Shown here piece after piece: positions 1 through 64,000 of a stretch of 64,000 bases of DNA. Each line of letters starts with the position of its first letter. Positions within the stretch are counted from its first letter, which is position 1. A program made the translations under genes and the position numbers. The notes under the pieces were generated by a model. That model saw nothing but the letters and a program-made list of their open reading frames with translations. It was not told the origin of the DNA and searched no databases. Source of the DNA: a virus; the IMG/VR virus record IMGVR_UViG_3300022074_000012, positions 30,872 through 94,871 of that record; one strand, written 5' to 3'.

Positions 1-792
1 GCAGCCAAAAATATTGTTTTATCTTTCTACGTTAGATCAAATAAAACTGGTAATTATGGTCTTTGGATTCAACAAAGTGATAACAGTTTTAAACAAGTAA
101 CTTTGCAATATACAATAAATTCTGCTGATACTTGGGAAAGAAAAACATTTTCGATTGCTGGGGATACTTCTGGAGTTATCAATGATGACAATGGAGATGG
201 TTTTATTATTGCATGGGGTCTTGCTTCTGGTACAGATAAAACAAGTGGTTCATTAAGAAGTAGTTGGACTGCCCAAGCCGCAGCAGATCAATTTGCTGGA
301 CAAGGAGTAAATTTATTAGATTCAACTTCAAACGAGTGGTATTTAACAGGAGTTCAATTAGAAGTTGGTCCTGTAGCGACCCCGTTCGAGCACCGCAGTT
401 TTGGAGATGAACTTGCACGTTGCCAACGCTATTATTATATGCATCATAACACTAGTAAGACTGGTACTGAAGGTAATTACAGAGTGTTATGTCTTGGATT
501 TGCATCTGGCACAACCGAGGTTACTGGTCATATTTTCTTTCCTGTTACAATGAGAGCTAATCCCTCAATAGATGCTAATTCTGGTGTTGTTGGTGGTATT
601 GGATATTGGAGAATAGGAGGTGGTGTTCACGGAGGTGACAAATACATAGATGGTGCTTGGGCTTTAGCTTCACCTACTACTCGGTCAACTCGTATATACG
701 CAACACCTAGAGTCAGTCTCACTAATGGTGCAACTGGATACATAGATGGTAGAAATGATGCCTCATATATGGCATTTTCTGCAGAACTGTAG
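1..792 (+). CDS. Tail fibre/adhesin protein, 5'-truncated by the window edge (carbohydrate-binding-like domain plus FEHRS linker)
   Basis: Frame is open from base 1 (AAKNIVLSFYVRSNKTG...). LTGVQLEVG..TPFEHRSFGDELARCQRYY and the C-terminal FSAEL are shared with 52415-53608. Confidence 0.75.
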   Translation, partial: AAKNIVLSFYVRSNKTGNYGLWIQQSDNSFKQVTLQYTINSADTWERKTFSIAGDTSGVINDDNGDGFIIAWGLASGTDKTSGSLRSSWTAQAAADQFAGQGVNLLDSTSNEWYLTGVQLEVGPVATPFEHRSFGDELARCQRYYYMHHNTSKTGTEGNYRVLCLGFASGTTEVTGHIFFPVTMRANPSIDANSGVVGGIGYWRIGGGVHGGDKYIDGAWALASPTTRSTRIYATPRVSLTNGATGYIDGRNDASYMAFSAEL

Positions 793-799
793 GAGACAC

Positions 800-806
800 A
801 TAAATA
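800..806 (+). promoter_or_regulatory. T4-type late promoter (ATAAATA)
   Basis: ATAAATA lies 16 nt before the ATG at 823. Confidence 0.55.
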
Positions 807-822
807 ATTAAAAATATAAAAA

Positions 823-1842
823 ATGTCGAGAATTAGAGCAAATACAATAACGAACCAGAATGCAAATGGTGCGCCTAATTTTCCTGATGGTTTAACTGTT
901 ACTGGTATAGTTACTGCAACAGTATCAAGTTCCACACTTGGTTCTCTCTCCGTGACTGGTAATGCAACAGTCGGAGGAAATCTTAGTATTGGTGGCACAT
1001 TAACATATGAAGACGTAACAAATGTAGATTCGATTGGTATAATTACAGCAAGAAGCAGTATTAATGTTAATGCTGCTAGTAGTGGTATAGGTGTAACAAT
1101 AAATTCTGGTGGTATTAATGTTGCAGGTATTGTAACTGCAACAAGTTATAGAGGTGATGGTTCACAATTATCAGGAATAAGTGTTGATCCATCAGCAGCT
1201 GCGAGTTCTTCTGGATTTTTAAAAGTTTTAAACGCATCAACTCCACAAATAAGATTAAATAATGATGCAAGTGATGGTGCCACTACAAGAGCATTTTTTG
1301 GGATTGCATCAGGTAGTAATAATTTCGTAAATGGTTCAACAGCAAATGACACAGTTTTAACTGCAAGAGCGGCTGGTGATTTATTAATTGGATGTGGTTC
1401 TACAGTAAGAATGAGAATAAGTGAAAATGGACATGTAACAAAACCAAATACTCCAATGTTTCAGGCTCGTCATTCTACTAATGGTGCTATAACTATTAAC
1501 CAAGGAGTAATTCCTTTTGGTACTGTTATAAACAATGTAGGAAGTCATTATAATAATAGTAACTACCGATTTACTGCACCTGTGGCTGGCATTTATTTAT
1601 TTTATGTTGGTTGGTTTGTAATAAGTCATAGTACTCATAGAGTATCCTTACGAGTTAACGGTGGAGATTTTTCAACCCCATATATTAATGGTTTTAACAC
1701 TGGTCAAATTAGTGGTGTAGTGAATCCAGCGGGTTCTCATTTTTTATCTTTATCAGCAAATGATTATGTAGATTGTTATACAGATGGTGCGTTTACACCC
1801 TACGGAACTCATTTAGGATGGGGTGGTTGTTTATTACATTAA
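823..1842 (+). CDS. Short tail fibre/adhesin with C1q/TNF-like C-terminal domain
   Basis: GTLTYEDVTNVDSIGIITAR fibre module; C-terminal F...FTAPVAGIYLF...LSLSANDYV C1q-like pattern. Confidence 0.7.
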   Translation: MSRIRANTITNQNANGAPNFPDGLTVTGIVTATVSSSTLGSLSVTGNATVGGNLSIGGTLTYEDVTNVDSIGIITARSSINVNAASSGIGVTINSGGINVAGIVTATSYRGDGSQLSGISVDPSAAASSSGFLKVLNASTPQIRLNNDASDGATTRAFFGIASGSNNFVNGSTANDTVLTARAAGDLLIGCGSTVRMRISENGHVTKPNTPMFQARHSTNGAITINQGVIPFGTVINNVGSHYNNSNYRFTAPVAGIYLFYVGWFVISHSTHRVSLRVNGGDFSTPYINGFNTGQISGVVNPAGSHFLSLSANDYVDCYTDGAFTPYGTHLGWGGCLLH

Positions 1843-1931
1843 GATAAAAACTTCCTAAATATAATTACCTACATCAGAACTTGCGTGGTATTTTAGCAAG
1901 GAGATAATAGGGGAAGAGTTTTTACACCAAG

Positions 1932-2084
1932 ATGGACGATATCCAAAAAGAACTTAAAGATGTGCAAAAGAAGATAGATGATATTGAAAAGAAACAAGAA
2001 ATGTTAAAACGGATACAAGAATTAGACCGTTTACGTGAGGAAAAGCAAGCAAAACGACCAACTGGACATTCTTATGAAAAATGA
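1932..2084 (+). CDS. 50-aa coiled-coil hypothetical protein (below the ORF-track cut-off)
   Basis: Read manually: MDDIQKELKDVQKKIDDIEKKQEMLKRIQELDRLREEKQAKRPTGHSYEK*. TAAATA at 1856 upstream. Confidence 0.55.
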   Translation: MDDIQKELKDVQKKIDDIEKKQEMLKRIQELDRLREEKQAKRPTGHSYEK

Positions 2085-2112
2085 TATACTAGATAATAAA
2101 AAGAAATCCACC

Positions 2113-2499
2113 ATGATAAGGCAATTAATTACTGAGTTTCCTTTGACTGATGTTCCTGTAGAAAGATCTGTCACTGAGGAAAAAATTCGCAAGTATACTT
2201 ACTCGAAAGATGAAGTAGATGTGCTAATTGCTGCTGCAGTTAAAGAAGCAGTTGACGAAGCAGTCAAGATTGATGAAGCATCAATGGCAAAGCATAATCG
2301 TGATGCAACTGTCCTAAGTATGATTCTCGGATTCACTACACTCGCATTATTTGTTGACGGTTTGTTAAGAGTGTTGGGTATTATTCCACCATTTATGGAT
2401 TTAGATGTTAATATATTAGAAAGGATTGTTGATCGTGTTGAAGTCGATGTGATTGATAAAATCAAACAAGTTCCTATACAAAAATTATTCCATCGATAA
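2113..2499 (+). CDS. Hypothetical membrane protein
   Basis: ATG at 2113 (MIRQLITEFP) follows TGGACA-N16-TATACT. One hydrophobic stretch (VLSMILGFTTLALFVDGLLRVLGII). Confidence 0.6.
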   Translation: MIRQLITEFPLTDVPVERSVTEEKIRKYTYSKDEVDVLIAAAVKEAVDEAVKIDEASMAKHNRDATVLSMILGFTTLALFVDGLLRVLGIIPPFMDLDVNILERIVDRVEVDVIDKIKQVPIQKLFHR

Positions 2500-2768
2500 T
2501 GAATGACGTTACAGTTTTAATATATTTGGCATGCTTCGTTGCATTATTCGGAGCAACCTTTGCTTTTATGTGGAGAATGATGGGATCTACATTATCAGAA
2601 TTTAATAAGACACCAGTTAATTCTTATGGTGATGCAATGAAGGCATATAAAATTCCAGCACCACACCCAGAAATGGAGGGTATACAGTATGGTGAAGAGT
2701 TATTAGTTTTCAATCCAGAAGAAGAAGATGATGATGACGATGATGGGGATATTGTAGTAAGAGCTTGA
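2499..2768 (+). CDS. DUF2973-like membrane protein
   Basis: N-terminal TM, PHPEM..GEELLVF motif, acidic tail. Confidence 0.55.
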   Translation: MNDVTVLIYLACFVALFGATFAFMWRMMGSTLSEFNKTPVNSYGDAMKAYKIPAPHPEMEGIQYGEELLVFNPEEEDDDDDDGDIVVRA

Positions 2769-2793
2769 CAGAAAAACGATAAAAACTTATAAT
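2765..2793 (+). promoter_or_regulatory. Sigma70-type early promoter
   Basis: TTGACA-N17-TATAAT, perfect consensus. Confidence 0.85.
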
Positions 2794-2817
2794 ACAGAGG
2801 TAAACCGATATAGAGTA

Positions 2818-3027
2818 ATGACACTCACCTCTAAATTTAAAAAAGACATAAGCACTCTCCGTGCAGCAGCAAACAAAGAAATATTCTTGGATGTTAAATA
2901 TCCAAAGTTATTTAAGAAAGTAAAAAGATATTACGAAGGATTACAATATATTGATTTAAAGGGTGAAGACCCTGACGCAGACTATAATGCTGTGATAGAA
3001 TGTATTATAGAGGACTTAAACCAATGA
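2818..3027 (+). CDS. Hypothetical protein
   Basis: 69-aa ORF downstream of a consensus promoter. Confidence 0.6.
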   Translation: MTLTSKFKKDISTLRAAANKEIFLDVKYPKLFKKVKRYYEGLQYIDLKGEDPDADYNAVIECIIEDLNQ

Positions 3028-3251
3028 TTGAAGTACTAGTACAGAATGAACCATACAGGTATGTAAAAATGCCTAATCCACTAGAGAATGGTCAACCAGA
3101 CTATCGTATTCAAAAGTGGAATAATCACAATGGATATAAAGACATGTATCTCTGTGACAACTATATGCAGTTTCAAACTGCTATAGATGACTTTGAGTAT
3201 ACAAAATGGTTAGATCCTGCAGGAGTGCCTTGTTATGTGTGTGATAAATAA
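3024..3251 (+). CDS. Hypothetical protein
   Basis: ATGA overlap with the previous stop; starts MIEVLVQNEPY. Confidence 0.6.
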   Translation: MIEVLVQNEPYRYVKMPNPLENGQPDYRIQKWNNHNGYKDMYLCDNYMQFQTAIDDFEYTKWLDPAGVPCYVCDK

Positions 3252-3271
3252 ATCAGAGTTTATTAATAAAC

Positions 3272-3478
3272 ATGGCATATAAAAGCACAGGAACAGCAGG
3301 TAAGTCTGCAAGTGGAGCATCAATGTCTAAGTATGATGTTGAAGTAGAAGCAAGACTTCAAGCACTTGAAGCAGTTGTACATGATCATAGTGAAGGTACT
3401 TCTGATGCAACACTTGAAGATAAGGTTGCAAAAATTACAAAGTGGTTGGAAGATAACACATCTTACTACGGACATTAA
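3272..3478 (+). CDS. Hypothetical protein
   Basis: 68-aa ORF after ATAAATA; SMSKYDVEVEARL motif. Confidence 0.6.
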   Translation: MAYKSTGTAGKSASGASMSKYDVEVEARLQALEAVVHDHSEGTSDATLEDKVAKITKWLEDNTSYYGH

Positions 3479-3493
3479 TTATAATCTTTTATA

Positions 3494-3844
3494 ATGAGAA
3501 AGTTTGAATTTAGACCTTGGGGTTGGTACATCACTCTTGATGAAGGGATTAACTACAAGGTTAAGAAGATACATTTAAATCCAAACACAAAATTATCACT
3601 TCAATACCATCACCATCGTGATGAACATTGGACAGTGGTGGAAGGTTCTGGTAAAGCGATCGTAAATAAAAACGTTTTTATTATGAATGATGGTGATGAT
3701 ATGTTTATTGCAAAAAAAGCAGTGCATCGAATGGAAGCAAGTCCAGATGGTGTAACTTTTGTAGAAGTGCAGAGAGGGAAGTGTGATGAGGAAGATATTG
3801 TAAGACTACAAGATGATTATGGTAGAGTTGACAAACAAGCTTAA
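3494..3844 (+). CDS. Mannose-6-phosphate isomerase (type II cupin domain)
   Basis: RPWG, LSLQYHHHRDEHW and EVQRG..EEDIVRLQDDYGR motifs of the ManC C-terminal cupin. Confidence 0.85.
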   Translation: MRKFEFRPWGWYITLDEGINYKVKKIHLNPNTKLSLQYHHHRDEHWTVVEGSGKAIVNKNVFIMNDGDDMFIAKKAVHRMEASPDGVTFVEVQRGKCDEEDIVRLQDDYGRVDKQA

Positions 3845-3861
3845 TTTTCTTATACTAAATA
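3828..3861 (+). promoter_or_regulatory. Sigma70 promoter with overlapping TAAATA, driving the glycan island
   Basis: TTGACA(3828)-N17-TATACT(3851), then TAAATA. Confidence 0.7.
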
Positions 3862-3886
3862 TATTGATCGACTATTCCTATAGGAT

Positions 3887-4990
3887 ATGAGAGAGTACAA
3901 AAAAACCGCACTTGTTCTTGGTGCAGGTGGATTTATTGGCAGTCATATGGTAAAGAGACTGCGTAAAGAAGGATATTGGGTAAGAGGTGTAGACCTTAAA
4001 TACCCTGAGTTTTCTAAGACAGAAGCAAACGAATTTGTTTGTATGGATCTTAGAGATGTAGAAGTTGTCCGTAGAGTCATTCGTTTCGGAGGATATACTG
4101 GTAACTTTTATTCACAGATTGTAGATAAGTTCTTAGAACCATTTGATGAGATATATCAGTTTGCTGCTGATATGGGTGGTGCAGGATTTATATTTACAGG
4201 AGAAAATGATGCAGACATCATGCATAACTCTGCTTCAATTAATTTGAATCTGTTAGAAGAACAAAAGAAATGGAATAAAGATAAAAAAACAAATCATACA
4301 AAAATATTCTATAGTAGTTCTGCGTGTATGTACCCAGAACACAACCAACTAGACCCTAACAATCCAGATTGTCGTGAAGAATCCGCTTACCCTGCTAACC
4401 CTGACTCCGAATATGGATGGGAAAAACTCTTCTCGGAAAGATTATATCTCACTTATAATCGTAACTATGATATACCTGTTTGTGTTGCTCGTTACCATAA
4501 TATCTTCGGTCCAGAAGGAACATGGGATGGAGGCAGAGAAAAAGCTCCAGCAGCAATCTGTCGCAAAGTGGCTCAACTCTCGCCGCAAGGTGGAACCATC
4601 GAGGTGTGGGGAGATGGCTTACAAACTCGTTCCTTCCTGTTCATTGATGAATGCATCGAAGCAACTTGGAGACTAATGCAATCAGACTTTATGGGACCTG
4701 TGAATATAGGTTCTGAAGAGATGGTTACTATTAATCAGTTGGTTGAAACAGCAGCAAAAGTTGCAAACAAGAAAGTTGAAAAGCAACACATACTCGATGC
4801 ACCTCTTGGTGTTCGTGGACGTAACTCTAACAATGATCTTGTGAGAGAAAAACTTGGTTGGGATTATTCTCAATCATTAGAAGAAGGAATACGCAAAACA
4901 TATAATTGGATATGTTTGCAATTATATAGCACAACAGAAGAAAATGTGCTACAATCAGAAGAAGAACTTGAATTATTAGCCTCTGGATAA
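3887..4990 (+). CDS. NAD-dependent epimerase, GDP-mannose 3,5-epimerase-like
   Basis: GAGGFIG, AADMGGAGFI, SSSACMYP, YGWEK and GGREKAPAAICRK motifs typical of the GME subfamily. Confidence 0.85.
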   Translation: MREYKKTALVLGAGGFIGSHMVKRLRKEGYWVRGVDLKYPEFSKTEANEFVCMDLRDVEVVRRVIRFGGYTGNFYSQIVDKFLEPFDEIYQFAADMGGAGFIFTGENDADIMHNSASINLNLLEEQKKWNKDKKTNHTKIFYSSSACMYPEHNQLDPNNPDCREESAYPANPDSEYGWEKLFSERLYLTYNRNYDIPVCVARYHNIFGPEGTWDGGREKAPAAICRKVAQLSPQGGTIEVWGDGLQTRSFLFIDECIEATWRLMQSDFMGPVNIGSEEMVTINQLVETAAKVANKKVEKQHILDAPLGVRGRNSNNDLVREKLGWDYSQSLEEGIRKTYNWICLQLYSTTEENVLQSEEELELLASG

Positions 4991-4992
4991 AA

Positions 4993-5766
4993 ATGATACG
5001 AATTGATAGTTATGAAGATCTAACAGAAAAGATTGTTAGATGGTTAAAAGATTACTACTATGAACATAGTATTGATGCATTTGTAATAGGAGTATCAGGT
5101 GGAATTGATTCTGCTGTAGTATCTTCTTTATGTGCAAGAACAGGACTACCCACCTATGTTGTGTGTATGCCTCTTGATTCTAAATTTCAAAACTCAAAAC
5201 TCTCTGATGTTCATTCAAAAACATTAGCAGAAAAGTATGATAATGTTAGAAGAATTGAAATAGAACTTTCGAGTGTATATGAAGGTTTCTTAAAGTCAGT
5301 TGAATGGTGGTCTGAAGCACAGCAATATCATAAAAAAGAATTCACTGCAAGTCCACATGCAAATGCGAATACAAAATCACGTATTCGTATGGTAACACTG
5401 TATCAGATCGCAGGTTCAGTTGGTGGAATTGTAGTTGGTACAGGTAACAAAGTGGAGGATTATGGAGTCGGTTTTTATACTAAGTATGGTGACGGTGGTG
5501 TTGATATCGCCCCTATTGCTGACCTTTATAAATCGGAAGTCTGGGAATTAGGTGAATACCTTGAGGTAGATCAACGTATTGTTGATGCACAACCAACTGA
5601 TGGACTTTGGGACGACTCAAGAACTGATGAAACACAACTTGGTGCATCATATCCAGAGTTAGAAGAAGCAATGGAAACAGGCACAGGACCTGGTGTTGAG
5701 GTTTTAAATAAATTCAATACATTAAACAAACACAAAATGGAGCCAATACCTACATTTAAATTATGA
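4993..5766 (+). CDS. nadE: NH3-dependent NAD+ synthetase
   Basis: GVSGGIDS, NTKSRIRM, GTGNKVE..GFYTKYGDGGVD and PTDGL..TDE.QLG.SY motifs. Confidence 0.9.
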   Translation: MIRIDSYEDLTEKIVRWLKDYYYEHSIDAFVIGVSGGIDSAVVSSLCARTGLPTYVVCMPLDSKFQNSKLSDVHSKTLAEKYDNVRRIEIELSSVYEGFLKSVEWWSEAQQYHKKEFTASPHANANTKSRIRMVTLYQIAGSVGGIVVGTGNKVEDYGVGFYTKYGDGGVDIAPIADLYKSEVWELGEYLEVDQRIVDAQPTDGLWDDSRTDETQLGASYPELEEAMETGTGPGVEVLNKFNTLNKHKMEPIPTFKL

Positions 5767-6881
5767 AAATTGGATTAATTGGAGCAGGTAGATTAGGAAT
5801 CTGCCTTGCTTTGTTGATTGAAAAAGCAGGATATAATGTTCTTGCTTCTGATAATCGGGAAGATTACGTAAGAAATTTACAGAAAGGTATTATTGATACT
5901 GCTGAACCAGAAGTTCAACAGTATCTTTCTAATGCAAATAATATAGAGTTTACTACTGATAATATCAGAGTCATCGCAGAGTGTGATATTATATTTACTC
6001 TTGTTGCAACACCTTCTTTAGAAGATGGTAGTTATGATGTTAGTGCTGTATGGAAAGTTATAGATGATTTTAAAAATGTTCCTATATTATTAGATGAAAA
6101 ATCACTTATAGTTGGTTGCACTACAAATCCTGGTGATTGTAATGATTTTCAAAATGCACTTAAAAATACAGGTATAGATGTATTCTATAACCCAGAGTTT
6201 ATTGCACAAGGATCTATAATAACAGATTTGCAAAATTCTAATATGGTTATAATTGGTGGAAACGGTAATCATAAATCAGAGTTAGAACAGATATATGAAA
6301 AGATACAAATGGGTTTCATTAGTCCATCTGTTTATTTTATGAGCACTAAAGCAGCAGAGATAACAAAAATTGCTGTTAACTGTTATCTTACTACAAAGAT
6401 AAGTTATGCAAATATGCTAGGGCAAGTTCTTACACTATCTGGTATGGAAGATGAGATTGATAATGTATTAAAATCTATTGGTTCAGATAATCGAATAGGT
6501 AAAAAATATTTAAAATATGGTTTTGGGTTTGGTGGTCCTTGTTTTCCAAGAGACAATCGTGCATTCGCATCATATGCAAGTAAGGTCGGTATAGATCATA
6601 ATCTTGGTAGTATAACTGATGCCTTTAATGAAGATCATGCAGTGTTTTTAAAAGAACATTTTCTTTTTAAAAATAAAAAGAAAATACCTTTCTTTTTTAA
6701 TTATCTATCATACAAACCTAATACTGATATTCTTACAGAGAGTCAACAATATCGTCTATGTTTAGATCTTTTAAATGAAGGATATACAGTTTACTGTGCA
6801 GATTCATCAATTCAAAATCAATGTGACTCACGAATTCTTTTTGAAAAACCAGATGAAGAAGTTTTTGAAATTAAATTATGA
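5763..6881 (+). CDS. UDP-glucose/GDP-mannose 6-dehydrogenase family
   Basis: GAGRLG, YNPEF, GFGFGGPCFPRD. Confidence 0.85.
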   Translation: MKIGLIGAGRLGICLALLIEKAGYNVLASDNREDYVRNLQKGIIDTAEPEVQQYLSNANNIEFTTDNIRVIAECDIIFTLVATPSLEDGSYDVSAVWKVIDDFKNVPILLDEKSLIVGCTTNPGDCNDFQNALKNTGIDVFYNPEFIAQGSIITDLQNSNMVIIGGNGNHKSELEQIYEKIQMGFISPSVYFMSTKAAEITKIAVNCYLTTKISYANMLGQVLTLSGMEDEIDNVLKSIGSDNRIGKKYLKYGFGFGGPCFPRDNRAFASYASKVGIDHNLGSITDAFNEDHAVFLKEHFLFKNKKKIPFFFNYLSYKPNTDILTESQQYRLCLDLLNEGYTVYCADSSIQNQCDSRILFEKPDEEVFEIKL

Positions 6882-7717
6882 TTGGATCTAATACTTTAGG
6901 AACTAACGGAAGATTAGGTAATCAAATGTTTCAGTACGCCTCTTTGAGAGGTATTGCCGATAAACATGGTTATGATTTTTGTATACCACCAGAGGATCAT
7001 CCTACCTATGCAGATTATGCTTTATTTTTAGCATTTAAAATGGAGGGTATTAAGACAGGATTAGTTAATGGTGACACAGTATCAGAATCTGGATATGAGT
7101 TTGATGAAAATCTTTTTAATACTTGTCCTGATAATGTAAACATTAATGGATACTATCAGACAGAAAAATATTTTAAACATGCAGAAAAAAATGTAAGAAA
7201 AGATTTTACATTTAAAGATGATATTCTATCAGCATGTAAAGAATATATGGATCAGTATGATGATATATCTTTTTTACATATTCGTAGAGGTGATAATGTA
7301 GGTCGTGAAGATTATTATCCTATGCCAACCCCAGAGTGGATGGGTGATATGGTTGAAAAACATTTTTCAAATAAACCAATATTAATTTGCACCGATGATT
7401 TAGATTGGGTTCAATCACAAGATGCTTTTAAAGATGATAAGTATATAATTTCAGAGACAAGATTATACTACGACACTCCTGTAATGATAGGTGGTGGTTC
7501 ATATGCAAAATCTCTTATACCCTACTATGATTTGTGTATGATGTCATTATGTAATGGTGCAATAATTGCCAACTCATCACTATCATGGTGGGGTGCATGG
7601 TTACAGGCATCACCAGATAAAAAAATTGTGGCTCAAGACCCTTGGTATGGTCCGCAACTTGCATCTAATAATACAAAAGATTTGTATCCCGAATCTTGGA
7701 TTGTGGAGAAGATATGA
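6878..7717 (+). CDS. GT11 alpha-1,2-fucosyltransferase-like
   Basis: GRLGNQMFQYA, HIRRGD, ANSSLSWWGAWL. Confidence 0.85.
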   Translation: MIGSNTLGTNGRLGNQMFQYASLRGIADKHGYDFCIPPEDHPTYADYALFLAFKMEGIKTGLVNGDTVSESGYEFDENLFNTCPDNVNINGYYQTEKYFKHAEKNVRKDFTFKDDILSACKEYMDQYDDISFLHIRRGDNVGREDYYPMPTPEWMGDMVEKHFSNKPILICTDDLDWVQSQDAFKDDKYIISETRLYYDTPVMIGGGSYAKSLIPYYDLCMMSLCNGAIIANSSLSWWGAWLQASPDKKIVAQDPWYGPQLASNNTKDLYPESWIVEKI

Positions 7718-8562
7718 GAGTTACGATATTAGGATCAGGTGGACAAATAGGATCATATCTTACACAATATCTTTCAAATAAAGGGCATATCGTAAGAGAG
7801 TTTGATGTTCTAAATGGTGAACATCAAGACATGACTCACATACCAAACACATATCTTCGTAATGCAATCATGGAAAGTGACTTTGTATTCTTTCTTGCCT
7901 TTGATGTTGGTGGATCTCATTACCTTAAAAAGTATCAACACACTTATAAATTTATTAATAATAATACTCGAATAATGGCAAATGTATTTGGTTACTTAGA
8001 GACTTATAAAGTGCCATTTGTATTCGCATCATCTCAAATGAGCAGTATGAGTTACTCTCCTTATGGGGTCATGAAGAGAGTTGGAGAACTATATACTAAG
8101 TCTTTGGATGGATCTATAGTAAAGTTTTGGAATGTCTTTGGAATTGAAAAGGACATGGAAAAGGCACATGTTATTACTGATTTTATTATAAAAGGATTTG
8201 AAACTGGTGTGATTAATATGATGACAGACGGAACAGAAGAAAGGGAGTTCTTATATGCTGAAGATTGTTGCGAAGCTTTGGAAACAATTATGGGTTGTTA
8301 CGATCAATTCACTTGTGATGACGAGCTTCATATCACTACTGGTATCTCTACAAGCATTTTGGAGATTGCACAAATTATACAAGTATTATTCAGAAATATC
8401 GGCAAGGAAGTCGAGGTTATTCCAGCATCGTCGAAAGATGAAGTACAAAAAGATGCTCGTAATATATCAGACCCATACATTGAAAGATGGTGGCAACCAA
8501 AAACTGACGTTGTAGATGGAATAAGTAACGTATTTAATGAAATCAAATTGAATTATTTGTAA
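7714..8562 (+). CDS. Extended-SDR NAD(P)-dependent nucleotide-sugar epimerase/reductase (WcaG-like)
   Basis: GSGGQIG, LAFDVGG, YGVMK, REFLYAED; ATGA overlap with the upstream gene. Confidence 0.75.
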   Translation: MRVTILGSGGQIGSYLTQYLSNKGHIVREFDVLNGEHQDMTHIPNTYLRNAIMESDFVFFLAFDVGGSHYLKKYQHTYKFINNNTRIMANVFGYLETYKVPFVFASSQMSSMSYSPYGVMKRVGELYTKSLDGSIVKFWNVFGIEKDMEKAHVITDFIIKGFETGVINMMTDGTEEREFLYAEDCCEALETIMGCYDQFTCDDELHITTGISTSILEIAQIIQVLFRNIGKEVEVIPASSKDEVQKDARNISDPYIERWWQPKTDVVDGISNVFNEIKLNYL

Positions 8563-9464
8563 TGACTGTTTCTTTTAATGGATTAGGTAATGAGGGTAGA
8601 CTTGGAAACCAAATGTTCCAGTATGCTTTTATTCGTGGTATGTCTAAAAAACATGGATATGATTTTATGATTCCACATCAGAGTGCCGATAGATTTGATA
8701 ACTATGGTTTGTTTGAATGTTTTGAATTAGAAGGATGTAAATATACAGGTGAGGGTATTTTCAAAACATTAGAATGTAGAGATACTGCATTCAATCAAAA
8801 ATTTTTAGATGAGTGCACTAATAATACAAATTACTCTGGTGTATTTCAAACAGAAAAATATTTTACAAATGCAACAGAAGAATTAAGAAAAGATTATACT
8901 TTTCATAAAGATATTTTAAATCCTTGTCAAGAATTTATTGATTCAATTGGTGGTACTGATAAATGTATTTTTCTACATCTTCGTAGAGGTAATCCAAATG
9001 TAATAGGAAAGAGAGGGGAGAAATGGTCATATCAACTATTACAGGATTACCATCCATTATGTAAGAAAGAATATTATCTCAAAGCACTAGAAGAGTTTCC
9101 AGAAGATAAAAATGTTATAGTTTTATCTGATTTATTAGATTGGTGTAAAAAACAAGATTGGTTGCAAGATGATAGATTTTATATGTCAGATGCATCATAT
9201 GAGGTATTTGATGATGGTGCAAGTGTTCCTTATATTGATCTATGCTTGATGTCTTTGTGTAGTGGTGGTATAATAGCAAATAGTTCAATGAGCTGGTGGG
9301 GTGCTTGGTTGCAAAATGATCGAGGCAAAGTCGTTGCTCCTTATCCTTGGTATGGTGCAAAGGCATATAACTATGGTAATGCAGAACTTTGTGACGCAGA
9401 CATTATTCCAGAAAGATGGACTAAAATTTACAACGACCCAACACCGATTGATATTGTAGAATGA
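8562..9464 (+). CDS. GT11 fucosyltransferase-like
   Basis: GRLGNQMFQYA, HLRRG, ANSSMSWWGAWL. Confidence 0.85.
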   Translation: MTVSFNGLGNEGRLGNQMFQYAFIRGMSKKHGYDFMIPHQSADRFDNYGLFECFELEGCKYTGEGIFKTLECRDTAFNQKFLDECTNNTNYSGVFQTEKYFTNATEELRKDYTFHKDILNPCQEFIDSIGGTDKCIFLHLRRGNPNVIGKRGEKWSYQLLQDYHPLCKKEYYLKALEEFPEDKNVIVLSDLLDWCKKQDWLQDDRFYMSDASYEVFDDGASVPYIDLCLMSLCSGGIIANSSMSWWGAWLQNDRGKVVAPYPWYGAKAYNYGNAELCDADIIPERWTKIYNDPTPIDIVE

Positions 9465-10270
9465 TTGGATTAAATTATCTTGGTAAAATGGGACAACTGG
9501 GAAATCAGATGTTTCAATATGCAGCACTTAGAGGTGTTGCGGATAGAAGAGGATTGGAATATACAGTTCCTAATCATAAAGAAGTTCTTGAAGATGGTTT
9601 AGGTAATAAACTTCGTATTGAATTGTATGATGCTTTTGATATAAACCCAAAGAATCAAGGTTTATTGCCGACTAATGAATATGTTCAAGAGGCACATTTT
9701 CATTTTGATAAAGATTTATATAATGAATGTCCAGATAATTGTTCAATAGTTGGATTCTTCCAGACAGAAAAATATTTCTTGAATATTCGTGAACAGATCA
9801 TAAAAGATTTTAAAGTTAAAAAAGAATATCGAGATGATTGTAAATCAATACTTAAACAGTTTGATAAACCAATTGCCTTACATATTCGTAGAGGTGACTT
9901 TCTAATCAATTCTTTGAATCATTATAACTTGTCAATGAAATATTATGAAAATGCTTTGGATTGTTTTGATGAAGATAGACAAGTAATTATATTTTCAGAT
10001 GATCCAAATTGGTGCTATAAGCAAAAACTATTTGCAAGTGATAGGTTTATTATAACCAAGTCTGATAGTCCTTATCATGACTTATATCTTATGACTCAGT
10101 GTGATGATTTTATAATTGCCAATTCGACTTTCTCATGGTGGGGTGCATGGCTTTGTCAGAACCCATATAAAGATGTAATATATCCACATAAGTGGTTTGG
10201 TCCTAATAATACAAGTAAATCTACTGTAGATTTATTTCCTAAAAGTTGGAGAATGATTGATGAAAACTGA
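9461..10270 (+). CDS. GT11 fucosyltransferase-like
   Basis: GQLGNQMFQYA, HIRRGD, FSDD, ANSTFSWWGAWL. Confidence 0.85.
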   Translation: MIGLNYLGKMGQLGNQMFQYAALRGVADRRGLEYTVPNHKEVLEDGLGNKLRIELYDAFDINPKNQGLLPTNEYVQEAHFHFDKDLYNECPDNCSIVGFFQTEKYFLNIREQIIKDFKVKKEYRDDCKSILKQFDKPIALHIRRGDFLINSLNHYNLSMKYYENALDCFDEDRQVIIFSDDPNWCYKQKLFASDRFIITKSDSPYHDLYLMTQCDDFIIANSTFSWWGAWLCQNPYKDVIYPHKWFGPNNTSKSTVDLFPKSWRMIDEN

Positions 10271-11138
10271 TTTAAAAAATACAACATTTATAATTCCTCT
10301 AAGAATTGATACAGGAGATCGTCTTCGTAATGTAATCCTATCAACAGCATATCTTTTATATAATTTTGATACTACGGTTATGATAAAAGAGGTTGATTCA
10401 GAACGACGTTTTGAAACATTTGCTTTACCAATAATTGAAAGGTTGGTAGATACAAATAACCTTGTTCATATCTTTGAAGAAGAGACAAGAACTGATGATG
10501 CATTTCATCGCACAAAAGTTCTGAATGATATGGTCATGGAATCTACAACTGATATTGTAGTTAATTATGATACTGATTTAATTCTGCCAGTTAGTAGTTA
10601 CACTGACGCAGTTAAAATGTTGAATGGTGAATATGATGTTGTTTATCCATTTCGTTATGGTAATCATGGTGAGAGAAAAGTAAATCTTGGATTCACTATT
10701 GAAACACAGGAAGATATGGATGACTTTGAAAACAGTGATTTTGTATCTAACTTTTTAAACAATGATTTTGATCATGAATGTTTTGATGATCGTTACTTTT
10801 ATTATCAAAGTGATAGGGGTCAGGGTTGGGCAGAGTATGGTATGGTTCAATTCTTTAATCGTCAAGTTTATATTGATGGTTACTTAGAGAATGAAGGATT
10901 TATTGCATACGCACCAGAAGATGTTGAAAGACATCATCGTTGGAAAACACTTGGATATAATATTGGAAGAGTTGACAATCATGCATATCATTTAGAACAT
11001 CAAAGAACACAGAATTCATGGTATCATAATCCCCATATGGAAAGAAATAATAAATTGTGGGAAGATTTAAAAGTACTGAGTAAAGAAGATTTAATATCTT
11101 ATTATAAAAAACAAGAGTATTATACTAATAGATTATGA
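10260..11138 (+). CDS. GT-A fold glycosyltransferase (GT2/GT7 galactosyltransferase-like)
   Basis: FIIPLRID, DTD (DxD), ENEGFIAYAPED, YHLEH. Confidence 0.7.
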   Translation: MKTDLKNTTFIIPLRIDTGDRLRNVILSTAYLLYNFDTTVMIKEVDSERRFETFALPIIERLVDTNNLVHIFEEETRTDDAFHRTKVLNDMVMESTTDIVVNYDTDLILPVSSYTDAVKMLNGEYDVVYPFRYGNHGERKVNLGFTIETQEDMDDFENSDFVSNFLNNDFDHECFDDRYFYYQSDRGQGWAEYGMVQFFNRQVYIDGYLENEGFIAYAPEDVERHHRWKTLGYNIGRVDNHAYHLEHQRTQNSWYHNPHMERNNKLWEDLKVLSKEDLISYYKKQEYYTNRL

Positions 11139-11884
11139 GTGATGTATATTTAAAGGCTTGGCATGGTGGTCTTGGTGATGCATTACAATTTTCTACCTTA
11201 CCAGAGGAGTTCTCAAAACAACAAGGAAGAAAGACATATATTGTAGCAGATGCACCTTTTAGAAATGATGGTATCTATGATTTAGTATGGGATAAAAATC
11301 CTTATGTTCATGGTAAAAAATTTGGTGAGTGGAATGCAGGTGACTTACCTTCTATTCCTTACAGAGAAGATGGTTTTCTTGAAGAGAATGGTACTAAAAA
11401 TATGATTTCTAACTGGGAAAAGTTTCATGGTCTTCAACCAACTAATAAGTATCCTAAAGTTTATTATGAACCAGAAAAAGATAAGGGTGTAAAGGATCTA
11501 TTCATTGTAGATTTTACATCTACCACTGTGAGTGATAGTAAAGAAGATGTGATCAAATGTTTAGACCAACTTAGGAATGATTATTCTGATCGTAAATTTG
11601 TATCAGTATCATTTGAAGATATTACGCCAACTAAAGATTTGAGTGACGACATTAAATTTGATGGATATATAGAAGTGGAGAATATTTTTAGATACTGTGA
11701 TTTAATATCATCAGTATATGGTTATGTTTCACTTCATAGTGGTGGTACTCATCTGAGTTCTGCATTAAAAGAATATTCACCAAACTTAAAAAGCATTTGC
11801 ATTTTATCAAAAGAGTGGTATAATGAACATGAGGTTCTAGATAATCATTTCCTTTTTGATAACATTGAGTATTTGAAATACTAA
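11135..11884 (+). CDS. GT9-like (heptosyltransferase-type) glycosyltransferase
   Basis: GGLGDALQ N-terminal motif; HSGGTHLSSA resembles DSGPxHLAAA. Confidence 0.5.
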   Translation: MSDVYLKAWHGGLGDALQFSTLPEEFSKQQGRKTYIVADAPFRNDGIYDLVWDKNPYVHGKKFGEWNAGDLPSIPYREDGFLEENGTKNMISNWEKFHGLQPTNKYPKVYYEPEKDKGVKDLFIVDFTSTTVSDSKEDVIKCLDQLRNDYSDRKFVSVSFEDITPTKDLSDDIKFDGYIEVENIFRYCDLISSVYGYVSLHSGGTHLSSALKEYSPNLKSICILSKEWYNEHEVLDNHFLFDNIEYLKY

Positions 11885-11885
11885 T

Positions 11886-12272
11886 ATGATTGACCAAATT
11901 ATTACACCATTACCAGAAGTCGTAGATAGATATACAATCTGCCAATTAAAGTTAGAGAGATTAGATCACACACAGATTGATGTTGATTCTATGAAAGAAC
12001 AACTTGAGTATTATAAGAAAGGTATAGATTTTACAAACACACAACTAATAAAATTATCTGAGGATTTATATAATATTAATGGTAGAATCTGGGATACAGA
12101 GGGATCTATCCGTGCAGGATTAGATGATGAATTAGGGTATGATGAGATTGGTAAAAGAGCAGTGCAAGTAAGAGATTTAAACAGAGTAAGAATGAGTATA
12201 AAAAATGACATCACCGAGTTAACAGGTGAAGGATTTAAAGATTGTAAAATGAATTACGCAGGAGAAGGATGA
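11886..12272 (+). CDS. DUF6165-like helical protein
   Basis: E..DR.TI..LK...L..IN..IWD.E..IR...N..R..IK..I pattern. Confidence 0.55.
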   Translation: MIDQIITPLPEVVDRYTICQLKLERLDHTQIDVDSMKEQLEYYKKGIDFTNTQLIKLSEDLYNINGRIWDTEGSIRAGLDDELGYDEIGKRAVQVRDLNRVRMSIKNDITELTGEGFKDCKMNYAGEG

Positions 12273-13243
12273 CAAAAAGTTTAGTCACAGGTGGCGCAGG
12301 ATTTATAGGATCAAATCTTGTTGACCAACTTATAGAAATAGGACATAAAGTAATTGTAATTGATAATGAGTATTCTGATGCTCATGAACAGTTCTATTAT
12401 AATGATAAAGCAGAATATCATAACTTTGATATTCGTGATGCTGCAACAAGATCCTTATATGATGATGTAGATTATGTGTTTCATATTGCAGCAGAAGCAC
12501 GTATCGGACCTTCAATCGAAAGTCCAATCGAAGCAGTAAGTATTAACTCTGTTGGTACTTGTACTGTTTTACAATATGCAAGAGAAGCAGGTGTCAAGAG
12601 AGTTGTATACTCATCAACATCATCTGCATATGGTTTACAAGAACCACCTCATGTAGAGGCACTACCAGATAATTGTCTGAATCCATATTCAGTATCAAAA
12701 GTAAATGGTGAAAAATTATGTAAAATGTATACAGATCTTTTTGGATTAGAAACTGTGATTTTTAGATACTTTAATGTATATGGAAATAGACAACCAATTA
12801 AAGGGCAGTATGCACCAGTGATTGGAATATTTTTAAGACAACTAGAGAATGATCAAGAACTCACTATCGTTGGTGATGGTGAACAAAGAAGAGATTTTGT
12901 GAACGTCAAAGATGTAGTTCAAGCAAACATATTAGCAGCAACTAAAAAATTAGATAAGGATGCTATTGGTCAGGTATATAATGTGGGTAGTGGTATTAAT
13001 TATTCTGTAAATGAAATCGCAAGTATGATATCTGATTTTTCAATTAATATTGATGCACGACCAGGTGAGGCAAAAGAAACATTAGCACACATTAGTAGAA
13101 TAAATGGTACACTAGGATGGGAACCAACTATTAAAGTTGAGGATTGGATTGCAGAGCAATTAACTCCTGATGTCCCACCCGTAAATCAAAATCTAATTAG
13201 AAGAACTTTTGATAGATTTAAAAATTGGTTACATGGTGAATAG
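12269..13243 (+). CDS. NAD-dependent epimerase (UDP-glucose/UDP-GlcNAc 4-epimerase-like)
   Basis: TGGAGFIGS, YSVSK, RYFNVYG, GDGEQRRDF. Confidence 0.85.
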   Translation: MTKSLVTGGAGFIGSNLVDQLIEIGHKVIVIDNEYSDAHEQFYYNDKAEYHNFDIRDAATRSLYDDVDYVFHIAAEARIGPSIESPIEAVSINSVGTCTVLQYAREAGVKRVVYSSTSSAYGLQEPPHVEALPDNCLNPYSVSKVNGEKLCKMYTDLFGLETVIFRYFNVYGNRQPIKGQYAPVIGIFLRQLENDQELTIVGDGEQRRDFVNVKDVVQANILAATKKLDKDAIGQVYNVGSGINYSVNEIASMISDFSINIDARPGEAKETLAHISRINGTLGWEPTIKVEDWIAEQLTPDVPPVNQNLIRRTFDRFKNWLHGE

Positions 13244-14008
13244 ATGACTTGGAATTTAATTACAGTTGCTTTTGGTGATCAAAAATATAAACAAGGGCAA
13301 CAATTTTTGACAAAACAAGCAAAGGAATATGGTGTAAATCATATAGAATATTCTGATGAAGATTTGTTTAACTCAGAACTTTATAAAGAATATCCTGAGT
13401 GGATGTCTGCTGAGAATAATTATGGTTGGTTTACATGGAAACCATACTTTATACTACAGGCTATGGAGAATTTAAAAGAAGGTGATAAAGTTCTTCTTTT
13501 AGATACTCTTGATATATTTCATCCAGACATTTTTGACTTTGTTGATGAGGTTATGGGTGATGATGTATGTTTACTACCATTAGGAAACTTTAGAAATGGA
13601 GATCATACTAAGAAAGATTGTTTTGTTTATATGGAATGTGATGATGAAGATTATCATGAATCAAAACAATTAGAAGCAGGTTTTACTTTCTGGAAAGTTT
13701 GTGAAGAATCAAAGAAAATTCTAAGAGAATGGTTAGGTTGGTGTTTAGATGAGAAAGTTAATGGAGAATTAACTGCATTTTCAAATCTAAAAGAAGATGA
13801 TGGATTTGAAGGTTGTCGTCATGATCAAAGTATTCTTACTAATCTAGCAGTAAGAGATGGTCTGTCTGTTGTGGGTCAAGATATAAGAAGTTTGATTGAA
13901 TGTAATGCTGATTATTGGTATGAAAGATATTTCAAAGGACAAGCACAATTGTATAGACCAATAGACACTCATATGGTAAAAATTAAAGATGAGGTAGATT
14001 ACTTATGA
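13244..14008 (+). CDS. Putative glycosyltransferase
   Basis: WKPYFI, LLDTLD and RHDQSILT motifs, as seen in GT-A-like proteins of glycan clusters. Confidence 0.5.
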   Translation: MTWNLITVAFGDQKYKQGQQFLTKQAKEYGVNHIEYSDEDLFNSELYKEYPEWMSAENNYGWFTWKPYFILQAMENLKEGDKVLLLDTLDIFHPDIFDFVDEVMGDDVCLLPLGNFRNGDHTKKDCFVYMECDDEDYHESKQLEAGFTFWKVCEESKKILREWLGWCLDEKVNGELTAFSNLKEDDGFEGCRHDQSILTNLAVRDGLSVVGQDIRSLIECNADYWYERYFKGQAQLYRPIDTHMVKIKDEVDYL

Positions 14009-14319
14009 GCATTTATGTTGTTGATTTAGATGGAACTCTTTGTTATACAGAACCTAATCCTGATGGTCATGGTATGAAATACTATGAAGCAACACCTTAT
14101 CCAGAAAGAATTGAAAAAATTAATAAATTGTGGGAAGAGGGACATACAATTATCATAGAGACAGCAAGAGGTTGTGGAAGTAAGATAAATCATTATGAAG
14201 ATACCTTTAATCAACTACGTTCTTGGGGATTAAAATTTAACTCTTTAAGAACTGGTGTTAAATTTGGTGGAGATTTCTTTATTGATGATAAAGGTATTAA
14301 TAGTGAGGATTTTTTTTAA
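14005..14319 (+). CDS. Small HAD-superfamily phosphatase (capsule-biosynthesis type)
   Basis: DLDGT motif I, TAR, K, IDDK motif IV. Confidence 0.8.
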   Translation: MSIYVVDLDGTLCYTEPNPDGHGMKYYEATPYPERIEKINKLWEEGHTIIIETARGCGSKINHYEDTFNQLRSWGLKFNSLRTGVKFGGDFFIDDKGINSEDFF

Positions 14320-15650
14320 TGGGTTCAGTAAATAAAATTATTAAGAAGTCACCTAATTTTGTTAAGAGTGCTTTCTATAAGTATATTCCATTCAAATATA
14401 GGTATGGAAAAGTTTATGGTGAAACTCTTGATTTTTTATTAGAATCACAACATTGGAATGAAGAAAAATTAAAAGAATATCAACTACAAGAACTTCAAAG
14501 ATTATTAAAACATTGTTATACAAATGTTCCTTACTATCGAAACATTTTTATAAAGAATGGTTGGAGTCCTATGGATTTTAAATCAGTTGATGATTTAAAA
14601 GAATTTCCTGTTCTAACAAAAAGAAAAATTATAGATCATAATCAAATGCTTATTGCAGATGATATGAGAGATAAGAAATCGTTTCCAATCACAACGAGTG
14701 GTTCTACTGGTGATAAATTAAAATTCTATGTTGATGATGATTGTCTCAAAAAAGAAGCAGCTTTTAATATGAGAGCATACATTCAACAGGGAGCAAAGAT
14801 GTATGATACTCCGAGTGTATGGTTAAGAAGATATGTACCTAAAGATAGTGAATCACCTTTATGGTATTATGATAAAGAGTTGAAGAGATTATACATGTCT
14901 GCATATCATCTTAATGATAGGACTATAGGTGATTACGTTGCCAAAATAAATGAAGGTAACTATCAAACAATGTGTACATATCCCTCTGCTGCATATATCT
15001 TTGCTTGTCTGTGTGAAGAGAATAATTTATCTCTTACAAATATTAAAAAGATTCATACAACATCTGAAGTATTGTTAGAGAAGTGGTATAATAAAGTTCA
15101 AGAGGTTTTTGGCATTACACCTTGTGGACATTATGGACAAATGGAGAAAGTTTCTTTCATGAATCAGACAGAAGATTCACGGGACTTAAAACAAAATTTA
15201 GAATATGGAGTTGATCATTTCTATGATAATGAAGATGGCACATATGGATTGATTTCAACTGGTTTTATTAATTACTACATGCCATTTATTCGATACAAGA
15301 CAGAAGATACTTTTGTAATTAAAGATGGTAAAATTAAAGATGTGAATGGTAGAAGTAGTGACATACTTGTATCTAAAGATGGTTCAAGATTGCCTGGTGT
15401 AAACTTTTACAGTTGGATTGATAAGAAAATGCCATCAATAAAACTATTTCAAATTATTCAAAAGACACATGATGATATTATCTTTAACTATGTTCAAAAT
15501 CCTGATCATAATAATGATATCACAGAGGATATATTAGGTGGTTTATCATCACGTTTAGGTAACATGAATTATTCTGTGAATAAAGTTGACGATATAAAAA
15601 GAAATCTTAAAACACAAAAGTTTAAAAACATAATCAACGAGGTTGTATGA
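14319..15650 (+). CDS. Phenylacetate-CoA ligase/CapK-family adenylate-forming enzyme
   Basis: VPYYR, TTSGSTG P-loop, YGQME, MPFIRYKTED, GRSSD. Confidence 0.8.
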   Translation: MGSVNKIIKKSPNFVKSAFYKYIPFKYRYGKVYGETLDFLLESQHWNEEKLKEYQLQELQRLLKHCYTNVPYYRNIFIKNGWSPMDFKSVDDLKEFPVLTKRKIIDHNQMLIADDMRDKKSFPITTSGSTGDKLKFYVDDDCLKKEAAFNMRAYIQQGAKMYDTPSVWLRRYVPKDSESPLWYYDKELKRLYMSAYHLNDRTIGDYVAKINEGNYQTMCTYPSAAYIFACLCEENNLSLTNIKKIHTTSEVLLEKWYNKVQEVFGITPCGHYGQMEKVSFMNQTEDSRDLKQNLEYGVDHFYDNEDGTYGLISTGFINYYMPFIRYKTEDTFVIKDGKIKDVNGRSSDILVSKDGSRLPGVNFYSWIDKKMPSIKLFQIIQKTHDDIIFNYVQNPDHNNDITEDILGGLSSRLGNMNYSVNKVDDIKRNLKTQKFKNIINEVV

Positions 15651-16879
15651 AGATAAGTTTTATTGGACTTGGAAAATTAGGACTACCTCTTGTGTGTTGT
15701 TTAGCAAGGTCAGGCAATCAAATTTTAGGTGTAGATAAGAATGAATATATTCTTGAGAAACTAAACAATAATGAATTACCTTTCTATGAGCCAGGTCTTA
15801 CTGATATATTCCCACATAATAATTTGATAGGTTTTACTGACTCATATAGTAGAGCAGTCGAAGAAGCAGAAACATCTATCATATTAGTTAATACTCAACT
15901 TGGTGATAGTGGTTACTCATCAGAGTTTGTAGAGAGTGCGTTGATTGATTTATCAGTTAATCTAAAGAAAAGTAAGAAAGATTATCATCTTATTATAATA
16001 TCATCAACTGTCTTGCCAGGATCAATTAGTAATCTTATACACTTAGTAGAAAAAATATCAGGACGTAAGTATGGTAAAGGTTTTGGTTTTGCATATGTTC
16101 CAGATTTTGTTAGGCTTGGAAATGTAATTTATGATTTTAAAAATCCAGAATTCTTTTTAATTGGTGCAAATAATCAAAGAGATATTAGTATGGTGCAAGA
16201 AATATGGAAAGACTTTCATGATAACGAACCACCACTCAAGATACTCACATTAGAAGAAGCAGAAGTAGCTAAAGTATCTTTGAATGCTTTTGTTGTAAAC
16301 AAGATTGCATTCGTAAACTTTTTAGGACAACTATGTGATGGTATGGATAATGTGAACGTACATAATATTACTGATGCCATAGGATTAGATAAAAGAATAT
16401 CACCATACTTTTTTAAGTTTGGAACACCTTATGGTGGCACATGTTTTCCAAGAGATTCTGCTGCATTTATTAGGTTTGCATCGAACCGAAAAAGAGATGC
16501 AAAGAATTTAAAATTTGCTGATGAAGTAAATGCAGATTTGTATCAAAGCATACTCGATAAATGTGTTGTATATGATAAGGTTGGTATCATAGGAATATCA
16601 TTCAAACCAAACTCACCTGTTGTTATAGGTTCTCCATCTTCAAAGTTGATACAGGATTTAATTGAAAAGAATATTACTGTATTTGCATATGATGAGTTTG
16701 ATGAATCATTCAGTAATCTTAACGGACTTGAAGACAAAATAATTAAATGTAAAACACCTCAAGAATGTGTAGACAAATCTGATGCAATTGCTATAATGCA
16801 TCCAGATAATAAATTTTCTTCACTGAATACAAGTGATAAATTTGTAATTGATAATTGGGGAGTATTAGATGGGAATTAA
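15647..16879 (+). CDS. Second nucleotide-sugar 6-dehydrogenase
   Basis: GLGKLG, YEPGL, SSTVLPG, YGGTCFPRD, FKPNS. Confidence 0.85.
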   Translation: MKISFIGLGKLGLPLVCCLARSGNQILGVDKNEYILEKLNNNELPFYEPGLTDIFPHNNLIGFTDSYSRAVEEAETSIILVNTQLGDSGYSSEFVESALIDLSVNLKKSKKDYHLIIISSTVLPGSISNLIHLVEKISGRKYGKGFGFAYVPDFVRLGNVIYDFKNPEFFLIGANNQRDISMVQEIWKDFHDNEPPLKILTLEEAEVAKVSLNAFVVNKIAFVNFLGQLCDGMDNVNVHNITDAIGLDKRISPYFFKFGTPYGGTCFPRDSAAFIRFASNRKRDAKNLKFADEVNADLYQSILDKCVVYDKVGIIGISFKPNSPVVIGSPSSKLIQDLIEKNITVFAYDEFDESFSNLNGLEDKIIKCKTPQECVDKSDAIAIMHPDNKFSSLNTSDKFVIDNWGVLDGN

Positions 16880-17906
16880 ATTTAGACAAAGTATAAACAA
16901 TCTACAGACCTATAATGTTGGTGGACGTTCTGATCTATCATCTGATTGGGAATGTTTTGATTGGAATGAATCAGAGTTTCCTCCTACAAATAAAGTATTT
17001 GAAGTAATGAAATCTTTCTATCGTTATGAAAGATATCCTGACATCACTGCAAAATTATTAAAGAGTAAATTATCTGAATATGTTTCTCTACCAGTTGATT
17101 TTATTGAGATATATAATGGTTCTGATGATGCACTGAAAGATATCATAACTGTGTTTGTAGATAAAGAAACTCATGTTCTATCTTATCAACCATCATATAC
17201 ACAAGTGAATACTTTCATCACAACAAATACAGAGAATTACATGAAAGTAAATATCAAAAATCCACTAGGTGAGCATGAATATGATTTTGATTATTGTAAA
17301 GTTGCGAATGTAGTTTATCTTGTTAATCCAAACAATCCAACAGGAAAATTATTAGAAGTAGATGAGATAGAAAAATTATTAAAAACTTATCCAGATACTT
17401 TGTTTATTGTTGACGAAGCATACTATGAATTTGCAAAACAATCTTGTAGTCATCTAGTTATATCACATAAAAATTTAATCGTTACCAGAACATTTTCTAA
17501 AGCATTTGGATTAGCATCTGTGCGATTGGGTTATTGTATGGGACATCCTGATACACTATCACACTTGAGAAAGATAAGAAATGGTAAGGCAGTAAACTCA
17601 CTTGCACAACTATGTGGAGTAGCAGCTTTAGATGACTTAGATTATCTTGATTCACGTATTGATGAAATGAATGATGCTAAGAAGTTTTTTGTTGACAATC
17701 TTCCTCACGGATACTATGCAGTTGATAGTCAAACTAACTTTGTTCTTTTAAAAACACCTGACTCTAAAGAACTTTTAAATAAAATGAAAAATAATAAAAT
17801 CCTCATAAGAGATAGAAGTTCCTTTGACAATCTTGAAAATTGTGTTAGAATAACCATAGGGTCGAAGAAACAAATCATAAGAGTTTTGGATGTAATTAAT
17901 GCATAG
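16869..17906 (+). CDS. PLP-dependent HisC/CobD-like aminotransferase or decarboxylase
   Basis: NGSDD, NPNNPTG, DEAYYEF, RTFSKAFGLASVRLGY (PLP lysine), RITIG. Confidence 0.8.
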   Translation: MGIKFRQSINNLQTYNVGGRSDLSSDWECFDWNESEFPPTNKVFEVMKSFYRYERYPDITAKLLKSKLSEYVSLPVDFIEIYNGSDDALKDIITVFVDKETHVLSYQPSYTQVNTFITTNTENYMKVNIKNPLGEHEYDFDYCKVANVVYLVNPNNPTGKLLEVDEIEKLLKTYPDTLFIVDEAYYEFAKQSCSHLVISHKNLIVTRTFSKAFGLASVRLGYCMGHPDTLSHLRKIRNGKAVNSLAQLCGVAALDDLDYLDSRIDEMNDAKKFFVDNLPHGYYAVDSQTNFVLLKTPDSKELLNKMKNNKILIRDRSSFDNLENCVRITIGSKKQIIRVLDVINA

Positions 17907-18717
17907 TATTATTGTTACCATTCATAATGGTGCAAGAAGATTGCCAAATGGTGAGATACTTTTAGAGAAGGTATTGGATGGTATTGTCAATAATACAGTA
18001 GGAGATTATGAACTCCTTTGTATGCTTGATGGTTGCACTGATGATTCAGATAAAGTTGTAAGTAAGTATGAAAAAGCAAGAGCAATCGTCTTGCCTGATG
18101 TATTTGAATTACTTACGAATAATGCAGCATTTAAAGAAGCAAAAGGTGAATATGTTATTGTAGTTCAAGATGATCAAGTCATATCTGAATATGGTTGGAA
18201 TCAAAGAATGCAAAAACCATTTGATGAGTTTGATGATGTCTTTGCAGTCACTGCAATGTGTGCACATAATTGGATTATAAATCCAAATACATATCATCTT
18301 TATAATCCTACAGCACCAGTTACTGGTTGGTGTGATATTCTAGAACATGTAGATCATGCATCAGCAGTTCATGGATTACCTCGAAATGTATTTGCTGTGA
18401 GAAGTAGTGCTAATCGAGGTCCTTTAATGATTAATCTTGATGATCTTAAAAAGATAAATTATTTGGATGAAAAATTTGCTCCTTGTGATATGGATGATCA
18501 TGACTTAATGTATAGAGCACATTTACAACTAGGTAAAGTATGTGGTGCTTATGTTATTGATATGGAGTCAGATACATCTTGGAGTGGTGCTAGAGTTACT
18601 GGAGACCTACCCATATGGGCATATAAATCACAACATAAAAACAGTAGAATCTTCTATGATAGATATAGTAGTATGTTTACTGATCGTCGTATTATTGACA
18701 ATAGAGAGTTACCATGA
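17899..18717 (+). CDS. GT2 glycosyltransferase
   Basis: SIIVTIHN, DGCTDDS, QDD, LDEKF..DDHDL. Confidence 0.75.
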   Translation: MHSIIVTIHNGARRLPNGEILLEKVLDGIVNNTVGDYELLCMLDGCTDDSDKVVSKYEKARAIVLPDVFELLTNNAAFKEAKGEYVIVVQDDQVISEYGWNQRMQKPFDEFDDVFAVTAMCAHNWIINPNTYHLYNPTAPVTGWCDILEHVDHASAVHGLPRNVFAVRSSANRGPLMINLDDLKKINYLDEKFAPCDMDDHDLMYRAHLQLGKVCGAYVIDMESDTSWSGARVTGDLPIWAYKSQHKNSRIFYDRYSSMFTDRRIIDNRELP

Positions 18718-19310
18718 GAATTGAATTAGAACGTTGGCAAGCTGCTCAAACAGAAGAGTTTAGTCATCATCAGGATCTTAGAATAGAAGCATACATTACT
18801 GCGACTAATGTTATTGCAAAATATTTTGGTATAGATTATAAAAAAGATTTCAAAGATAAAGTAATTGTTCAAGTTGGTGCAGGACCAAGAGGATCTATTC
18901 TCAGTACAGAGGGTAATTTTAAAAGAGGTTTGATAGTCGAACCACTTATAGATCGTTGGCCATCTAATATTAGAGAAGATTATGAGAAGGTAGGTATTGA
19001 AATTATCGCAGCACCTTATGAAGACTTAGATATAGATGAGAAGGTAGATGAAACATGGTTCTTTAATGTAGTTCAACATGTATTTGATCCAAAGGAACAA
19101 TTAGAACTTGCAAAGAAAACATCTAAAGTTGTTCGTGTATTTGAACCTATTGGAACTGGAACTGATACTGCACATCCACATTACATTACTGAAGAAACAT
19201 TCACTGATGTATTAGGTAACTTCGGACAAATCTTTAAGGGTGGAACTGAAGATGGTTTCTTTAGTTGTGATTGTTATTATGGGACTTGGTATGAATCTGA
19301 TAACGTTTAG
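18714..19310 (+). CDS. Class I SAM-dependent methyltransferase-like
   Basis: VIVQVGAGP (motif I-like), VEP, FNVVQHVFDP. Confidence 0.55.
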   Translation: MRIELERWQAAQTEEFSHHQDLRIEAYITATNVIAKYFGIDYKKDFKDKVIVQVGAGPRGSILSTEGNFKRGLIVEPLIDRWPSNIREDYEKVGIEIIAAPYEDLDIDEKVDETWFFNVVQHVFDPKEQLELAKKTSKVVRVFEPIGTGTDTAHPHYITEETFTDVLGNFGQIFKGGTEDGFFSCDCYYGTWYESDNV

Positions 19311-20106
19311 TTTATTTGGAGATAATCCACTTTATTGTCAAGGTGCAGTAGAGAATGCAAACACTGCAAGAGTCATCTACCCTGAGTGGACTGCAAGATT
19401 TTATGTCGCTCAAGATGTACCAGAACATTATATTGAAGAGATAGAAGATTATGGTGCAGAAGTTGTAAGATGTGAAAAGAAAAATTCTTATGATGGACTG
19501 AACTGGAGATTCAGACCTCTTCATGACCCTGACGTAGAATATTGGATAAGTCGTGATGCAGATAGTCGATTAAGTTGGAGAGAAAGAAATGCAGTAGATG
19601 AGTGGATGGAGTCAGATAAAGCAGCACATCTACTTCGTGATTGTCATAATCATGGTTATACAATCATGGCAGGTATGTTTGGTATTAATAATAAATTATT
19701 TCATAAAAGATATGGAATGATTAACTTAGACAATATTAATGCAAATTACAGAGAGGCAGATCAAACTGTCTTAGAACAACATCTTTGGCCACTAATTAAA
19801 GATGATCATGTTTGTCATGATCATTGGAGGAACTCTGAGATTGTCGGTGAACCAACTTACCAATTAGGAGATCATGTTCATTACAACAAAGCATATGGTG
19901 TTGGATTAAAATATTATTTAAAAGAACATGTATATAAAGTTTTGAGTAACATATATCCAGAGGGTCAAGATAGTCGTCCGTTCCCTGATCATTTACCTAT
20001 GGAACATGGTATATTTGTTGGACAGGTTATAGAAGTTGATGGTAAACCTAGAATGAATATGGATGTTCGTTGGGAATATGAACTAAGAGGTTTATCTTAT
20101 GAGTAG
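19291..20106 (+). CDS. Putative glycosyltransferase/glycan-modifying protein
   Basis: ITFSLFGDNPLY, WRF, SRDADSR (DxD), IMAGMFG, DQ..L...LWP. Confidence 0.5.
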   Translation: MNLITFSLFGDNPLYCQGAVENANTARVIYPEWTARFYVAQDVPEHYIEEIEDYGAEVVRCEKKNSYDGLNWRFRPLHDPDVEYWISRDADSRLSWRERNAVDEWMESDKAAHLLRDCHNHGYTIMAGMFGINNKLFHKRYGMINLDNINANYREADQTVLEQHLWPLIKDDHVCHDHWRNSEIVGEPTYQLGDHVHYNKAYGVGLKYYLKEHVYKVLSNIYPEGQDSRPFPDHLPMEHGIFVGQVIEVDGKPRMNMDVRWEYELRGLSYE

Positions 20107-21472
20107 TTTCCATATTATTGGAACAGGTGCTTGTGGTTTTCTGAGAGCATATCAAACTCTTAAGAATCATATACCATTAAAGTATAAAGGAGGTAGAGGT
20201 AAATATCAAAACAGTTTTCAAAACTGGAATGATAATGGATTGATATGGAATATTGAATCATTATCAAAAGAAGAAAGAGTAAGAAGAGTTAGTCAACATA
20301 ATACTACAACTAATATCACTCATTCATATTTAAAATATGTTCCAGAGTTTGTAGGATTAGATCCTAACTTAAAATTTTTATGTTTGAAGGGAGATAAACA
20401 TCATTCTATTTTTAACTTAGCAGTTTCTTGGGGTTATCGTAATCCTTGTTTTGTGAAAGAAAGGAGAATAGGTGCAGGTTTTAATCGTTATACTGTAGAT
20501 GAGTTTCCAAATCATAGTGATTGTGATAATGAGTTTGATGCAACAGAAAAATATTGGGAAGAGTATTATCAGATTGCAGATATCATGCAAGACAATTATC
20601 CGTTTAACTTTTTTATAGTTGATGCAATAAAATTTTTTAGTGATATAGAATATAGAACTGATGTACTATCAAAGGTAGATGTTAATATTGGAGATGAACC
20701 ACTTCTTCCTGTTAATATCAATAACTTGAGTATAAGCACTACATTACATGGTGGCATAGGTAATAACTTACTTCAGATGGGAGAGGTAATATCATTTTGT
20801 AAAAAACATAATCTTACTGAACCATTCTTTGGAACTTGGGATCTATGGGATGGTGGTGGTAAGTATCCTCCACCATATAATGCAGATAGATTTCTTGGAG
20901 GACATGAGGGTGATCATAATACAATTAGAAAAACATTTCCAAATTTAAATTGGAAGGGAGATCTGTCCGCTGACTACGACACTACATTTATTATAAATGA
21001 TATGTTTAGATTCAGTGATTGTGATGAACTTGATTATGTAAGAAAGAAATTATCTATTACAGATAAGACAATGCCAAACACTGTTTCCTTGCATTTGAGA
21101 TATTGTACTCAACCTGTTGATGATCATGTCAATGGATATGTTGATGATACATTTTACATTGAATGCTTTAAACACATACCAGAAGAAGTACATGTCTATA
21201 TCTTTTCTGATGATATTTCAAAATCAAGAGGTAAATTACATTGGTTCCAAAAAAATTTCCCCCAAAAATTTTCATGTGTAGAGTCGGACTCTTTTCAATC
21301 TCTTCAAATGATGGTAGAATGTGAGTATCACATACTTCATGTATCTACGTTTAGTTTTTGGTCTGCATTTCTAGACATAAATCAACCGAATAGTAAAGTA
21401 TTTTATCCTAAGTCCTTTACAGATACACATAGTTCGTTTATGATACCTTATAAAGAATGGCAAATGATTTAA
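20099..21472 (+). CDS. Two-domain protein: sulfotransferase/P-loop-like N-terminus fused to a GT11-like C-terminus
   Basis: N-terminal IIGTGACG; C-terminal GGIGNNLLQ, SLHLR, IFSDD, STFSFWSAFL. Confidence 0.55.
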   Translation: MSSFHIIGTGACGFLRAYQTLKNHIPLKYKGGRGKYQNSFQNWNDNGLIWNIESLSKEERVRRVSQHNTTTNITHSYLKYVPEFVGLDPNLKFLCLKGDKHHSIFNLAVSWGYRNPCFVKERRIGAGFNRYTVDEFPNHSDCDNEFDATEKYWEEYYQIADIMQDNYPFNFFIVDAIKFFSDIEYRTDVLSKVDVNIGDEPLLPVNINNLSISTTLHGGIGNNLLQMGEVISFCKKHNLTEPFFGTWDLWDGGGKYPPPYNADRFLGGHEGDHNTIRKTFPNLNWKGDLSADYDTTFIINDMFRFSDCDELDYVRKKLSITDKTMPNTVSLHLRYCTQPVDDHVNGYVDDTFYIECFKHIPEEVHVYIFSDDISKSRGKLHWFQKNFPQKFSCVESDSFQSLQMMVECEYHILHVSTFSFWSAFLDINQPNSKVFYPKSFTDTHSSFMIPYKEWQMI

Positions 21473-22263
21473 TGGATAAGAATAAATCTGCATTTAAATT
21501 AAAAAATATAGGACCGATATATTATATTAATCTGGATGGTCAACCAGAGAGAAAGGAATATATGGAGGGTCTCTTTAAGTATTGGGAGATCGAAAACTAT
21601 GAGAGAGTGTCAGGATATGATGGTCGTGATGATGATCTAAGTGATATATTAAAAGGTAGATACCCAGAACAGATGACATCAGGTGAAGTTGGTTGTACTA
21701 CATCTCATCTGAAAGCAATCAAGCATTGGTATGAAACATCTGATACACCTTACGCTGTAATTATGGAAGATGACATCGACTTAGATGTTGTCAGGTGTTG
21801 GAATTTTACTTGGAGTAATTTTATAGCAAAGATGCCATACGATTGGGATGTGATTCAACTTGCTATCATATGCACTGGTGGACTTCATGTGACATTACAT
21901 AAAAGATTTGTGAATGATTTTTCAACTGCTTGTTATATTATTAATCGTCATCATGCAGAGAAACTAATAAAATTACATTGTAGAGGAGATAAGTATAAAC
22001 TTGATAATGGTGTGAAACCAAGAGCAGTGGCAGATGATTTAATATACAACTCAGGAAATACCTATGCAGTTCCGATATTTTTATACCGAGTTCAATTAGG
22101 ATCATCCATACACCCAGAGCATGTAGATGCAATACACAAGGCAAGTTATAATGCATTAACCAACTGGTGGACACAATCAGGTATAGATGTAGACATTGAT
22201 AAGTTAATGAATTACGACCCATACCTTGGTCGTGTGACAGAACCTGTACAGAATCAGCAATAA
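21472..22263 (+). CDS. GT25 glycosyltransferase
   Basis: YYINLD...R, GEVGCTTSH, IMEDD, STACYII. Confidence 0.8.
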   Translation: MDKNKSAFKLKNIGPIYYINLDGQPERKEYMEGLFKYWEIENYERVSGYDGRDDDLSDILKGRYPEQMTSGEVGCTTSHLKAIKHWYETSDTPYAVIMEDDIDLDVVRCWNFTWSNFIAKMPYDWDVIQLAIICTGGLHVTLHKRFVNDFSTACYIINRHHAEKLIKLHCRGDKYKLDNGVKPRAVADDLIYNSGNTYAVPIFLYRVQLGSSIHPEHVDAIHKASYNALTNWWTQSGIDVDIDKLMNYDPYLGRVTEPVQNQQ

Positions 22264-22317
22264 TTACCCATATTTTACAAAATATCTGTGAGTCCAGACA
22301 TAGTTTTGTAAAGAAAT

Positions 22318-22346
22318 TTGACAAAATTTAATAATTACTATATAAT
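22318..22346 (+). promoter_or_regulatory. Sigma70 promoter of the hli cluster
   Basis: TTGACA-N17-TATAAT. Confidence 0.85.
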
Positions 22347-22373
22347 TATGTTACGTTTCTTAATAAAACTTAA

Positions 22374-22571
22374 ATGACTGTTACAACTGAATCAGGTGGA
22401 AGACAAAATGCTTTTCCAAATGAAACAAGACCTTATATTGACGAAAGTGCGTCTTATGAGGGATACCCTCAGAACGCTGAGAAAGTTAATGGTCGTTGGG
22501 CTATGATCGGTTTCGTTGCACTTATTGGTGCTTATGCAACTACAGGACAAATTATTCCTGGTATATTCTAA
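22374..22571 (+). CDS. hli: High-light-inducible protein
   Basis: AEKVNGRWAMIGF...TGQIIPGIF. Confidence 0.95.
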   Translation: MTVTTESGGRQNAFPNETRPYIDESASYEGYPQNAEKVNGRWAMIGFVALIGAYATTGQIIPGIF

Positions 22572-22708
22572 TGACATCATCAAAGAAATCAGTTCCAAAT
22601 TATTGGAAAGAAGCAGAGCAAATCAATGGTCGTCTTGCCATGATGGGATTCTTTGCACTCGTAGTTAACTACGGATTTACTGGATGGATCATTCCAGGCA
22701 TTTTTTAA
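22571..22708 (+). CDS. hli: High-light-inducible protein
   Basis: MTSSKKSVPNYWKEAEQINGRLAMMGFF...TGWIIPGIF. Confidence 0.92.
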   Translation: MTSSKKSVPNYWKEAEQINGRLAMMGFFALVVNYGFTGWIIPGIF

Positions 22709-22755
22709 AAATGAAACTTAGGACACAATTCACAATTCAAAAAAGGTACAAACTC

Positions 22756-22863
22756 ATGACACCAGAAGCAGAAAGATTTAACGGTTGGGCAGCTATGCTT
22801 GGCTTCGTTGCAGCAGTAGGAGCATATGCAACAACAGGAAATATCATTCCAGGTATTTTCTAA
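22756..22863 (+). CDS. hli: High-light-inducible protein (35 aa)
   Basis: MTPEAERFNGWAAMLGFVAAVGAYATTGNIIPGIF. Confidence 0.92.
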   Translation: MTPEAERFNGWAAMLGFVAAVGAYATTGNIIPGIF

Positions 22864-22992
22864 ATGAAAAAAGAAATTGAAAAAGAAAAGTTAGTTGCTG
22901 AGAAACTTAACGGAAGATTAGCAATGCTTGGTATCATCGCAGGTTTAGGTGCTTACCTAACCACAGGTCAAATTATACCAGGTTTCGTATAA
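22864..22992 (+). CDS. hli: High-light-inducible protein (42 aa)
   Basis: MKKEIEKEKLVAEKLNGRLAMLGIIAGLGAYLTTGQIIPGFV. Confidence 0.92.
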   Translation: MKKEIEKEKLVAEKLNGRLAMLGIIAGLGAYLTTGQIIPGFV

Positions 22993-23081
22993 TGAAAAGA
23001 CATCCTGTACCATTTAAAGTAGTGCCATACATTTTTATGTTGGCACTAGGTACAAGCACTTTTACTAGTGTTTTTGCCTAA
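22992..23081 (+). CDS. 29-aa hydrophobic microprotein
   Basis: MKRHPVPFKVVPYIFMLALGTSTFTSVFA; TAATG coupling to hli. Confidence 0.55.
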   Translation: MKRHPVPFKVVPYIFMLALGTSTFTSVFA

Positions 23082-23127
23082 AACTTTACAAAACTAAATA
23101 ATATTACCAATTGTAACAATTAACTTA

Positions 23128-23301
23128 ATGATCGATTATCAACTAGCAACAGATTCTTTTCCAATATGGAAAGCAATACTATGGTGTTTCTATCCAATGG
23201 GTGCTCTCGTTGCTATCGAAATGTTTTTTCGTGTAGCTGATGACGATGATGACGATGATGAAGGTGGTGGTGTTATGACTCCTGTATACCAAGGAGCATA
23301 A
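23128..23301 (+). CDS. 57-aa single-TM protein with poly-Asp tail
   Basis: MIDYQLATDSFPIWKAILWCFYPMGALVAIEMFFRVADDDDDDDEGGGVMTPVYQGA. Confidence 0.6.
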   Translation: MIDYQLATDSFPIWKAILWCFYPMGALVAIEMFFRVADDDDDDDEGGGVMTPVYQGA

Positions 23302-23399
23302 TGGATTGGTCACATTCGTATTGGAAATACGCAGAACTTATTAACGGACGCTTAGCAATGATAGGTGTCACCATACTTTTAATCAAATGCCTCAACTAA
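23301..23399 (+). CDS. hli: Short Hli-like protein (32 aa, lacks the TGQIIPG tail)
   Basis: MDWSHSYWKYAELINGRLAMIGVTILLIKCLN; AAGGAG SD upstream. Confidence 0.75.
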   Translation: MDWSHSYWKYAELINGRLAMIGVTILLIKCLN

Positions 23400-23461
23400 C
23401 TTTTATCCTCACTATAGTTGCCTACGTTGCATTTAACGCAGGTCAATTTGTATACTCATGA
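23387..23461 (+). CDS. 24-aa hydrophobic microprotein
   Basis: MPQLTFILTIVAYVAFNAGQFVYS; overlaps both neighbours. Confidence 0.4.
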   Translation: MPQLTFILTIVAYVAFNAGQFVYS

Positions 23462-23574
23462 ATGTTTTACAAACTATACTAACTAATATACCACCAGGAA
23501 CCAGAGATCTAATAGAATTTGGGTTCTTTTTGTCTGTGGGTGTAACCGCAGGATCACTAGGACTATTATCATGA
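23458..23574 (+). CDS. 38-aa hydrophobic microprotein
   Basis: MNVLQTILTNIPPGTRDLIEFGFFLSVGVTAGSLGLLS; ATGA coupling at both ends. Confidence 0.55.
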   Translation: MNVLQTILTNIPPGTRDLIEFGFFLSVGVTAGSLGLLS

Positions 23575-23876
23575 CACAAAGAATTTTAGCGTGGGTGATA
23601 ACCTTCGCATTCCTATTTGGAATCAGTACAACAGCATATGCTATGGATAAGGAACCTGTCATCTGGGTTCAAGTACCACAATGGACAGATGATTGGGCGG
23701 TATGTGCAGTAGATATTCCAGATGCAGCATGTCATTGGTATGTTGCAGAGGCAGATAATACATTCGGAGAAGGATTTGACTGGGAGACAGCACCTTGGTT
23801 CGATGCAAATGGTTTAAATGACGTAGCACCAATACAAAAACTAACAGTCGCACAGAAATTACAAGAGGTAGGATGA
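23571..23876 (+). CDS. Secreted/lumenal Trp-Asp-rich hypothetical protein
   Basis: Signal peptide ending AYA; C-x7-C; multiple Trp residues. Confidence 0.65.
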   Translation: MTQRILAWVITFAFLFGISTTAYAMDKEPVIWVQVPQWTDDWAVCAVDIPDAACHWYVAEADNTFGEGFDWETAPWFDANGLNDVAPIQKLTVAQKLQEVG

Positions 23877-23977
23877 ATCTACCTCAAATGTTTCAAACGT
23901 TCCTTCTCTTCTTTTCGGGAACGATAATAATGACAGGTGTTGTCTTTGTCATGATGTCTGCTATAATGGAAACATAA
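23873..23977 (+). CDS. 34-aa hydrophobic microprotein
   Basis: MNLPQMFQTFLLFFSGTIIMTGVVFVMMSAIMET; GAGG SD, ATGA overlap. Confidence 0.5.
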   Translation: MNLPQMFQTFLLFFSGTIIMTGVVFVMMSAIMET

Positions 23978-23998
23978 ATACTTAAAAGTATTTTTGCA

Positions 23999-26900
23999 AT
24001 GGGAAAGTTTTCCAAAATATTTCATCATATAGAATCAAAAGACCTTAGAAATAAGCACGAGCAGAAGAAGGTCGCTAAGATACAGGAAGAAAAAAAGAAG
24101 AAAGAATTTAAGAAATACCTTGTTTCCACAATGGAAACTAAAAAGTATAATTGGCGGGAGGGGATGACCACCTCTGATGTATCAACTATTAGTGTAGAAA
24201 AATTACCTGGTGATGGTGATGTAATATCTGTTGATACAATTGATAGTGCAAGTTATGAAGGTACAACTGGTATTATTAGTGATGGTGATAATTTAGGTGC
24301 AAATGTAGGTACGGAAATAAGAGATAGTGGAACTGGTAATGGAAGTGATGGTGGTTTCAATGTTGGTGGTCAATATCTTGCATTTCAAGGAACAGGAACT
24401 GGAGATAATAATTCAAGATTTGCATCTTTAAGTCCAATTGATACCTCTCAAGTAGATACTCTCACAATCACTGCGATAGTTGGTAATGACGTTAATGGTG
24501 GAGAAGATCCTGACTTAGCATCAGAATGTTTGTTTGTAATGTATAAAACACCTGCGATGGCAAACGCACAATTTTTACTGTTAAAACCTGATGGTAGTGC
24601 TGGAGAAGGTAGTGGTATCATAATTACTACACCTTTAAGTCACAATGGTGGTTTAAATAATTACTCTATATCAGTTCCAGAGTATGCAAGAGCAGAAGGA
24701 ACTCAATTTGTCTTGCTGCAAAATTTTAATAGTGGTGTAGGATTTGATCATTTTGGTGTAACTAAAATTAATTTTCAAAGAAAAGCACCAATGAATGTGG
24801 TTGTTCCTCTTGATAATCCAGAGGCATCATCATTTATTCGTTCAGCACCACCAAAGTCAACATCAACTCCAAAGAAAAGAAAGAAAGCTGTTGATGATAA
24901 ACTACAAGCATCTGATGATTACACTGGTTCAAGATTTGGAGATGAGTTTCCAGGTAGAGAAGTTAGAGTTGGTGGAGAAGATCCATTTGCATCTGCAAAG
25001 ATTGGAGATGACGTTGAACCATCACCACAAAGTAAAGATGATGTTAAAAAAACATTTGCTGCTTCAAGATTGAAGTCTGCACTTGGTAAACCTGAATCAA
25101 AACCAACAACAAGTCCAGAAGAGAAACTAGCGGATATACTTAAAACAACAATACTTAAACCAAATCAACCTAAGTCAGGAAAAGATTTATCTACATTTAA
25201 GTCTGACGGTGAGAATAAGAAAACAGAAGTGGCAGTTTCAACAGAAGCAAGAAATTCAGTTAAAAATTCTCCAGAAATCAGTGAGATGATAAAAGGAATG
25301 ACTGCTGAACAAAAAAAAGCAGCCATTGAAAAAATGTATCCAGAGAAAGCACAGGAAATTCTTGATACTGCTGATAATAATGTGATTAAATCAGCACTCG
25401 AACAGGGAATATCTGCTACTGTCGTTGATGGTATTGCTGAAATTACACAACCTCTTATAGGTGCAAAAACATCTGCGAATGCTTTTAATGAATATAATGA
25501 TTTTCTTGGAAAAGTTGCTAAAGATCCAAACACACCTGGTGCAACTTATGAAAATCCTGTAAATATGTCAAATCAAATTGAAAAGGCTGATATGAATGAT
25601 CTTACCACCACAATTAATTCTGGTAATTATCAAAGTATCGTTAATTCAATAAGAGCTACTAACGATGAAAATGCTCAGAAAGAATTAAAAAAACAACTTG
25701 AATCAATGATCAGTGATACTATAGGTAATAACTTTGGATTAGATAATTTTATGCATAATAATGTAAAAGTAAATCTACCTCATCTTCTTGAAACTGGAAA
25801 AACAAAACTTACTAAAGGATATAAGTTTACAACAGGTGGAAGTATTGAGGGGATTGAAACTGCAACATCATGGGATGATGGATGGTTTTATGGAGCTAAG
25901 TTAATCTCTGATGCTCTTGGATTAGAATATGATACTTTAGGAACAGGTAAAGTTCCTTTCCCACAAACTTTTAATGTGGGTGGTATTGATTTTGCACCTG
26001 GAAATATAATTAATATTCCTGTTTGGACAGCAACAACTTTTGGTCCTGCAATAATCGCAAAACTTGGTCTAACAAATACGAAAAATTTTGATAATTCATC
26101 TTATAAATCTCCTATGATGTTTTATGAAGTTGATGTGCCAGGTAAATATTCTGTTGATTCAAAAGGAAACACAATACAAAGTGCAAAACCATCAGCAGCT
26201 GAACAGATTAAAAAAACTGTAAGTAATGTTCTCAATCAAGGAAAAGAAGTTGTATCTAACTTATTTTCGTTTGGTGCTGAAGATGAGAATGCACCACAAA
26301 GAGAAGATTTTCCAATGGGAAGATCTGGTGCTAAAAAATACAGTGATGCCATGAAATTATATAATGCAGCCAAATCTGTTAGTGATTCATCCGAAGCATC
26401 TGGTATTGATAGTACAGAATATGGTATGGACCCTGCTAGATATTGGGAGACATTACCATTTCCACCTCTTTCAGATGAAAACGCAGCACTCATAGCTGCT
26501 GCAAAGTCAGGTGGTGATGCAGAAATGGATGCATTGGCAAAAGCACATGCAGAAATGATGAAACAGGAAATCATAGCAATGCAAAAAGCTGAGGCAGGAG
26601 GAGCATCCCCTGAATCTTTGATGGCTTTGTCTGTAAAGCAGTATGAAAAAAGAAAACCTTTAGAAGATGCATTGGAGATAGATTCACCAGTTCCTCCTAT
26701 GCCTAGTGAACCAATAGAACCTGACAGAGATGATTTTCCAAATACAATCTCTGGTGATAAACAATATCAAGATGCAAAGAAAGCATTTGATGCAAAACAA
26801 GCAAGTAAAGAGATATCTGAATTAAGTAATGAGGATGCACAAAATAGAGTGTTTGAAATTTATGATGAAGATTCTGATTTATTCAATCAATTATATGATC

Positions 26901-29900
26901 CATTATATGAAAATGATCCTATTTACAAAGAATACATGGGCATATATGATCAGATGGAAAAAAATGCAACACCAGAGGGTCAAGAACTTTTGAAACAACA
27001 ATATGAAGCACTTGAGTTTACTCTTCAAGGTTATGCTTCTAAATTTGTTGATACTGTTCTAGTACAACCAGGTGGAATAAATCCCTTTGGTTATGAAAAT
27101 ACATCAAATCAAGCAGTAACTTATGCAGGTAAAAAAGATGCACCTGCAGGAGTTTACTTTTGGGGTATGACAGATAGAGAACAATTTGAAATGGCTGGTG
27201 TTGATTTAGCAAAGTATGATGAAGCAGAAGCATTCGTAGAACCATATGAAATTGGAAATCTGTTTGGGTTTGTTGAGTCACAACCTGATTACATAGAGGC
27301 ACAAGCAGAAGATGATAGAACAATGGCAATTTATCAAGCTTCTAGTAATATATCAAATTCCGCTTGGGCATCATATGAAGCTCACGCAGACAAATATGCT
27401 GGAAGAGAATTTATTTTACCTCTTGAACAGGCAGAATATGATCGTGTGACAAAACGTGCAGAGGAACTTTATAAAACATATGAAGAGGCAGAGAATAAAT
27501 CATATGATGATATGATGACAATGTTAGATGCAAGTAGAAAGAGATCTGATATCTTTACCAAATATACAAATAAGATAGATGATTCATTCGACATCTTGAA
27601 TGGTGCAAAAGAAAAAAGAAATGAATATTGGGATAATTACGAACAAGAATTAAAATCAAAAATGGATGTGATTTTATCAAAAATTAATGGTGATTATGAT
27701 TATAATGAAGATTTAAGAGCTCTCGATCCACAAATTGAGGAACTGTTTAATCGTATTAATAAGCAATTCTTAAATCTTTATAATAATCTTGATGATATCT
27801 TAGCAGAACCAGAAGAAGGTCCTGAATTTGATCCATTTAAAGATGAACTCAAACCTGGTTTGGGTGCAGAGGATGGTGACGAACTTGCTTTGTTTGGTAA
27901 AAAACCACCTAATCCAGGTGAGAAACAAGGTCGTGCTACACATATTAATATCATCAATTGGTGGCAGAGTGGTGGAATGATGGGTAAGAAACCTGAAGGT
28001 TGGTCAGATCAGGATATTCAGAATTACATAAACAAATTTTATTTAAATAAATCATCATCAAAACCACAAGCATCATCAGATCCAAGAGCTGCATTTGCAG
28101 GAACTGGTGATGACGCAGCTACTTTTGCCTTTGATGGTACAGAACTTGCAAGTACATTTGATTTAATGAAGAGTGGTCAAGTTCCATATATGACAAAAGA
28201 TCAAATTGATAAAATATTAGTAAATCCAAAATTTCAAAAACTTCTTCAAGATGATCCAGATTTATTACCCATATTACAAAGAATGAGAGCAGGTAGATCA
28301 AGTAATGTTCAAGTTGCTCACTTTGTTCCAAGAGGTGATAACTTATCTGAAGTAATGTTGGTAAAGAAAACTAAGTTACAAAGACCAAAACAATTTTTCA
28401 AAGAACCAAATCAATTCTTTAATGTAAATGACATTAAACCTGAGTTCCCAGAGAACCCACCACCTAAGTTAGATCCGAATACAGGTATGCATCCTGAGTA
28501 TGGTAAGAAGGCAAAACGTTATGGTAAATTAGATCCAATCAGTGCTAACTCCATGCCTCCTACTGGTGATCCAGAGATAGATGCAGTGGTCAAAAAGCAG
28601 AAGACAAATGAATCTAAATTGTTTGAAAAACTTAAAAATAAATCTTTCTTTAATCAAGATGATATTAAACCAGAGTTTCCAGAGAACCCACCACCAAAAT
28701 TAGATTCTAAAACTGGTATGCATCCTCAGTATGGTAAGAAAGCAAATCGTTTTACAAAACTTGATCCAATTAGTGCTGATTCAATGCCACTAACTGGTGA
28801 TCCAGAGACAGACGCAATTGTAAAGAAACAAAAAAATAAAAAGAATTTTAAAGAGTGGTCACAACAACTTGATAGTATGTGGAAATCTGATTGGAAAAAT
28901 GAACTTAAAGAACAAATGACCACTTCTGATACTTTTATAACGATAATACCAGGTCAAGGTGATGTTGATTTAAACACTACTGGATTAGGTTACACTGAAG
29001 ACGGTATTCATCAACTTCAAAATATTGAGCCGATGACTAACGTTGATGATCCAACTAATGCTGGTAAAAAATTTGGAAGAACTCATGGTTATGGTGGTAA
29101 CACATATGGTGCTATAAACCAGTATGATACTCAAGCTAAAGCAGATGCAGGAATAGAGGGAACATATTGGGATCAAGCTGTTATTGGAGATTTACTCGAT
29201 GATAATAGTAATGTTCGATTATCTGACTATGTTTGGCCTTTTGATCGTGGTGCAACTCAGGCAGAATCTGATGCTGCTAGAGCTGCTTCAAAAGTTAGAG
29301 GACAGAATGATTGTTTCAGAGCAGTCTATCCAACAAATACTTTTGGAAATAGGCATAAAGCAACTCCAGTAATAACAAATACAACTGTCGGCACTGATGA
29401 TGATTATAATACGGCAGGTTTAAGTATTCAATTTGGCGCTGGAGCAGATACTAGAGCTCCCAAATTTTTTGTTCCAAACCCTGTGAATACATCAGAGATT
29501 GATACGGTACAGATTTTGGCATCCTTACCAGATTCAGACAGTATTACTTCAGCAGGAAGTCAATTGCAATTGTTTTACTGGTCAGGTGATAAACCAGGTT
29601 TCCAATCATTATATCCAGAAACCAGTGGTGGTTATCCATTTACAAAAAATCAAAACGATGGTTGGAGACCAATCGCCATGAAACCAAATGGTGAGACAGA
29701 TAGTTCTGTAAGTAGTAATCTTATTGATATAATAAAACCTGCAGACTACTTGGGTCATGGAGTGATAAATAAATTTTCTATCAAAATTCCTGAGTGGTGT
29801 AGAACAACAAGCACACGATTTATGTATGTTCAGTTAAACGGGAGTGGGAGTCGTGATAGATTACGAATATATTCAATAGGATATCAAAGAAGAAATGGAA

Positions 29901-30322
29901 TTACAATTAATACAACTTTAGAGGATGATATATCATCAGCATATGTAAGGGCGGGTATTAACAGTAATCTTACCTCAGCGGAAAGGAAGAAAAAATTGGA
30001 GGAAAGATTGAGAGCCTCTAGAGAATATATGCTTAAATCATTAGGTTTCGCAGATCTATTTAATGATGAAATAAAGATCTCTGATGTTGTAAGTAATACT
30101 TTTGACTACGAAGCAGTGATGCAGGGTTCAGGAAAATTTGGTAACTCAAGATTTAATGATCTTGTAAGTTTAGAAAAAAGACAGAAAGCAGCTGGAATAA
30201 GAAAACCACAACAAACTAAAAGGAGAGGTAAATTTAGAGGATACCAAAGAACAGGTAGAGATTCAAAGGGAATGACCACACGAGCAAGAGTAAATCCAAA
30301 TGATATTATTGGTTCAATCTAG
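23999..30322 (+). CDS. 2107-aa late, probably virion-associated protein with duplicated domains
   Basis: Long ORF after ATAAATA (23974); related N- and C-terminal domains; tandem ~65-aa Pro-rich repeat. Confidence 0.75.
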   Translation: MGKFSKIFHHIESKDLRNKHEQKKVAKIQEEKKKKEFKKYLVSTMETKKYNWREGMTTSDVSTISVEKLPGDGDVISVDTIDSASYEGTTGIISDGDNLGANVGTEIRDSGTGNGSDGGFNVGGQYLAFQGTGTGDNNSRFASLSPIDTSQVDTLTITAIVGNDVNGGEDPDLASECLFVMYKTPAMANAQFLLLKPDGSAGEGSGIIITTPLSHNGGLNNYSISVPEYARAEGTQFVLLQNFNSGVGFDHFGVTKINFQRKAPMNVVVPLDNPEASSFIRSAPPKSTSTPKKRKKAVDDKLQASDDYTGSRFGDEFPGREVRVGGEDPFASAKIGDDVEPSPQSKDDVKKTFAASRLKSALGKPESKPTTSPEEKLADILKTTILKPNQPKSGKDLSTFKSDGENKKTEVAVSTEARNSVKNSPEISEMIKGMTAEQKKAAIEKMYPEKAQEILDTADNNVIKSALEQGISATVVDGIAEITQPLIGAKTSANAFNEYNDFLGKVAKDPNTPGATYENPVNMSNQIEKADMNDLTTTINSGNYQSIVNSIRATNDENAQKELKKQLESMISDTIGNNFGLDNFMHNNVKVNLPHLLETGKTKLTKGYKFTTGGSIEGIETATSWDDGWFYGAKLISDALGLEYDTLGTGKVPFPQTFNVGGIDFAPGNIINIPVWTATTFGPAIIAKLGLTNTKNFDNSSYKSPMMFYEVDVPGKYSVDSKGNTIQSAKPSAAEQIKKTVSNVLNQGKEVVSNLFSFGAEDENAPQREDFPMGRSGAKKYSDAMKLYNAAKSVSDSSEASGIDSTEYGMDPARYWETLPFPPLSDENAALIAAAKSGGDAEMDALAKAHAEMMKQEIIAMQKAEAGGASPESLMALSVKQYEKRKPLEDALEIDSPVPPMPSEPIEPDRDDFPNTISGDKQYQDAKKAFDAKQASKEISELSNEDAQNRVFEIYDEDSDLFNQLYDPLYENDPIYKEYMGIYDQMEKNATPEGQELLKQQYEALEFTLQGYASKFVDTVLVQPGGINPFGYENTSNQAVTYAGKKDAPAGVYFWGMTDREQFEMAGVDLAKYDEAEAFVEPYEIGNLFGFVESQPDYIEAQAEDDRTMAIYQASSNISNSAWASYEAHADKYAGREFILPLEQAEYDRVTKRAEELYKTYEEAENKSYDDMMTMLDASRKRSDIFTKYTNKIDDSFDILNGAKEKRNEYWDNYEQELKSKMDVILSKINGDYDYNEDLRALDPQIEELFNRINKQFLNLYNNLDDILAEPEEGPEFDPFKDELKPGLGAEDGDELALFGKKPPNPGEKQGRATHINIINWWQSGGMMGKKPEGWSDQDIQNYINKFYLNKSSSKPQASSDPRAAFAGTGDDAATFAFDGTELASTFDLMKSGQVPYMTKDQIDKILVNPKFQKLLQDDPDLLPILQRMRAGRSSNVQVAHFVPRGDNLSEVMLVKKTKLQRPKQFFKEPNQFFNVNDIKPEFPENPPPKLDPNTGMHPEYGKKAKRYGKLDPISANSMPPTGDPEIDAVVKKQKTNESKLFEKLKNKSFFNQDDIKPEFPENPPPKLDSKTGMHPQYGKKANRFTKLDPISADSMPLTGDPETDAIVKKQKNKKNFKEWSQQLDSMWKSDWKNELKEQMTTSDTFITIIPGQGDVDLNTTGLGYTEDGIHQLQNIEPMTNVDDPTNAGKKFGRTHGYGGNTYGAINQYDTQAKADAGIEGTYWDQAVIGDLLDDNSNVRLSDYVWPFDRGATQAESDAARAASKVRGQNDCFRAVYPTNTFGNRHKATPVITNTTVGTDDDYNTAGLSIQFGAGADTRAPKFFVPNPVNTSEIDTVQILASLPDSDSITSAGSQLQLFYWSGDKPGFQSLYPETSGGYPFTKNQNDGWRPIAMKPNGETDSSVSSNLIDIIKPADYLGHGVINKFSIKIPEWCRTTSTRFMYVQLNGSGSRDRLRIYSIGYQRRNGITINTTLEDDISSAYVRAGINSNLTSAERKKKLEERLRASREYMLKSLGFADLFNDEIKISDVVSNTFDYEAVMQGSGKFGNSRFNDLVSLEKRQKAAGIRKPQQTKRRGKFRGYQRTGRDSKGMTTRARVNPNDIIGSI
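28415..28838 (+). repeat. Intragenic tandem duplication (2 x ~190 nt)
   Basis: FFN..DIKPEFPENPPPKLD..TGMHP.YGKKA.R..KLDPISA.SMP.TGDPE.DA.VKKQK occurs twice. Confidence 0.9.
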
Positions 30323-30339
30323 ATAAGTAGTTATACTTA

Positions 30340-30373
30340 TTGACATCTGTGTAAAGTTTTGTTAATATAAATA
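30340..30373 (+). promoter_or_regulatory. Overlapping sigma70 and T4 late promoters for psbA
   Basis: TTGACA(30340)-N17-TAATAT(30363) plus TATAAATA(30366). Confidence 0.8.
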
Positions 30374-30439
30374 CAACAGTGAGGGTTTCCTCACCATTAG
30401 AAAGGACTCGAAATTATCGTAACCCTGACTACACAACTG

Positions 30440-30555
30440 CTCCCAACCAAGACCTCTGTAGGCAGTATAATACCTCGTCTTTCATATCCAGTAGTGAGGG
30501 ATTACTGGAAATAAATATCGCATCTTCCCTGATGCCCTATTTAAACGTCTTACTA
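30440..30555 (+). ncRNA. Structured psbA leader, PhotoRC-II-like motif
   Basis: Hairpins CCAGTAGT-GAGGG-ATTACTGG and GCATC-TTCCCT-GATGC have complementary loops. The position upstream of phage psbA matches PhotoRC RNAs. Confidence 0.55.
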
Positions 30556-31644
30556 ATGACAACTCTTTCAAAACAAGGCAGACAACAAGGTCTGTTAGCA
30601 GGCTGGCCACAGTTCTGCGAATGGGTAACATCAACAAACAACAGAATTTACGTTGGTTGGTTTGGTGTCCTAATGATTCCATGCTTACTCGCAGCAGCAG
30701 CATGTTTCATCGTTGCTTTCATAGCAGCACCTCCAGTCGATATCGACGGAATCAGAGAACCAGTAGCGGGTTCTTTCTTGTATGGTAACAACATCATCTC
30801 TGGTGCAGTTGTTCCTTCATCAAACGCTATAGGTCTACACTTCTACCCAATCTGGGAAGCAGCAACAGTAGACGAATGGTTATATAACGGTGGTCCTTAC
30901 CAGTTAGTTATTTTCCACTTCCTAATCGGAATCTCTGCTTACATGGGCAGACAGTGGGAACTATCATACAGATTAGGTATGAGACCTTGGATATGTGTAG
31001 CATATTCAGCACCTGTATCTGCAGCATTTGCAGTATTCTTAGTATACCCATTCGGTCAGGGATCTTTCTCAGACGGAATGCCACTAGGTATCTCAGGAAC
31101 CTTTAACTTCATGTTCGTATTCCAAGCAGAGCACAACATCCTAATGCACCCTTTCCATATGGCAGGAGTAGCAGGAATGTTCGGAGGATCTTTATTCTCA
31201 GCAATGCACGGTTCTTTAGTTACATCTTCTCTAATCAGAGAGACAACTGAGCAAGAGTCTCAGAACTATGGTTACAAGTTCGGACAAGAAGAAGAAACAT
31301 ACAACATCGTAGCAGCACACGGTTACTTTGGTCGTCTTATCTTCCAGTATGCTTCATTCAACAACTCAAGAAGTTTACACTTCTTCCTAGCAGTATTCCC
31401 TGTAGTCTGTGTATGGTTAACCTCTATGGGTATCTGTACAATGGCATTCAACCTTAACGGTTTCAACTTCAACCAGTCTGTAGTAGACGCAAATGGTAAG
31501 ATTGTACCAACATGGGGAGATGTTCTTAACAGAGCAAACTTAGGAATGGAAGTAATGCATGAGAGAAATGCACACAACTTCCCACTTGACCTTGCTTCAG
31601 CAGAGTCAACAACAGTTGCTTTAACAGCACCTGCAATCGGTTAA
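30556..31644 (+). CDS. psbA: Photosystem II D1 protein
   Basis: MTTLSK...[11 protein letters not shown]...[13 protein letters not shown]; uninterrupted; Gln at the D1-130-equivalent position (YMGRQWE). Confidence 0.99.
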
Positions 31645-31666
31645 TTTCTTAACTGATATTCAATCT

Positions 31667-31688
31667 AGGCACCTTCGGGTGCCTTTTT
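31667..31688 (+). terminator. Intrinsic terminator after psbA
   Basis: AGGCACC-TTCG-GGTGCCT-TTTT. Confidence 0.8.
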
Positions 31689-31702
31689 CATAGGAAAAAT
31701 TA

Positions 31703-32779
31703 ATGGTAGCATCTACTTTACAAGCACCTACAAGGGGTTGGTTTGATGTTCTTGATGACTGGTTAAAGAGAGATCGTTTCGTATTCATCGGATGGTCTGG
31801 TCTTATACTTTTACCTTGTGCTTACCTTTCTATCGGAGGTTGGTTCGTTGGAACTACTTTCGTAACAAGTTGGTATACACATGGTATTGCATCTTCATAT
31901 CTTGAAGGAGCAAACTTCTTAACAGCAGCAGTGTCAACACCTGGCGATGCAATGGGTCATAGTCTTATGTTCCTCTGGGGACCTGAAGCACAAGGTTCAT
32001 TCGTTCGTTGGTTACAACTCGGTGGACTCTGGAACTTCGTAGCACTTCACGGTGTGTTCGGACTCATAGGTTTTATGTTAAGGCAGTTTGAAATTGCAGG
32101 TCTTGTTGGGATTCGTCCTTACAATGCACTTGCATTCTCAGCAGTTATCGCAGTCTTCACTAGCATCTTTTTAATCTACCCACTAGGGCAGCATAGTTGG
32201 TTCTTCGCACCTTCATTTGGTGTCGCAGCAATCTTTAGATATATCTTATTCATTCAAGGTTTCCACAATATAACTCTTAACCCATTTCATATGATGGGTG
32301 TAGCAGGTATATTAGGAGGAGCACTACTCTGTGCAATACATGGAGCAACTGTTCAGAATACTTTGTATGAAGACACATCAATCTATACTGATGGTAAGGT
32401 TCAGAGTTCTACATTCAGAGCATTTGATCCTACACAGGAAGAGGAAACTTATAGTATGATTACAGCAAACAGATTCTGGTCACAGATATTTGGTGTTGCT
32501 TTTTCAAACAAAAGATTCTTACACTTCCTTATGTTGTTCGTACCTGTGATGGGTATGTGGACATCATCAATCGGTATCGTAGGTCTAGCACTTAACTTAA
32601 GAGCATACGATTTCGTATCTCAAGAGATAAGAGCAGCAGAAGACCCAGAGTTCGAGACTTTCTATACAAAGAACATTCTTTTAAACGAAGGTATGAGAGC
32701 ATGGATGTCTTCAGTTGACCAACCTCACGAGAACTTTGTGTTCCCAGAGGAAGTATTACCTCGTGGTAATGCACTCTAA
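31703..32779 (+). CDS. psbD: Photosystem II D2 protein
   Basis: [22 protein letters not shown]...[12 protein letters not shown]. Confidence 0.99.
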
Positions 32780-32805
32780 ACCAAAAACCACTTTTAATTT
32801 ACATT

Positions 32806-32836
32806 TACCTCGGAAAAAATTTCGGGGTATTTTTTT
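32806..32836 (+). terminator. Intrinsic terminator after psbD
   Basis: TACCTCGGAA...TTTCGGGGTA followed by a T7 run. Confidence 0.65.
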
Positions 32837-32864
32837 GTCTATTAGACTTTTTTATAGATAAAAT

Positions 32865-33122
32865 ATGATCTTAGAAGAAGCCTGTCATTCTCTTAAACTT
32901 GAATGTGCCCTTAGAGATTTGGGGTTTGTGGATATTGGGTGGAAATGTGTAGCACATGCAGGAATATTTTTCGTTCAACCAATCGGAATACCCGATGATC
33001 CAGAGGGAGACTTACTAGGATTCTCTTTAACATTACCTAATACACATGATATGCGGAGAGTTCGTTTGATGCGAACTGCAAAGCAAGCATTAGATTATGC
33101 AGAAGGAAAAAATGGATATTGA
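32865..33122 (+). CDS. Hypothetical protein
   Basis: 85-aa ORF. Confidence 0.55.
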   Translation: MILEEACHSLKLECALRDLGFVDIGWKCVAHAGIFFVQPIGIPDDPEGDLLGFSLTLPNTHDMRRVRLMRTAKQALDYAEGKNGY

Positions 33123-33465
33123 CTTTGAATTAGAAACTCAACACTTATTTTTAATTGAAAGAGTTTGTAGAGCATGTGGCAAAGAGAAGAATTTAATTGC
33201 AGACTTTTATAAATGTCGTCCTGATGCAACAAAGATATCCTCTTATGCATACGAATGTAAAGAGTGTACTCGTGATCGTGTGAGAGAATATGAGAATAAA
33301 ATTAAGAAGAAATATAATATTGGTGCATGTATAATCTGTAAAGAAACAAACACAAAAGTGTCAAACAATGTGTGTTCAAACTGCGAAAAAGGATTGAAAG
33401 GGTTTAAACATAATGTTGACACCCTCAAAAATGCCATGCTATACTTAGATGAAAGTAATAAATAA
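33112..33465 (+). CDS. Zinc-finger protein, degenerate endonuclease VII-like
   Basis: Four CxxC pairs and an EndoVII-like tail (GLKGFKHNVDTLKNAMLYL), but no DHxH..RGLL catalytic segment. Confidence 0.55.
   Translation: MDIDFELETQHLFLIERVCRACGKEKNLIADFYKCRPDATKISSYAYECKECTRDRVREYENKIKKKYNIGACIICKETNTKVSNNVCSNCEKGLKGFKHNVDTLKNAMLYLDESNK
33416..33445 (+). promoter_or_regulatory. Sigma70 promoter (extended -10)
   Basis: TTGACA-N18-TATACT with TGn. Confidence 0.6.
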
Positions 33466-33487
33466 ATTTTAACTTACAAAGGATTTT

Positions 33488-33628
33488 ATGGCTAACGATC
33501 TCTGGCACGATATGAGTGTTCTTAATTCACTATATGAAGAACTCATGTGGGACAACCAAGATGATATTCAATTTAGAATTGAAGACGAAAGAATTGTAAT
33601 AAGAAACGTAACAGTCGAGAATGAATAA
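33488..33628 (+). CDS. 46-aa hypothetical protein, AbrB-like pattern
   Basis: MANDLWHDMSVLNSLYEELMWDNQDDIQFRIEDERIVIRNVTVENE; AAGGA SD. Confidence 0.55.
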   Translation: MANDLWHDMSVLNSLYEELMWDNQDDIQFRIEDERIVIRNVTVENE

Positions 33629-33872
33629 ACCTTATGATGATTCCAACTGGAGAGAGGAATACAAAGCATTTACATCCAATAAAAGATACCTTGAATTACT
33701 TGAGAATGGACCTCATAGTCTTTCTCAGGCATGGTTATTAGGTGCTTTGCATAATGAATGGAAAAGAATCAAAGGATATAAAGATGAATACCCAGAAGAA
33801 AACAAGGGTCAATTACAATCCTCTCTTTCAGAATGGGAAGAAAATATAAAAAAATATCAAAACGATAAATAA
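33621..33872 (+). CDS. Hypothetical protein
   Basis: 83-aa ORF. Confidence 0.6.
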   Translation: MNKPYDDSNWREEYKAFTSNKRYLELLENGPHSLSQAWLLGALHNEWKRIKGYKDEYPEENKGQLQSSLSEWEENIKKYQNDK

Positions 33873-33891
33873 TGGCAAGTCGCAATCACGT

Positions 33892-34263
33892 ATGACAATT
33901 TTATCCTCTCCTCAACAGTATTTGTTTAATTTGGAAACTACAAGTTCACAAGAAGCAAAAAGGTTATGGAGGCGAAAGATAAAGGAGACATGGGATTATG
34001 AGTGTGCTTATTGTGGATCAGATAATCACTTAACAATAGATCACATTGTTCCTCGTTCAAAAGGAGGAGCAGACTTTACAAAGAATGTAGTATGCTGCTG
34101 TCATTCCTGCAATCAAGATAAGTCGCATACTCCGTGGGAAGAATGGTATTTCTCTCAGGAGTTTTTTAGTAATGAGAGATACGAAAAGATAAAAGAATGG
34201 ATGGAACCAGAGCCTCCAACTAACTTATTTGCTTATCGACCAAGACGGAATAATGCAACTTGA
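33892..34263 (+). CDS. HNH endonuclease
   Basis: CAYCG..LTIDHIVPRSKGG..NVVCCCHSCNQDK. Confidence 0.85.
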   Translation: MTILSSPQQYLFNLETTSSQEAKRLWRRKIKETWDYECAYCGSDNHLTIDHIVPRSKGGADFTKNVVCCCHSCNQDKSHTPWEEWYFSQEFFSNERYEKIKEWMEPEPPTNLFAYRPRRNNAT

Positions 34264-34321
34264 ATAAATAACTAAAAGGTAGTATATACTGCTTTATTTT
34301 GGTACATACCGAATGAAATAA

Positions 34322-36931
34322 ATGGCAACACCATTCAGGCTGAAAAGGTCTGCGATTGCAAGTAAGCGTCCAGCGACGACTGATCTTCAATTAGGAGAAT
34401 TAGCACTCAATACTTATGACGGATATCTTTACACTGAGAGAGAAGGTGTAGGGTTAGCAACCGTTACAAATCTTACACCTTGGTATGAGAACTATGGTGG
34501 TGGGTCAATATATTATAGTAATTCAGTCGGTATTGGAACAACAGTTCCTCAGTATAACTTAGATGTACGCAAGGGTTCCATAGGTGGATATGATACTCTT
34601 GTAGCACAGCACTCAGATGTAATCAAAGAAATTGCGGTAACAGTCGCAAGTAAGACAGACGATCATAGATATCAAGGACAGGGAAGTGGTAATGGATATG
34701 TACTCGATGGTATTCAATCTCCTGTACTTACATTAACACCAGGTAGAACATATAAATTTAATCTAAGTTCAAGTGACATGTCTAGTCACCCATTTAGATT
34801 CTATCTTGATGAAGCAAAATCAGTTCAATATACAACTAACGTTACCACAACATCTACTTCTGCACAGATAACGATAACAGATGATACTCCAAATATTCTG
34901 CATTATCAGTGCTCATCACACGGGTATATGGGTAATGCCCTTATTATTAATTCAAATGTAATAAACACACCTTATGCTGCAATCATTCGTAATGGATTAG
35001 ATGTTTTAAGTGGTAATGTTGATATTTCATCAAATTTAGATGTTGATGGTAATACTACATTAGATATTACAACCATTGATGGTTTACTTGATATCAATGC
35101 AGGTGGTCAGGCAAATACATTCAAGGTAGAAGATTTAACAGCAGGTCGTGTTGTGATTGCTGGCACTGGTGGTGAATTAGAAGATAGTGGAAACTTATTA
35201 TTCAACGGAACTGATTTATCAGCAGCATCACTTATTGTATCTGATTTAACATCAGGTCGTGTTGTAATCGCTGGTGGTTCAGGTGCAGTTGAAGATAATG
35301 CAAATTTAAAATTCAATACAACTACATCAGAGTTTGAAGTTGTAGGTCATACAATATTAGATTCACTTAATGTATCTGGTATTTCAACTTTCACTGGTGA
35401 TATAGATGCAGATGCCTTTGTTATTGCAGGTTCTACTGGCACTGGTGGTATTAAAGTCGGTACTAGTTTACAGATTTTTGATGCCTCACATACTGCAATA
35501 AGACAACAAAACAGTGGATCAATATTTATTGATGCCGATAATATTGAGTTAAGAAATCGTAGTGCTGGTGGTTTTCGTGCATATGCTAAGTTTGGTAGTT
35601 GGGCTAGTGGAGCAGCAGGACTTTTCCACGATGATGGTTCAAACTCTAATGAAAGACTAAGAACCACTAGCACGGGTGTTTCAATTACAGGAAATGTATC
35701 TGCAGTTGATGGAGCATTTAGTGGAAATCTTACTGTAACTGGTAATGTTGGAATTGCTGGAACATTAACATACGAAGATGTAGATAGAATTGATGCAGTT
35801 GGTCTTAGTACATTTAGAGAAGGATTATTCATACCTGATAATCAGAAAGCTCAATTTGGAAATGCAGCAGGAAGTGCAGATTTAAACATATACCATAGTG
35901 GCAACAATGCTTTTCTTATTAATACTACTGGTTTTACCTCTTTAAAATCTTCAAACGGTATTTTATATCTTAGTGGAAATAGCACTCATATAAGATCAGG
36001 AGATGATGGAGAAACTCAGGCTGTATTTAATGATAATGGATCAGTAGATTTATATTTTAATAATGTAAAGAAATTTGAGACATCTCTCAAAGGCATCAAA
36101 GTTGGAACGGGTGTCACGATTGAAACAAATGGACAGGCAACATTCGCTGGCATTGTAACCGCAACAAAATTTATTGGTGACGGAAGTGATTTAACAGGTA
36201 TTGATGCATCTGCCTTGAAATTTGGTGGATCAGTCAAAGCACAAGCAAATGGTTTTGGTGTCGTTGTTACTGGTGTCACAACATCAAGTGGTGGTTTCTC
36301 TGGTAACTTATCTGGAACTGCGACTCTTGCAACTGATCTTGCAATCAATGGAACTAATCAGTTATTATATCAAGCATCAAATAATGACTCAGCAATCTTA
36401 CCAACTGGTAATTCAGGTCAAATACTACAATCAAATGGTGCAGGTTCTGCTCCACAATGGGTAACTTCTGCTCCTGCTGGTGCAATTGAAGGTATCACAA
36501 TTCGTGAGGAAAGTTCAGTTATTGGTTCAGCAAATAGTATTTCAACAATCAACTTTATTGGGGAATCAGTTACTGCTGATGCTGCTGTTGCCGCTGGTAT
36601 TGCCACTGTTACGATTAATGCTCTTTCAGGAATACTTGTTAAAGATGGTGGTGCAAATGTAGGAACAGGTATCACTGCATTTGATTTTGCAGGTTCACTC
36701 GTTGATGTTGACGCAGTATCAAACACTGGTATTGCTACAGTCCAGATTGATGGTTTATCAGTCAAAGATGAAGGTTCATCAGTCGGAACTGCAGGTAGCA
36801 TTACCACATTAAACTTTGTTGGTGCTGGTATCGTTGTTGATGCAGCTGCAAATGCAGGTGTTGCAACAATTACATCTGCTGGTGGTGTTACGAATGCTGA
36901 TGTTGTTGCTCTGGCGATTGCTTTGGGATGA
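34322..36931 (+). CDS. Tail fibre protein (proximal/scaffold)
   Basis: N-terminal LKRS..P....L..GELALNT.DG motif; Gly/Thr-rich beta repeats; C-terminal ALAIALG. Confidence 0.75.
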   Translation: MATPFRLKRSAIASKRPATTDLQLGELALNTYDGYLYTEREGVGLATVTNLTPWYENYGGGSIYYSNSVGIGTTVPQYNLDVRKGSIGGYDTLVAQHSDVIKEIAVTVASKTDDHRYQGQGSGNGYVLDGIQSPVLTLTPGRTYKFNLSSSDMSSHPFRFYLDEAKSVQYTTNVTTTSTSAQITITDDTPNILHYQCSSHGYMGNALIINSNVINTPYAAIIRNGLDVLSGNVDISSNLDVDGNTTLDITTIDGLLDINAGGQANTFKVEDLTAGRVVIAGTGGELEDSGNLLFNGTDLSAASLIVSDLTSGRVVIAGGSGAVEDNANLKFNTTTSEFEVVGHTILDSLNVSGISTFTGDIDADAFVIAGSTGTGGIKVGTSLQIFDASHTAIRQQNSGSIFIDADNIELRNRSAGGFRAYAKFGSWASGAAGLFHDDGSNSNERLRTTSTGVSITGNVSAVDGAFSGNLTVTGNVGIAGTLTYEDVDRIDAVGLSTFREGLFIPDNQKAQFGNAAGSADLNIYHSGNNAFLINTTGFTSLKSSNGILYLSGNSTHIRSGDDGETQAVFNDNGSVDLYFNNVKKFETSLKGIKVGTGVTIETNGQATFAGIVTATKFIGDGSDLTGIDASALKFGGSVKAQANGFGVVVTGVTTSSGGFSGNLSGTATLATDLAINGTNQLLYQASNNDSAILPTGNSGQILQSNGAGSAPQWVTSAPAGAIEGITIREESSVIGSANSISTINFIGESVTADAAVAAGIATVTINALSGILVKDGGANVGTGITAFDFAGSLVDVDAVSNTGIATVQIDGLSVKDEGSSVGTAGSITTLNFVGAGIVVDAAANAGVATITSAGGVTNADVVALAIALG

Positions 36932-36932
36932 T

Positions 36933-36940
36933 TATAAATA
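36933..36940 (+). promoter_or_regulatory. T4 late promoter
   Basis: TATAAATA. Confidence 0.7.
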
Positions 36941-36978
36941 TCTCAACGGGGATATTGCACCTTTTTAAACTATAAAAA

Positions 36979-37308
36979 ATGGCTAATACTTTTAAATTAA
37001 AATCGAAAAATAATATTGGTGTATCCACAGTTGGAATATACACAGTACCTGGTGCGACAACCACAGTTATCATTGGTGTGACTTGTACGAATGTATCTGG
37101 TCAAGGAATTAATGTTGGAATTGGAATATCAAGAGCAACAAATGGAGATGATATAAACATATTAAAGAACGTTCCTATCCCACAAGGATCTGCATTGGAA
37201 ATTATGCAAGGAAATAAGATAGTTGTAGAAGCAGTTGATACAGTCACAGCATTGAGTGATGTTAATAATAGTTTAGATGTTGCCTTGACAATAATGGAAA
37301 TAACATAA
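36979..37308 (+). CDS. Small structural (fibre-associated) protein
   Basis: MANTFK...LTIMEIT beta-rich protein following the ALAIALG fibre. Confidence 0.6.
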   Translation: MANTFKLKSKNNIGVSTVGIYTVPGATTTVIIGVTCTNVSGQGINVGIGISRATNGDDINILKNVPIPQGSALEIMQGNKIVVEAVDTVTALSDVNNSLDVALTIMEIT

Positions 37309-37309
37309 T

Positions 37310-38746
37310 ATGGCACTATCCACCTCCAGAACAGTTGTTACCAATACTGGTTTAAGTACTCACGATCATTTTAGAGTTAGAGATCTTATATCTGTTGGTG
37401 TTGCAACCTTTTCTAATTTTAAAACTGGATCTACAAACGTTCATAGTGTAGGAGTTGAAGCTGCTGGAATAAATGTTCTTGGTGGAGACACTCCTATTGG
37501 TACAGGATCAACAATATATGATGACGGTGGAGCAAGATTTAGTGGTGTAGTTACTGCGACATCATTTCATGGTGACATATCACAAGCAACTGGTGCAGCT
37601 GCTGGATTAGGAACTGCTTTATCACAGACACAAACAGATCCATTAAATAAAATTTATTACACAAATAAAGTTTTAAGTATATCCACCACAACTACAATTG
37701 ATCACCCTGCTACTGCTAATCCTGCTTATACTCAGTATAGTGATATAAAAATTGAAGACGGTCATGATTTAATAATAAAAACTGATGATGATTTTAAGTA
37801 TGATATTCTTGGAATATCAACGACTGCATTAGTATCCGCATCATCAGGTGGTGGTGGTTTGAGTGGAAATTTAACTGGTAATGTAACTGGTAATGTAATT
37901 GGTAATGTAATTGGTAATGTAACTGGTAATGTAACTGGTAATGTAAACAACTCAACTCTTTTACTTCAAACTGGAGGTACAGAAAGACTTCGCATCTCAT
38001 CAGATGGCACGGTATCCATTGGAAATAATCCTACTGTTCCTTCTAATACTTTTTTTCACGTTCAAAAACCATCTGGTGAAACTAATGTAATATTTGAAGG
38101 TAGTGATACATTAGGAGCGAGACTTTCATTACAAAATAATATTCCCTCTGGAACTTCGATTAATCAAATTGATTTTTGTGATGCAGGTGGTGAGTCCACA
38201 AGTTCTATAAAAGGTTTTAACACTAATCAAACACAAAATTATGGAGACTTAGCATTTTTTACAAGAAATAGTTCAGGTCAACCTCCAACTGAAAGAATGC
38301 GTATCACAAAGGAAGGATATATAACAAAACCATATCTTCCTGCATTTTCAGGTTATATTAGTTCTGCTCATAACTCCGCAAGACAGAATCAAGGTGCTCA
38401 AATAATGCCATTTGATACAATGTACTTTAACACAGGTGGTCATTTTAACTTAACTGGAAGTAATCAATATAAATTCGTTGCACCCGTTGCTGGCGTATAT
38501 TATTTCTCAGTTTCACAGAATCATACAGGTAGAGTTGATACAAGACTGAAGAAAAATAACTCAGAATTTCATGGTGGTGAAAATGAACATGATACTGCTG
38601 CCAATTGGGAACATCATTTTATAGCTGCTGCTATCGACTTAGATGTTGGTGATTTAGTTCATGTAGAAACTAATTTACAAGATGGTAGTCGATATGCTTG
38701 GAACTCTGGTTACTGGGAAAACTTTACTGGATACCTAATAGGATAA
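37310..38746 (+). CDS. Tail fibre with GNVT repeats and C1q-like C-terminus
   Basis: TERLRI/TERMRI modules; FVAPVAGVYYF...LDVGDLV. Confidence 0.7.
   Translation: MALSTSRTVVTNTGLSTHDHFRVRDLISVGVATFSNFKTGSTNVHSVGVEAAGINVLGGDTPIGTGSTIYDDGGARFSGVVTATSFHGDISQATGAAAGLGTALSQTQTDPLNKIYYTNKVLSISTTTTIDHPATANPAYTQYSDIKIEDGHDLIIKTDDDFKYDILGISTTALVSASSGGGGLSGNLTGNVTGNVIGNVIGNVTGNVTGNVNNSTLLLQTGGTERLRISSDGTVSIGNNPTVPSNTFFHVQKPSGETNVIFEGSDTLGARLSLQNNIPSGTSINQIDFCDAGGESTSSIKGFNTNQTQNYGDLAFFTRNSSGQPPTERMRITKEGYITKPYLPAFSGYISSAHNSARQNQGAQIMPFDTMYFNTGGHFNLTGSNQYKFVAPVAGVYYFSVSQNHTGRVDTRLKKNNSEFHGGENEHDTAANWEHHFIAAAIDLDVGDLVHVETNLQDGSRYAWNSGYWENFTGYLIG
37865..37948 (+). repeat. 12-bp tandem repeat x7 (GGTAATGTAA[C/T]T)
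   Basis: Encodes GNLT-GNVT-GNVI-GNVI-GNVT-GNVT-GNVN. Confidence 0.9.
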
Positions 38747-38765
38747 ATAACTAAAAAGCATAATC

Positions 38766-39668
38766 ATGTCGAGATTAAGAGCAAATCAAATAACAAATGA
38801 GAATGCCAACGGTGCACCTAATTTTCCACATGGTTTAACCGTAACTGGTATTGTCACAGCAACCACTTCTGCCACAACGATGTCACAAATCGTTGTTGGT
38901 TCAGCGGTCACTGCAAATTCACAAGGTATAGATGTTACTGGTATTGTAACTGCAACAACTGTTAAAGTCGGAAGTGCTATATCTGCAACAGATGGTGGTG
39001 TAGCTGCCACAAGATTTTATGGAGATGGTTCCTCATTAACTGGATTAGAATCTGGTTTTACTTCTATGCAAGTTTTCACAACTGCTGGAAGTGCCACTTA
39101 TACAAAACCAAGTGGTATAACTTTAATTAAAGTGACGGTAACTGCTGGTGGTGCTTCTGGTGCAGGTGGAGCAAACTCTAATGAAGATTATGGTTCTGGA
39201 GGTGGTGCAGGTGGCACATCAATTAAAGTTATAGATGCCTCATCTATTAATACTGAAACAGTAACAGTCGGTGCTGGTGGTGCAGGAGTCAATAATACTG
39301 GTAGTGGTAATGCTGGAGGTGCTTCCTCATTTGGTTCCCACTGTTCTGCAACTGGTGGTGGGGTAGGAAGGCACGGAAACGCAGGTCAAGTTAGAGGTGG
39401 TGCAGGTGGAACTGGTTCTGGTGGTAACATAAATCTCACTGGTGGAGCTGGTGCTGGTGGTTTTGATAACCAAGTTGGTACTCATGCCTCTGGTGGTATG
39501 GGAGGCGCATCTTATTTTGGTGGTGCAGGTTTAGGTTTAGCAAACTCAAACAACCCTAGTGGAACTCCAGAGGATGGTACAAACGGTGGTGGTGGAGGTG
39601 GTGCTGCTAACACACTCAATTCTGGTGATGGTGGTGCAGGAATCGTAGTAGTAGAGGAATTTAAGTAA
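38766..39668 (+). CDS. Fibre-tip protein with glycine-rich (polyglycine) domain
   Basis: N-terminus nearly identical to 823; GGGAGG-rich C-terminus ending GIVVVEEF. Confidence 0.7.
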   Translation: MSRLRANQITNENANGAPNFPHGLTVTGIVTATTSATTMSQIVVGSAVTANSQGIDVTGIVTATTVKVGSAISATDGGVAATRFYGDGSSLTGLESGFTSMQVFTTAGSATYTKPSGITLIKVTVTAGGASGAGGANSNEDYGSGGGAGGTSIKVIDASSINTETVTVGAGGAGVNNTGSGNAGGASSFGSHCSATGGGVGRHGNAGQVRGGAGGTGSGGNINLTGGAGAGGFDNQVGTHASGGMGGASYFGGAGLGLANSNNPSGTPEDGTNGGGGGGAANTLNSGDGGAGIVVVEEFK

Positions 39669-39985
39669 TGGCAAAAAAAATTCTAGTTAAAAGTGGTGTA
39701 GTTCAAGATGTTTCAGATGCAGTATTTCCAGTGCATCCAGATGCAGGAACTTGGAAAGATTGTTCAAACGATAATGTTAAAAAGGATTGGACGGTTAATG
39801 CAGACAACTCTGTTAGTGAACCTGTAAATCCAGAAGAAACTTATGCTGAAAAAAGAGTGAGGGAATATCCTCAACTTGGTGATGTTATTGATGCTTTATT
39901 TAAAAAAGAGGCAGGTAACAGTTCTGAATGGGATGCTTTAGTTACTTCAAGAGCAAATACTAAAACTAAGTATCCTAAATCCTAG
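39668..39985 (+). CDS. Fibre-associated/chaperone-like protein
   Basis: YAEKRVREYPQLGDVIDALF...KTKYPK motif. Confidence 0.55.
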   Translation: MAKKILVKSGVVQDVSDAVFPVHPDAGTWKDCSNDNVKKDWTVNADNSVSEPVNPEETYAEKRVREYPQLGDVIDALFKKEAGNSSEWDALVTSRANTKTKYPKS

Positions 39986-40032
39986 TTGATGCAACTGGAT
40001 ACTTTTTATTATAATAATTTTGTTTTTATATT

Positions 40033-40578
40033 ATGGTTAAGATTATAAATCAACTTTTACCTGATGTGTTTCATAATCGTCTTTTAACAATTTTAGATGA
40101 TGAAGATAGATCATTTAATTGGTTTTGGAATAACACAACTGCAGAAAATGTAAATGGTGAACCTTTAGATAGTAATTTTATGTTTACTCATCTTTTATAT
40201 AATAAAGATAAAAATATCAAATCACCTTATTTTGAAACATTTTTTCCAATAGTTTATTTTTTAGAAGGACATATACCTATCAATAATCTTTATCGTATGA
40301 AGTTGAATCTATATCCAAATCAAGGTAAAAAAATAATACATGCAAAACATATAGATTTAAGAAGTGAAGTAACTAAAAAACCTTTAGAAAACTGTACAAT
40401 CACAATTTTAAATTTTACGACTTGTAATGGTGGAACAATTATTGGTGAGGAAAAATATTTATCACAAGGCAATCAAGCATTAAGTTTTGATAATAAAATA
40501 GAACATCAAGGATTTACTCAAACAGATACACCACGAAGAATAATATTAAATATAGCAACGACTAATCCGACTAAATAA
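40033..40578 (+). CDS. 2OG-Fe(II) oxygenase-like protein
   Basis: HID (HxD), NGGT, FD..IEHQG, RIILN; TTGATG-N18-TATAAT upstream. Confidence 0.6.
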   Translation: MVKIINQLLPDVFHNRLLTILDDEDRSFNWFWNNTTAENVNGEPLDSNFMFTHLLYNKDKNIKSPYFETFFPIVYFLEGHIPINNLYRMKLNLYPNQGKKIIHAKHIDLRSEVTKKPLENCTITILNFTTCNGGTIIGEEKYLSQGNQALSFDNKIEHQGFTQTDTPRRIILNIATTNPTK

Positions 40579-40592
40579 CTAAAAATAATATA

Positions 40593-41357
40593 ATGCCATA
40601 CTTAGGTCGAGAACTCACATCAGGTAATTATCTTAAGCTAGATGATATATCATCTCAGTTTAATGGATCTACTGTCACTTTTCAATTGAAGAGTGGTGGT
40701 AGTGATTTTTTTCCTGGCTCATCATTCTCTCTCCTAGTATCAGTTGCAGGTGTAATCCAAGAAGCAGATTCTGCATATCAGATAAACAATAATGAAATAA
40801 CTTTTGCGACAGCACCTGCAAATGCTGATGATGCTTTTATCATAGTTCTTGGTCTTGCATTAGGAGTTGGAGTTCCTGCTGATGGTACAGTTGGACTTAC
40901 ACAATTAAATGATACTGCAAAGTTAGGTATATCAACATCTAATTCTAACAACACATCAACTGTAAAAGTAGGTGGTGGAGTCACCTCTCTTAATTTTGCA
41001 GGTCCAGGTGTTACAACTGCGTTTGTGACAAATGGTATTGCTACAGTATTTGTTCAAGGTGGAGGTGGCAGTGGTGTTGGTGCTGCTGGTACTTGGGCTT
41101 CTGATGAAGTTGGTGTTGCTACAAGTAAAGTTGTTGGTGTTGGTACAGCACAGGCAGTCGGTACAGCAAACTCAGAAGGTGCATTACAGGCACTTGGTAA
41201 TATTGCAATTACCGATGGTGCACTTCTAATTGACAATGACATCAGCAGTAGTATAAACGTACCTGCTGGTAAGAATGGTTTATTAATTGGTACGGTCAAT
41301 GTTGCAGTCGGAGCAACAATTGATGTTGCAACAGGTTCAGTTTTAGTGGTGGTGTAG
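40593..41357 (+). CDS. Fibre/adapter structural protein
   Basis: MPYLG, LDDISSQFNG, ITFATAP; C-terminal GSVLVVV module. Confidence 0.65.
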   Translation: MPYLGRELTSGNYLKLDDISSQFNGSTVTFQLKSGGSDFFPGSSFSLLVSVAGVIQEADSAYQINNNEITFATAPANADDAFIIVLGLALGVGVPADGTVGLTQLNDTAKLGISTSNSNNTSTVKVGGGVTSLNFAGPGVTTAFVTNGIATVFVQGGGGSGVGAAGTWASDEVGVATSKVVGVGTAQAVGTANSEGALQALGNIAITDGALLIDNDISSSINVPAGKNGLLIGTVNVAVGATIDVATGSVLVVV

Positions 41358-41358
41358 T

Positions 41359-42648
41359 ATGGCATATCTAGGTAATCGTAATGCATCAGGAGAGAATAAT
41401 AGTTTTAAGATCTTAGATGATCTTGCATTTACTACAACCTTTAATGGTTCTGATGGAAATGTAGTAAATCATTCTGCTGATACAATCACAATTAATAATC
41501 ATAGATTTTTAACAGGATCAAGAGTCACATATACGAATGGTGGTGGTGGAAATATTACGGGACTGACAAATGGAACTGTATATTTTACAATCAAGGTAGA
41601 TCATAATACAATCAAGTTAGCAACAAATGCATCAAACGCAAATTCTGGAACTGCAATTAATATCACAGGTACTGGAACTGGTATCTCACATACACTAAGT
41701 GTTGCATTTGATGGAGTCAATACAAAGTTTGTAGCAACATATGATGGTGGTACAAAAGCACAGATGACAAGAGCAGCTCAGTTGTTCTTATCTCATAATG
41801 GTGTCATACAAAGACCACATGATTCAACATCTCCTGCAAATGGATATGGTATTGACTCAAATGGATCTGTAGTTGTATTCTCAGCAGCACCTTCTTCTTC
41901 TGATGTAATCTTTGGAAATCTTGTCGCAAATAATTTCCCAACATTTGACATCTCAGATAATAAGGTAGATACATTCACTGCTGATGGAAGCACTACAACT
42001 TATACTTTATCAAGAGCAGTTGTTAATAACGATAATATATTAGTTGCATTAGATGGTGTGATGCAGTATCCATCTGATTCACAAAACACAAGATCATATA
42101 ATGTATCAGGCACAGGATCTAATTCACTTACCTTCGCATCTGCACCTGCACAAGGAACAGTCATTCACGTAAGACACATTGGTTTTGCTGGTGCATCTAC
42201 TGCAAATGTAACTGGTGTATTTGGTAGAAGTGGTAATGTAACTCTAATAGATTCAGACCCAGTTGTTGGTATTCAATCTGGTGGATTGGGAATTGGAACA
42301 GTTCGTACATTAAACTTTATCGGTGCTGGTAATACTGTTCAAGTTAGAGGTAATGTAATTGATGTTAGTATCGCAGGTGGTGGAGGAGCAAGTGTTTGGA
42401 CTACATCAATCACTGGTATTCAAACTTCTTCTGCAATTGTTGGTGTCGGAACAGATGACGCAGGTGATGCTGACTTACAAGGTATAGGTAATTCTGCAAG
42501 AGGACTTTATATTAGTAATGGTATGATACTATATGATAATGCAATCAATGGTAATCATTATATTGGAACATCAATGAACGGTCTGATGGCAGGTCCTGTA
42601 TCAGTCAACGGTGTTCTGAATGTTGATGGTAATTTTGTGGTGGTATAA
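41359..42648 (+). CDS. Fibre/adapter structural protein
   Basis: MAYLG, FSAAP/FASAP repeats; C-terminal MAGPV...GNFVVV. Confidence 0.65.
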   Translation: MAYLGNRNASGENNSFKILDDLAFTTTFNGSDGNVVNHSADTITINNHRFLTGSRVTYTNGGGGNITGLTNGTVYFTIKVDHNTIKLATNASNANSGTAINITGTGTGISHTLSVAFDGVNTKFVATYDGGTKAQMTRAAQLFLSHNGVIQRPHDSTSPANGYGIDSNGSVVVFSAAPSSSDVIFGNLVANNFPTFDISDNKVDTFTADGSTTTYTLSRAVVNNDNILVALDGVMQYPSDSQNTRSYNVSGTGSNSLTFASAPAQGTVIHVRHIGFAGASTANVTGVFGRSGNVTLIDSDPVVGIQSGGLGIGTVRTLNFIGAGNTVQVRGNVIDVSIAGGGGASVWTTSITGIQTSSAIVGVGTDDAGDADLQGIGNSARGLYISNGMILYDNAINGNHYIGTSMNGLMAGPVSVNGVLNVDGNFVVV

Positions 42649-42659
42649 TAAATAAAGAT

Positions 42660-44285
42660 ATGACAGTAATTAGACCAAATAGTATATCAGGAGTTTCAAG
42701 TATCACTGCTAATGGTGGTGATATAAATGTTTTTCGTGCTGATGGATTAAAAGGTGATGTTTTTATTAATAATATAACTGGAGTAGCAGCTACTTTTACT
42801 AACATATCTGCTGGTAGTTCGGTGACTGCTGTAACTTTTCATGGGTCTGGAGCAAACTTAACTACCTTAAACGCAGATAATTTATCAACTGGATCAGTTC
42901 CAAGTGCAAGAATAACACAAGGTAGTGTGACTCAATATGTAACTCCTTTTGATGATGATAATATTGTGAATGATATTTCGACACTTGCCTTAAAAGTAAG
43001 TGCACTTGAAAATTCAACAGCTTCAAATACAAATTCTACCTTTGCAGATACTTATCAAGATACTGCTGGTGTTACAGCACTTACTAATGTTGCAAGGACA
43101 AGTACTGATTTTATTGCATCAGTATATTCAGTAACTACATCATACGATTTAAATGTTGCTGGTACACACGGTCAACCTCAATTATTTGGTTTAAATACTC
43201 GAAATGCGACAAGAAATTCTTATTCTTGGACTAATGATCAAGTAAGAGGATCAAATCCTGGTGCTTCTTCGACATATGGTTCTACTGTAACTGATTTTGC
43301 ATTTGATTTATCTGGTGACTTTACTCACTTTGTTTGGTGGCAAAGTAATACAGTTGGTTCTCTTAGTGTTGGTGCATACCCATCAAATGGTGCTGTTATA
43401 CTTCCTGTAACAACCGTAACGTCAGGTACAGCTCCAACTCTAAGTGGAAGTAGTATTTTTACTGTCAACTCTACAACACAGGCAGCTCTGCAACAAAATC
43501 AAAGTGGAGCAGGATCATATGGACCTCAAGATAATAGTGTAAATAATACCTTACAAAATAGTTTTTCAAGTGCAGCATATTCATCTTTAAATATTGCAAG
43601 CATACCTGCCTCAGATCATAATGGAAATTCAGCAGTAACTCGTGATTACTCAGCTAATGCTAATGCATATGGTTATTTTGTATCAAGTTATCATAATGGT
43701 AATGGTGGAAATGGTGCTGATGGTTCACCTTATGGTATAAAATGGCAATATACAAGAGCAACAAATACTATGATTATGGGATATGTGAAAAATGCATCTG
43801 GTGATTTTAAAAATGACACTAAAATAACAATTACTAATCTACCTACATCTGGTAGAGTGATTTGTTTTGCTGGTAATGCTTCATCAACTACTAACTATTT
43901 CAGTTTAAGAAACAGTGCAGGAGTTAATGGGACTGGTAGTTTTCTCGAATCAGCCACAAATGCTACTGGTTCTTATCAAAGTGTCACGATTAATGCTGCT
44001 GCCACAACTTCAAAAATGGGAGTCGTTATTACTTATGTTGATCATGCAGGAACAGCAACAATAAACACTGACTTAAAAGTTTTCTTATCAGCAAATAATG
44101 GTACAAACTATACTCAAGTGACTTTAGTTGCACAACCTAATTTTGCAACTGGAGTTAAGATGGCAAAAGCAAATGATGTCACCATATCAAACACAGGAAC
44201 TCAATTAAAGTATAAGGTCGAATTTGCAAATCAGGCATCAGGAAGTAAAGAAACAAGAGTCACTGGTGTGTCACTTCAATACTAG
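42660..44285 (+). CDS. Tail fibre/adhesin
   Basis: FHGSGANLT module; Ser/Thr/Asn-rich beta domains. Confidence 0.65.
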   Translation: MTVIRPNSISGVSSITANGGDINVFRADGLKGDVFINNITGVAATFTNISAGSSVTAVTFHGSGANLTTLNADNLSTGSVPSARITQGSVTQYVTPFDDDNIVNDISTLALKVSALENSTASNTNSTFADTYQDTAGVTALTNVARTSTDFIASVYSVTTSYDLNVAGTHGQPQLFGLNTRNATRNSYSWTNDQVRGSNPGASSTYGSTVTDFAFDLSGDFTHFVWWQSNTVGSLSVGAYPSNGAVILPVTTVTSGTAPTLSGSSIFTVNSTTQAALQQNQSGAGSYGPQDNSVNNTLQNSFSSAAYSSLNIASIPASDHNGNSAVTRDYSANANAYGYFVSSYHNGNGGNGADGSPYGIKWQYTRATNTMIMGYVKNASGDFKNDTKITITNLPTSGRVICFAGNASSTTNYFSLRNSAGVNGTGSFLESATNATGSYQSVTINAAATTSKMGVVITYVDHAGTATINTDLKVFLSANNGTNYTQVTLVAQPNFATGVKMAKANDVTISNTGTQLKYKVEFANQASGSKETRVTGVSLQY

Positions 44286-44293
44286 GTAAAAAA

Positions 44294-44719
44294 ATGGGAA
44301 TACAACTAAACGGAATTACAGGAGATATAACCACACCAGGTGACGTTGGTATTGGTGGTACACTAACCTATGAAGACGTAACGAATGTAGACTCAGTTGG
44401 TGTCATCACTGCAAGAGATGGTATAAGATGTACAGGTATTGTCACTGCGACTGCATTTCATGGTGATGGTGCAAACTTAACAGGAGTGAGTGGATTTTCA
44501 ACTGCACTTGGTAATACCGAAGGAACACTTGATAATCTAATATTTAAAACACCAGAAGCATTTACAATTGGTTCTGGCACATCAATCAGAATTGAGTCTG
44601 ATAATATGTCAGGCAATACAGCATTTACAAGATTGAGTAAAATTAATGTCTCGACAGGTGCAACCTTTCACGTATCTGCTGGCACTACATTTATTATGAA
44701 TGTATTGAATGTATTCTAA
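44294..44719 (+). CDS. Short fibre adapter protein
   Basis: GTLTYEDVTNVDSVGVITAR module plus a short beta C-terminus. Confidence 0.6.
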   Translation: MGIQLNGITGDITTPGDVGIGGTLTYEDVTNVDSVGVITARDGIRCTGIVTATAFHGDGANLTGVSGFSTALGNTEGTLDNLIFKTPEAFTIGSGTSIRIESDNMSGNTAFTRLSKINVSTGATFHVSAGTTFIMNVLNVF

Positions 44720-44742
44720 CTAAATAAAAAAAAAGATTTAAA

Positions 44743-45381
44743 ATGTCTGAAGTCAGAGTTGACAACATAACAGGAGAAAATAAAACTGATGCAGTTAAGT
44801 TTACCAAAGGTATTACTGTAACTGGTATTGCCACTGTTGGAAATGTATCGGTTGGAAGTTCTGTGACTGCTGGTACTCTTTTTGGAAATGGTGCAGGAAT
44901 AACAGGTTTAACTTCAGGTAAATTAATAAAGAAATCATTTTATACCATTACTAGACAATCTATCGCTTCTCCAGCATCATTCCCAAATGATGATACTGCT
45001 CCTCAAATAGATGAGGGAATTGAATTCTTTTCTCAGGCATATACACCAAGCACCGCTAATTGTGATTTATATATTTTTTGCACTGCTGGTATAAGGGAAC
45101 GTACAAACGTAGCAGACGATGTAGGTATGGCATTATTCATAAGTGATAATACAAGTGCATTAAGAGTAGTAACTGAATATAATTCAGGTGGTGGTGCTGC
45201 TCATGGTGCTATTTTAACTATTGCTCATAAAATGCCATCTTGGGGTGTGTCGGCAAAAACATTTTCACTTCGCACACATAAAGCTAATTCAGTAAATTTT
45301 GCAGCATTCGGGTACGCACAAGAAAAATATGGAGCATCAACTCATGCATCCTTATTCAGTATTGAAGAAATTTCAACTTAA
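44743..45381 (+). CDS. Short adhesin paralogue 1
   Basis: MSEVRVDNI..., PQIDEG..FFSQAYTPS, ends IEEIST. Confidence 0.65.
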   Translation: MSEVRVDNITGENKTDAVKFTKGITVTGIATVGNVSVGSSVTAGTLFGNGAGITGLTSGKLIKKSFYTITRQSIASPASFPNDDTAPQIDEGIEFFSQAYTPSTANCDLYIFCTAGIRERTNVADDVGMALFISDNTSALRVVTEYNSGGGAAHGAILTIAHKMPSWGVSAKTFSLRTHKANSVNFAAFGYAQEKYGASTHASLFSIEEIST

Positions 45382-45386
45382 TTAAA

Positions 45387-46028
45387 ATGTCAGAGATTAA
45401 AACTACAAAGATAATAGGAGAAACTGGTGTTGATGCAGTCAATTTTACTAGTGGTCTAAACGTAACTGGCGTATCTACTGCCACAAATGTATCAGTCGCA
45501 AGTTCTGTTACTGCTGGTACTCTTTTTGGAAATGGTGCAGGATTGACAAATGCTGGTGGAGGAATTTTATTAAAAAGGACAGCTTATAATATTACTAGAC
45601 AAGCTATGACTCATGCTACTTTTCCATCTGATGATACTATTCCACAAATAGATGAAGGAACTCAGTTCTTTTCACAGGCATATACACCAAGCAACCATCC
45701 CTGCGATATAGTTATTACTGCAACTTGTAGAGTAGGTGAAACTTCTAACGTAGCTAATGAAATGGCTATAGCATTATATGTAAACGACAGCACGGATGCC
45801 TTACGAGTGGTGAGTGGATTAAGTAATCCTAGAAGCAGTATTCATTGTTCTAATATGCTTCTTCTTCATAAAATGTCATCTTGGAGTGGTGCAAAAACTT
45901 TATCACTTCGAGGATCTGGAGGAAATGCTATAAATTATGCAGCTGGTGGTTATGACACATATGATAAACAATATTTTGGAGATGCAACTCATTCAACATT
46001 ATTCATCATTGAAGAAATATCAACTTAA
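45387..46028 (+). CDS. Short adhesin paralogue 2
   Basis: Same architecture as 44743. Confidence 0.65.
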   Translation: MSEIKTTKIIGETGVDAVNFTSGLNVTGVSTATNVSVASSVTAGTLFGNGAGLTNAGGGILLKRTAYNITRQAMTHATFPSDDTIPQIDEGTQFFSQAYTPSNHPCDIVITATCRVGETSNVANEMAIALYVNDSTDALRVVSGLSNPRSSIHCSNMLLLHKMSSWSGAKTLSLRGSGGNAINYAAGGYDTYDKQYFGDATHSTLFIIEEIST

Positions 46029-46033
46029 CTAAA

Positions 46034-46672
46034 ATGTCAGAAATCAGAGTCGAAAACATAATAGGAGAAACTGGTGTTGATGCAGTTCAGTTAACAAAAG
46101 GCATCAATACAACTGAAACTCTCACTAGCACAAATGTATCAGCCGCAAGTTCTGTAACTGCTTCTACCTTTCATGGAAATGGTGCAGGAATAACAGGTGT
46201 AACTTCAGGTGCATTACTAAGAAAATCATTTTACACAATTCCTAGATCAAGTATTGCTTCACACGCATCTTGGCCGTATGATAATACTATTCCACAAATA
46301 ACTGAGGGGGTAGGATTTTTTTCCCAAGCATATACACCATCCACTGCCAACTGTGATTTATATATTTACTGCTCTGCTGGTATAAGAGAACGCTCAAACA
46401 TAGCAGATGATGGGGGTATGGGATTGTTCATCAGTGACAGCACGGATGCATTAAGAGTAGTAACTAGTTACATGTCAGGATACCATAATGGAGAACATCT
46501 TCATCTGTATCACAAAATGCCATCTTGGGGTGTATCAGAAAAAACATTTTCACTTCGATGTCATAAAATGAATGCGATAAATTATCAGGCAGTATATAAT
46601 GGTTTTTTCCAAGAGAAATTTTCAGCAGATGCTTCTGCAACCTTATTCATAGTTGAAGAAATTGCTACTTAA
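46034..46672 (+). CDS. Short adhesin paralogue 3
   Basis: Same architecture as 44743. Confidence 0.65.
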   Translation: MSEIRVENIIGETGVDAVQLTKGINTTETLTSTNVSAASSVTASTFHGNGAGITGVTSGALLRKSFYTIPRSSIASHASWPYDNTIPQITEGVGFFSQAYTPSTANCDLYIYCSAGIRERSNIADDGGMGLFISDSTDALRVVTSYMSGYHNGEHLHLYHKMPSWGVSEKTFSLRCHKMNAINYQAVYNGFFQEKFSADASATLFIVEEIAT

Positions 46673-46691
46673 GTAAACAATAAATAATTAA

Positions 46692-47012
46692 ATGGCATCA
46701 GAAATTAGAGTAAATAAAATAACGCACACCGCAGGTGTTGGTACAATCACAACCAACGTCGATGGTATTGTTGTTGCTGGTATTGTTACTGCAAATAGTT
46801 TTAGTGGTAATGGTTCTGGTTTAACAGGAGTCACCTCTCCAGAGGTGTATGGTTTCACTGGAATTGGAAGTAATTTACAAATAACAACAACCAATGGAGG
46901 TGCTGATAATATTACTAGTGCTCAGTACGATGCGTTTGAACAAGTATTGTTCGCACCATCAGGTATAACTTTCAGTATAAATAACAATGGGAATCTAATC
47001 GCAAGCTTCTGA
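46692..47012 (+). CDS. Short fibre linker protein
   Basis: MASEIRVNKI, FSGNGSGLTG, ends FSINNNGNLIASF. Confidence 0.6.
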   Translation: MASEIRVNKITHTAGVGTITTNVDGIVVAGIVTANSFSGNGSGLTGVTSPEVYGFTGIGSNLQITTTNGGADNITSAQYDAFEQVLFAPSGITFSINNNGNLIASF

Positions 47013-47013
47013 C

Positions 47014-47742
47014 ATGGCAACAATTGATTTAGGAAAAATAAAACAGGTTTTTCGAGGGACGTATAATAATGCAACAGCATACGCCGTCGATGATTTAGTT
47101 ACGTTTACAGATGGTCAAATAACCTCAACTTATATCTGTACGACTGCATCAACGGGTAACAATCCATCGTCAGGTGGAACAGCACATGCAAACTGGGCAT
47201 TTATTGCAAAGGGTGTTGCAGATCCAATACCCTCTCAATCTGGTCAGTCAGGTAAATTTTTAACAACAAATGGATCGGCTTTGTCATTTGGTGAAGCTGG
47301 TGCTGGAAAACTTTTAAAGATACATCATGCTACAACAGGTACAACAGTTAACGTAACCACTCCAACAAGAGCTGACACAGGTTTAACCGTAACTTTTACA
47401 CCAGAGGCACTTGGTAGCACATTTTTTGTTCTAGCTCAACAATTTGGTTTAAACGGTGTAACTAACGATCAGACTCTCTTTAATTTATATATGATGAGGT
47501 CTATTGCTGGTGGAACTGCAACTGAATTAGAGGAATGGTATTATCTTGGAGATTGGAACTCAAATCATAGATCGTATCATTGTTCTGTATTAGGATATAA
47601 AGATACACCTACTTATACATCAGGGCAGACTCTTAATTATCACATTGAAGTAGGATTTTACACAGGTAACTATGCACTAAATTATAGTGCTCAGAATGGG
47701 CAATTAAAGAGTACAATTTATGTATATGAAATGGGAGCATAA
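47014..47742 (+). CDS. Short fibre/adhesin
   Basis: MATIDLGKIK..GTYNNATAYAVDD; PSQSGQSGKFLTTNGS; ends YEMGA. Confidence 0.6.
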   Translation: MATIDLGKIKQVFRGTYNNATAYAVDDLVTFTDGQITSTYICTTASTGNNPSSGGTAHANWAFIAKGVADPIPSQSGQSGKFLTTNGSALSFGEAGAGKLLKIHHATTGTTVNVTTPTRADTGLTVTFTPEALGSTFFVLAQQFGLNGVTNDQTLFNLYMMRSIAGGTATELEEWYYLGDWNSNHRSYHCSVLGYKDTPTYTSGQTLNYHIEVGFYTGNYALNYSAQNGQLKSTIYVYEMGA

Positions 47743-47745
47743 ACA

Positions 47746-48105
47746 ATGACAATAACAAAACACGATGCACTTATGTCTTTAAAACCTGGCGAAGGTTGGT
47801 CTTGGGCTGGTTTTGATTATAAAGATTTAAATTGGGAAGGTAGTAGTACAAAACCAACTGAATCAGAAATAGATGCAGAATTAACAAAATTAAATAATGC
47901 AGAACCCATGACACAATTAAGATATGAAAGAAATAAAAAAATAGCAGAGAGTGATTGGAGAGCAAATTCAGACGTTACTCTTTCAGATGAATGGAAAACC
48001 TATCGACAAGCATTGAGAGATATAACAAGTGGTGCATCACCTAAACTAGACAGTGTAGGTAGATTAGATATGACATCAGTAACTTGGCCAACTGAACCAT
48101 CATAA
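47746..48105 (+). CDS. Phage tail-fibre assembly chaperone-like
   Basis: LRYERN...SDW...WKTYRQALRD...VTWPTEP. Confidence 0.75.
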   Translation: MTITKHDALMSLKPGEGWSWAGFDYKDLNWEGSSTKPTESEIDAELTKLNNAEPMTQLRYERNKKIAESDWRANSDVTLSDEWKTYRQALRDITSGASPKLDSVGRLDMTSVTWPTEPS

Positions 48106-48121
48106 TTGAAAATATAATATA

Positions 48122-48706
48122 ATGTCTGACATCCGATTTAACAACTGGAAACATCAATCGGGCACGGGAGGTGTCTCGCAAAATTCTGGTGGAAATGTGG
48201 GTATCGGATCTACACTTCCATCATCAAAGCTTGATGTCGGTGGTGATGGTAAGTTCACTGGTGTTGTTACTGCGACTTCTTTTAGTGGTAGTGGTGCAAA
48301 CCTAACTGGTATTGATGCTTCTGCAATTAAGTTTAGTGGAGCAGTCAAAGCACAGGCAAACAATAGTGGTGTTGTAATCACTGGTGTTGCCACTGCGACT
48401 AAGTTTGTTGGTGATGGTTCTGATCTAACTGGTCTTCCATCAGGTAGTGAGTTTAATTTTGGTACAGCAGGTATCACAACTGTTAAGAATCTTGGTATTC
48501 AAACCACCACAGTTGATAATTATGAAACAGTTGGTGCTGCAAATTCATTTAGAGGTATCTACATTGGTGATGGTTCACTTGTATTCAACGCAAGACTTGA
48601 TAATATCAATGGTTATTATATTGGAACTGGACGAAATGCATTGAATGCAGGACCAGTTACATTAGGTTCAACCATGACACTTGACGGTGCATGGGTTATC
48701 GTGTAG
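48122..48706 (+). CDS. Short fibre adapter protein
   Basis: GNVGIGST.P; C-terminal NAGPV...GAWVIV. Confidence 0.6.
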   Translation: MSDIRFNNWKHQSGTGGVSQNSGGNVGIGSTLPSSKLDVGGDGKFTGVVTATSFSGSGANLTGIDASAIKFSGAVKAQANNSGVVITGVATATKFVGDGSDLTGLPSGSEFNFGTAGITTVKNLGIQTTTVDNYETVGAANSFRGIYIGDGSLVFNARLDNINGYYIGTGRNALNAGPVTLGSTMTLDGAWVIV

Positions 48707-48718
48707 TATAGGAGAGTT

Positions 48719-49249
48719 ATGACAATTACAATACATCCAGACGGAAGAATGATGCATGGAGGAACTAATGTCACTCCGTCCATAATGGTTGATAGTTGGA
48801 GATTAAGTAGTAATATAACTAACGATGCAACTTTAACATCTGCGAATGGACTTGTAAGAACTAGTAATTTAAATGGAAGAGGTACTATTGGTCCAGCTAT
48901 GTCTGTTGATAGTAGTGGAAAATGGACTTTTCCACTAACAGGAGTTTATCTGGTAATATTTAAAGGTGTATTTGACAATAGAAATGCTGATACTTCGTGG
49001 AATTATATGACTTCACAATCATCAACTGATGGTGGTTCTACTTACACTTCTATTGGAGATGCAGTGCAATTTGCCACTAGTTCTAGTTATAGATTTGCAT
49101 CATGTGAGGGAACGATAGTTTTTAATGTAACAAACACATCAACACATCATCTTAAATTTAATTTTGATACAAATAATAGCAGTTCAATATGTATGGGTAA
49201 TGCAAGAGATGATACAACATTTAAATTTATCCGCATGGCTGACATATAA
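48719..49249 (+). CDS. Short adhesin
   Basis: MSVDSSGKWTFPLTGVYLV C1q-like pattern. Confidence 0.6.
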   Translation: MTITIHPDGRMMHGGTNVTPSIMVDSWRLSSNITNDATLTSANGLVRTSNLNGRGTIGPAMSVDSSGKWTFPLTGVYLVIFKGVFDNRNADTSWNYMTSQSSTDGGSTYTSIGDAVQFATSSSYRFASCEGTIVFNVTNTSTHHLKFNFDTNNSSSICMGNARDDTTFKFIRMADI

Positions 49250-49252
49250 ATA
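49245..49252 (+). promoter_or_regulatory. T4 late promoter
   Basis: TATAAATA. Confidence 0.55.
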
Positions 49253-49257
49253 AGATT

Positions 49258-49620
49258 ATGAAATACGACATTACTCACTCACTAATAGCATTAAAACCAG
49301 GAGCACAGTGGGTTCTTCGTGGAACTGAATACTCTGGTCTTGAATGGTTAGATAGTAGTCAGACAAAACCAACAGAAACAGAAATCAATAGTAAGATTTC
49401 TTCACTTGACTCAGCAGAAGCAATGAGATTATTGCGTATTGAAAGAGATACAAGAATTGCAAAGACAGATTGGAGAGCATCATCTGACTTAACATTAGCA
49501 TCTGCTTGGAGCACTTATCGTCAAGCACTTCGTGATTTACCTGCAAGTGCAACACCTAAGTTAGATTCTAATTATGAATTAGATTTAACATCGGTTACTT
49601 GGCCAACTGAACCTTCATAA
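49258..49620 (+). CDS. Phage tail-fibre assembly chaperone-like (paralogue of 47746)
   Basis: LRIERD...TDW...YRQALRDLP...VTWPTEPS. Confidence 0.75.
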   Translation: MKYDITHSLIALKPGAQWVLRGTEYSGLEWLDSSQTKPTETEINSKISSLDSAEAMRLLRIERDTRIAKTDWRASSDLTLASAWSTYRQALRDLPASATPKLDSNYELDLTSVTWPTEPS

Positions 49621-49622
49621 CT

Positions 49623-50114
49623 ATGTCATCAGAATTAAGAGTCGATAAAATAATTCCAACTGGTGGTGTTCCCACTGGTGGTGGAGGTGGAATAGTCCAA
49701 GTGGTGGGAGAGACATATACCTCTTCATCAAACATTATGACTACTTCAACAAGTTTTACTGTTCTTTCAAATTTTAACACCTCAATCACACCTCATTTTT
49801 CAAGTAGTAAGATTTTCGTTCTATTTTCTTTTCCTGCATATGCAACCAATTCATATGATGGAGGGATAGCAGATTACACGATTGGAAGGAATGGTTCTGT
49901 GATTAATAATTTTTCTTATGGATCATTATATCAAAATGTCTCTGGAAGTCATTACTCACCTTACACCATGCACATAGTTGACTCTCCATCAACAACAAGT
50001 GCAGTTACATATAATCTAATGTGCAAAACAAATAGTTCAAGTAACTCTATCGGAGTAGGTTCCTATGGAGCTAATGAGATCATAAGTGTAACACTTATGG
50101 AGGTATCAGCATAA
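49623..50114 (+). CDS. Short adhesin
   Basis: MSSELRVDKI, GGIVQVV, ITP.FSSSKI, DSPSTTSAVTY, LMEVSA. Confidence 0.6.
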   Translation: MSSELRVDKIIPTGGVPTGGGGGIVQVVGETYTSSSNIMTTSTSFTVLSNFNTSITPHFSSSKIFVLFSFPAYATNSYDGGIADYTIGRNGSVINNFSYGSLYQNVSGSHYSPYTMHIVDSPSTTSAVTYNLMCKTNSSSNSIGVGSYGANEIISVTLMEVSA

Positions 50115-50638
50115 TGTCAGAATTAAGAACCAATCGAATTATTCCAAGAGATGGACTTCCTGCTGGTGCGAGTGGTGGTGGAATTATTCAAGTTGTACAA
50201 ACAACTAAAACTGACCCTACTACAAGTAATTCAGCTTCTTATGCTGATCTAACTGGTTTATCAGCAACAATAACACCAACAAGATCAGATAGTAAGATAT
50301 TATTTCAATACACTATTCCTTTTTCTCATAGAAACAGTTATGTGCATTTTCGATTAGTCAGAGGGAGTACTGCTATTTTTGTAGCAGATGCCTCTAGTAA
50401 TAGATCTCGAACAACGTATGGTACATGGTCGAATAATGGGGATGGTGATTATATTACAAAACTTTTTTCTGGTTTATATTTAGATTCACCCGCTACAACT
50501 TCAGCAGTAACTTACAAAATACAAGCATTCGTGACAAATAGTAGCACAGTTTATATCAATAGGTCTAAAGGAGATGATGATCAAACTTACGAACCTAGAC
50601 AAGCTTCAAATATTATACTTATGGAAGTATCAGGCTAA
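50114..50638 (+). CDS. Short adhesin (paralogue of 49623)
   Basis: MSELRTNRI, GGIIQVV, ITPTRSDSKI, DSPATTSAVTY, LMEVSG. Confidence 0.6.
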   Translation: MSELRTNRIIPRDGLPAGASGGGIIQVVQTTKTDPTTSNSASYADLTGLSATITPTRSDSKILFQYTIPFSHRNSYVHFRLVRGSTAIFVADASSNRSRTTYGTWSNNGDGDYITKLFSGLYLDSPATTSAVTYKIQAFVTNSSTVYINRSKGDDDQTYEPRQASNIILMEVSG

Positions 50639-50663
50639 ATAACTAAAAGGATATACTAAAAGA

Positions 50664-51215
50664 ATGAGTACCCTTAGAATTCATGGTATTGAGGCAAAGT
50701 CAGATCCTACTAGTGCATCAGTCAACGAAAAAATAAAAATAACAAATTCTAATGGAGACTTACTACTTCATTTAGATGGAACGCAGGCGGGTATTGGTAC
50801 TGTTGGTGTCACAACGACTGGTACAACTTTTCATGTAGATCGTGCGACAGGGGAAATAACTTTTGTAACTGATGCCAAATTCAATGGAACTGTTGGTATT
50901 GCAGGAACATTAACATACGAAGACGTAACTAATATAGATTCAGTCGGTGTTATAACCGCAAGAGATGGACTTCGTGTTACTGGAATCGCAACTGCAACTG
51001 CATTTCATGGTGATGGTTCACAATTAACAGGTATTGCACCTGGTTCTCCTGTTGGTGGTGCATCAACAAACACTGTTTTCTTTGAGAATGACAATTCAGT
51101 CGATGTAAATTACTCTATTACATCAGGTAAAAATGCGATGGCTGCAGGTCCTATCGCAATTAAATCAGGCATCACAGTCACTGTGCCTTCAGGTAGTTTC
51201 TTGACTATCGTATAA
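50664..51215 (+). CDS. Short fibre adapter protein
   Basis: GTLTYEDVT module; FFEND...KNAMAAGPI...GSFLTIV. Confidence 0.6.
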   Translation: MSTLRIHGIEAKSDPTSASVNEKIKITNSNGDLLLHLDGTQAGIGTVGVTTTGTTFHVDRATGEITFVTDAKFNGTVGIAGTLTYEDVTNIDSVGVITARDGLRVTGIATATAFHGDGSQLTGIAPGSPVGGASTNTVFFENDNSVDVNYSITSGKNAMAAGPIAIKSGITVTVPSGSFLTIV

Positions 51216-51218
51216 ATA
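51211..51218 (+). promoter_or_regulatory. T4 late promoter
   Basis: TATAAATA. Confidence 0.7.
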
Positions 51219-51237
51219 TCAGGGAGTAAAGAATCTT

Positions 51238-51864
51238 ATGCCAGTAACTATTAACGGAAATGGAAGTATAACAGGATTAGCAGTCGGTGGACTGCCAAAT
51301 GGATCTGTGGATGCTGATACTCTAGCATCAAATGCAGTGACAGATGTAAAATTAGCATCAAATGCAGTGACTAGTGCTAAGTTAGCAAATGGTGCAGCAG
51401 CAGGTGTTAAGTTAGGAACTGGTGCAGTGATTCAAACTGTCTCTCAAACTTTTGCACCTTATGGAGATGCTGATAATTCACTGAGAGCACACAGTGGTAC
51501 ATATACTGAAAGTGGAATTAACTTATCAATTACTCCTACTGTAAGCACATCAAAAATATTAGTTATGACAGAAGGTGGTTCTTTTGGATACAAGACAAGT
51601 GATTCTCAGGTAGATTATTATATGAGGTTGGTTGGCACACCGACAGGTGGTAGTCTTACAGAATTTAGAGAAATTGAAGTGAGAATGACAAATATGGGTA
51701 ATACTACACAAAGACTTTTTGATAGTTGGAGTATGAGTTATCTTCACGATCATAACGGGACTGTTGCGATAGAATATAAAGTTCAACATAAGACTGCTAC
51801 TGCTGAATATGCTTGGGCAAGATATAGAGGAGCAACTGTGACATTAATGGAGATTGCAGTATGA
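51238..51864 (+). CDS. Short adhesin
   Basis: AVT..KLA repeats; ITPTVSTSKI; LMEIAV. Confidence 0.6.
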   Translation: MPVTINGNGSITGLAVGGLPNGSVDADTLASNAVTDVKLASNAVTSAKLANGAAAGVKLGTGAVIQTVSQTFAPYGDADNSLRAHSGTYTESGINLSITPTVSTSKILVMTEGGSFGYKTSDSQVDYYMRLVGTPTGGSLTEFREIEVRMTNMGNTTQRLFDSWSMSYLHDHNGTVAIEYKVQHKTATAEYAWARYRGATVTLMEIAV

Positions 51865-52418
51865 GTAATATAAAATTAGTACATTCGGGAGGCAACAGTG
51901 TCTCTCTCACAACACCAGACAGTAATCCAGCGGCAAATCGCACATTAAAGGTGCCTGGTAATGCTGATGGCACAATCTTAACAGACACATATAAACCAGT
52001 ATTTTTTGCAAGAAATAATAATAATCAATCCATAGCAAATAACACATCAACTAAAATTCAATTTGATGCGGAGGTATTTGACTCACACGGATATTATGAT
52101 CATTCAACTAATTACAGGTTTACACCTCTATTAGCTGGATACTATTATATTACTGCAAGCATATACTATGTGAATGTAAATAATGTATATGCTATTGATA
52201 TTAAAAAAAATGGATCAAGATACGTTAATTTAGATTTTAAAGTTGATTTTGCTGGTACTCGTTCTGCATTTATATCCTCTTTAGTATCATTTAATGGGTC
52301 AAGTGATTATGTGGAAATTTTTGGATATCATACAACAGGTTCAAGTATAACTATTGGAAATGGAACACAATATTCCATCACTGAATTTTCGGGTCATTAT
52401 GTGAGGGCACTAGTATGA
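51861..52418 (+). CDS. Short adhesin with C1q-like domain
   Basis: YRFTPLLAGYYYI...FNGSSDYVEI. Confidence 0.6.
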   Translation: MSNIKLVHSGGNSVSLTTPDSNPAANRTLKVPGNADGTILTDTYKPVFFARNNNNQSIANNTSTKIQFDAEVFDSHGYYDHSTNYRFTPLLAGYYYITASIYYVNVNNVYAIDIKKNGSRYVNLDFKVDFAGTRSAFISSLVSFNGSSDYVEIFGYHTTGSSITIGNGTQYSITEFSGHYVRALV

Positions 52419-53608
52419 GCACATTAAAAGTAGACGCAATCAGACACAATAGTGCAACGAGTGATGCAATCACAACAGCAGCAGATGGAACTTGCACTGC
52501 AAAATTAACTTCTGTAGGTGGAGGACAACTATCTCATCGCAATCTCTTAATTAACGGAGATTACAGAATATCCCAACGAGCCACCTCATCTACATCTAAT
52601 GGATATCAAACGATGGATAGGTGGTATGTATATGCTGCTAATCATAGTGTTACAGTCACCACTGCTCAAGTGGATATAACAAGTGGTAATGCTTATGATG
52701 ATGGATTTAGAAAAGCTGCAAAAATATCTTTAAGTGGTGCAGGAACACTTGCAAATAATACAGAGATACTAATTTATCAAAAAATTGAAGCAACAAATTT
52801 AGCAAATAGTGGTTGGAATTATAAATCAGCATCAAGTAATATTACTCTTTCATTTTGGGTAAAATCAAGTACAGCACAAACATTTGCAGCTCATATAAGA
52901 ACTGAAGATGGCACAGCTTACCTATATTCTTTTACATATACAGTCGCACAAGCTAATGTTTGGCAAAAAATAACGAAAACTATTCCTGGTAATTCTAATA
53001 TAACAATTAGTGATAATAATGGTTCTGGACTCAGAGTTTATGTGGGTGTGCCAGCGATAGGTTCTGATTATACATCAGGGACTGCCGATACTTGGGTAGT
53101 CAGTTCTTCATCAAATAAATTTCCCACAGTTCCAAACACTTGGTTGACTGCAGGATCTTCGACCTTTGAATTAACGGGAGTTCAGTTAGAAGTTGGAGAC
53201 ACAGCAACCTCGTTCGAGCACCGTAGCTTTGGTGAGGAACTCTCGTTGTGTTATCGCTACTATTACAAACTAGGTAAGTTGGATTATATTAGTCAACATA
53301 TGTCTGCTGGAGAACAATATTGTATAGGTATGTCTGATAATGATAATGTTAACATATATGGAATGATAAATTTTCCAGTATTCATGAGAACTCCACCAAC
53401 AGGGATAGATGCAACAAGTGCTGGTAATTATCGAGTTAGACGAGACACAACACAAACTTGCACTGGTGTTCCAACTTTTATTGATGCAGCACATCATTAT
53501 TGTAGAGTCAATTTTCCTAAATCAAGTCATGGTTGGGGAACTGGACAAATGTTATGGTGTCAATCTGGTGGTTCAGGTAGTTACTTAGGATTTTCCGCAG
53601 AACTATAG
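52415..53608 (+). CDS. Tail fibre/adhesin (paralogue of 1-792)
   Basis: RNLLINGD..SQR, LSFWVKS, TGVQLEVG..FEHRSFGEEL, FSAEL. Confidence 0.7.
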   Translation: MSTLKVDAIRHNSATSDAITTAADGTCTAKLTSVGGGQLSHRNLLINGDYRISQRATSSTSNGYQTMDRWYVYAANHSVTVTTAQVDITSGNAYDDGFRKAAKISLSGAGTLANNTEILIYQKIEATNLANSGWNYKSASSNITLSFWVKSSTAQTFAAHIRTEDGTAYLYSFTYTVAQANVWQKITKTIPGNSNITISDNNGSGLRVYVGVPAIGSDYTSGTADTWVVSSSSNKFPTVPNTWLTAGSSTFELTGVQLEVGDTATSFEHRSFGEELSLCYRYYYKLGKLDYISQHMSAGEQYCIGMSDNDNVNIYGMINFPVFMRTPPTGIDATSAGNYRVRRDTTQTCTGVPTFIDAAHHYCRVNFPKSSHGWGTGQMLWCQSGGSGSYLGFSAEL

Positions 53609-53609
53609 C

Positions 53610-53638
53610 TTGACAAGTATCAAAAAATACTTTATAAT
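53610..53638 (+). promoter_or_regulatory. Sigma70 promoter
   Basis: TTGACA-N17-TATAAT. Confidence 0.85.
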
Positions 53639-53643
53639 AGAAA

Positions 53644-53743
53644 AGTCTTTAGCATCCTTGTAGATTTGGGACTAGAGATACTTCCCTGTGGTGGGGGAAG
53701 TGTGTTGGTGGTAACACAAAGGGAGGGTTTCCTCCCTTTTTTA
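53644..53743 (+). ncRNA. Candidate small RNA (~100 nt)
   Basis: Lies between a consensus promoter and a terminator; GC-rich; two hairpins with GGTGG-containing loops; no ATG ORF. Confidence 0.55.
53718..53743 (+). terminator. Intrinsic terminator
   Basis: AAAGGGAGG-GTTT-CCTCCCTTT-TTT. Confidence 0.8.
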
Positions 53744-53778
53744 TTTTTATAAATCATTATTTAAGGCTAACAACAAAC

Positions 53779-54021
53779 ATGAATTTCACTGTGTTTTCTA
53801 AGGATGGATGTTCATATTGCGAGAAGGTAAAAAAGGTATTAGAGTTGACAAGTAGTAAGTTTGTGGTGTATACTTTAGGTGAACACTTTGATGAAAAAGC
53901 ATTTATTGAAGAATTTGGATATGATACTACATTCCCACAGGTTGTGTGTGATGGTAAAAAACTAGGAGGTACAGTTGAAACAGTTAAGTTCCTCAGAGAA
54001 CAAAAAATCATCTCCGTCTGA
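53779..54021 (+). CDS. nrdC: Glutaredoxin
   Basis: CSYC, TFPQV, LGG. Confidence 0.85.
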   Translation: MNFTVFSKDGCSYCEKVKKVLELTSSKFVVYTLGEHFDEKAFIEEFGYDTTFPQVVCDGKKLGGTVETVKFLREQKIISV

Positions 54022-54187
54022 GCTAAATAAATCAAACCTCGAAATAAATCGTGGTTTTGAATTTATCCTCAACGCAGGTAAAAAGAAACAAGTGAAACCA
54101 TTTTCATTTGTTTTTGATAAGATATTTAATTTCTTCAATCGAGAGATTGGTATCTACTTTGAATTTTCTTTGTCGAAAAGAAAATAA
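53975..54187 (+). CDS. Hypothetical protein (start uncertain)
   Basis: ORF fills the gap between glutaredoxin and 54206. Confidence 0.4.
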   Translation: MKQLSSSENKKSSPSELNKSNLEINRGFEFILNAGKKKQVKPFSFVFDKIFNFFNREIGIYFEFSLSKRK

Positions 54188-54205
54188 CATAACCCAAGGA
54201 GTATC

Positions 54206-54433
54206 ATGGATATTCAAGTCCTGACCGCACTTGCCTTACCTATTTCAATAATGTTTTTCCTACTCGGAATACTTATAGGTTGGGTAGCAAGAGACTATAT
54301 GATGAATTATCGAGAGATTCCTAGACCTCATCCTGAGATGTTTGACATCAATGGAAATTTAGTACCAGATGAAATTGTAGCATTTAGATTTGAAAACAAT
54401 TATGACAACGACAGCGAAGAAGACGACGACTAA
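54206..54433 (+). CDS. DUF2973-like membrane protein
   Basis: TM plus PHPEMFD.NG motif, acidic tail; AAGGAG SD. Confidence 0.6.
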   Translation: MDIQVLTALALPISIMFFLLGILIGWVARDYMMNYREIPRPHPEMFDINGNLVPDEIVAFRFENNYDNDSEEDDD

Positions 54434-54977
54434 AAAAGATCCACTTGAACTTCCTTTAAAACCATTTGCATTTGAAGTATTTCACCTTGCATCAAAGCAA
54501 AGATCGAAAGCAAAGAAGGTTGAAGTATTGAAAAGATATGAAGATCCATCACTGAAAGCATTATTCATATGGAACTTTGATGAAACTGTTGTATCAGTTC
54601 TTCCGCCAGGTGAAGTTCCTTACACTGGATATGATGAGCAAACATCAAATAGTGGTACTTTGACAACAAAAATATCTCATGAAGTTCGTAAAATGCATGA
54701 GACAGGTTCTTTTTCAATCGGATCAGGTGATAAGCAAGGACATACTACAGTCCGTAGAGAGTTTAAAAACTTTTACCATTTTTTGAAAGGTGGTAATGAT
54801 TCTTTGAATAACATTCGTCGTGAGACAATGTTTATTAACATACTTGAAGGATTACATCCACTTGAAGCAGAGATTATTGTACTTGTAAAGGATAAGAATC
54901 TTGAAGAAAAATATAAAATTACAAAAGATATTGTATCAGAAGCATATCCAGATATTACATGGGGTGGTAGATCATGA
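54402..54977 (+). CDS. Conserved T4-like cyanophage hypothetical protein
   Basis: LPPGEVPY and RRETMFINILEGLHPLEAEI motifs. Confidence 0.7.
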   Translation: MTTTAKKTTTKKDPLELPLKPFAFEVFHLASKQRSKAKKVEVLKRYEDPSLKALFIWNFDETVVSVLPPGEVPYTGYDEQTSNSGTLTTKISHEVRKMHETGSFSIGSGDKQGHTTVRREFKNFYHFLKGGNDSLNNIRRETMFINILEGLHPLEAEIIVLVKDKNLEEKYKITKDIVSEAYPDITWGGRS

Positions 54978-55321
54978 CAACTAAAACTAAAACAGAACCA
55001 AAAGAGAAGAAAGAATTGATTTGGACAAGTCAGGAAAAAGAAAATCATAAGAGTGAATATGGTTGCGAGATTATCGTAGAGAATGGAACTCTTGAACAAG
55101 TATCAGTAACAAATGCTCCAACTGATGCGTGTATCGTTACGTATGAATACAATGAGAAGGTCTGTCGTGACCTCACAAGAGGTGCGAGAGTCAAGTTGTT
55201 TGATATGTATTATGATAAGTTTAAAACAGGTCTGAAGATCATAGACTTTGGTAGAGGAACAATCAAACCTGCACTCTGGAAATATAATAATACACCGACC
55301 AAAACCAAAAAGCGGAAGTAA
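54974..55321 (+). CDS. Hypothetical protein
   Basis: 115-aa ORF, ATGA coupled. Confidence 0.65.
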   Translation: MTTKTKTEPKEKKELIWTSQEKENHKSEYGCEIIVENGTLEQVSVTNAPTDACIVTYEYNEKVCRDLTRGARVKLFDMYYDKFKTGLKIIDFGRGTIKPALWKYNNTPTKTKKRK

Positions 55322-55435
55322 TTTCAAATATACCGCAAAAAAAACTCCCCAAAATTTTTCGTGTGTAGGGTTTTTACGAAACAAAACCCATTATTTAGAT
55401 GCAAAATAGTCATAAATCTAAAATATTTCTAAAAA

Positions 55436-55451
55436 TGTATCATAAATTACA
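55436..55451. promoter_or_regulatory. NtcA-binding site
   Basis: TGTA-TCATAAAT-TACA = TGTA-N8-TACA. Confidence 0.6.
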
Positions 55452-55458
55452 AAACTAC

Positions 55459-55487
55459 TTGCATATATAGAGTGAATGTGTTAATAT
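55459..55487 (+). promoter_or_regulatory. Sigma70 promoter for the riboswitch locus
   Basis: TTGCAT-N17-TAATAT; predicted TSS ~55494, right at the first aptamer. Confidence 0.6.
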
Positions 55488-55495
55488 AGACACAT

Positions 55496-55728
55496 CGTTC
55501 ATCCAAATGTTAGAAGTTGCATTGCTATCTTCACTTCTCTCTCAACATCATCCGTCCCATTGGACAATGACATGTTTAGAGTGGAATCAAAACAGAGCAG
55601 AGATACTCAGCGATGGGAATCTTAACTCTGATGCTCACGAGTATCTTATAGATTACTTTTATAGCAAAGTTGAAGAAAAGAATTGTAAACCTATGATGTT
55701 TGGACGCAAGTAAGCCGACTCGGAACGG
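55496..55728 (+). ncRNA. Glutamine-riboswitch-like aptamer 1 (glnA/Downstream-peptide type) with expanded P2 loop
   Basis: CGTTC-ATCCAAA...TTTGGAC-GCAAGTAAGCCGACTC-GGAACGG. Confidence 0.65.
55507..55713 (+). CDS. 68-aa protein nested inside aptamer 1
   Basis: Hydrophobic N-terminus, two Cys; the stop TAA lies in the aptamer AGTAA. Confidence 0.6.
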   Translation: MLEVALLSSLLSQHHPSHWTMTCLEWNQNRAEILSDGNLNSDAHEYLIDYFYSKVEEKNCKPMMFGRK

Positions 55729-55731
55729 GTT

Positions 55732-55930
55732 CGTTCATCCTTATGTACCAGATTCTTCTTAGTCTAATAGCAATTGGAGCACCACTTGATTGTGATCATG
55801 CTGCTGAACTATTAGATATAGCAAGTAACAATCCTGATAAATCTGAGCAATTAGAGATAACAAGGGTTGTGGTAGCACATACTAATCCCATGTGTTTTTC
55901 AAAGGACGCAAAAGCCGACTGAAGGAACGG
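55732..55930 (+). ncRNA. Glutamine-riboswitch-like aptamer 2 with expanded P2 loop
   Basis: CGTTC-ATCCTT...AAGGAC-GCAAAAGCCGACTGAA-GGAACGG. Confidence 0.65.
55743..55922 (+). CDS. 59-aa protein nested inside aptamer 2
   Basis: MYQILLSLIAIGAPLDCDHAAELLDIASNNPDKSEQLEITRVVVAHTNPMCFSKDAKAD*; the stop TGA lies in CTGAA. Confidence 0.6.
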   Translation: MYQILLSLIAIGAPLDCDHAAELLDIASNNPDKSEQLEITRVVVAHTNPMCFSKDAKAD

Positions 55931-55964
55931 ATTTAAAACATCCAACTACTTTAGGAGCAAAACA

Positions 55965-56090
55965 ATGGCACAAGTCACTTACAGAGGAGTTCAGTACGAT
56001 ACTGAAACTCGTCTACAAGAACAAAAAATCCAACAGCCTCAACAAAAACAACTTGTTTACAGGGGTGTTGAAGTTAAAGGAGGCAAGTAA
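55965..56090 (+). CDS. DUF4278-family peptide
   Basis: MAQVTYRGVQYDT...LVYRGVEVKGGK with two YRGV motifs; AGGAG SD. Confidence 0.8.
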   Translation: MAQVTYRGVQYDTETRLQEQKIQQPQQKQLVYRGVEVKGGK

Positions 56091-56179
56091 TGTTGGTCAC
56101 TGCAGAAATTCTCGTGGCTAGCGTAGCATTTCTTGCAATAATCTACGTTGAAGCCAGACTCTTATACAGTTATAAATAA
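56090..56179 (+). CDS. 29-aa single-TM microprotein
   Basis: MLVTAEILVASVAFLAIIYVEARLLYSYK; GGAGG SD, TAATG coupling. Confidence 0.6.
   Translation: MLVTAEILVASVAFLAIIYVEARLLYSYK
56171..56178 (+). promoter_or_regulatory. T4 late promoter
   Basis: TATAAATA. Confidence 0.65.
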
Positions 56180-56201
56180 TTGTTACAAGAGGTAAAGTCA
56201 A

Positions 56202-56378
56202 ATGTTACATTTAGGGTGGGAACCACCCGAAGTCCCAGATTTCGATCCAGAAATTCATAATCCAGAAAAAGTTTTTGCTTTTCTGTGTTATCGTGGGATT
56301 CACTACGCAAAGTGGGTGTATCTAGACATTTTCAATCACCAAGATTGGAAACTTAAAAATCCAAGAGAAGAGGGTTGA
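56202..56378 (+). CDS. 58-aa protein with YRG (DUF4278-like) motif
   Basis: MLHLGWEPPEVPDFDPEIHNPEKVFAFLCYRGIHYAKW...; GAGG SD. Confidence 0.55.
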   Translation: MLHLGWEPPEVPDFDPEIHNPEKVFAFLCYRGIHYAKWVYLDIFNHQDWKLKNPREEG

Positions 56379-56403
56379 CCTTTTCTCTTTTTTTGTGTAC
56401 AAT
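56363..56403 (+). terminator. Terminator overlapping a sigma70 promoter
   Basis: AAGAGAAGAGG-GTTGA-CCTTTTCTCTT then a T run; TTGACC-N17-TACAAT. Confidence 0.65.
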
Positions 56404-56421
56404 ATATAAAAGTCTTATATT

Positions 56422-56583
56422 ATGGATCGTAGTAAATTAAAAGATATTATCCGCACCCTTGAAATAACGCTTGACACATTGAAAGCAGAGGTGTATTCTG
56501 ATGTGGAATCATATAAAAATGATGAAAAAATTTCAACAAAACCACTTGACTATGATGAATTGTATGATGACGGTTCAGATTAA
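56422..56583 (+). CDS. 53-aa hypothetical protein
   Basis: MDRSKLKDIIRTLEITLDTLKAEVYSDVESY... Confidence 0.6.
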   Translation: MDRSKLKDIIRTLEITLDTLKAEVYSDVESYKNDEKISTKPLDYDELYDDGSD

Positions 56584-56741
56584 TGACTAGACAAAAAACA
56601 TTAATTAAATTATTAAAAAGATTAATCAAGCAAGATTATCTATATACTGATGAAAAATTAAGAGAAATGAAACAGACTCTCCGAATTGCAGAAGAAGAGT
56701 TTGCTGAGATTGAAGCAAAAGAATCAAAAGGATTTAAATGA
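56583..56741 (+). CDS. 52-aa hypothetical protein
   Basis: MTRQKTLIKLLKRLIKQDYLY...SKGFK; coupled at both ends. Confidence 0.6.
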   Translation: MTRQKTLIKLLKRLIKQDYLYTDEKLREMKQTLRIAEEEFAEIEAKESKGFK

Positions 56742-57370
56742 ACGTAGAACTTATAAGTATCACACCTGATGCCGAAAAAACTATGGCTCACATTGCCAGA
56801 GTTTCTAATCCTGATAATCAAGATAATCCTAAGTACGCAGGGTTACTAAGATATTGTATCAAACATAATCATTGGTCTGTTTTTGAGCAGTCATCAATGA
56901 CACTTGAAATAGAAACGACTCGTGCAATTGCAGCACAGATACTAAGACATCGTTCTTTCACGTTTCAAGAGTTCTCTCAGAGATATGCTGAAAGTAATGC
57001 ACTAGGTAAAATTGAATTACCTGATTTAAGAAGACAGGATAAAAAAAATCGTCAAAACTCTACTGATGATTTAGATCCTTTTGTTCAGCAAAAGTTAGAA
57101 GCACAGATGATTACTCTATTCAGTTCTGCACAAGCACTTTATAATCAGATGATTGAAGAAGGAGTTGCTAAAGAGTGTGCTAGAATGGTATTACCATTAT
57201 GCACTCCCACAAGAATCTACATGACAGGTTCTTGTCGTTCTTGGATACATTATATAAATCTAAGATCTGCACATGGAACACAAAAAGAACATATGGATAT
57301 TGCAGAGGAATGTCGAAAAGTATTCGTTAAAGAGTTCCCCTCAGTATCAGAAGCCCTTGAGTGGGTCTAA
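56738..57370 (+). CDS. thyX: Flavin-dependent thymidylate synthase
   Basis: HWSVFE; RHRSFTFQEFSQRY ThyX motif. Confidence 0.95.
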   Translation: MNVELISITPDAEKTMAHIARVSNPDNQDNPKYAGLLRYCIKHNHWSVFEQSSMTLEIETTRAIAAQILRHRSFTFQEFSQRYAESNALGKIELPDLRRQDKKNRQNSTDDLDPFVQQKLEAQMITLFSSAQALYNQMIEEGVAKECARMVLPLCTPTRIYMTGSCRSWIHYINLRSAHGTQKEHMDIAEECRKVFVKEFPSVSEALEWV

Positions 57371-57394
57371 ATAACTATACATTAATCAATTATT

Positions 57395-57646
57395 ATGGCA
57401 ACATATCCTGTAGTTAATACAAAAACTGGTGAACAGAAAGAAGTGAAAATGAGTGTGAATGATTGGGATCAATGGACAGAAGATAATCCCGATTGGTCAA
57501 GAGATTATTCTGATCCATCCACCATGCCAGGTGTTGGAGAAGTTGGAGAATGGAAAAATAAACTTGTGAGAAGAAAACCAGGTTGGAATGAAGTTTTAGA
57601 AAGAGTGCAGAAATATCCAGGTGCTCAAAAACAAAAGATTGATTAA
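57395..57646 (+). CDS. Conserved cyanophage hypothetical protein
   Basis: MATYPVVNTKTGEQKE..., upstream of phoH. Confidence 0.65.
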   Translation: MATYPVVNTKTGEQKEVKMSVNDWDQWTEDNPDWSRDYSDPSTMPGVGEVGEWKNKLVRRKPGWNEVLERVQKYPGAQKQKID

Positions 57647-58401
57647 TGGGAAGAAAACGAAGTAACGGAGATCAACCTATCGGAGTTGGGTTGACAGGAA
57701 AGCAAATGCGTAGAAAAAAACCAGTAAATTCTGAATATTTGGTGAATATTGAACCAATTACAGAAAATCAAAAAATCTTATTTAATTCTTACAATGAAGG
57801 TAAGAATATAATTTCTTATGGTGCAGCAGGTACAGGAAAAACTTTTGTTACCTTATATAATGCTTTGAAAAATGTTCTTGATGAAAGTACACCCTATGAA
57901 AAAATATATATCGTTCGTTCATTAGTCGCAACAAGAGAAATTGGTTTCTTGCCAGGTGATCACGAAGATAAATCTGATATTTATCAAGTACCATATAAAC
58001 ATATGGTAAAATATATGTTTCAGATGTCATCTGATGCAGACTTTGAGATGCTTTATGGTAATCTGAAAGCACAGGACACAATTAAGTTTTGGAGTACCTC
58101 ATTTTTAAGAGGAACAACACTTGATCGTTCAATTATTATCGTTGATGAATTTCAAAACTTGAATTTTCATGAATTAGATAGTATAATAACAAGAGTAGGA
58201 GAAGACAGTAAAATTTTCTTTTGTGGTGATGCATCTCAAACTGATTTGCAGAAAACTAATGAAAAAAATGGTATTGTTGACTTTATGAAGATAATTCGTT
58301 CCATGCCATCATTTGATGTAATTGAATTTGGTATTGATGATATAGTTCGTTCAGGAATTGTTAAAGAGTATCTTATTGCAAAATTAGAAATGGGTATGTA
58401 A
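57646..58401 (+). CDS. phoH: PhoH-family ATPase
   Basis: GAAGTGKT, IGFLPG, FLRGTT, DEFQN, GD..QTD, DIVRSG. Confidence 0.95.
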   Translation: MGRKRSNGDQPIGVGLTGKQMRRKKPVNSEYLVNIEPITENQKILFNSYNEGKNIISYGAAGTGKTFVTLYNALKNVLDESTPYEKIYIVRSLVATREIGFLPGDHEDKSDIYQVPYKHMVKYMFQMSSDADFEMLYGNLKAQDTIKFWSTSFLRGTTLDRSIIIVDEFQNLNFHELDSIITRVGEDSKIFFCGDASQTDLQKTNEKNGIVDFMKIIRSMPSFDVIEFGIDDIVRSGIVKEYLIAKLEMGM

Positions 58402-59081
58402 TGTTTGATCATGTTGATTTGGATCTACCTTCACTTAAACGTGAAACGGTAGACGGAGTTCGTTATTATTCAGTTCCCGATGAAGATGAACTAATTAAAT
58501 TAGTTTCAATCACATCAATTACGAGTCATTACAATAAACAGATTTTCCTTGATTGGAGAAAAAGAGTTGGTAATGCAAAAGCAGATAAAATTACAAAGGC
58601 TGCTACGACTCGTGGAACGGATATGCATACTCTTACAGAGTATTATTTAAAGAACGAGGAACTGCCTAAAGTCCCTCCTATATCTGACTTTTTGTTTAAA
58701 ATATCGAAGGGTAAATTACAGAAAATCAGTAAAATACACACTTTAGAAGGTGCGCTATATAGTAGGCAATTAGGAATTGCAGGAACTGTTGATTGTATTG
58801 CAGAATACAACGATGAGTTAGCAATAATCGATTTTAAAACATCTAAAAAACCTAAACCACGAGAGTGGATTGAACACTATTTTGTTCAAGCAATGGCATA
58901 CGGTTGTATGTTGTATGAGATGAAGGGTATATCAGTTAAAAAATTAGTCATTATTATGGCATGTGAAAACGGAGAATGCGTTGTTTATGAAGAATACGAC
59001 AAATCAAAATACATCAAACTCCTTGGACAATACATTAGAAAGTTTGTTGGGGATAAATTGGAACTCTATGGAACCGAATAA
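58401..59081 (+). CDS. PD-(D/E)xK exonuclease
   Basis: SITS, RGTDMH, AGTVDCI..IIDFKTS, Q..AY. Confidence 0.85.
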   Translation: MFDHVDLDLPSLKRETVDGVRYYSVPDEDELIKLVSITSITSHYNKQIFLDWRKRVGNAKADKITKAATTRGTDMHTLTEYYLKNEELPKVPPISDFLFKISKGKLQKISKIHTLEGALYSRQLGIAGTVDCIAEYNDELAIIDFKTSKKPKPREWIEHYFVQAMAYGCMLYEMKGISVKKLVIIMACENGECVVYEEYDKSKYIKLLGQYIRKFVGDKLELYGTE

Positions 59082-59328
59082 AGAACTAGAAAAAGCTATT
59101 GCGAATAAGTTTGTAACTCCACAGAAGTTTGCATTGGATATTGAAAAGATTGTGGTTGATGAACAACTCAATTATATTGATGCGATCATACACTATTGCG
59201 AAATAAACAATATTGAGGTAGAATCAGTAACGAAACTCATATCAAAACCTTTGAAGGAAAGATTAAAGTGGGATGCAATTCGTCTTAATTTTATGAAAAA
59301 GACTTCGAGGGCAAAACTACCCTTATAA
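59068..59328 (+). CDS. g33: Late promoter transcription co-activator gp33
   Basis: YIDAIIHYCE.N.IEVES..KLISKPLKERL..A..LNF; T4 synteny. Confidence 0.85.
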   Translation: MEPNKELEKAIANKFVTPQKFALDIEKIVVDEQLNYIDAIIHYCEINNIEVESVTKLISKPLKERLKWDAIRLNFMKKTSRAKLPL

Positions 59329-59531
59329 TGAAAAAATCAGAGTTAATTCACTGGAGACTTCAAGCAATACTCAGGGAACATAACATGCCAGATTTACAAT
59401 ATCTTGGTGTCAGACCCGATAGTATTGGTATGCCACAACATTGGTATATGATAGGTGATAATGAGGTTCCTTGTGACTCAATTACAGAATTAGATAGTGA
59501 AGATGTTGAAGAGGAAAGTGACACCGTTTGA
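59328..59531 (+). CDS. Hypothetical protein
   Basis: 67-aa ORF between g33 and g59. Confidence 0.55.
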   Translation: MKKSELIHWRLQAILREHNMPDLQYLGVRPDSIGMPQHWYMIGDNEVPCDSITELDSEDVEEESDTV

Positions 59532-60114
59532 AACATATCAAACTTATCTTTCTATGAAAAGTCATTTTACCAATGGTAAGTATGACTTCTTTAAATATGG
59601 TGGCAAATCCCGTGCCACAGTAACTGCTTTTAATCGAAGAAAAGACAAATACTGGTTTGAGAAAACTTCCCGTAAGTATTCTGATGGTCAGATTGTAGAT
59701 TTTCTTCTTGCCAACTTTGTAACATCAACAAACCCAGAAAACTTATGGATTGGAGAAATTATAAATTCTGGCGAAAGAAATTACTCAGAGTGGATGAGAA
59801 CTCAACAGAGTTTAACTTACTTGTTCAGAGAACAATCAGAGAGATTGCTATCCGAGAACGACTTAGACGAAGTATTCAACTGCTCCAAGGGACACCCAAA
59901 AATACTCAAGAAACACTTGGGTGGAGAACTAAACTTAGAAATCTTGGTAATCTACGAAAAGATCTTTTCTTTCGTAAAAAACCTTGACAAACAACTTGAC
60001 GACCCAGTGTGGGAATCCGTAAAGATGAAGATTAATAAGTATAGTCCTTTCATAAATATTAATGTGTTTCAATATAAAAAATTATTAAAGGAGATTATTC
60101 GTAATGGCTCTTGA
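59503..60114 (+). CDS. g59: Helicase loader gp59
   Basis: YLSMKSHF..YDFFKY..F.RRKDKYWFEK; synteny. Confidence 0.85.
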   Translation: MLKRKVTPFETYQTYLSMKSHFTNGKYDFFKYGGKSRATVTAFNRRKDKYWFEKTSRKYSDGQIVDFLLANFVTSTNPENLWIGEIINSGERNYSEWMRTQQSLTYLFREQSERLLSENDLDEVFNCSKGHPKILKKHLGGELNLEILVIYEKIFSFVKNLDKQLDDPVWESVKMKINKYSPFININVFQYKKLLKEIIRNGS

Positions 60115-60289
60115 CAATGCGACAGTTCTTGAAAATCTTAAATCTCAACTCAAAGAAGTATCGGGTAAGTTAAACGAACTTAATGAAACCCGTGTTAAAC
60201 TTCTAGGAGCAATTGATGTCCTCGAACAAATCGAGGAAAGTAAAGTTGAACCAGTACAACCAGAAGTTGTGGAGACTAAGAAAAAATGA
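60104..60289 (+). CDS. Coiled-coil hypothetical protein
   Basis: 61-aa ORF. Confidence 0.55.
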   Translation: MALDNATVLENLKSQLKEVSGKLNELNETRVKLLGAIDVLEQIEESKVEPVQPEVVETKKK

Positions 60290-60612
60290 GATTTTTTGAA
60301 TCGGAAATAGTCCGTGAAGAATTATCTGAAATTAATAGATTACAAACTAGCATCTATGGAAAGATGTTTGGTTTTGGTTTTCTAAGTCCTACTGACCAAA
60401 TGGAACATGTAGAAAAATTAGAATCTCTTTTAGAGAAACAAAAATGTATGTGGACTCGGTTATCTTTATCAGATGACCCAGAAGCAAAAGATATGAAAAA
60501 TCAATTGCGTAAGTCCCTAGAAGGTATGGGTTTCCCAGAAGGAACTGATATGCCATCTATTTTTAATGCAATGGATGAAACCATTGGCAAACTCAAGAAG
60601 AGTGTTGACTAA
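60286..60612 (+). CDS. DUF1825-like protein
   Basis: FFESEIV...RLSLSDDPEA motif. Confidence 0.65.
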   Translation: MRFFESEIVREELSEINRLQTSIYGKMFGFGFLSPTDQMEHVEKLESLLEKQKCMWTRLSLSDDPEAKDMKNQLRKSLEGMGFPEGTDMPSIFNAMDETIGKLKKSVD

Positions 60613-60633
60613 TTAATCTTTCTTTGTTATAAT
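60605..60633 (+). promoter_or_regulatory. Sigma70 promoter for g32
   Basis: TTGACT-N17-TATAAT with TGn. Confidence 0.75.
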
Positions 60634-60671
60634 AAAAACAATCCCCCAATCAAATTATCCGAGGTAATCTT

Positions 60672-61568
60672 ATGTCTTTTAAAGACTTAAAAAAACAATC
60701 TAAGCTTGGCTCTTTGACTGCAAAGTTAGTTAAAGAAGTTGAGAAAATGAATAATAACGGTGCGTCTGGTGACGAACGCACATGGAAGTTAGATGTAGAT
60801 AAAAGTGGCAATGGATACGCTGTTATCCGTTTCCTACCTGCACCCGAAAATGAGGATCTACCCTTTGTAAAACTATACTCCCATGCCTTTCAAGGTCCTG
60901 GTGGTTGGTATATTGAAAACTCTCTGACATCACTTGGTCAGAAAGATCCTGTCTCTGAGTACAACACTCAACTCTGGAACAACGGAACCGATGCAGGAAA
61001 AGAAACAGCACGGAAACAAAAACGTAAACTTACTTACATGAGTAACATTTACGTTGTGAAAGATCCAACGAATCCTGAGAACGAAGGTAAGGTATTCTTA
61101 TTCAAATATGGTAAAAAAATATTTGATAAACTTACTGCTGCAATGCAACCTGAGTTTGAAGATGAGGAAGCAATTGATCCGTTTGATTTCTGGCAAGGTG
61201 CTAACTTCAAGTTAAAGGCAAAAAACGTAGCAGGATACAGAAACTATGATAGTTCTGAGTTTGCTGCTGTAACTCCATTACTTGATGATGACGATGCACT
61301 TGAAGGTCTATGGAAGAAACAATACTCTCTCGCAGAGATTGTTGCTGCCGATCAGTTCAAGTCATATGAAGATCTTAAAAAGAGATTAGAATATGTTCTT
61401 GGAAGTAAGAGACCTGCTCAAGACCCAGATGTCTATGAAGAAGATAATGATCGTGGTGAAGCAGAAGAGTTAGTAACTGCTGCTGTATCCGCACCTCCAA
61501 CTACCTCAACGGTAGATAAAGACGAGGATGATGCGTTATCATACTTTGCGAAACTCGCAGAAGAATAA
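60672..61568 (+). CDS. g32: Single-stranded DNA-binding protein gp32
   Basis: DKSGNGYAVIRFLP, WYIENSLT, GANFKLK, NYDSSEF; acidic tail. Confidence 0.95.
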   Translation: MSFKDLKKQSKLGSLTAKLVKEVEKMNNNGASGDERTWKLDVDKSGNGYAVIRFLPAPENEDLPFVKLYSHAFQGPGGWYIENSLTSLGQKDPVSEYNTQLWNNGTDAGKETARKQKRKLTYMSNIYVVKDPTNPENEGKVFLFKYGKKIFDKLTAAMQPEFEDEEAIDPFDFWQGANFKLKAKNVAGYRNYDSSEFAAVTPLLDDDDALEGLWKKQYSLAEIVAADQFKSYEDLKKRLEYVLGSKRPAQDPDVYEEDNDRGEAEELVTAAVSAPPTTSTVDKDEDDALSYFAKLAEE

Positions 61569-61574
61569 TTATAC

Positions 61575-61600
61575 AGGAGGTCAAACGACCTCCTTTTTTT
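61575..61600 (+). terminator. Intrinsic terminator between convergent genes
   Basis: AGGAGGTC-AAAC-GACCTCCT then a T run. Confidence 0.85.
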
Positions 61601-62246
61601 ATGGTAATGTTATATTAGTATTTTCTGTTTGTGCTGTTCTCTCATCAATGAATTCTGATGACTCATCATATGTCATCAACTCTCTCATATCATTTAAAAA
61701 TTGTTGTAAATATTCTTCTCTCAAGACAAATATATTTCTTTTTTCATCATTTAAACGAGTTTCATATTCATAATTACTGATTCCCACAACAGGATTTAAA
61801 GTTGCAGTTGGTTCACCAGGTTTTGGTATTGTAAAATTACTATCAACAACTTTACCTTTAGGTAATATCATTCTACCATTTGTATCTTTAACTTCTGTTG
61901 TTTCAAAAAATTTAACTGAGTTTAAACTCTCTCCATATTTGTCAAGTGAATAATCATATATGTCTCGATCACTTAATGGCCATTCATTTCTCACATTTAA
62001 AATACCTGCCACTGTTAATACAACCCAATCTAATTCATCACTACCATATAATTCCTCTGCAACTGTGTCTGGTCGAAGACCCATAGGTATTTCATATTTT
62101 TCAAATACAGTAAAATTATTCTGTAAGTCATCCCTTAATTTTGCACGACGAAATACATTTTTTATTTCAACAAAATCCAAAGAGGATGTTTTATCGGGTA
62201 AAAAAGATGGATATAATAAATTTGGAAGTTCTCTGAAATATCCCAT
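61599..62246 (-). CDS. g53: Baseplate wedge protein gp53
   Basis: YF..LP, RPDTVAEELYG..LDWVVL, EWPL, YEYE..LND.KR.I. Confidence 0.85.
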   Translation of the reverse strand: MGYFRELPNLLYPSFLPDKTSSLDFVEIKNVFRRAKLRDDLQNNFTVFEKYEIPMGLRPDTVAEELYGSDELDWVVLTVAGILNVRNEWPLSDRDIYDYSLDKYGESLNSVKFFETTEVKDTNGRMILPKGKVVDSNFTIPKPGEPTATLNPVVGISNYEYETRLNDEKRNIFVLREEYLQQFLNDMRELMTYDESSEFIDERTAQTENTNITLP

Positions 62247-63604
62247 TAGTAACCTACTGCTCCATCACCTGGTTTTGAATCATAATCAATATCATAAATT
62301 GGTTGTAACTCTTTGAATGATAAATCTAATTGCATTGATACTGGTGTTCCATCTTCATATGTTGAATATACACCATCACCAGTATATGTTGTTTGCATAT
62401 CAGTCAAGAAACACTGTTTGAATTTGTTTAGAAATGGATGATCATTTGCACCACTTCGATATCTTAACTTAAATACGTTTGGTGCTCTTAAAAAGAAATT
62501 ACCTGAACCTGAAACACCACCTTGTGCTTGTGGAGCCATGTTTCTCTTAAATGCACGAATAATTAATTTAACTTGCTCTGCTTCTCTTGCATTACGAGGA
62601 GTTAATTTAAATGAGAATCTAAAGTTTCTAATTGTCACATCACTGAATAATAATTCCATATTTGGATTTAATATCTCACCAGTTCCTCTTGCCAATAACT
62701 GATTGACTGTTACGTTTGCTCCAAATATATTCACTGCTTCTGATGCTAATTTTTTTGTTAGAACATCTGCTGCTGTGGTTAATGCAGCATTATCACCACC
62801 TAATCCTGATTTTAATTCTTCTTTAAATGTGCCAATATCATCAGAAATATCAAATTTTTGATTATTTGCTACCTGTCCACCGAGTGTTGACATTGCACCC
62901 TCTAAAGCTGAAACACCAGCAGCTGCAAGACCATTCATTTTTGAATCACCATATACAACATTATTTGTATCTTGTAACTGAGCAGGTATTGGTAGTAAGA
63001 TTGTACCTGCATTTATCAGTGGTCTGCGAGATAATTTTCTTGTTCTACCAGCACGGTTCTGAGATGCATTACCAATTACATATCTACTACTACCACCTGT
63101 ATCAGAAATATAACTTTTTCCAATCTCTGCATATCTTTCTATATCAATCTGTAGATAATCTGTGTGTTCTGTAAGCAACTCTGCAGGATATCTCAGCACA
63201 CCACCTTGTCTTCTTTTACCATATCTTGCTAATCTTTTCTTTCTAATATCATCAAAATTTACTGGAGGTGGATTATCTTTAGAACGTTCTGTTAAATTTC
63301 CTGCTTGATCATATTTATTTCCTTTAGTGTCAACAAAAACCTCATCGACTGGATTTGCTGTATCAACTTTTTTACCTCTCTTTGTATTTTTGTAATTAGT
63401 AGTGCTTTTAAGTTCTAATCTGACCTTATCTCCATTATCTAATGTTATTGTTGGTATTCCACCTTCAAACAATTCAATCTCAGCTTCACGATAACTAAAA
63501 CCCTTATTATTTTTTCTAAATTCTGCTATTTTATCTTTCTTTATCTTTAAATTCTGTTGCGTATTGCTAATGTTTTTTCGATTTTGATCTTTTTTTAATG
63601 CCAT
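62246..63604 (-). CDS. g48: Baseplate tail-tube cap gp48
   Basis: NPNMELLF..RNFRFSFKLTPRN..EA..IIRAFK; L.FKELQPI. Confidence 0.85.
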   Translation of the reverse strand: MALKKDQNRKNISNTQQNLKIKKDKIAEFRKNNKGFSYREAEIELFEGGIPTITLDNGDKVRLELKSTTNYKNTKRGKKVDTANPVDEVFVDTKGNKYDQAGNLTERSKDNPPPVNFDDIRKKRLARYGKRRQGGVLRYPAELLTEHTDYLQIDIERYAEIGKSYISDTGGSSRYVIGNASQNRAGRTRKLSRRPLINAGTILLPIPAQLQDTNNVVYGDSKMNGLAAAGVSALEGAMSTLGGQVANNQKFDISDDIGTFKEELKSGLGGDNAALTTAADVLTKKLASEAVNIFGANVTVNQLLARGTGEILNPNMELLFSDVTIRNFRFSFKLTPRNAREAEQVKLIIRAFKRNMAPQAQGGVSGSGNFFLRAPNVFKLRYRSGANDHPFLNKFKQCFLTDMQTTYTGDGVYSTYEDGTPVSMQLDLSFKELQPIYDIDYDSKPGDGAVGY

Positions 63605-63616
63605 ATCGACCTATTT

Positions 63617-63967
63617 TTAGTTATTTATACGAAATTTTGCAAATGGTACTGTATTTAGGTCTTGTAACTCCTCATTTGTGACTTGGTAGAGTTGACTTGC
63701 TACTTCTTGAAAGGTATATGAACGAGATTGACCCCAATGAAAGTTGATTCCTTTAAATCCCCATTCATATACATTGGTTACAGCAACTAAAGGATTTTGA
63801 TCATATCTAATGTTAGGTGTTGATGGTTGATATGCAAACACATATATCTTACCAACCTCTGGAATTGATCCTGCACTATCACCAAGTACTCCCATGATGT
63901 CAACTAATAATTCATCAGCAGTTTCACTACCAATAAGATTACCTACTAGTGGTGCAATACGACTCAT
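63617..63967 (-). CDS. Conserved hypothetical protein
   Basis: YDQNPLV...GFKGINFHW; lies between g4 and g48. Confidence 0.6.
   Translation of the reverse strand: MSRIAPLVGNLIGSETADELLVDIMGVLGDSAGSIPEVGKIYVFAYQPSTPNIRYDQNPLVAVTNVYEWGFKGINFHWGQSRSYTFQEVASQLYQVTNEELQDLNTVPFAKFRINN
63622..63629 (-). promoter_or_regulatory. T4 late promoter for g48
   Basis: TATAAATA on the minus strand. Confidence 0.7.
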
Positions 63968-64000
63968 TTGATTCCTAGTTCTACTTCAGTCATGACTTTA
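63964..64000 (-). CDS. g4: C-terminal end of head-completion protein gp4 (truncated by window)
   Basis: KVMTEVELGIK* resembles the gp4 C-terminus; synteny. Confidence 0.5.
   Translation of the reverse strand, partial: KVMTEVELGIK

Follow-up and report, generated by a model that had tools for sequence, protein, structure and literature searches.

A probable composite glutamine riboswitch with protein genes inside its aptamer loops in a T4-like cyanophage

In a short region of cyanophage DNA, glutamine-riboswitch core motifs occur in two sets, each interrupted by an intact open reading frame (ORF), and a DUF4278 gene lies downstream. We consider it probable that an early phage mRNA begins here with a single composite glutamine riboswitch, built from two interlocked aptamer cores whose P1a loops are protein-coding genes, such that folding of the RNA and translation of the genes are mutually exclusive.

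The window, that is, the whole stretch of 64,000 nucleotides that was analysed, comes from an IMG/VR virus record of 94.9 kb. The source is a T4-like cyanomyovirus with PhotoRC-II RNA, thyX and phoH, most closely related to Prochlorococcus and Synechococcus myoviruses. The two motif sets occupy 55496-55930. A preliminary description, made from the sequence, had proposed two units of the form CGTTC-ATCC-ORF-GGAC-GCAA..GGAACGG, each start codon lying at the 5′ arm of a hairpin and each stop codon in the conserved 3′ junction; all the features that it listed at 55494-55964 are confirmed at their places, as follows.

Unit 1, 5′ side, + strand: CGTTC 55496-55500, A 55501, TCCAAA 55502-55507, ATG at 55507
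Unit 1, 3′ side, + strand: TTTGGA 55699-55704, then CGCAAGTAAGCCGACTC, GGAACGG 55722-55728
Unit 2, 5′ side, + strand: CGTTC 55732-55736, A, TCCTT 55738-55742, ATG at 55743
Unit 2, 3′ side, + strand: AAGGA 55902-55906, then CGCAAAAGCCGACTGAA, GGAACGG 55924-55930

The hairpins close spans of 191 nt (unit 1) and 159 nt (unit 2). ORF1 ends at TAA 55711-55713 within AGTAA, and ORF2 at TGA 55920-55922 within CTGAA. The E-loop had been described as split between the units, and the sequence agrees: AGTA is present and GAA absent in unit 1, while GAA is present and AGTA absent in unit 2. The 3′ junction pattern (GACGCAA, 4-24 nt, GGAACG) matches twice in the 64-kb window and never in 100 shuffles.

In the arrangement that we favour, the outer core would have the full type I (glnA) layout, namely P1, P1a, CGCA, AGUA, P2, GAA and GGAACGG. 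CGUUC of unit 1 and GAACG of unit 2 would form the outer P1, and GAACG of unit 1 would pair with CGUUC of unit 2 across a 3-5 nt linker as the inner P1. The inner core would then be a circular permutation of the type I layout, P2 would be common to both cores, and each P1a loop would be a gene of 160-190 nt that encodes a small two-Cys protein. The features of the riboswitch and operon are listed below, with helices as predicted for this arrangement.

55459..55487, + strand: sigma-70-type early promoter assigned by homology, TTGCAT, 17-nt spacer, TAATAT
55496..55500, + strand: putative outer P1 5′ strand CGUUC (PK helix of the outer core), partner 55925-55929; from the invariant motif, RNAalifold and the RF01739 alignment of empty homologues
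55502..55512, + strand: P1a(1) 5′ arm, core UCCAAA, extendable to 11 pairs, holding the ORF1 start 55507-55509; partner 55694-55704
55507..55713, + strand: nested gene 1, 68 aa, PHROG 6471, stop UAA inside the AGUA E-loop strand
55694..55704, + strand: P1a(1) 3′ arm, which is also the final ORF1 codons
55705..55712, + strand: ligand-site strand CGCA (equivalents of G18/C19), then AGUA, the E-loop 5′ half; from the conserved core in PMC6698751 and the Rfam consensus
55713..55720, + strand: 5′ strand AGCCGACU of the putative inter-unit helix P2, pairing with 55913-55920
55722..55736, + strand: putative inner P1, GGAACGG, 3-nt linker, CGUUC; 55723-55727 pair with 55732-55736 (RNAalifold)
55738..55742, + strand: P1a(2) 5′ arm UCCUU, abutting the ORF2 start codon; pairs with 55902-55906
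55743..55922, + strand: nested gene 2, 59 aa, PHROG 504, stop UGA overlapping the P2 end and the GAA strand
55902..55911, + strand: P1a(2) 3′ arm AAGGA, then the second ligand-site strand CGCAA
55913..55923, + strand: P2 3′ strand AGCCGACU, then GAA, the E-loop 3′ half
55924..55930, + strand: GGAACGG, putative outer P1 3′ strand and G of the long-range C-G pair
55930..55964, + strand: putative expression platform, hairpin GGAU 55930-55933/AUCC 55940-55943 and Shine-Dalgarno AGGAG 55953-55957
55965..56090, + strand: DUF4278 (IF17-like) gene, 41 aa, PF14105, PHROG 5049
56090..56389, + strand: remainder of the operon, 29-aa hydrophobic ORF 56090-56179 and 58-aa ORF 56202-56378 (PHROG 6192)
56363..56389, + strand: strong intrinsic terminator, 11-pair stem then T run

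The assignment of the units to glutamine-riboswitch cores, already made in the preliminary description, is borne out by homologues with empty loops, which reach the Rfam threshold. An Rfam search of the window itself gave no glutamine match in 55400-56100, either at the gathering threshold or at E ≤ 10, and returned chance matches only. The gathering threshold of RF01739 (Glutamine) is 35 bits, which the window does not attain and the empty homologues do, with 35.3-43.6 bits. Composites in which both units are empty align to RF01739 as a whole (L018, 43.6 bits; L058, 40.3; L069, 40.2; L047, 38.4), and in these alignments the inner core is placed as an insertion within the P2 loop of the model. 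At the homologous locus of phage P-RSM6, unit 1 is empty, with a 4-nt loop instead of the gene and flanks identical to those of unit 1 in the window; this 49-nt unit scores 34.9 bits on RF01739 and 33.1 bits on RF01704, and the second P-RSM6 unit is filled with a 62-codon ORF. Both units are filled in P-SSM4, P-HM1 and P-RSM4, where the ORFs are annotated as hypothetical T4-GC 429, 430 and 541.

At the level of individual features, both P1 strand pairs of RF01739 (CGUUC/GAACG) are present and invariant, and we infer which strands pair. A covarying P1a hairpin follows CGUUC-A, its loop being an ORF and not a few nucleotides. CGCA is found at 55705-55708 and 55907-55910 and, at the sequence level, is compatible with the long-range C-G pair. 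The E-loop strands AGUA (55709-55712) and GAA (55921-55923) flank P2 only when both units are taken together. The hallmark of RF01704, a P2 hairpin with GGAACGG in its loop (H-type pseudoknot), is different: the window has no such stem, and in the RF01704 alignment of an empty homologue the outer pair of the stem is non-standard and three consensus positions are deleted on each side of GGAACGG. In the crystal structure of a glutamine-II riboswitch the ligand site is made by CGUUC, the G and C of CGCA, GGAACG, and the next G, which pairs with that C (PMC6698751); by sequence comparison, the core nucleotides of the window correspond to these residues.

Empty and filled loops, whose comparison had been proposed earlier, both occur in related phages, with short hairpins replacing either ORF. 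A scan of viral contigs with the unit-junction pattern gave at least 120 loci. Among the matches listed, the loops of 234 units measured either 6-49 nt (115 units) or 137-220 nt (119 units), with none intermediate, and all four combinations of empty and filled units were seen among the listed arrays. An intact ORF was found in 118 of the 119 long loops among the matches listed. The ORF starts 1-7 nt 3′ of CGTTCATCC (at +1 in 91 units) and stops at -4 to +15 nt of GACGCAA, with three exceptions.

We also retrieved loci from viral contigs through the nested proteins, with alignments from which both termini had been cut, to keep the RNA halves from driving the matches. Proteins of the short class had both RNA halves at 77/77 loci with complete context; for the ORF1 class, both halves were present at 74/76 loci, and the 3′ half and second unit at 76/76. 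Taken over both classes, 151 of the 153 loci retrieved in this way carry both riboswitch halves. The two exceptions, L252 and L253, belong to one lineage and have lost the first CGUUC and nothing else, GGAACGG of unit 1 being kept. The preliminary description had further suggested that the loop (P2 in its terms, P1a here) serves as a cassette slot for variable small genes. This suggestion did not hold: 112 of the 117 distinct nested proteins fall in one blastp cluster, and their short and long length classes are homologous (hhalign probability 97.5%, E 7e-12). A slot for varied genes is unsupported because the nested genes are one family tied to the riboswitch halves.

The claim of two cores stands, since the motifs are present, but the two cores had been viewed as independent tandem aptamers, and the evidence favours one interlocked fold. 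Across 177 two-unit arrays, the strand 3′ of AGUA in unit 1 is complementary to the strand 5′ of GAA or AAA in unit 2. This inter-unit helix, P2, covaries (AGUCG/CGACU, AUUCG/CGAAU, AGUCA/UGACU, AAUCG/CGAUU, GGACGACG/CGCCGCCC and others): 176 arrays present 26 distinct strand combinations, and positions 1, 2, 4 and 5 are 96-100% paired, a level as high as which was reached in 0 of 5000 shuffles. In the window both P2 strands are AGCCGACU and make six Watson-Crick pairs and two C.A mismatches. AGUA always lies in unit 1 and GAA in unit 2 of the two-unit arrays, and because these halves sit in different units the E-loop is complete only with P2 formed. RNAalifold, applied to 17 empty-empty arrays, gave the nested pairing, with strand 1 pairing to strand 4; for the nested topology 97.4% of cells are paired and seven pairs are changed on both sides, values that none of 500 shuffles reached. 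The linker between GGAACG and CGTTCA is 3-5 nt long in 177/177 arrays, in a search that permitted 1-12 nt. Nested pairing (1:4 and 2:3) reproduces the type I layout, while independent units would need a pseudoknot and misattached E-loop strands. The linker hairpin GAACG-GGTT-CGTTC, previously taken as a competitor, is better read as the P1 of the inner core.

Under the alternative of two independent tandem aptamers, CGUUC and GAACG would pair within each unit, each unit would sense glutamine around its own ORF, and the linker hairpin would be a competitor. All core nucleotides are indeed found in each unit, single empty units match Rfam alone (L004 782-830, L060 312-360, L092 and L024), and the first unit of a three-unit array (L090) lacks a P2 partner. 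In addition, the enforced tandem fold of the 441-nt RNA is slightly cheaper in ViennaRNA (-109.9 kcal/mol) than the enforced interlocked fold (-106.6 kcal/mol), the minimum free energy being -112.4 kcal/mol. Yet a tandem arrangement would turn the covarying inter-unit P2 into a pseudoknot, the confinement of AGUA to unit 1 and GAA to unit 2 leaves the E-loop in neither unit alone, the best Rfam alignments cover both units, the linker is fixed at 3-5 nt, and L252 and L253 retain GGAACGG of unit 1 and the rest of the element after the loss of the first CGUUC. We therefore regard independent tandem aptamers as unlikely.

The interlocked topology, judged from comparative sequence data, is well supported but short of proof, because the P1 strands are invariant and the energies do not discriminate. 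The P1 strands never vary, so covariation is silent on which of them pair. Ensemble probabilities in the window are 0.64 for the outer P1, 0.085 for P1a(2) and 0.001 for P2, and five-pair helices closing 160-190 nt have little strength unless ligand and tertiary contacts support them. The RNA may alternate between both pairings. A covariance model (R1), which was made from the 17 empty-empty arrays and spans the uninterrupted pieces and not the ORFs, matches the window at the central piece, 55691-55787 (19 bits, E 2e-4), and at 55890-55932 (11.6 bits).

The hairpin that encloses each gene was analysed in 112 distinct filled units, in which P1a retains its first five pairs. Pairing is seen in 100% of units at position 3 (C-G in 100, U-A in 12), in 90% at position 4, with five pair types and 59% expected for independent arms, and in 88% against 73% expected at position 5, usually the A of the start codon; over positions 3-5 the arms are thus 88-100% paired across the ORF, compared with 59-90% expected for independent arms. 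Past position 5 pairing is at chance, and empty units are alike in this. The P1a(1) stem of the window can lengthen to 11 pairs, taking in the AUG, and has an ensemble probability of 0.96. These alignments indicate that the closing hairpin covaries across the enclosed ORF.

This covariation bears on a second alternative, in which the aptamer halves of filled units sense nothing and persist as start and stop contexts, tail-coding sequence or repeats that aid recombination between phages, around genes that are simply expressed. Such an account would fit the missing Rfam match of the window, the weakness of the long-range helices (P1a(2) at 0.085) and the promoter palindrome. Mobile promoter cassettes of T4-type phages have a palindrome resembling that of the window promoter. 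The 3′ half also encodes conserved protein tails (GRK, DAND and DAKAD, the last being the tail of ORF2). These tails, however, are the same 3′ half translated in different frames, the half can also lie after the stop, and its sequence is identical in empty units, where it is non-coding; since the frames differ and the sequence is shared with non-coding units, its conservation is at the RNA level. Moreover, P1a covaries across the ORF to the same extent as in empty units, and the core strands are kept at 151/153 protein-retrieved loci. We accordingly give little credence to halves that sense nothing.

The nested ORFs had been described as real genes, and they are under purifying selection. Pairwise medians of dN/dS are 0.17-0.55 (0.24 in a gene 1 subgroup, 0.55 in gene 2), and variability is highest at the third codon position and lowest at the second. 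The hydrophobic N-termini and the two Cys of each product (Cys23/Cys60 in ORF1, Cys17/Cys51 in ORF2) were located as previously noted, and a hydrophobic N-terminus is common to the 117 distinct nested products, as are two invariant Cys spaced by about 35 residues. Gene 2 is a paralogue of gene 1 by hhalign; the family of gene 1 is PHROG 6471, corresponding to T4-GC 429 in P-SSM4, P-HM1 and P-RSM4, and that of gene 2 is PHROG 504 (T4-GC 541/430). AlphaFold predicts the same fold for protein 1 (pLDDT 86) and protein 2 (pLDDT 77), an N-terminal helix and then a helical hairpin, at the base of which the two Cys lie next to each other. Neither protein matches Pfam, and a PDB fold search with protein 1 gave nothing below E = 3, the best match being a generic disulfide-stabilised helical hairpin.

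It would be possible to view the long loops as RNA expansions whose ORFs are open by chance or untranslated, and neither nested start codon has a Shine-Dalgarno sequence, unlike the DUF4278 gene with its AGGAG. Chance reading frames are nonetheless hard to reconcile with an intact ORF in nearly every long loop listed, with the dN/dS values and the ranking of codon positions, with two invariant Cys placed side by side in a confidently predicted fold, or with the matches to PHROG 6471 and 504, and we consider this explanation highly improbable.

The element is predicted to begin with the transcript. In nearly all related arrays TTGAC(T/A) is followed after about 17 nt by a TATAAT-like box, which lies 7-9 nt from CGTTC. 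The corresponding hexamers of the window are TTGCAT (55459-55464) and TAATAT (55482-55487), the latter in the loop of a DNA palindrome, ATGTGT/ACACAT; a simple promoter scan missed this promoter, the -35 hexamer of which matches at only three of six positions. From these positions the transcript is predicted to start at about 55494-55496, at the first aptamer strand, and the ORF1 leader would be about 12 nt long and made of the P1 strand. The palindrome was also considered as a transcribed RNA hairpin 5′ of unit 1, and this was rejected, given that in the comparison it encloses the promoter -10 box and is probably for the most part untranscribed.

Four studies have RNA-library contigs over this region, among them contigs of relatives with empty loops. 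They are assembled contigs, which do not establish transcription of the stretch, show neither transcript ends nor strand and whose uncovered parts upstream of 55456 are uninformative, and their coverage is a weak sign of expression. Splicing was considered and rejected: joints that skip 163-199 nt carry replacement letters, and come from relatives with empty loops.

Downstream, the DUF4278 gene named in the preliminary description is present, its Pfam match (PF14105, 25.9 bits, E 1.3e-5) being just above the cut-off of 25.3 bits. DUF4278 is the canonical target of glutamine riboswitches. Between the core and this gene, the hairpin that follows P1 shares G55930 with the core, and in relatives its sequence varies while the hairpin is kept (GGGG/CCC(U), GGAC/GUC, GGAU/GUCC). 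In a type I switch, a short helix attached to P1 melts on ligand binding (PMC6212724).

We infer from this layout that the RNA does not fold while its nested genes are being translated, and that they are not translated once it is folded. The aptamer would form only with both genes free of ribosomes, because the first and last codons make up the P1a arms and the stops lie in the E-loop and P2 strands. A ribosome terminating at either stop would unwind P2 and the next P1 strand, opening the switch, and the folded RNA would bury both start codons, which lack Shine-Dalgarno sequences, along with the 5′ leader, which is very short. With initiation signals this weak, the RNA would have time to fold between ribosome passages. 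Glutamine would stabilise P1 and the long-range C-G pair, so favouring the closed state, in which the nested genes would be translated less; if the gifB leader is a guide, its binding may also alter access to the strong ribosome site of the DUF4278 gene via the post-P1 hairpin. It is plausible that the nested and downstream genes respond to glutamine with opposite changes in output. More tentatively, the element could work as a translation-gated, hysteretic riboswitch, in which ribosome traffic and glutamine at two interlocked cores share out early expression, the nested two-Cys proteins being favoured at low glutamine, when the RNA is open, and the IF17-like DUF4278 protein at high glutamine, when it is closed; it is part of the same tentative proposal that riboswitch use by phages is strongly undercounted, filled aptamers being invisible to standard scans.

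The closest known system is the glutamine-I riboswitch (glnA RNA, RF01739; Synechocystis gifB/IF17 leader, PMC6212724), with which the phage element shares P1, A-P1a, CGCA, the AGUA/GAA E-loop, P2, the C-G pair and a DUF4278 gene downstream. It differs in that its P2 loop would contain a second, permuted core, its P1a loops each contain a gene of 59-68 codons, its E-loop and P2 are built from two units, and it is predicted to begin at the first bases of the transcript; standard scans miss it. Glutamine-II (Downstream-peptide, RF01704; PMC6698751) has the same ligand-binding pseudoknot nucleotides (CGUUC, the ls-strand G-C and GGAACGG) and is the marine picocyanobacterial type, linked to DUF4278 like the phage element, but the latter has no P2 hairpin enclosing GGAACGG and carries AGUA and GAA, which are type I features; single empty phage units score 29-36 bits on RF01704. 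Leaders with two coupled cores for one ligand resemble it in having structurally coupled cores on one leader; theirs lie side by side, whereas the phage cores would be nested, with a common helix and one of them circularly permuted.

ORFs are known in the loops of other structured RNAs, as with the homing-endonuclease and maturase genes of group I and II introns, and dual-function RNAs such as RNAIII/hld and SgrS/SgrT also encode proteins. Intron ORFs and dual-function RNAs resemble the phage element in that a protein gene in a peripheral loop calls for coordination of translation and folding. In the phage, by contrast, the host RNA would be a metabolite sensor of about 90 nt and not a ribozyme or sRNA, the first and last codons of the gene are the aptamer helices, and the nested protein is not an endonuclease. 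Riboswitch aptamers are usually treated as compact non-coding domains, and here the end codons of genes would form the helices of the sensor. We found no paper describing such a gene-in-aptamer layout, and its coupling of sensing and translation is new among the riboswitches found. In the literature searched, which did not include Ames and Breaker 2011, phage glutamine riboswitches are mentioned in passing and nested ORFs are not.

In cyanophages, McCown 2017 found no more than two glutamine aptamers, and concluded that riboswitch use is rare among phages (PMC5473149). The present census shifts this picture, as 151 of the 153 loci checked in full context carry the whole element, against two in the published survey, and it provides a testable approach to the way in which abundant marine phages gauge the nitrogen status of their host at an early stage of infection. 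A further suggestion is that large insertions in variable loops may conceal other 'missing' riboswitches. Finally, two protein-pattern scans of viral contigs each returned more than 400 stretches encoding relatives of the nested genes; host copies in 185,579 prokaryote genomes, covered by one pattern scan, came down to a single 1.7-kb MAG contig, and the nested protein family looks phage-only.

The array of two glutamine-riboswitch units, the composite riboswitch, is preceded by a promoter region whose predicted transcript start is the point at which the aptamer begins:

55459-55496, promoter region with a palindrome

As seen from comparison with the 60 related arrays listed, the -10 box is enclosed in the loop of this DNA palindrome, the arms of which vary in sequence from phage to phage. 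This arrangement resembles the promoter-stem-loop cassettes of T4-type phages.

The make-up of the units departs from the usual pair in a few related viral loci. In two members of one lineage (L252 and L253) the first CGUUC, the 5' P1 strand of unit 1, is gone; what remains of unit 1, namely its ORF and 3' half, is retained, as is unit 2. This loss fits with unit 2 supplying the partner of GGAACGG, the 3' P1 strand of unit 1. Another locus (L090, 6504-6824) carries an array of three units in the order empty, filled, empty, that is, with only the middle loop holding a small ORF; the P2 strands of its units 2 and 3 are complementary (AGUCA/UGACU) and the AGUA-type strand of unit 1 is without a partner.

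The gene found 3' of the composite riboswitch in many arrays (L009, L010, L018, L129 and many others) belongs to a separate family, with proteins starting MNTLNLI(R/K)KQ, rather than to DUF4278, so that the genes placed behind the composite riboswitch come from two families or more. Further, in some arrays (L012, L017, L048, L076, L138 and others) an additional element of about 40 nt lies between GGAACGG and the ribosome site, consisting of AACGGAUCC, then a small hairpin, retained despite sequence variation, and then GAGAAGGUUAA.

Other structured RNAs were found in related phages, near the riboswitch operon, and in the window:

1239-1424 (L004), 327-512 (L001) and 586-780 (L060), manA RNA, 184-189 bits, adjoining talC
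30426-30522 (window), PhotoRC-II RNA, Rfam, 61.8 bits (threshold 39)

No manA RNA was seen close to the composite riboswitch in the window, where PhotoRC-II is the sole Rfam match at the gathering threshold.

Downstream of the DUF4278 gene, the operon in the window continues with a hydrophobic ORF:

56090-56179, 29-codon ORF, its ATG overlapping the TAA of the DUF4278 gene

A similar ORF is present at the homologous site in P-RSM4, where it begins 3 nt past the stop. Its product may be a micro-protein of the membrane, made by coupled translation. RNA-library contigs from three studies share an end point at 56316-56317, within the 58-aa ORF and about 45 nt 5' of the terminator stem, which may come from the way the contigs were assembled or from relatives having diverged there.
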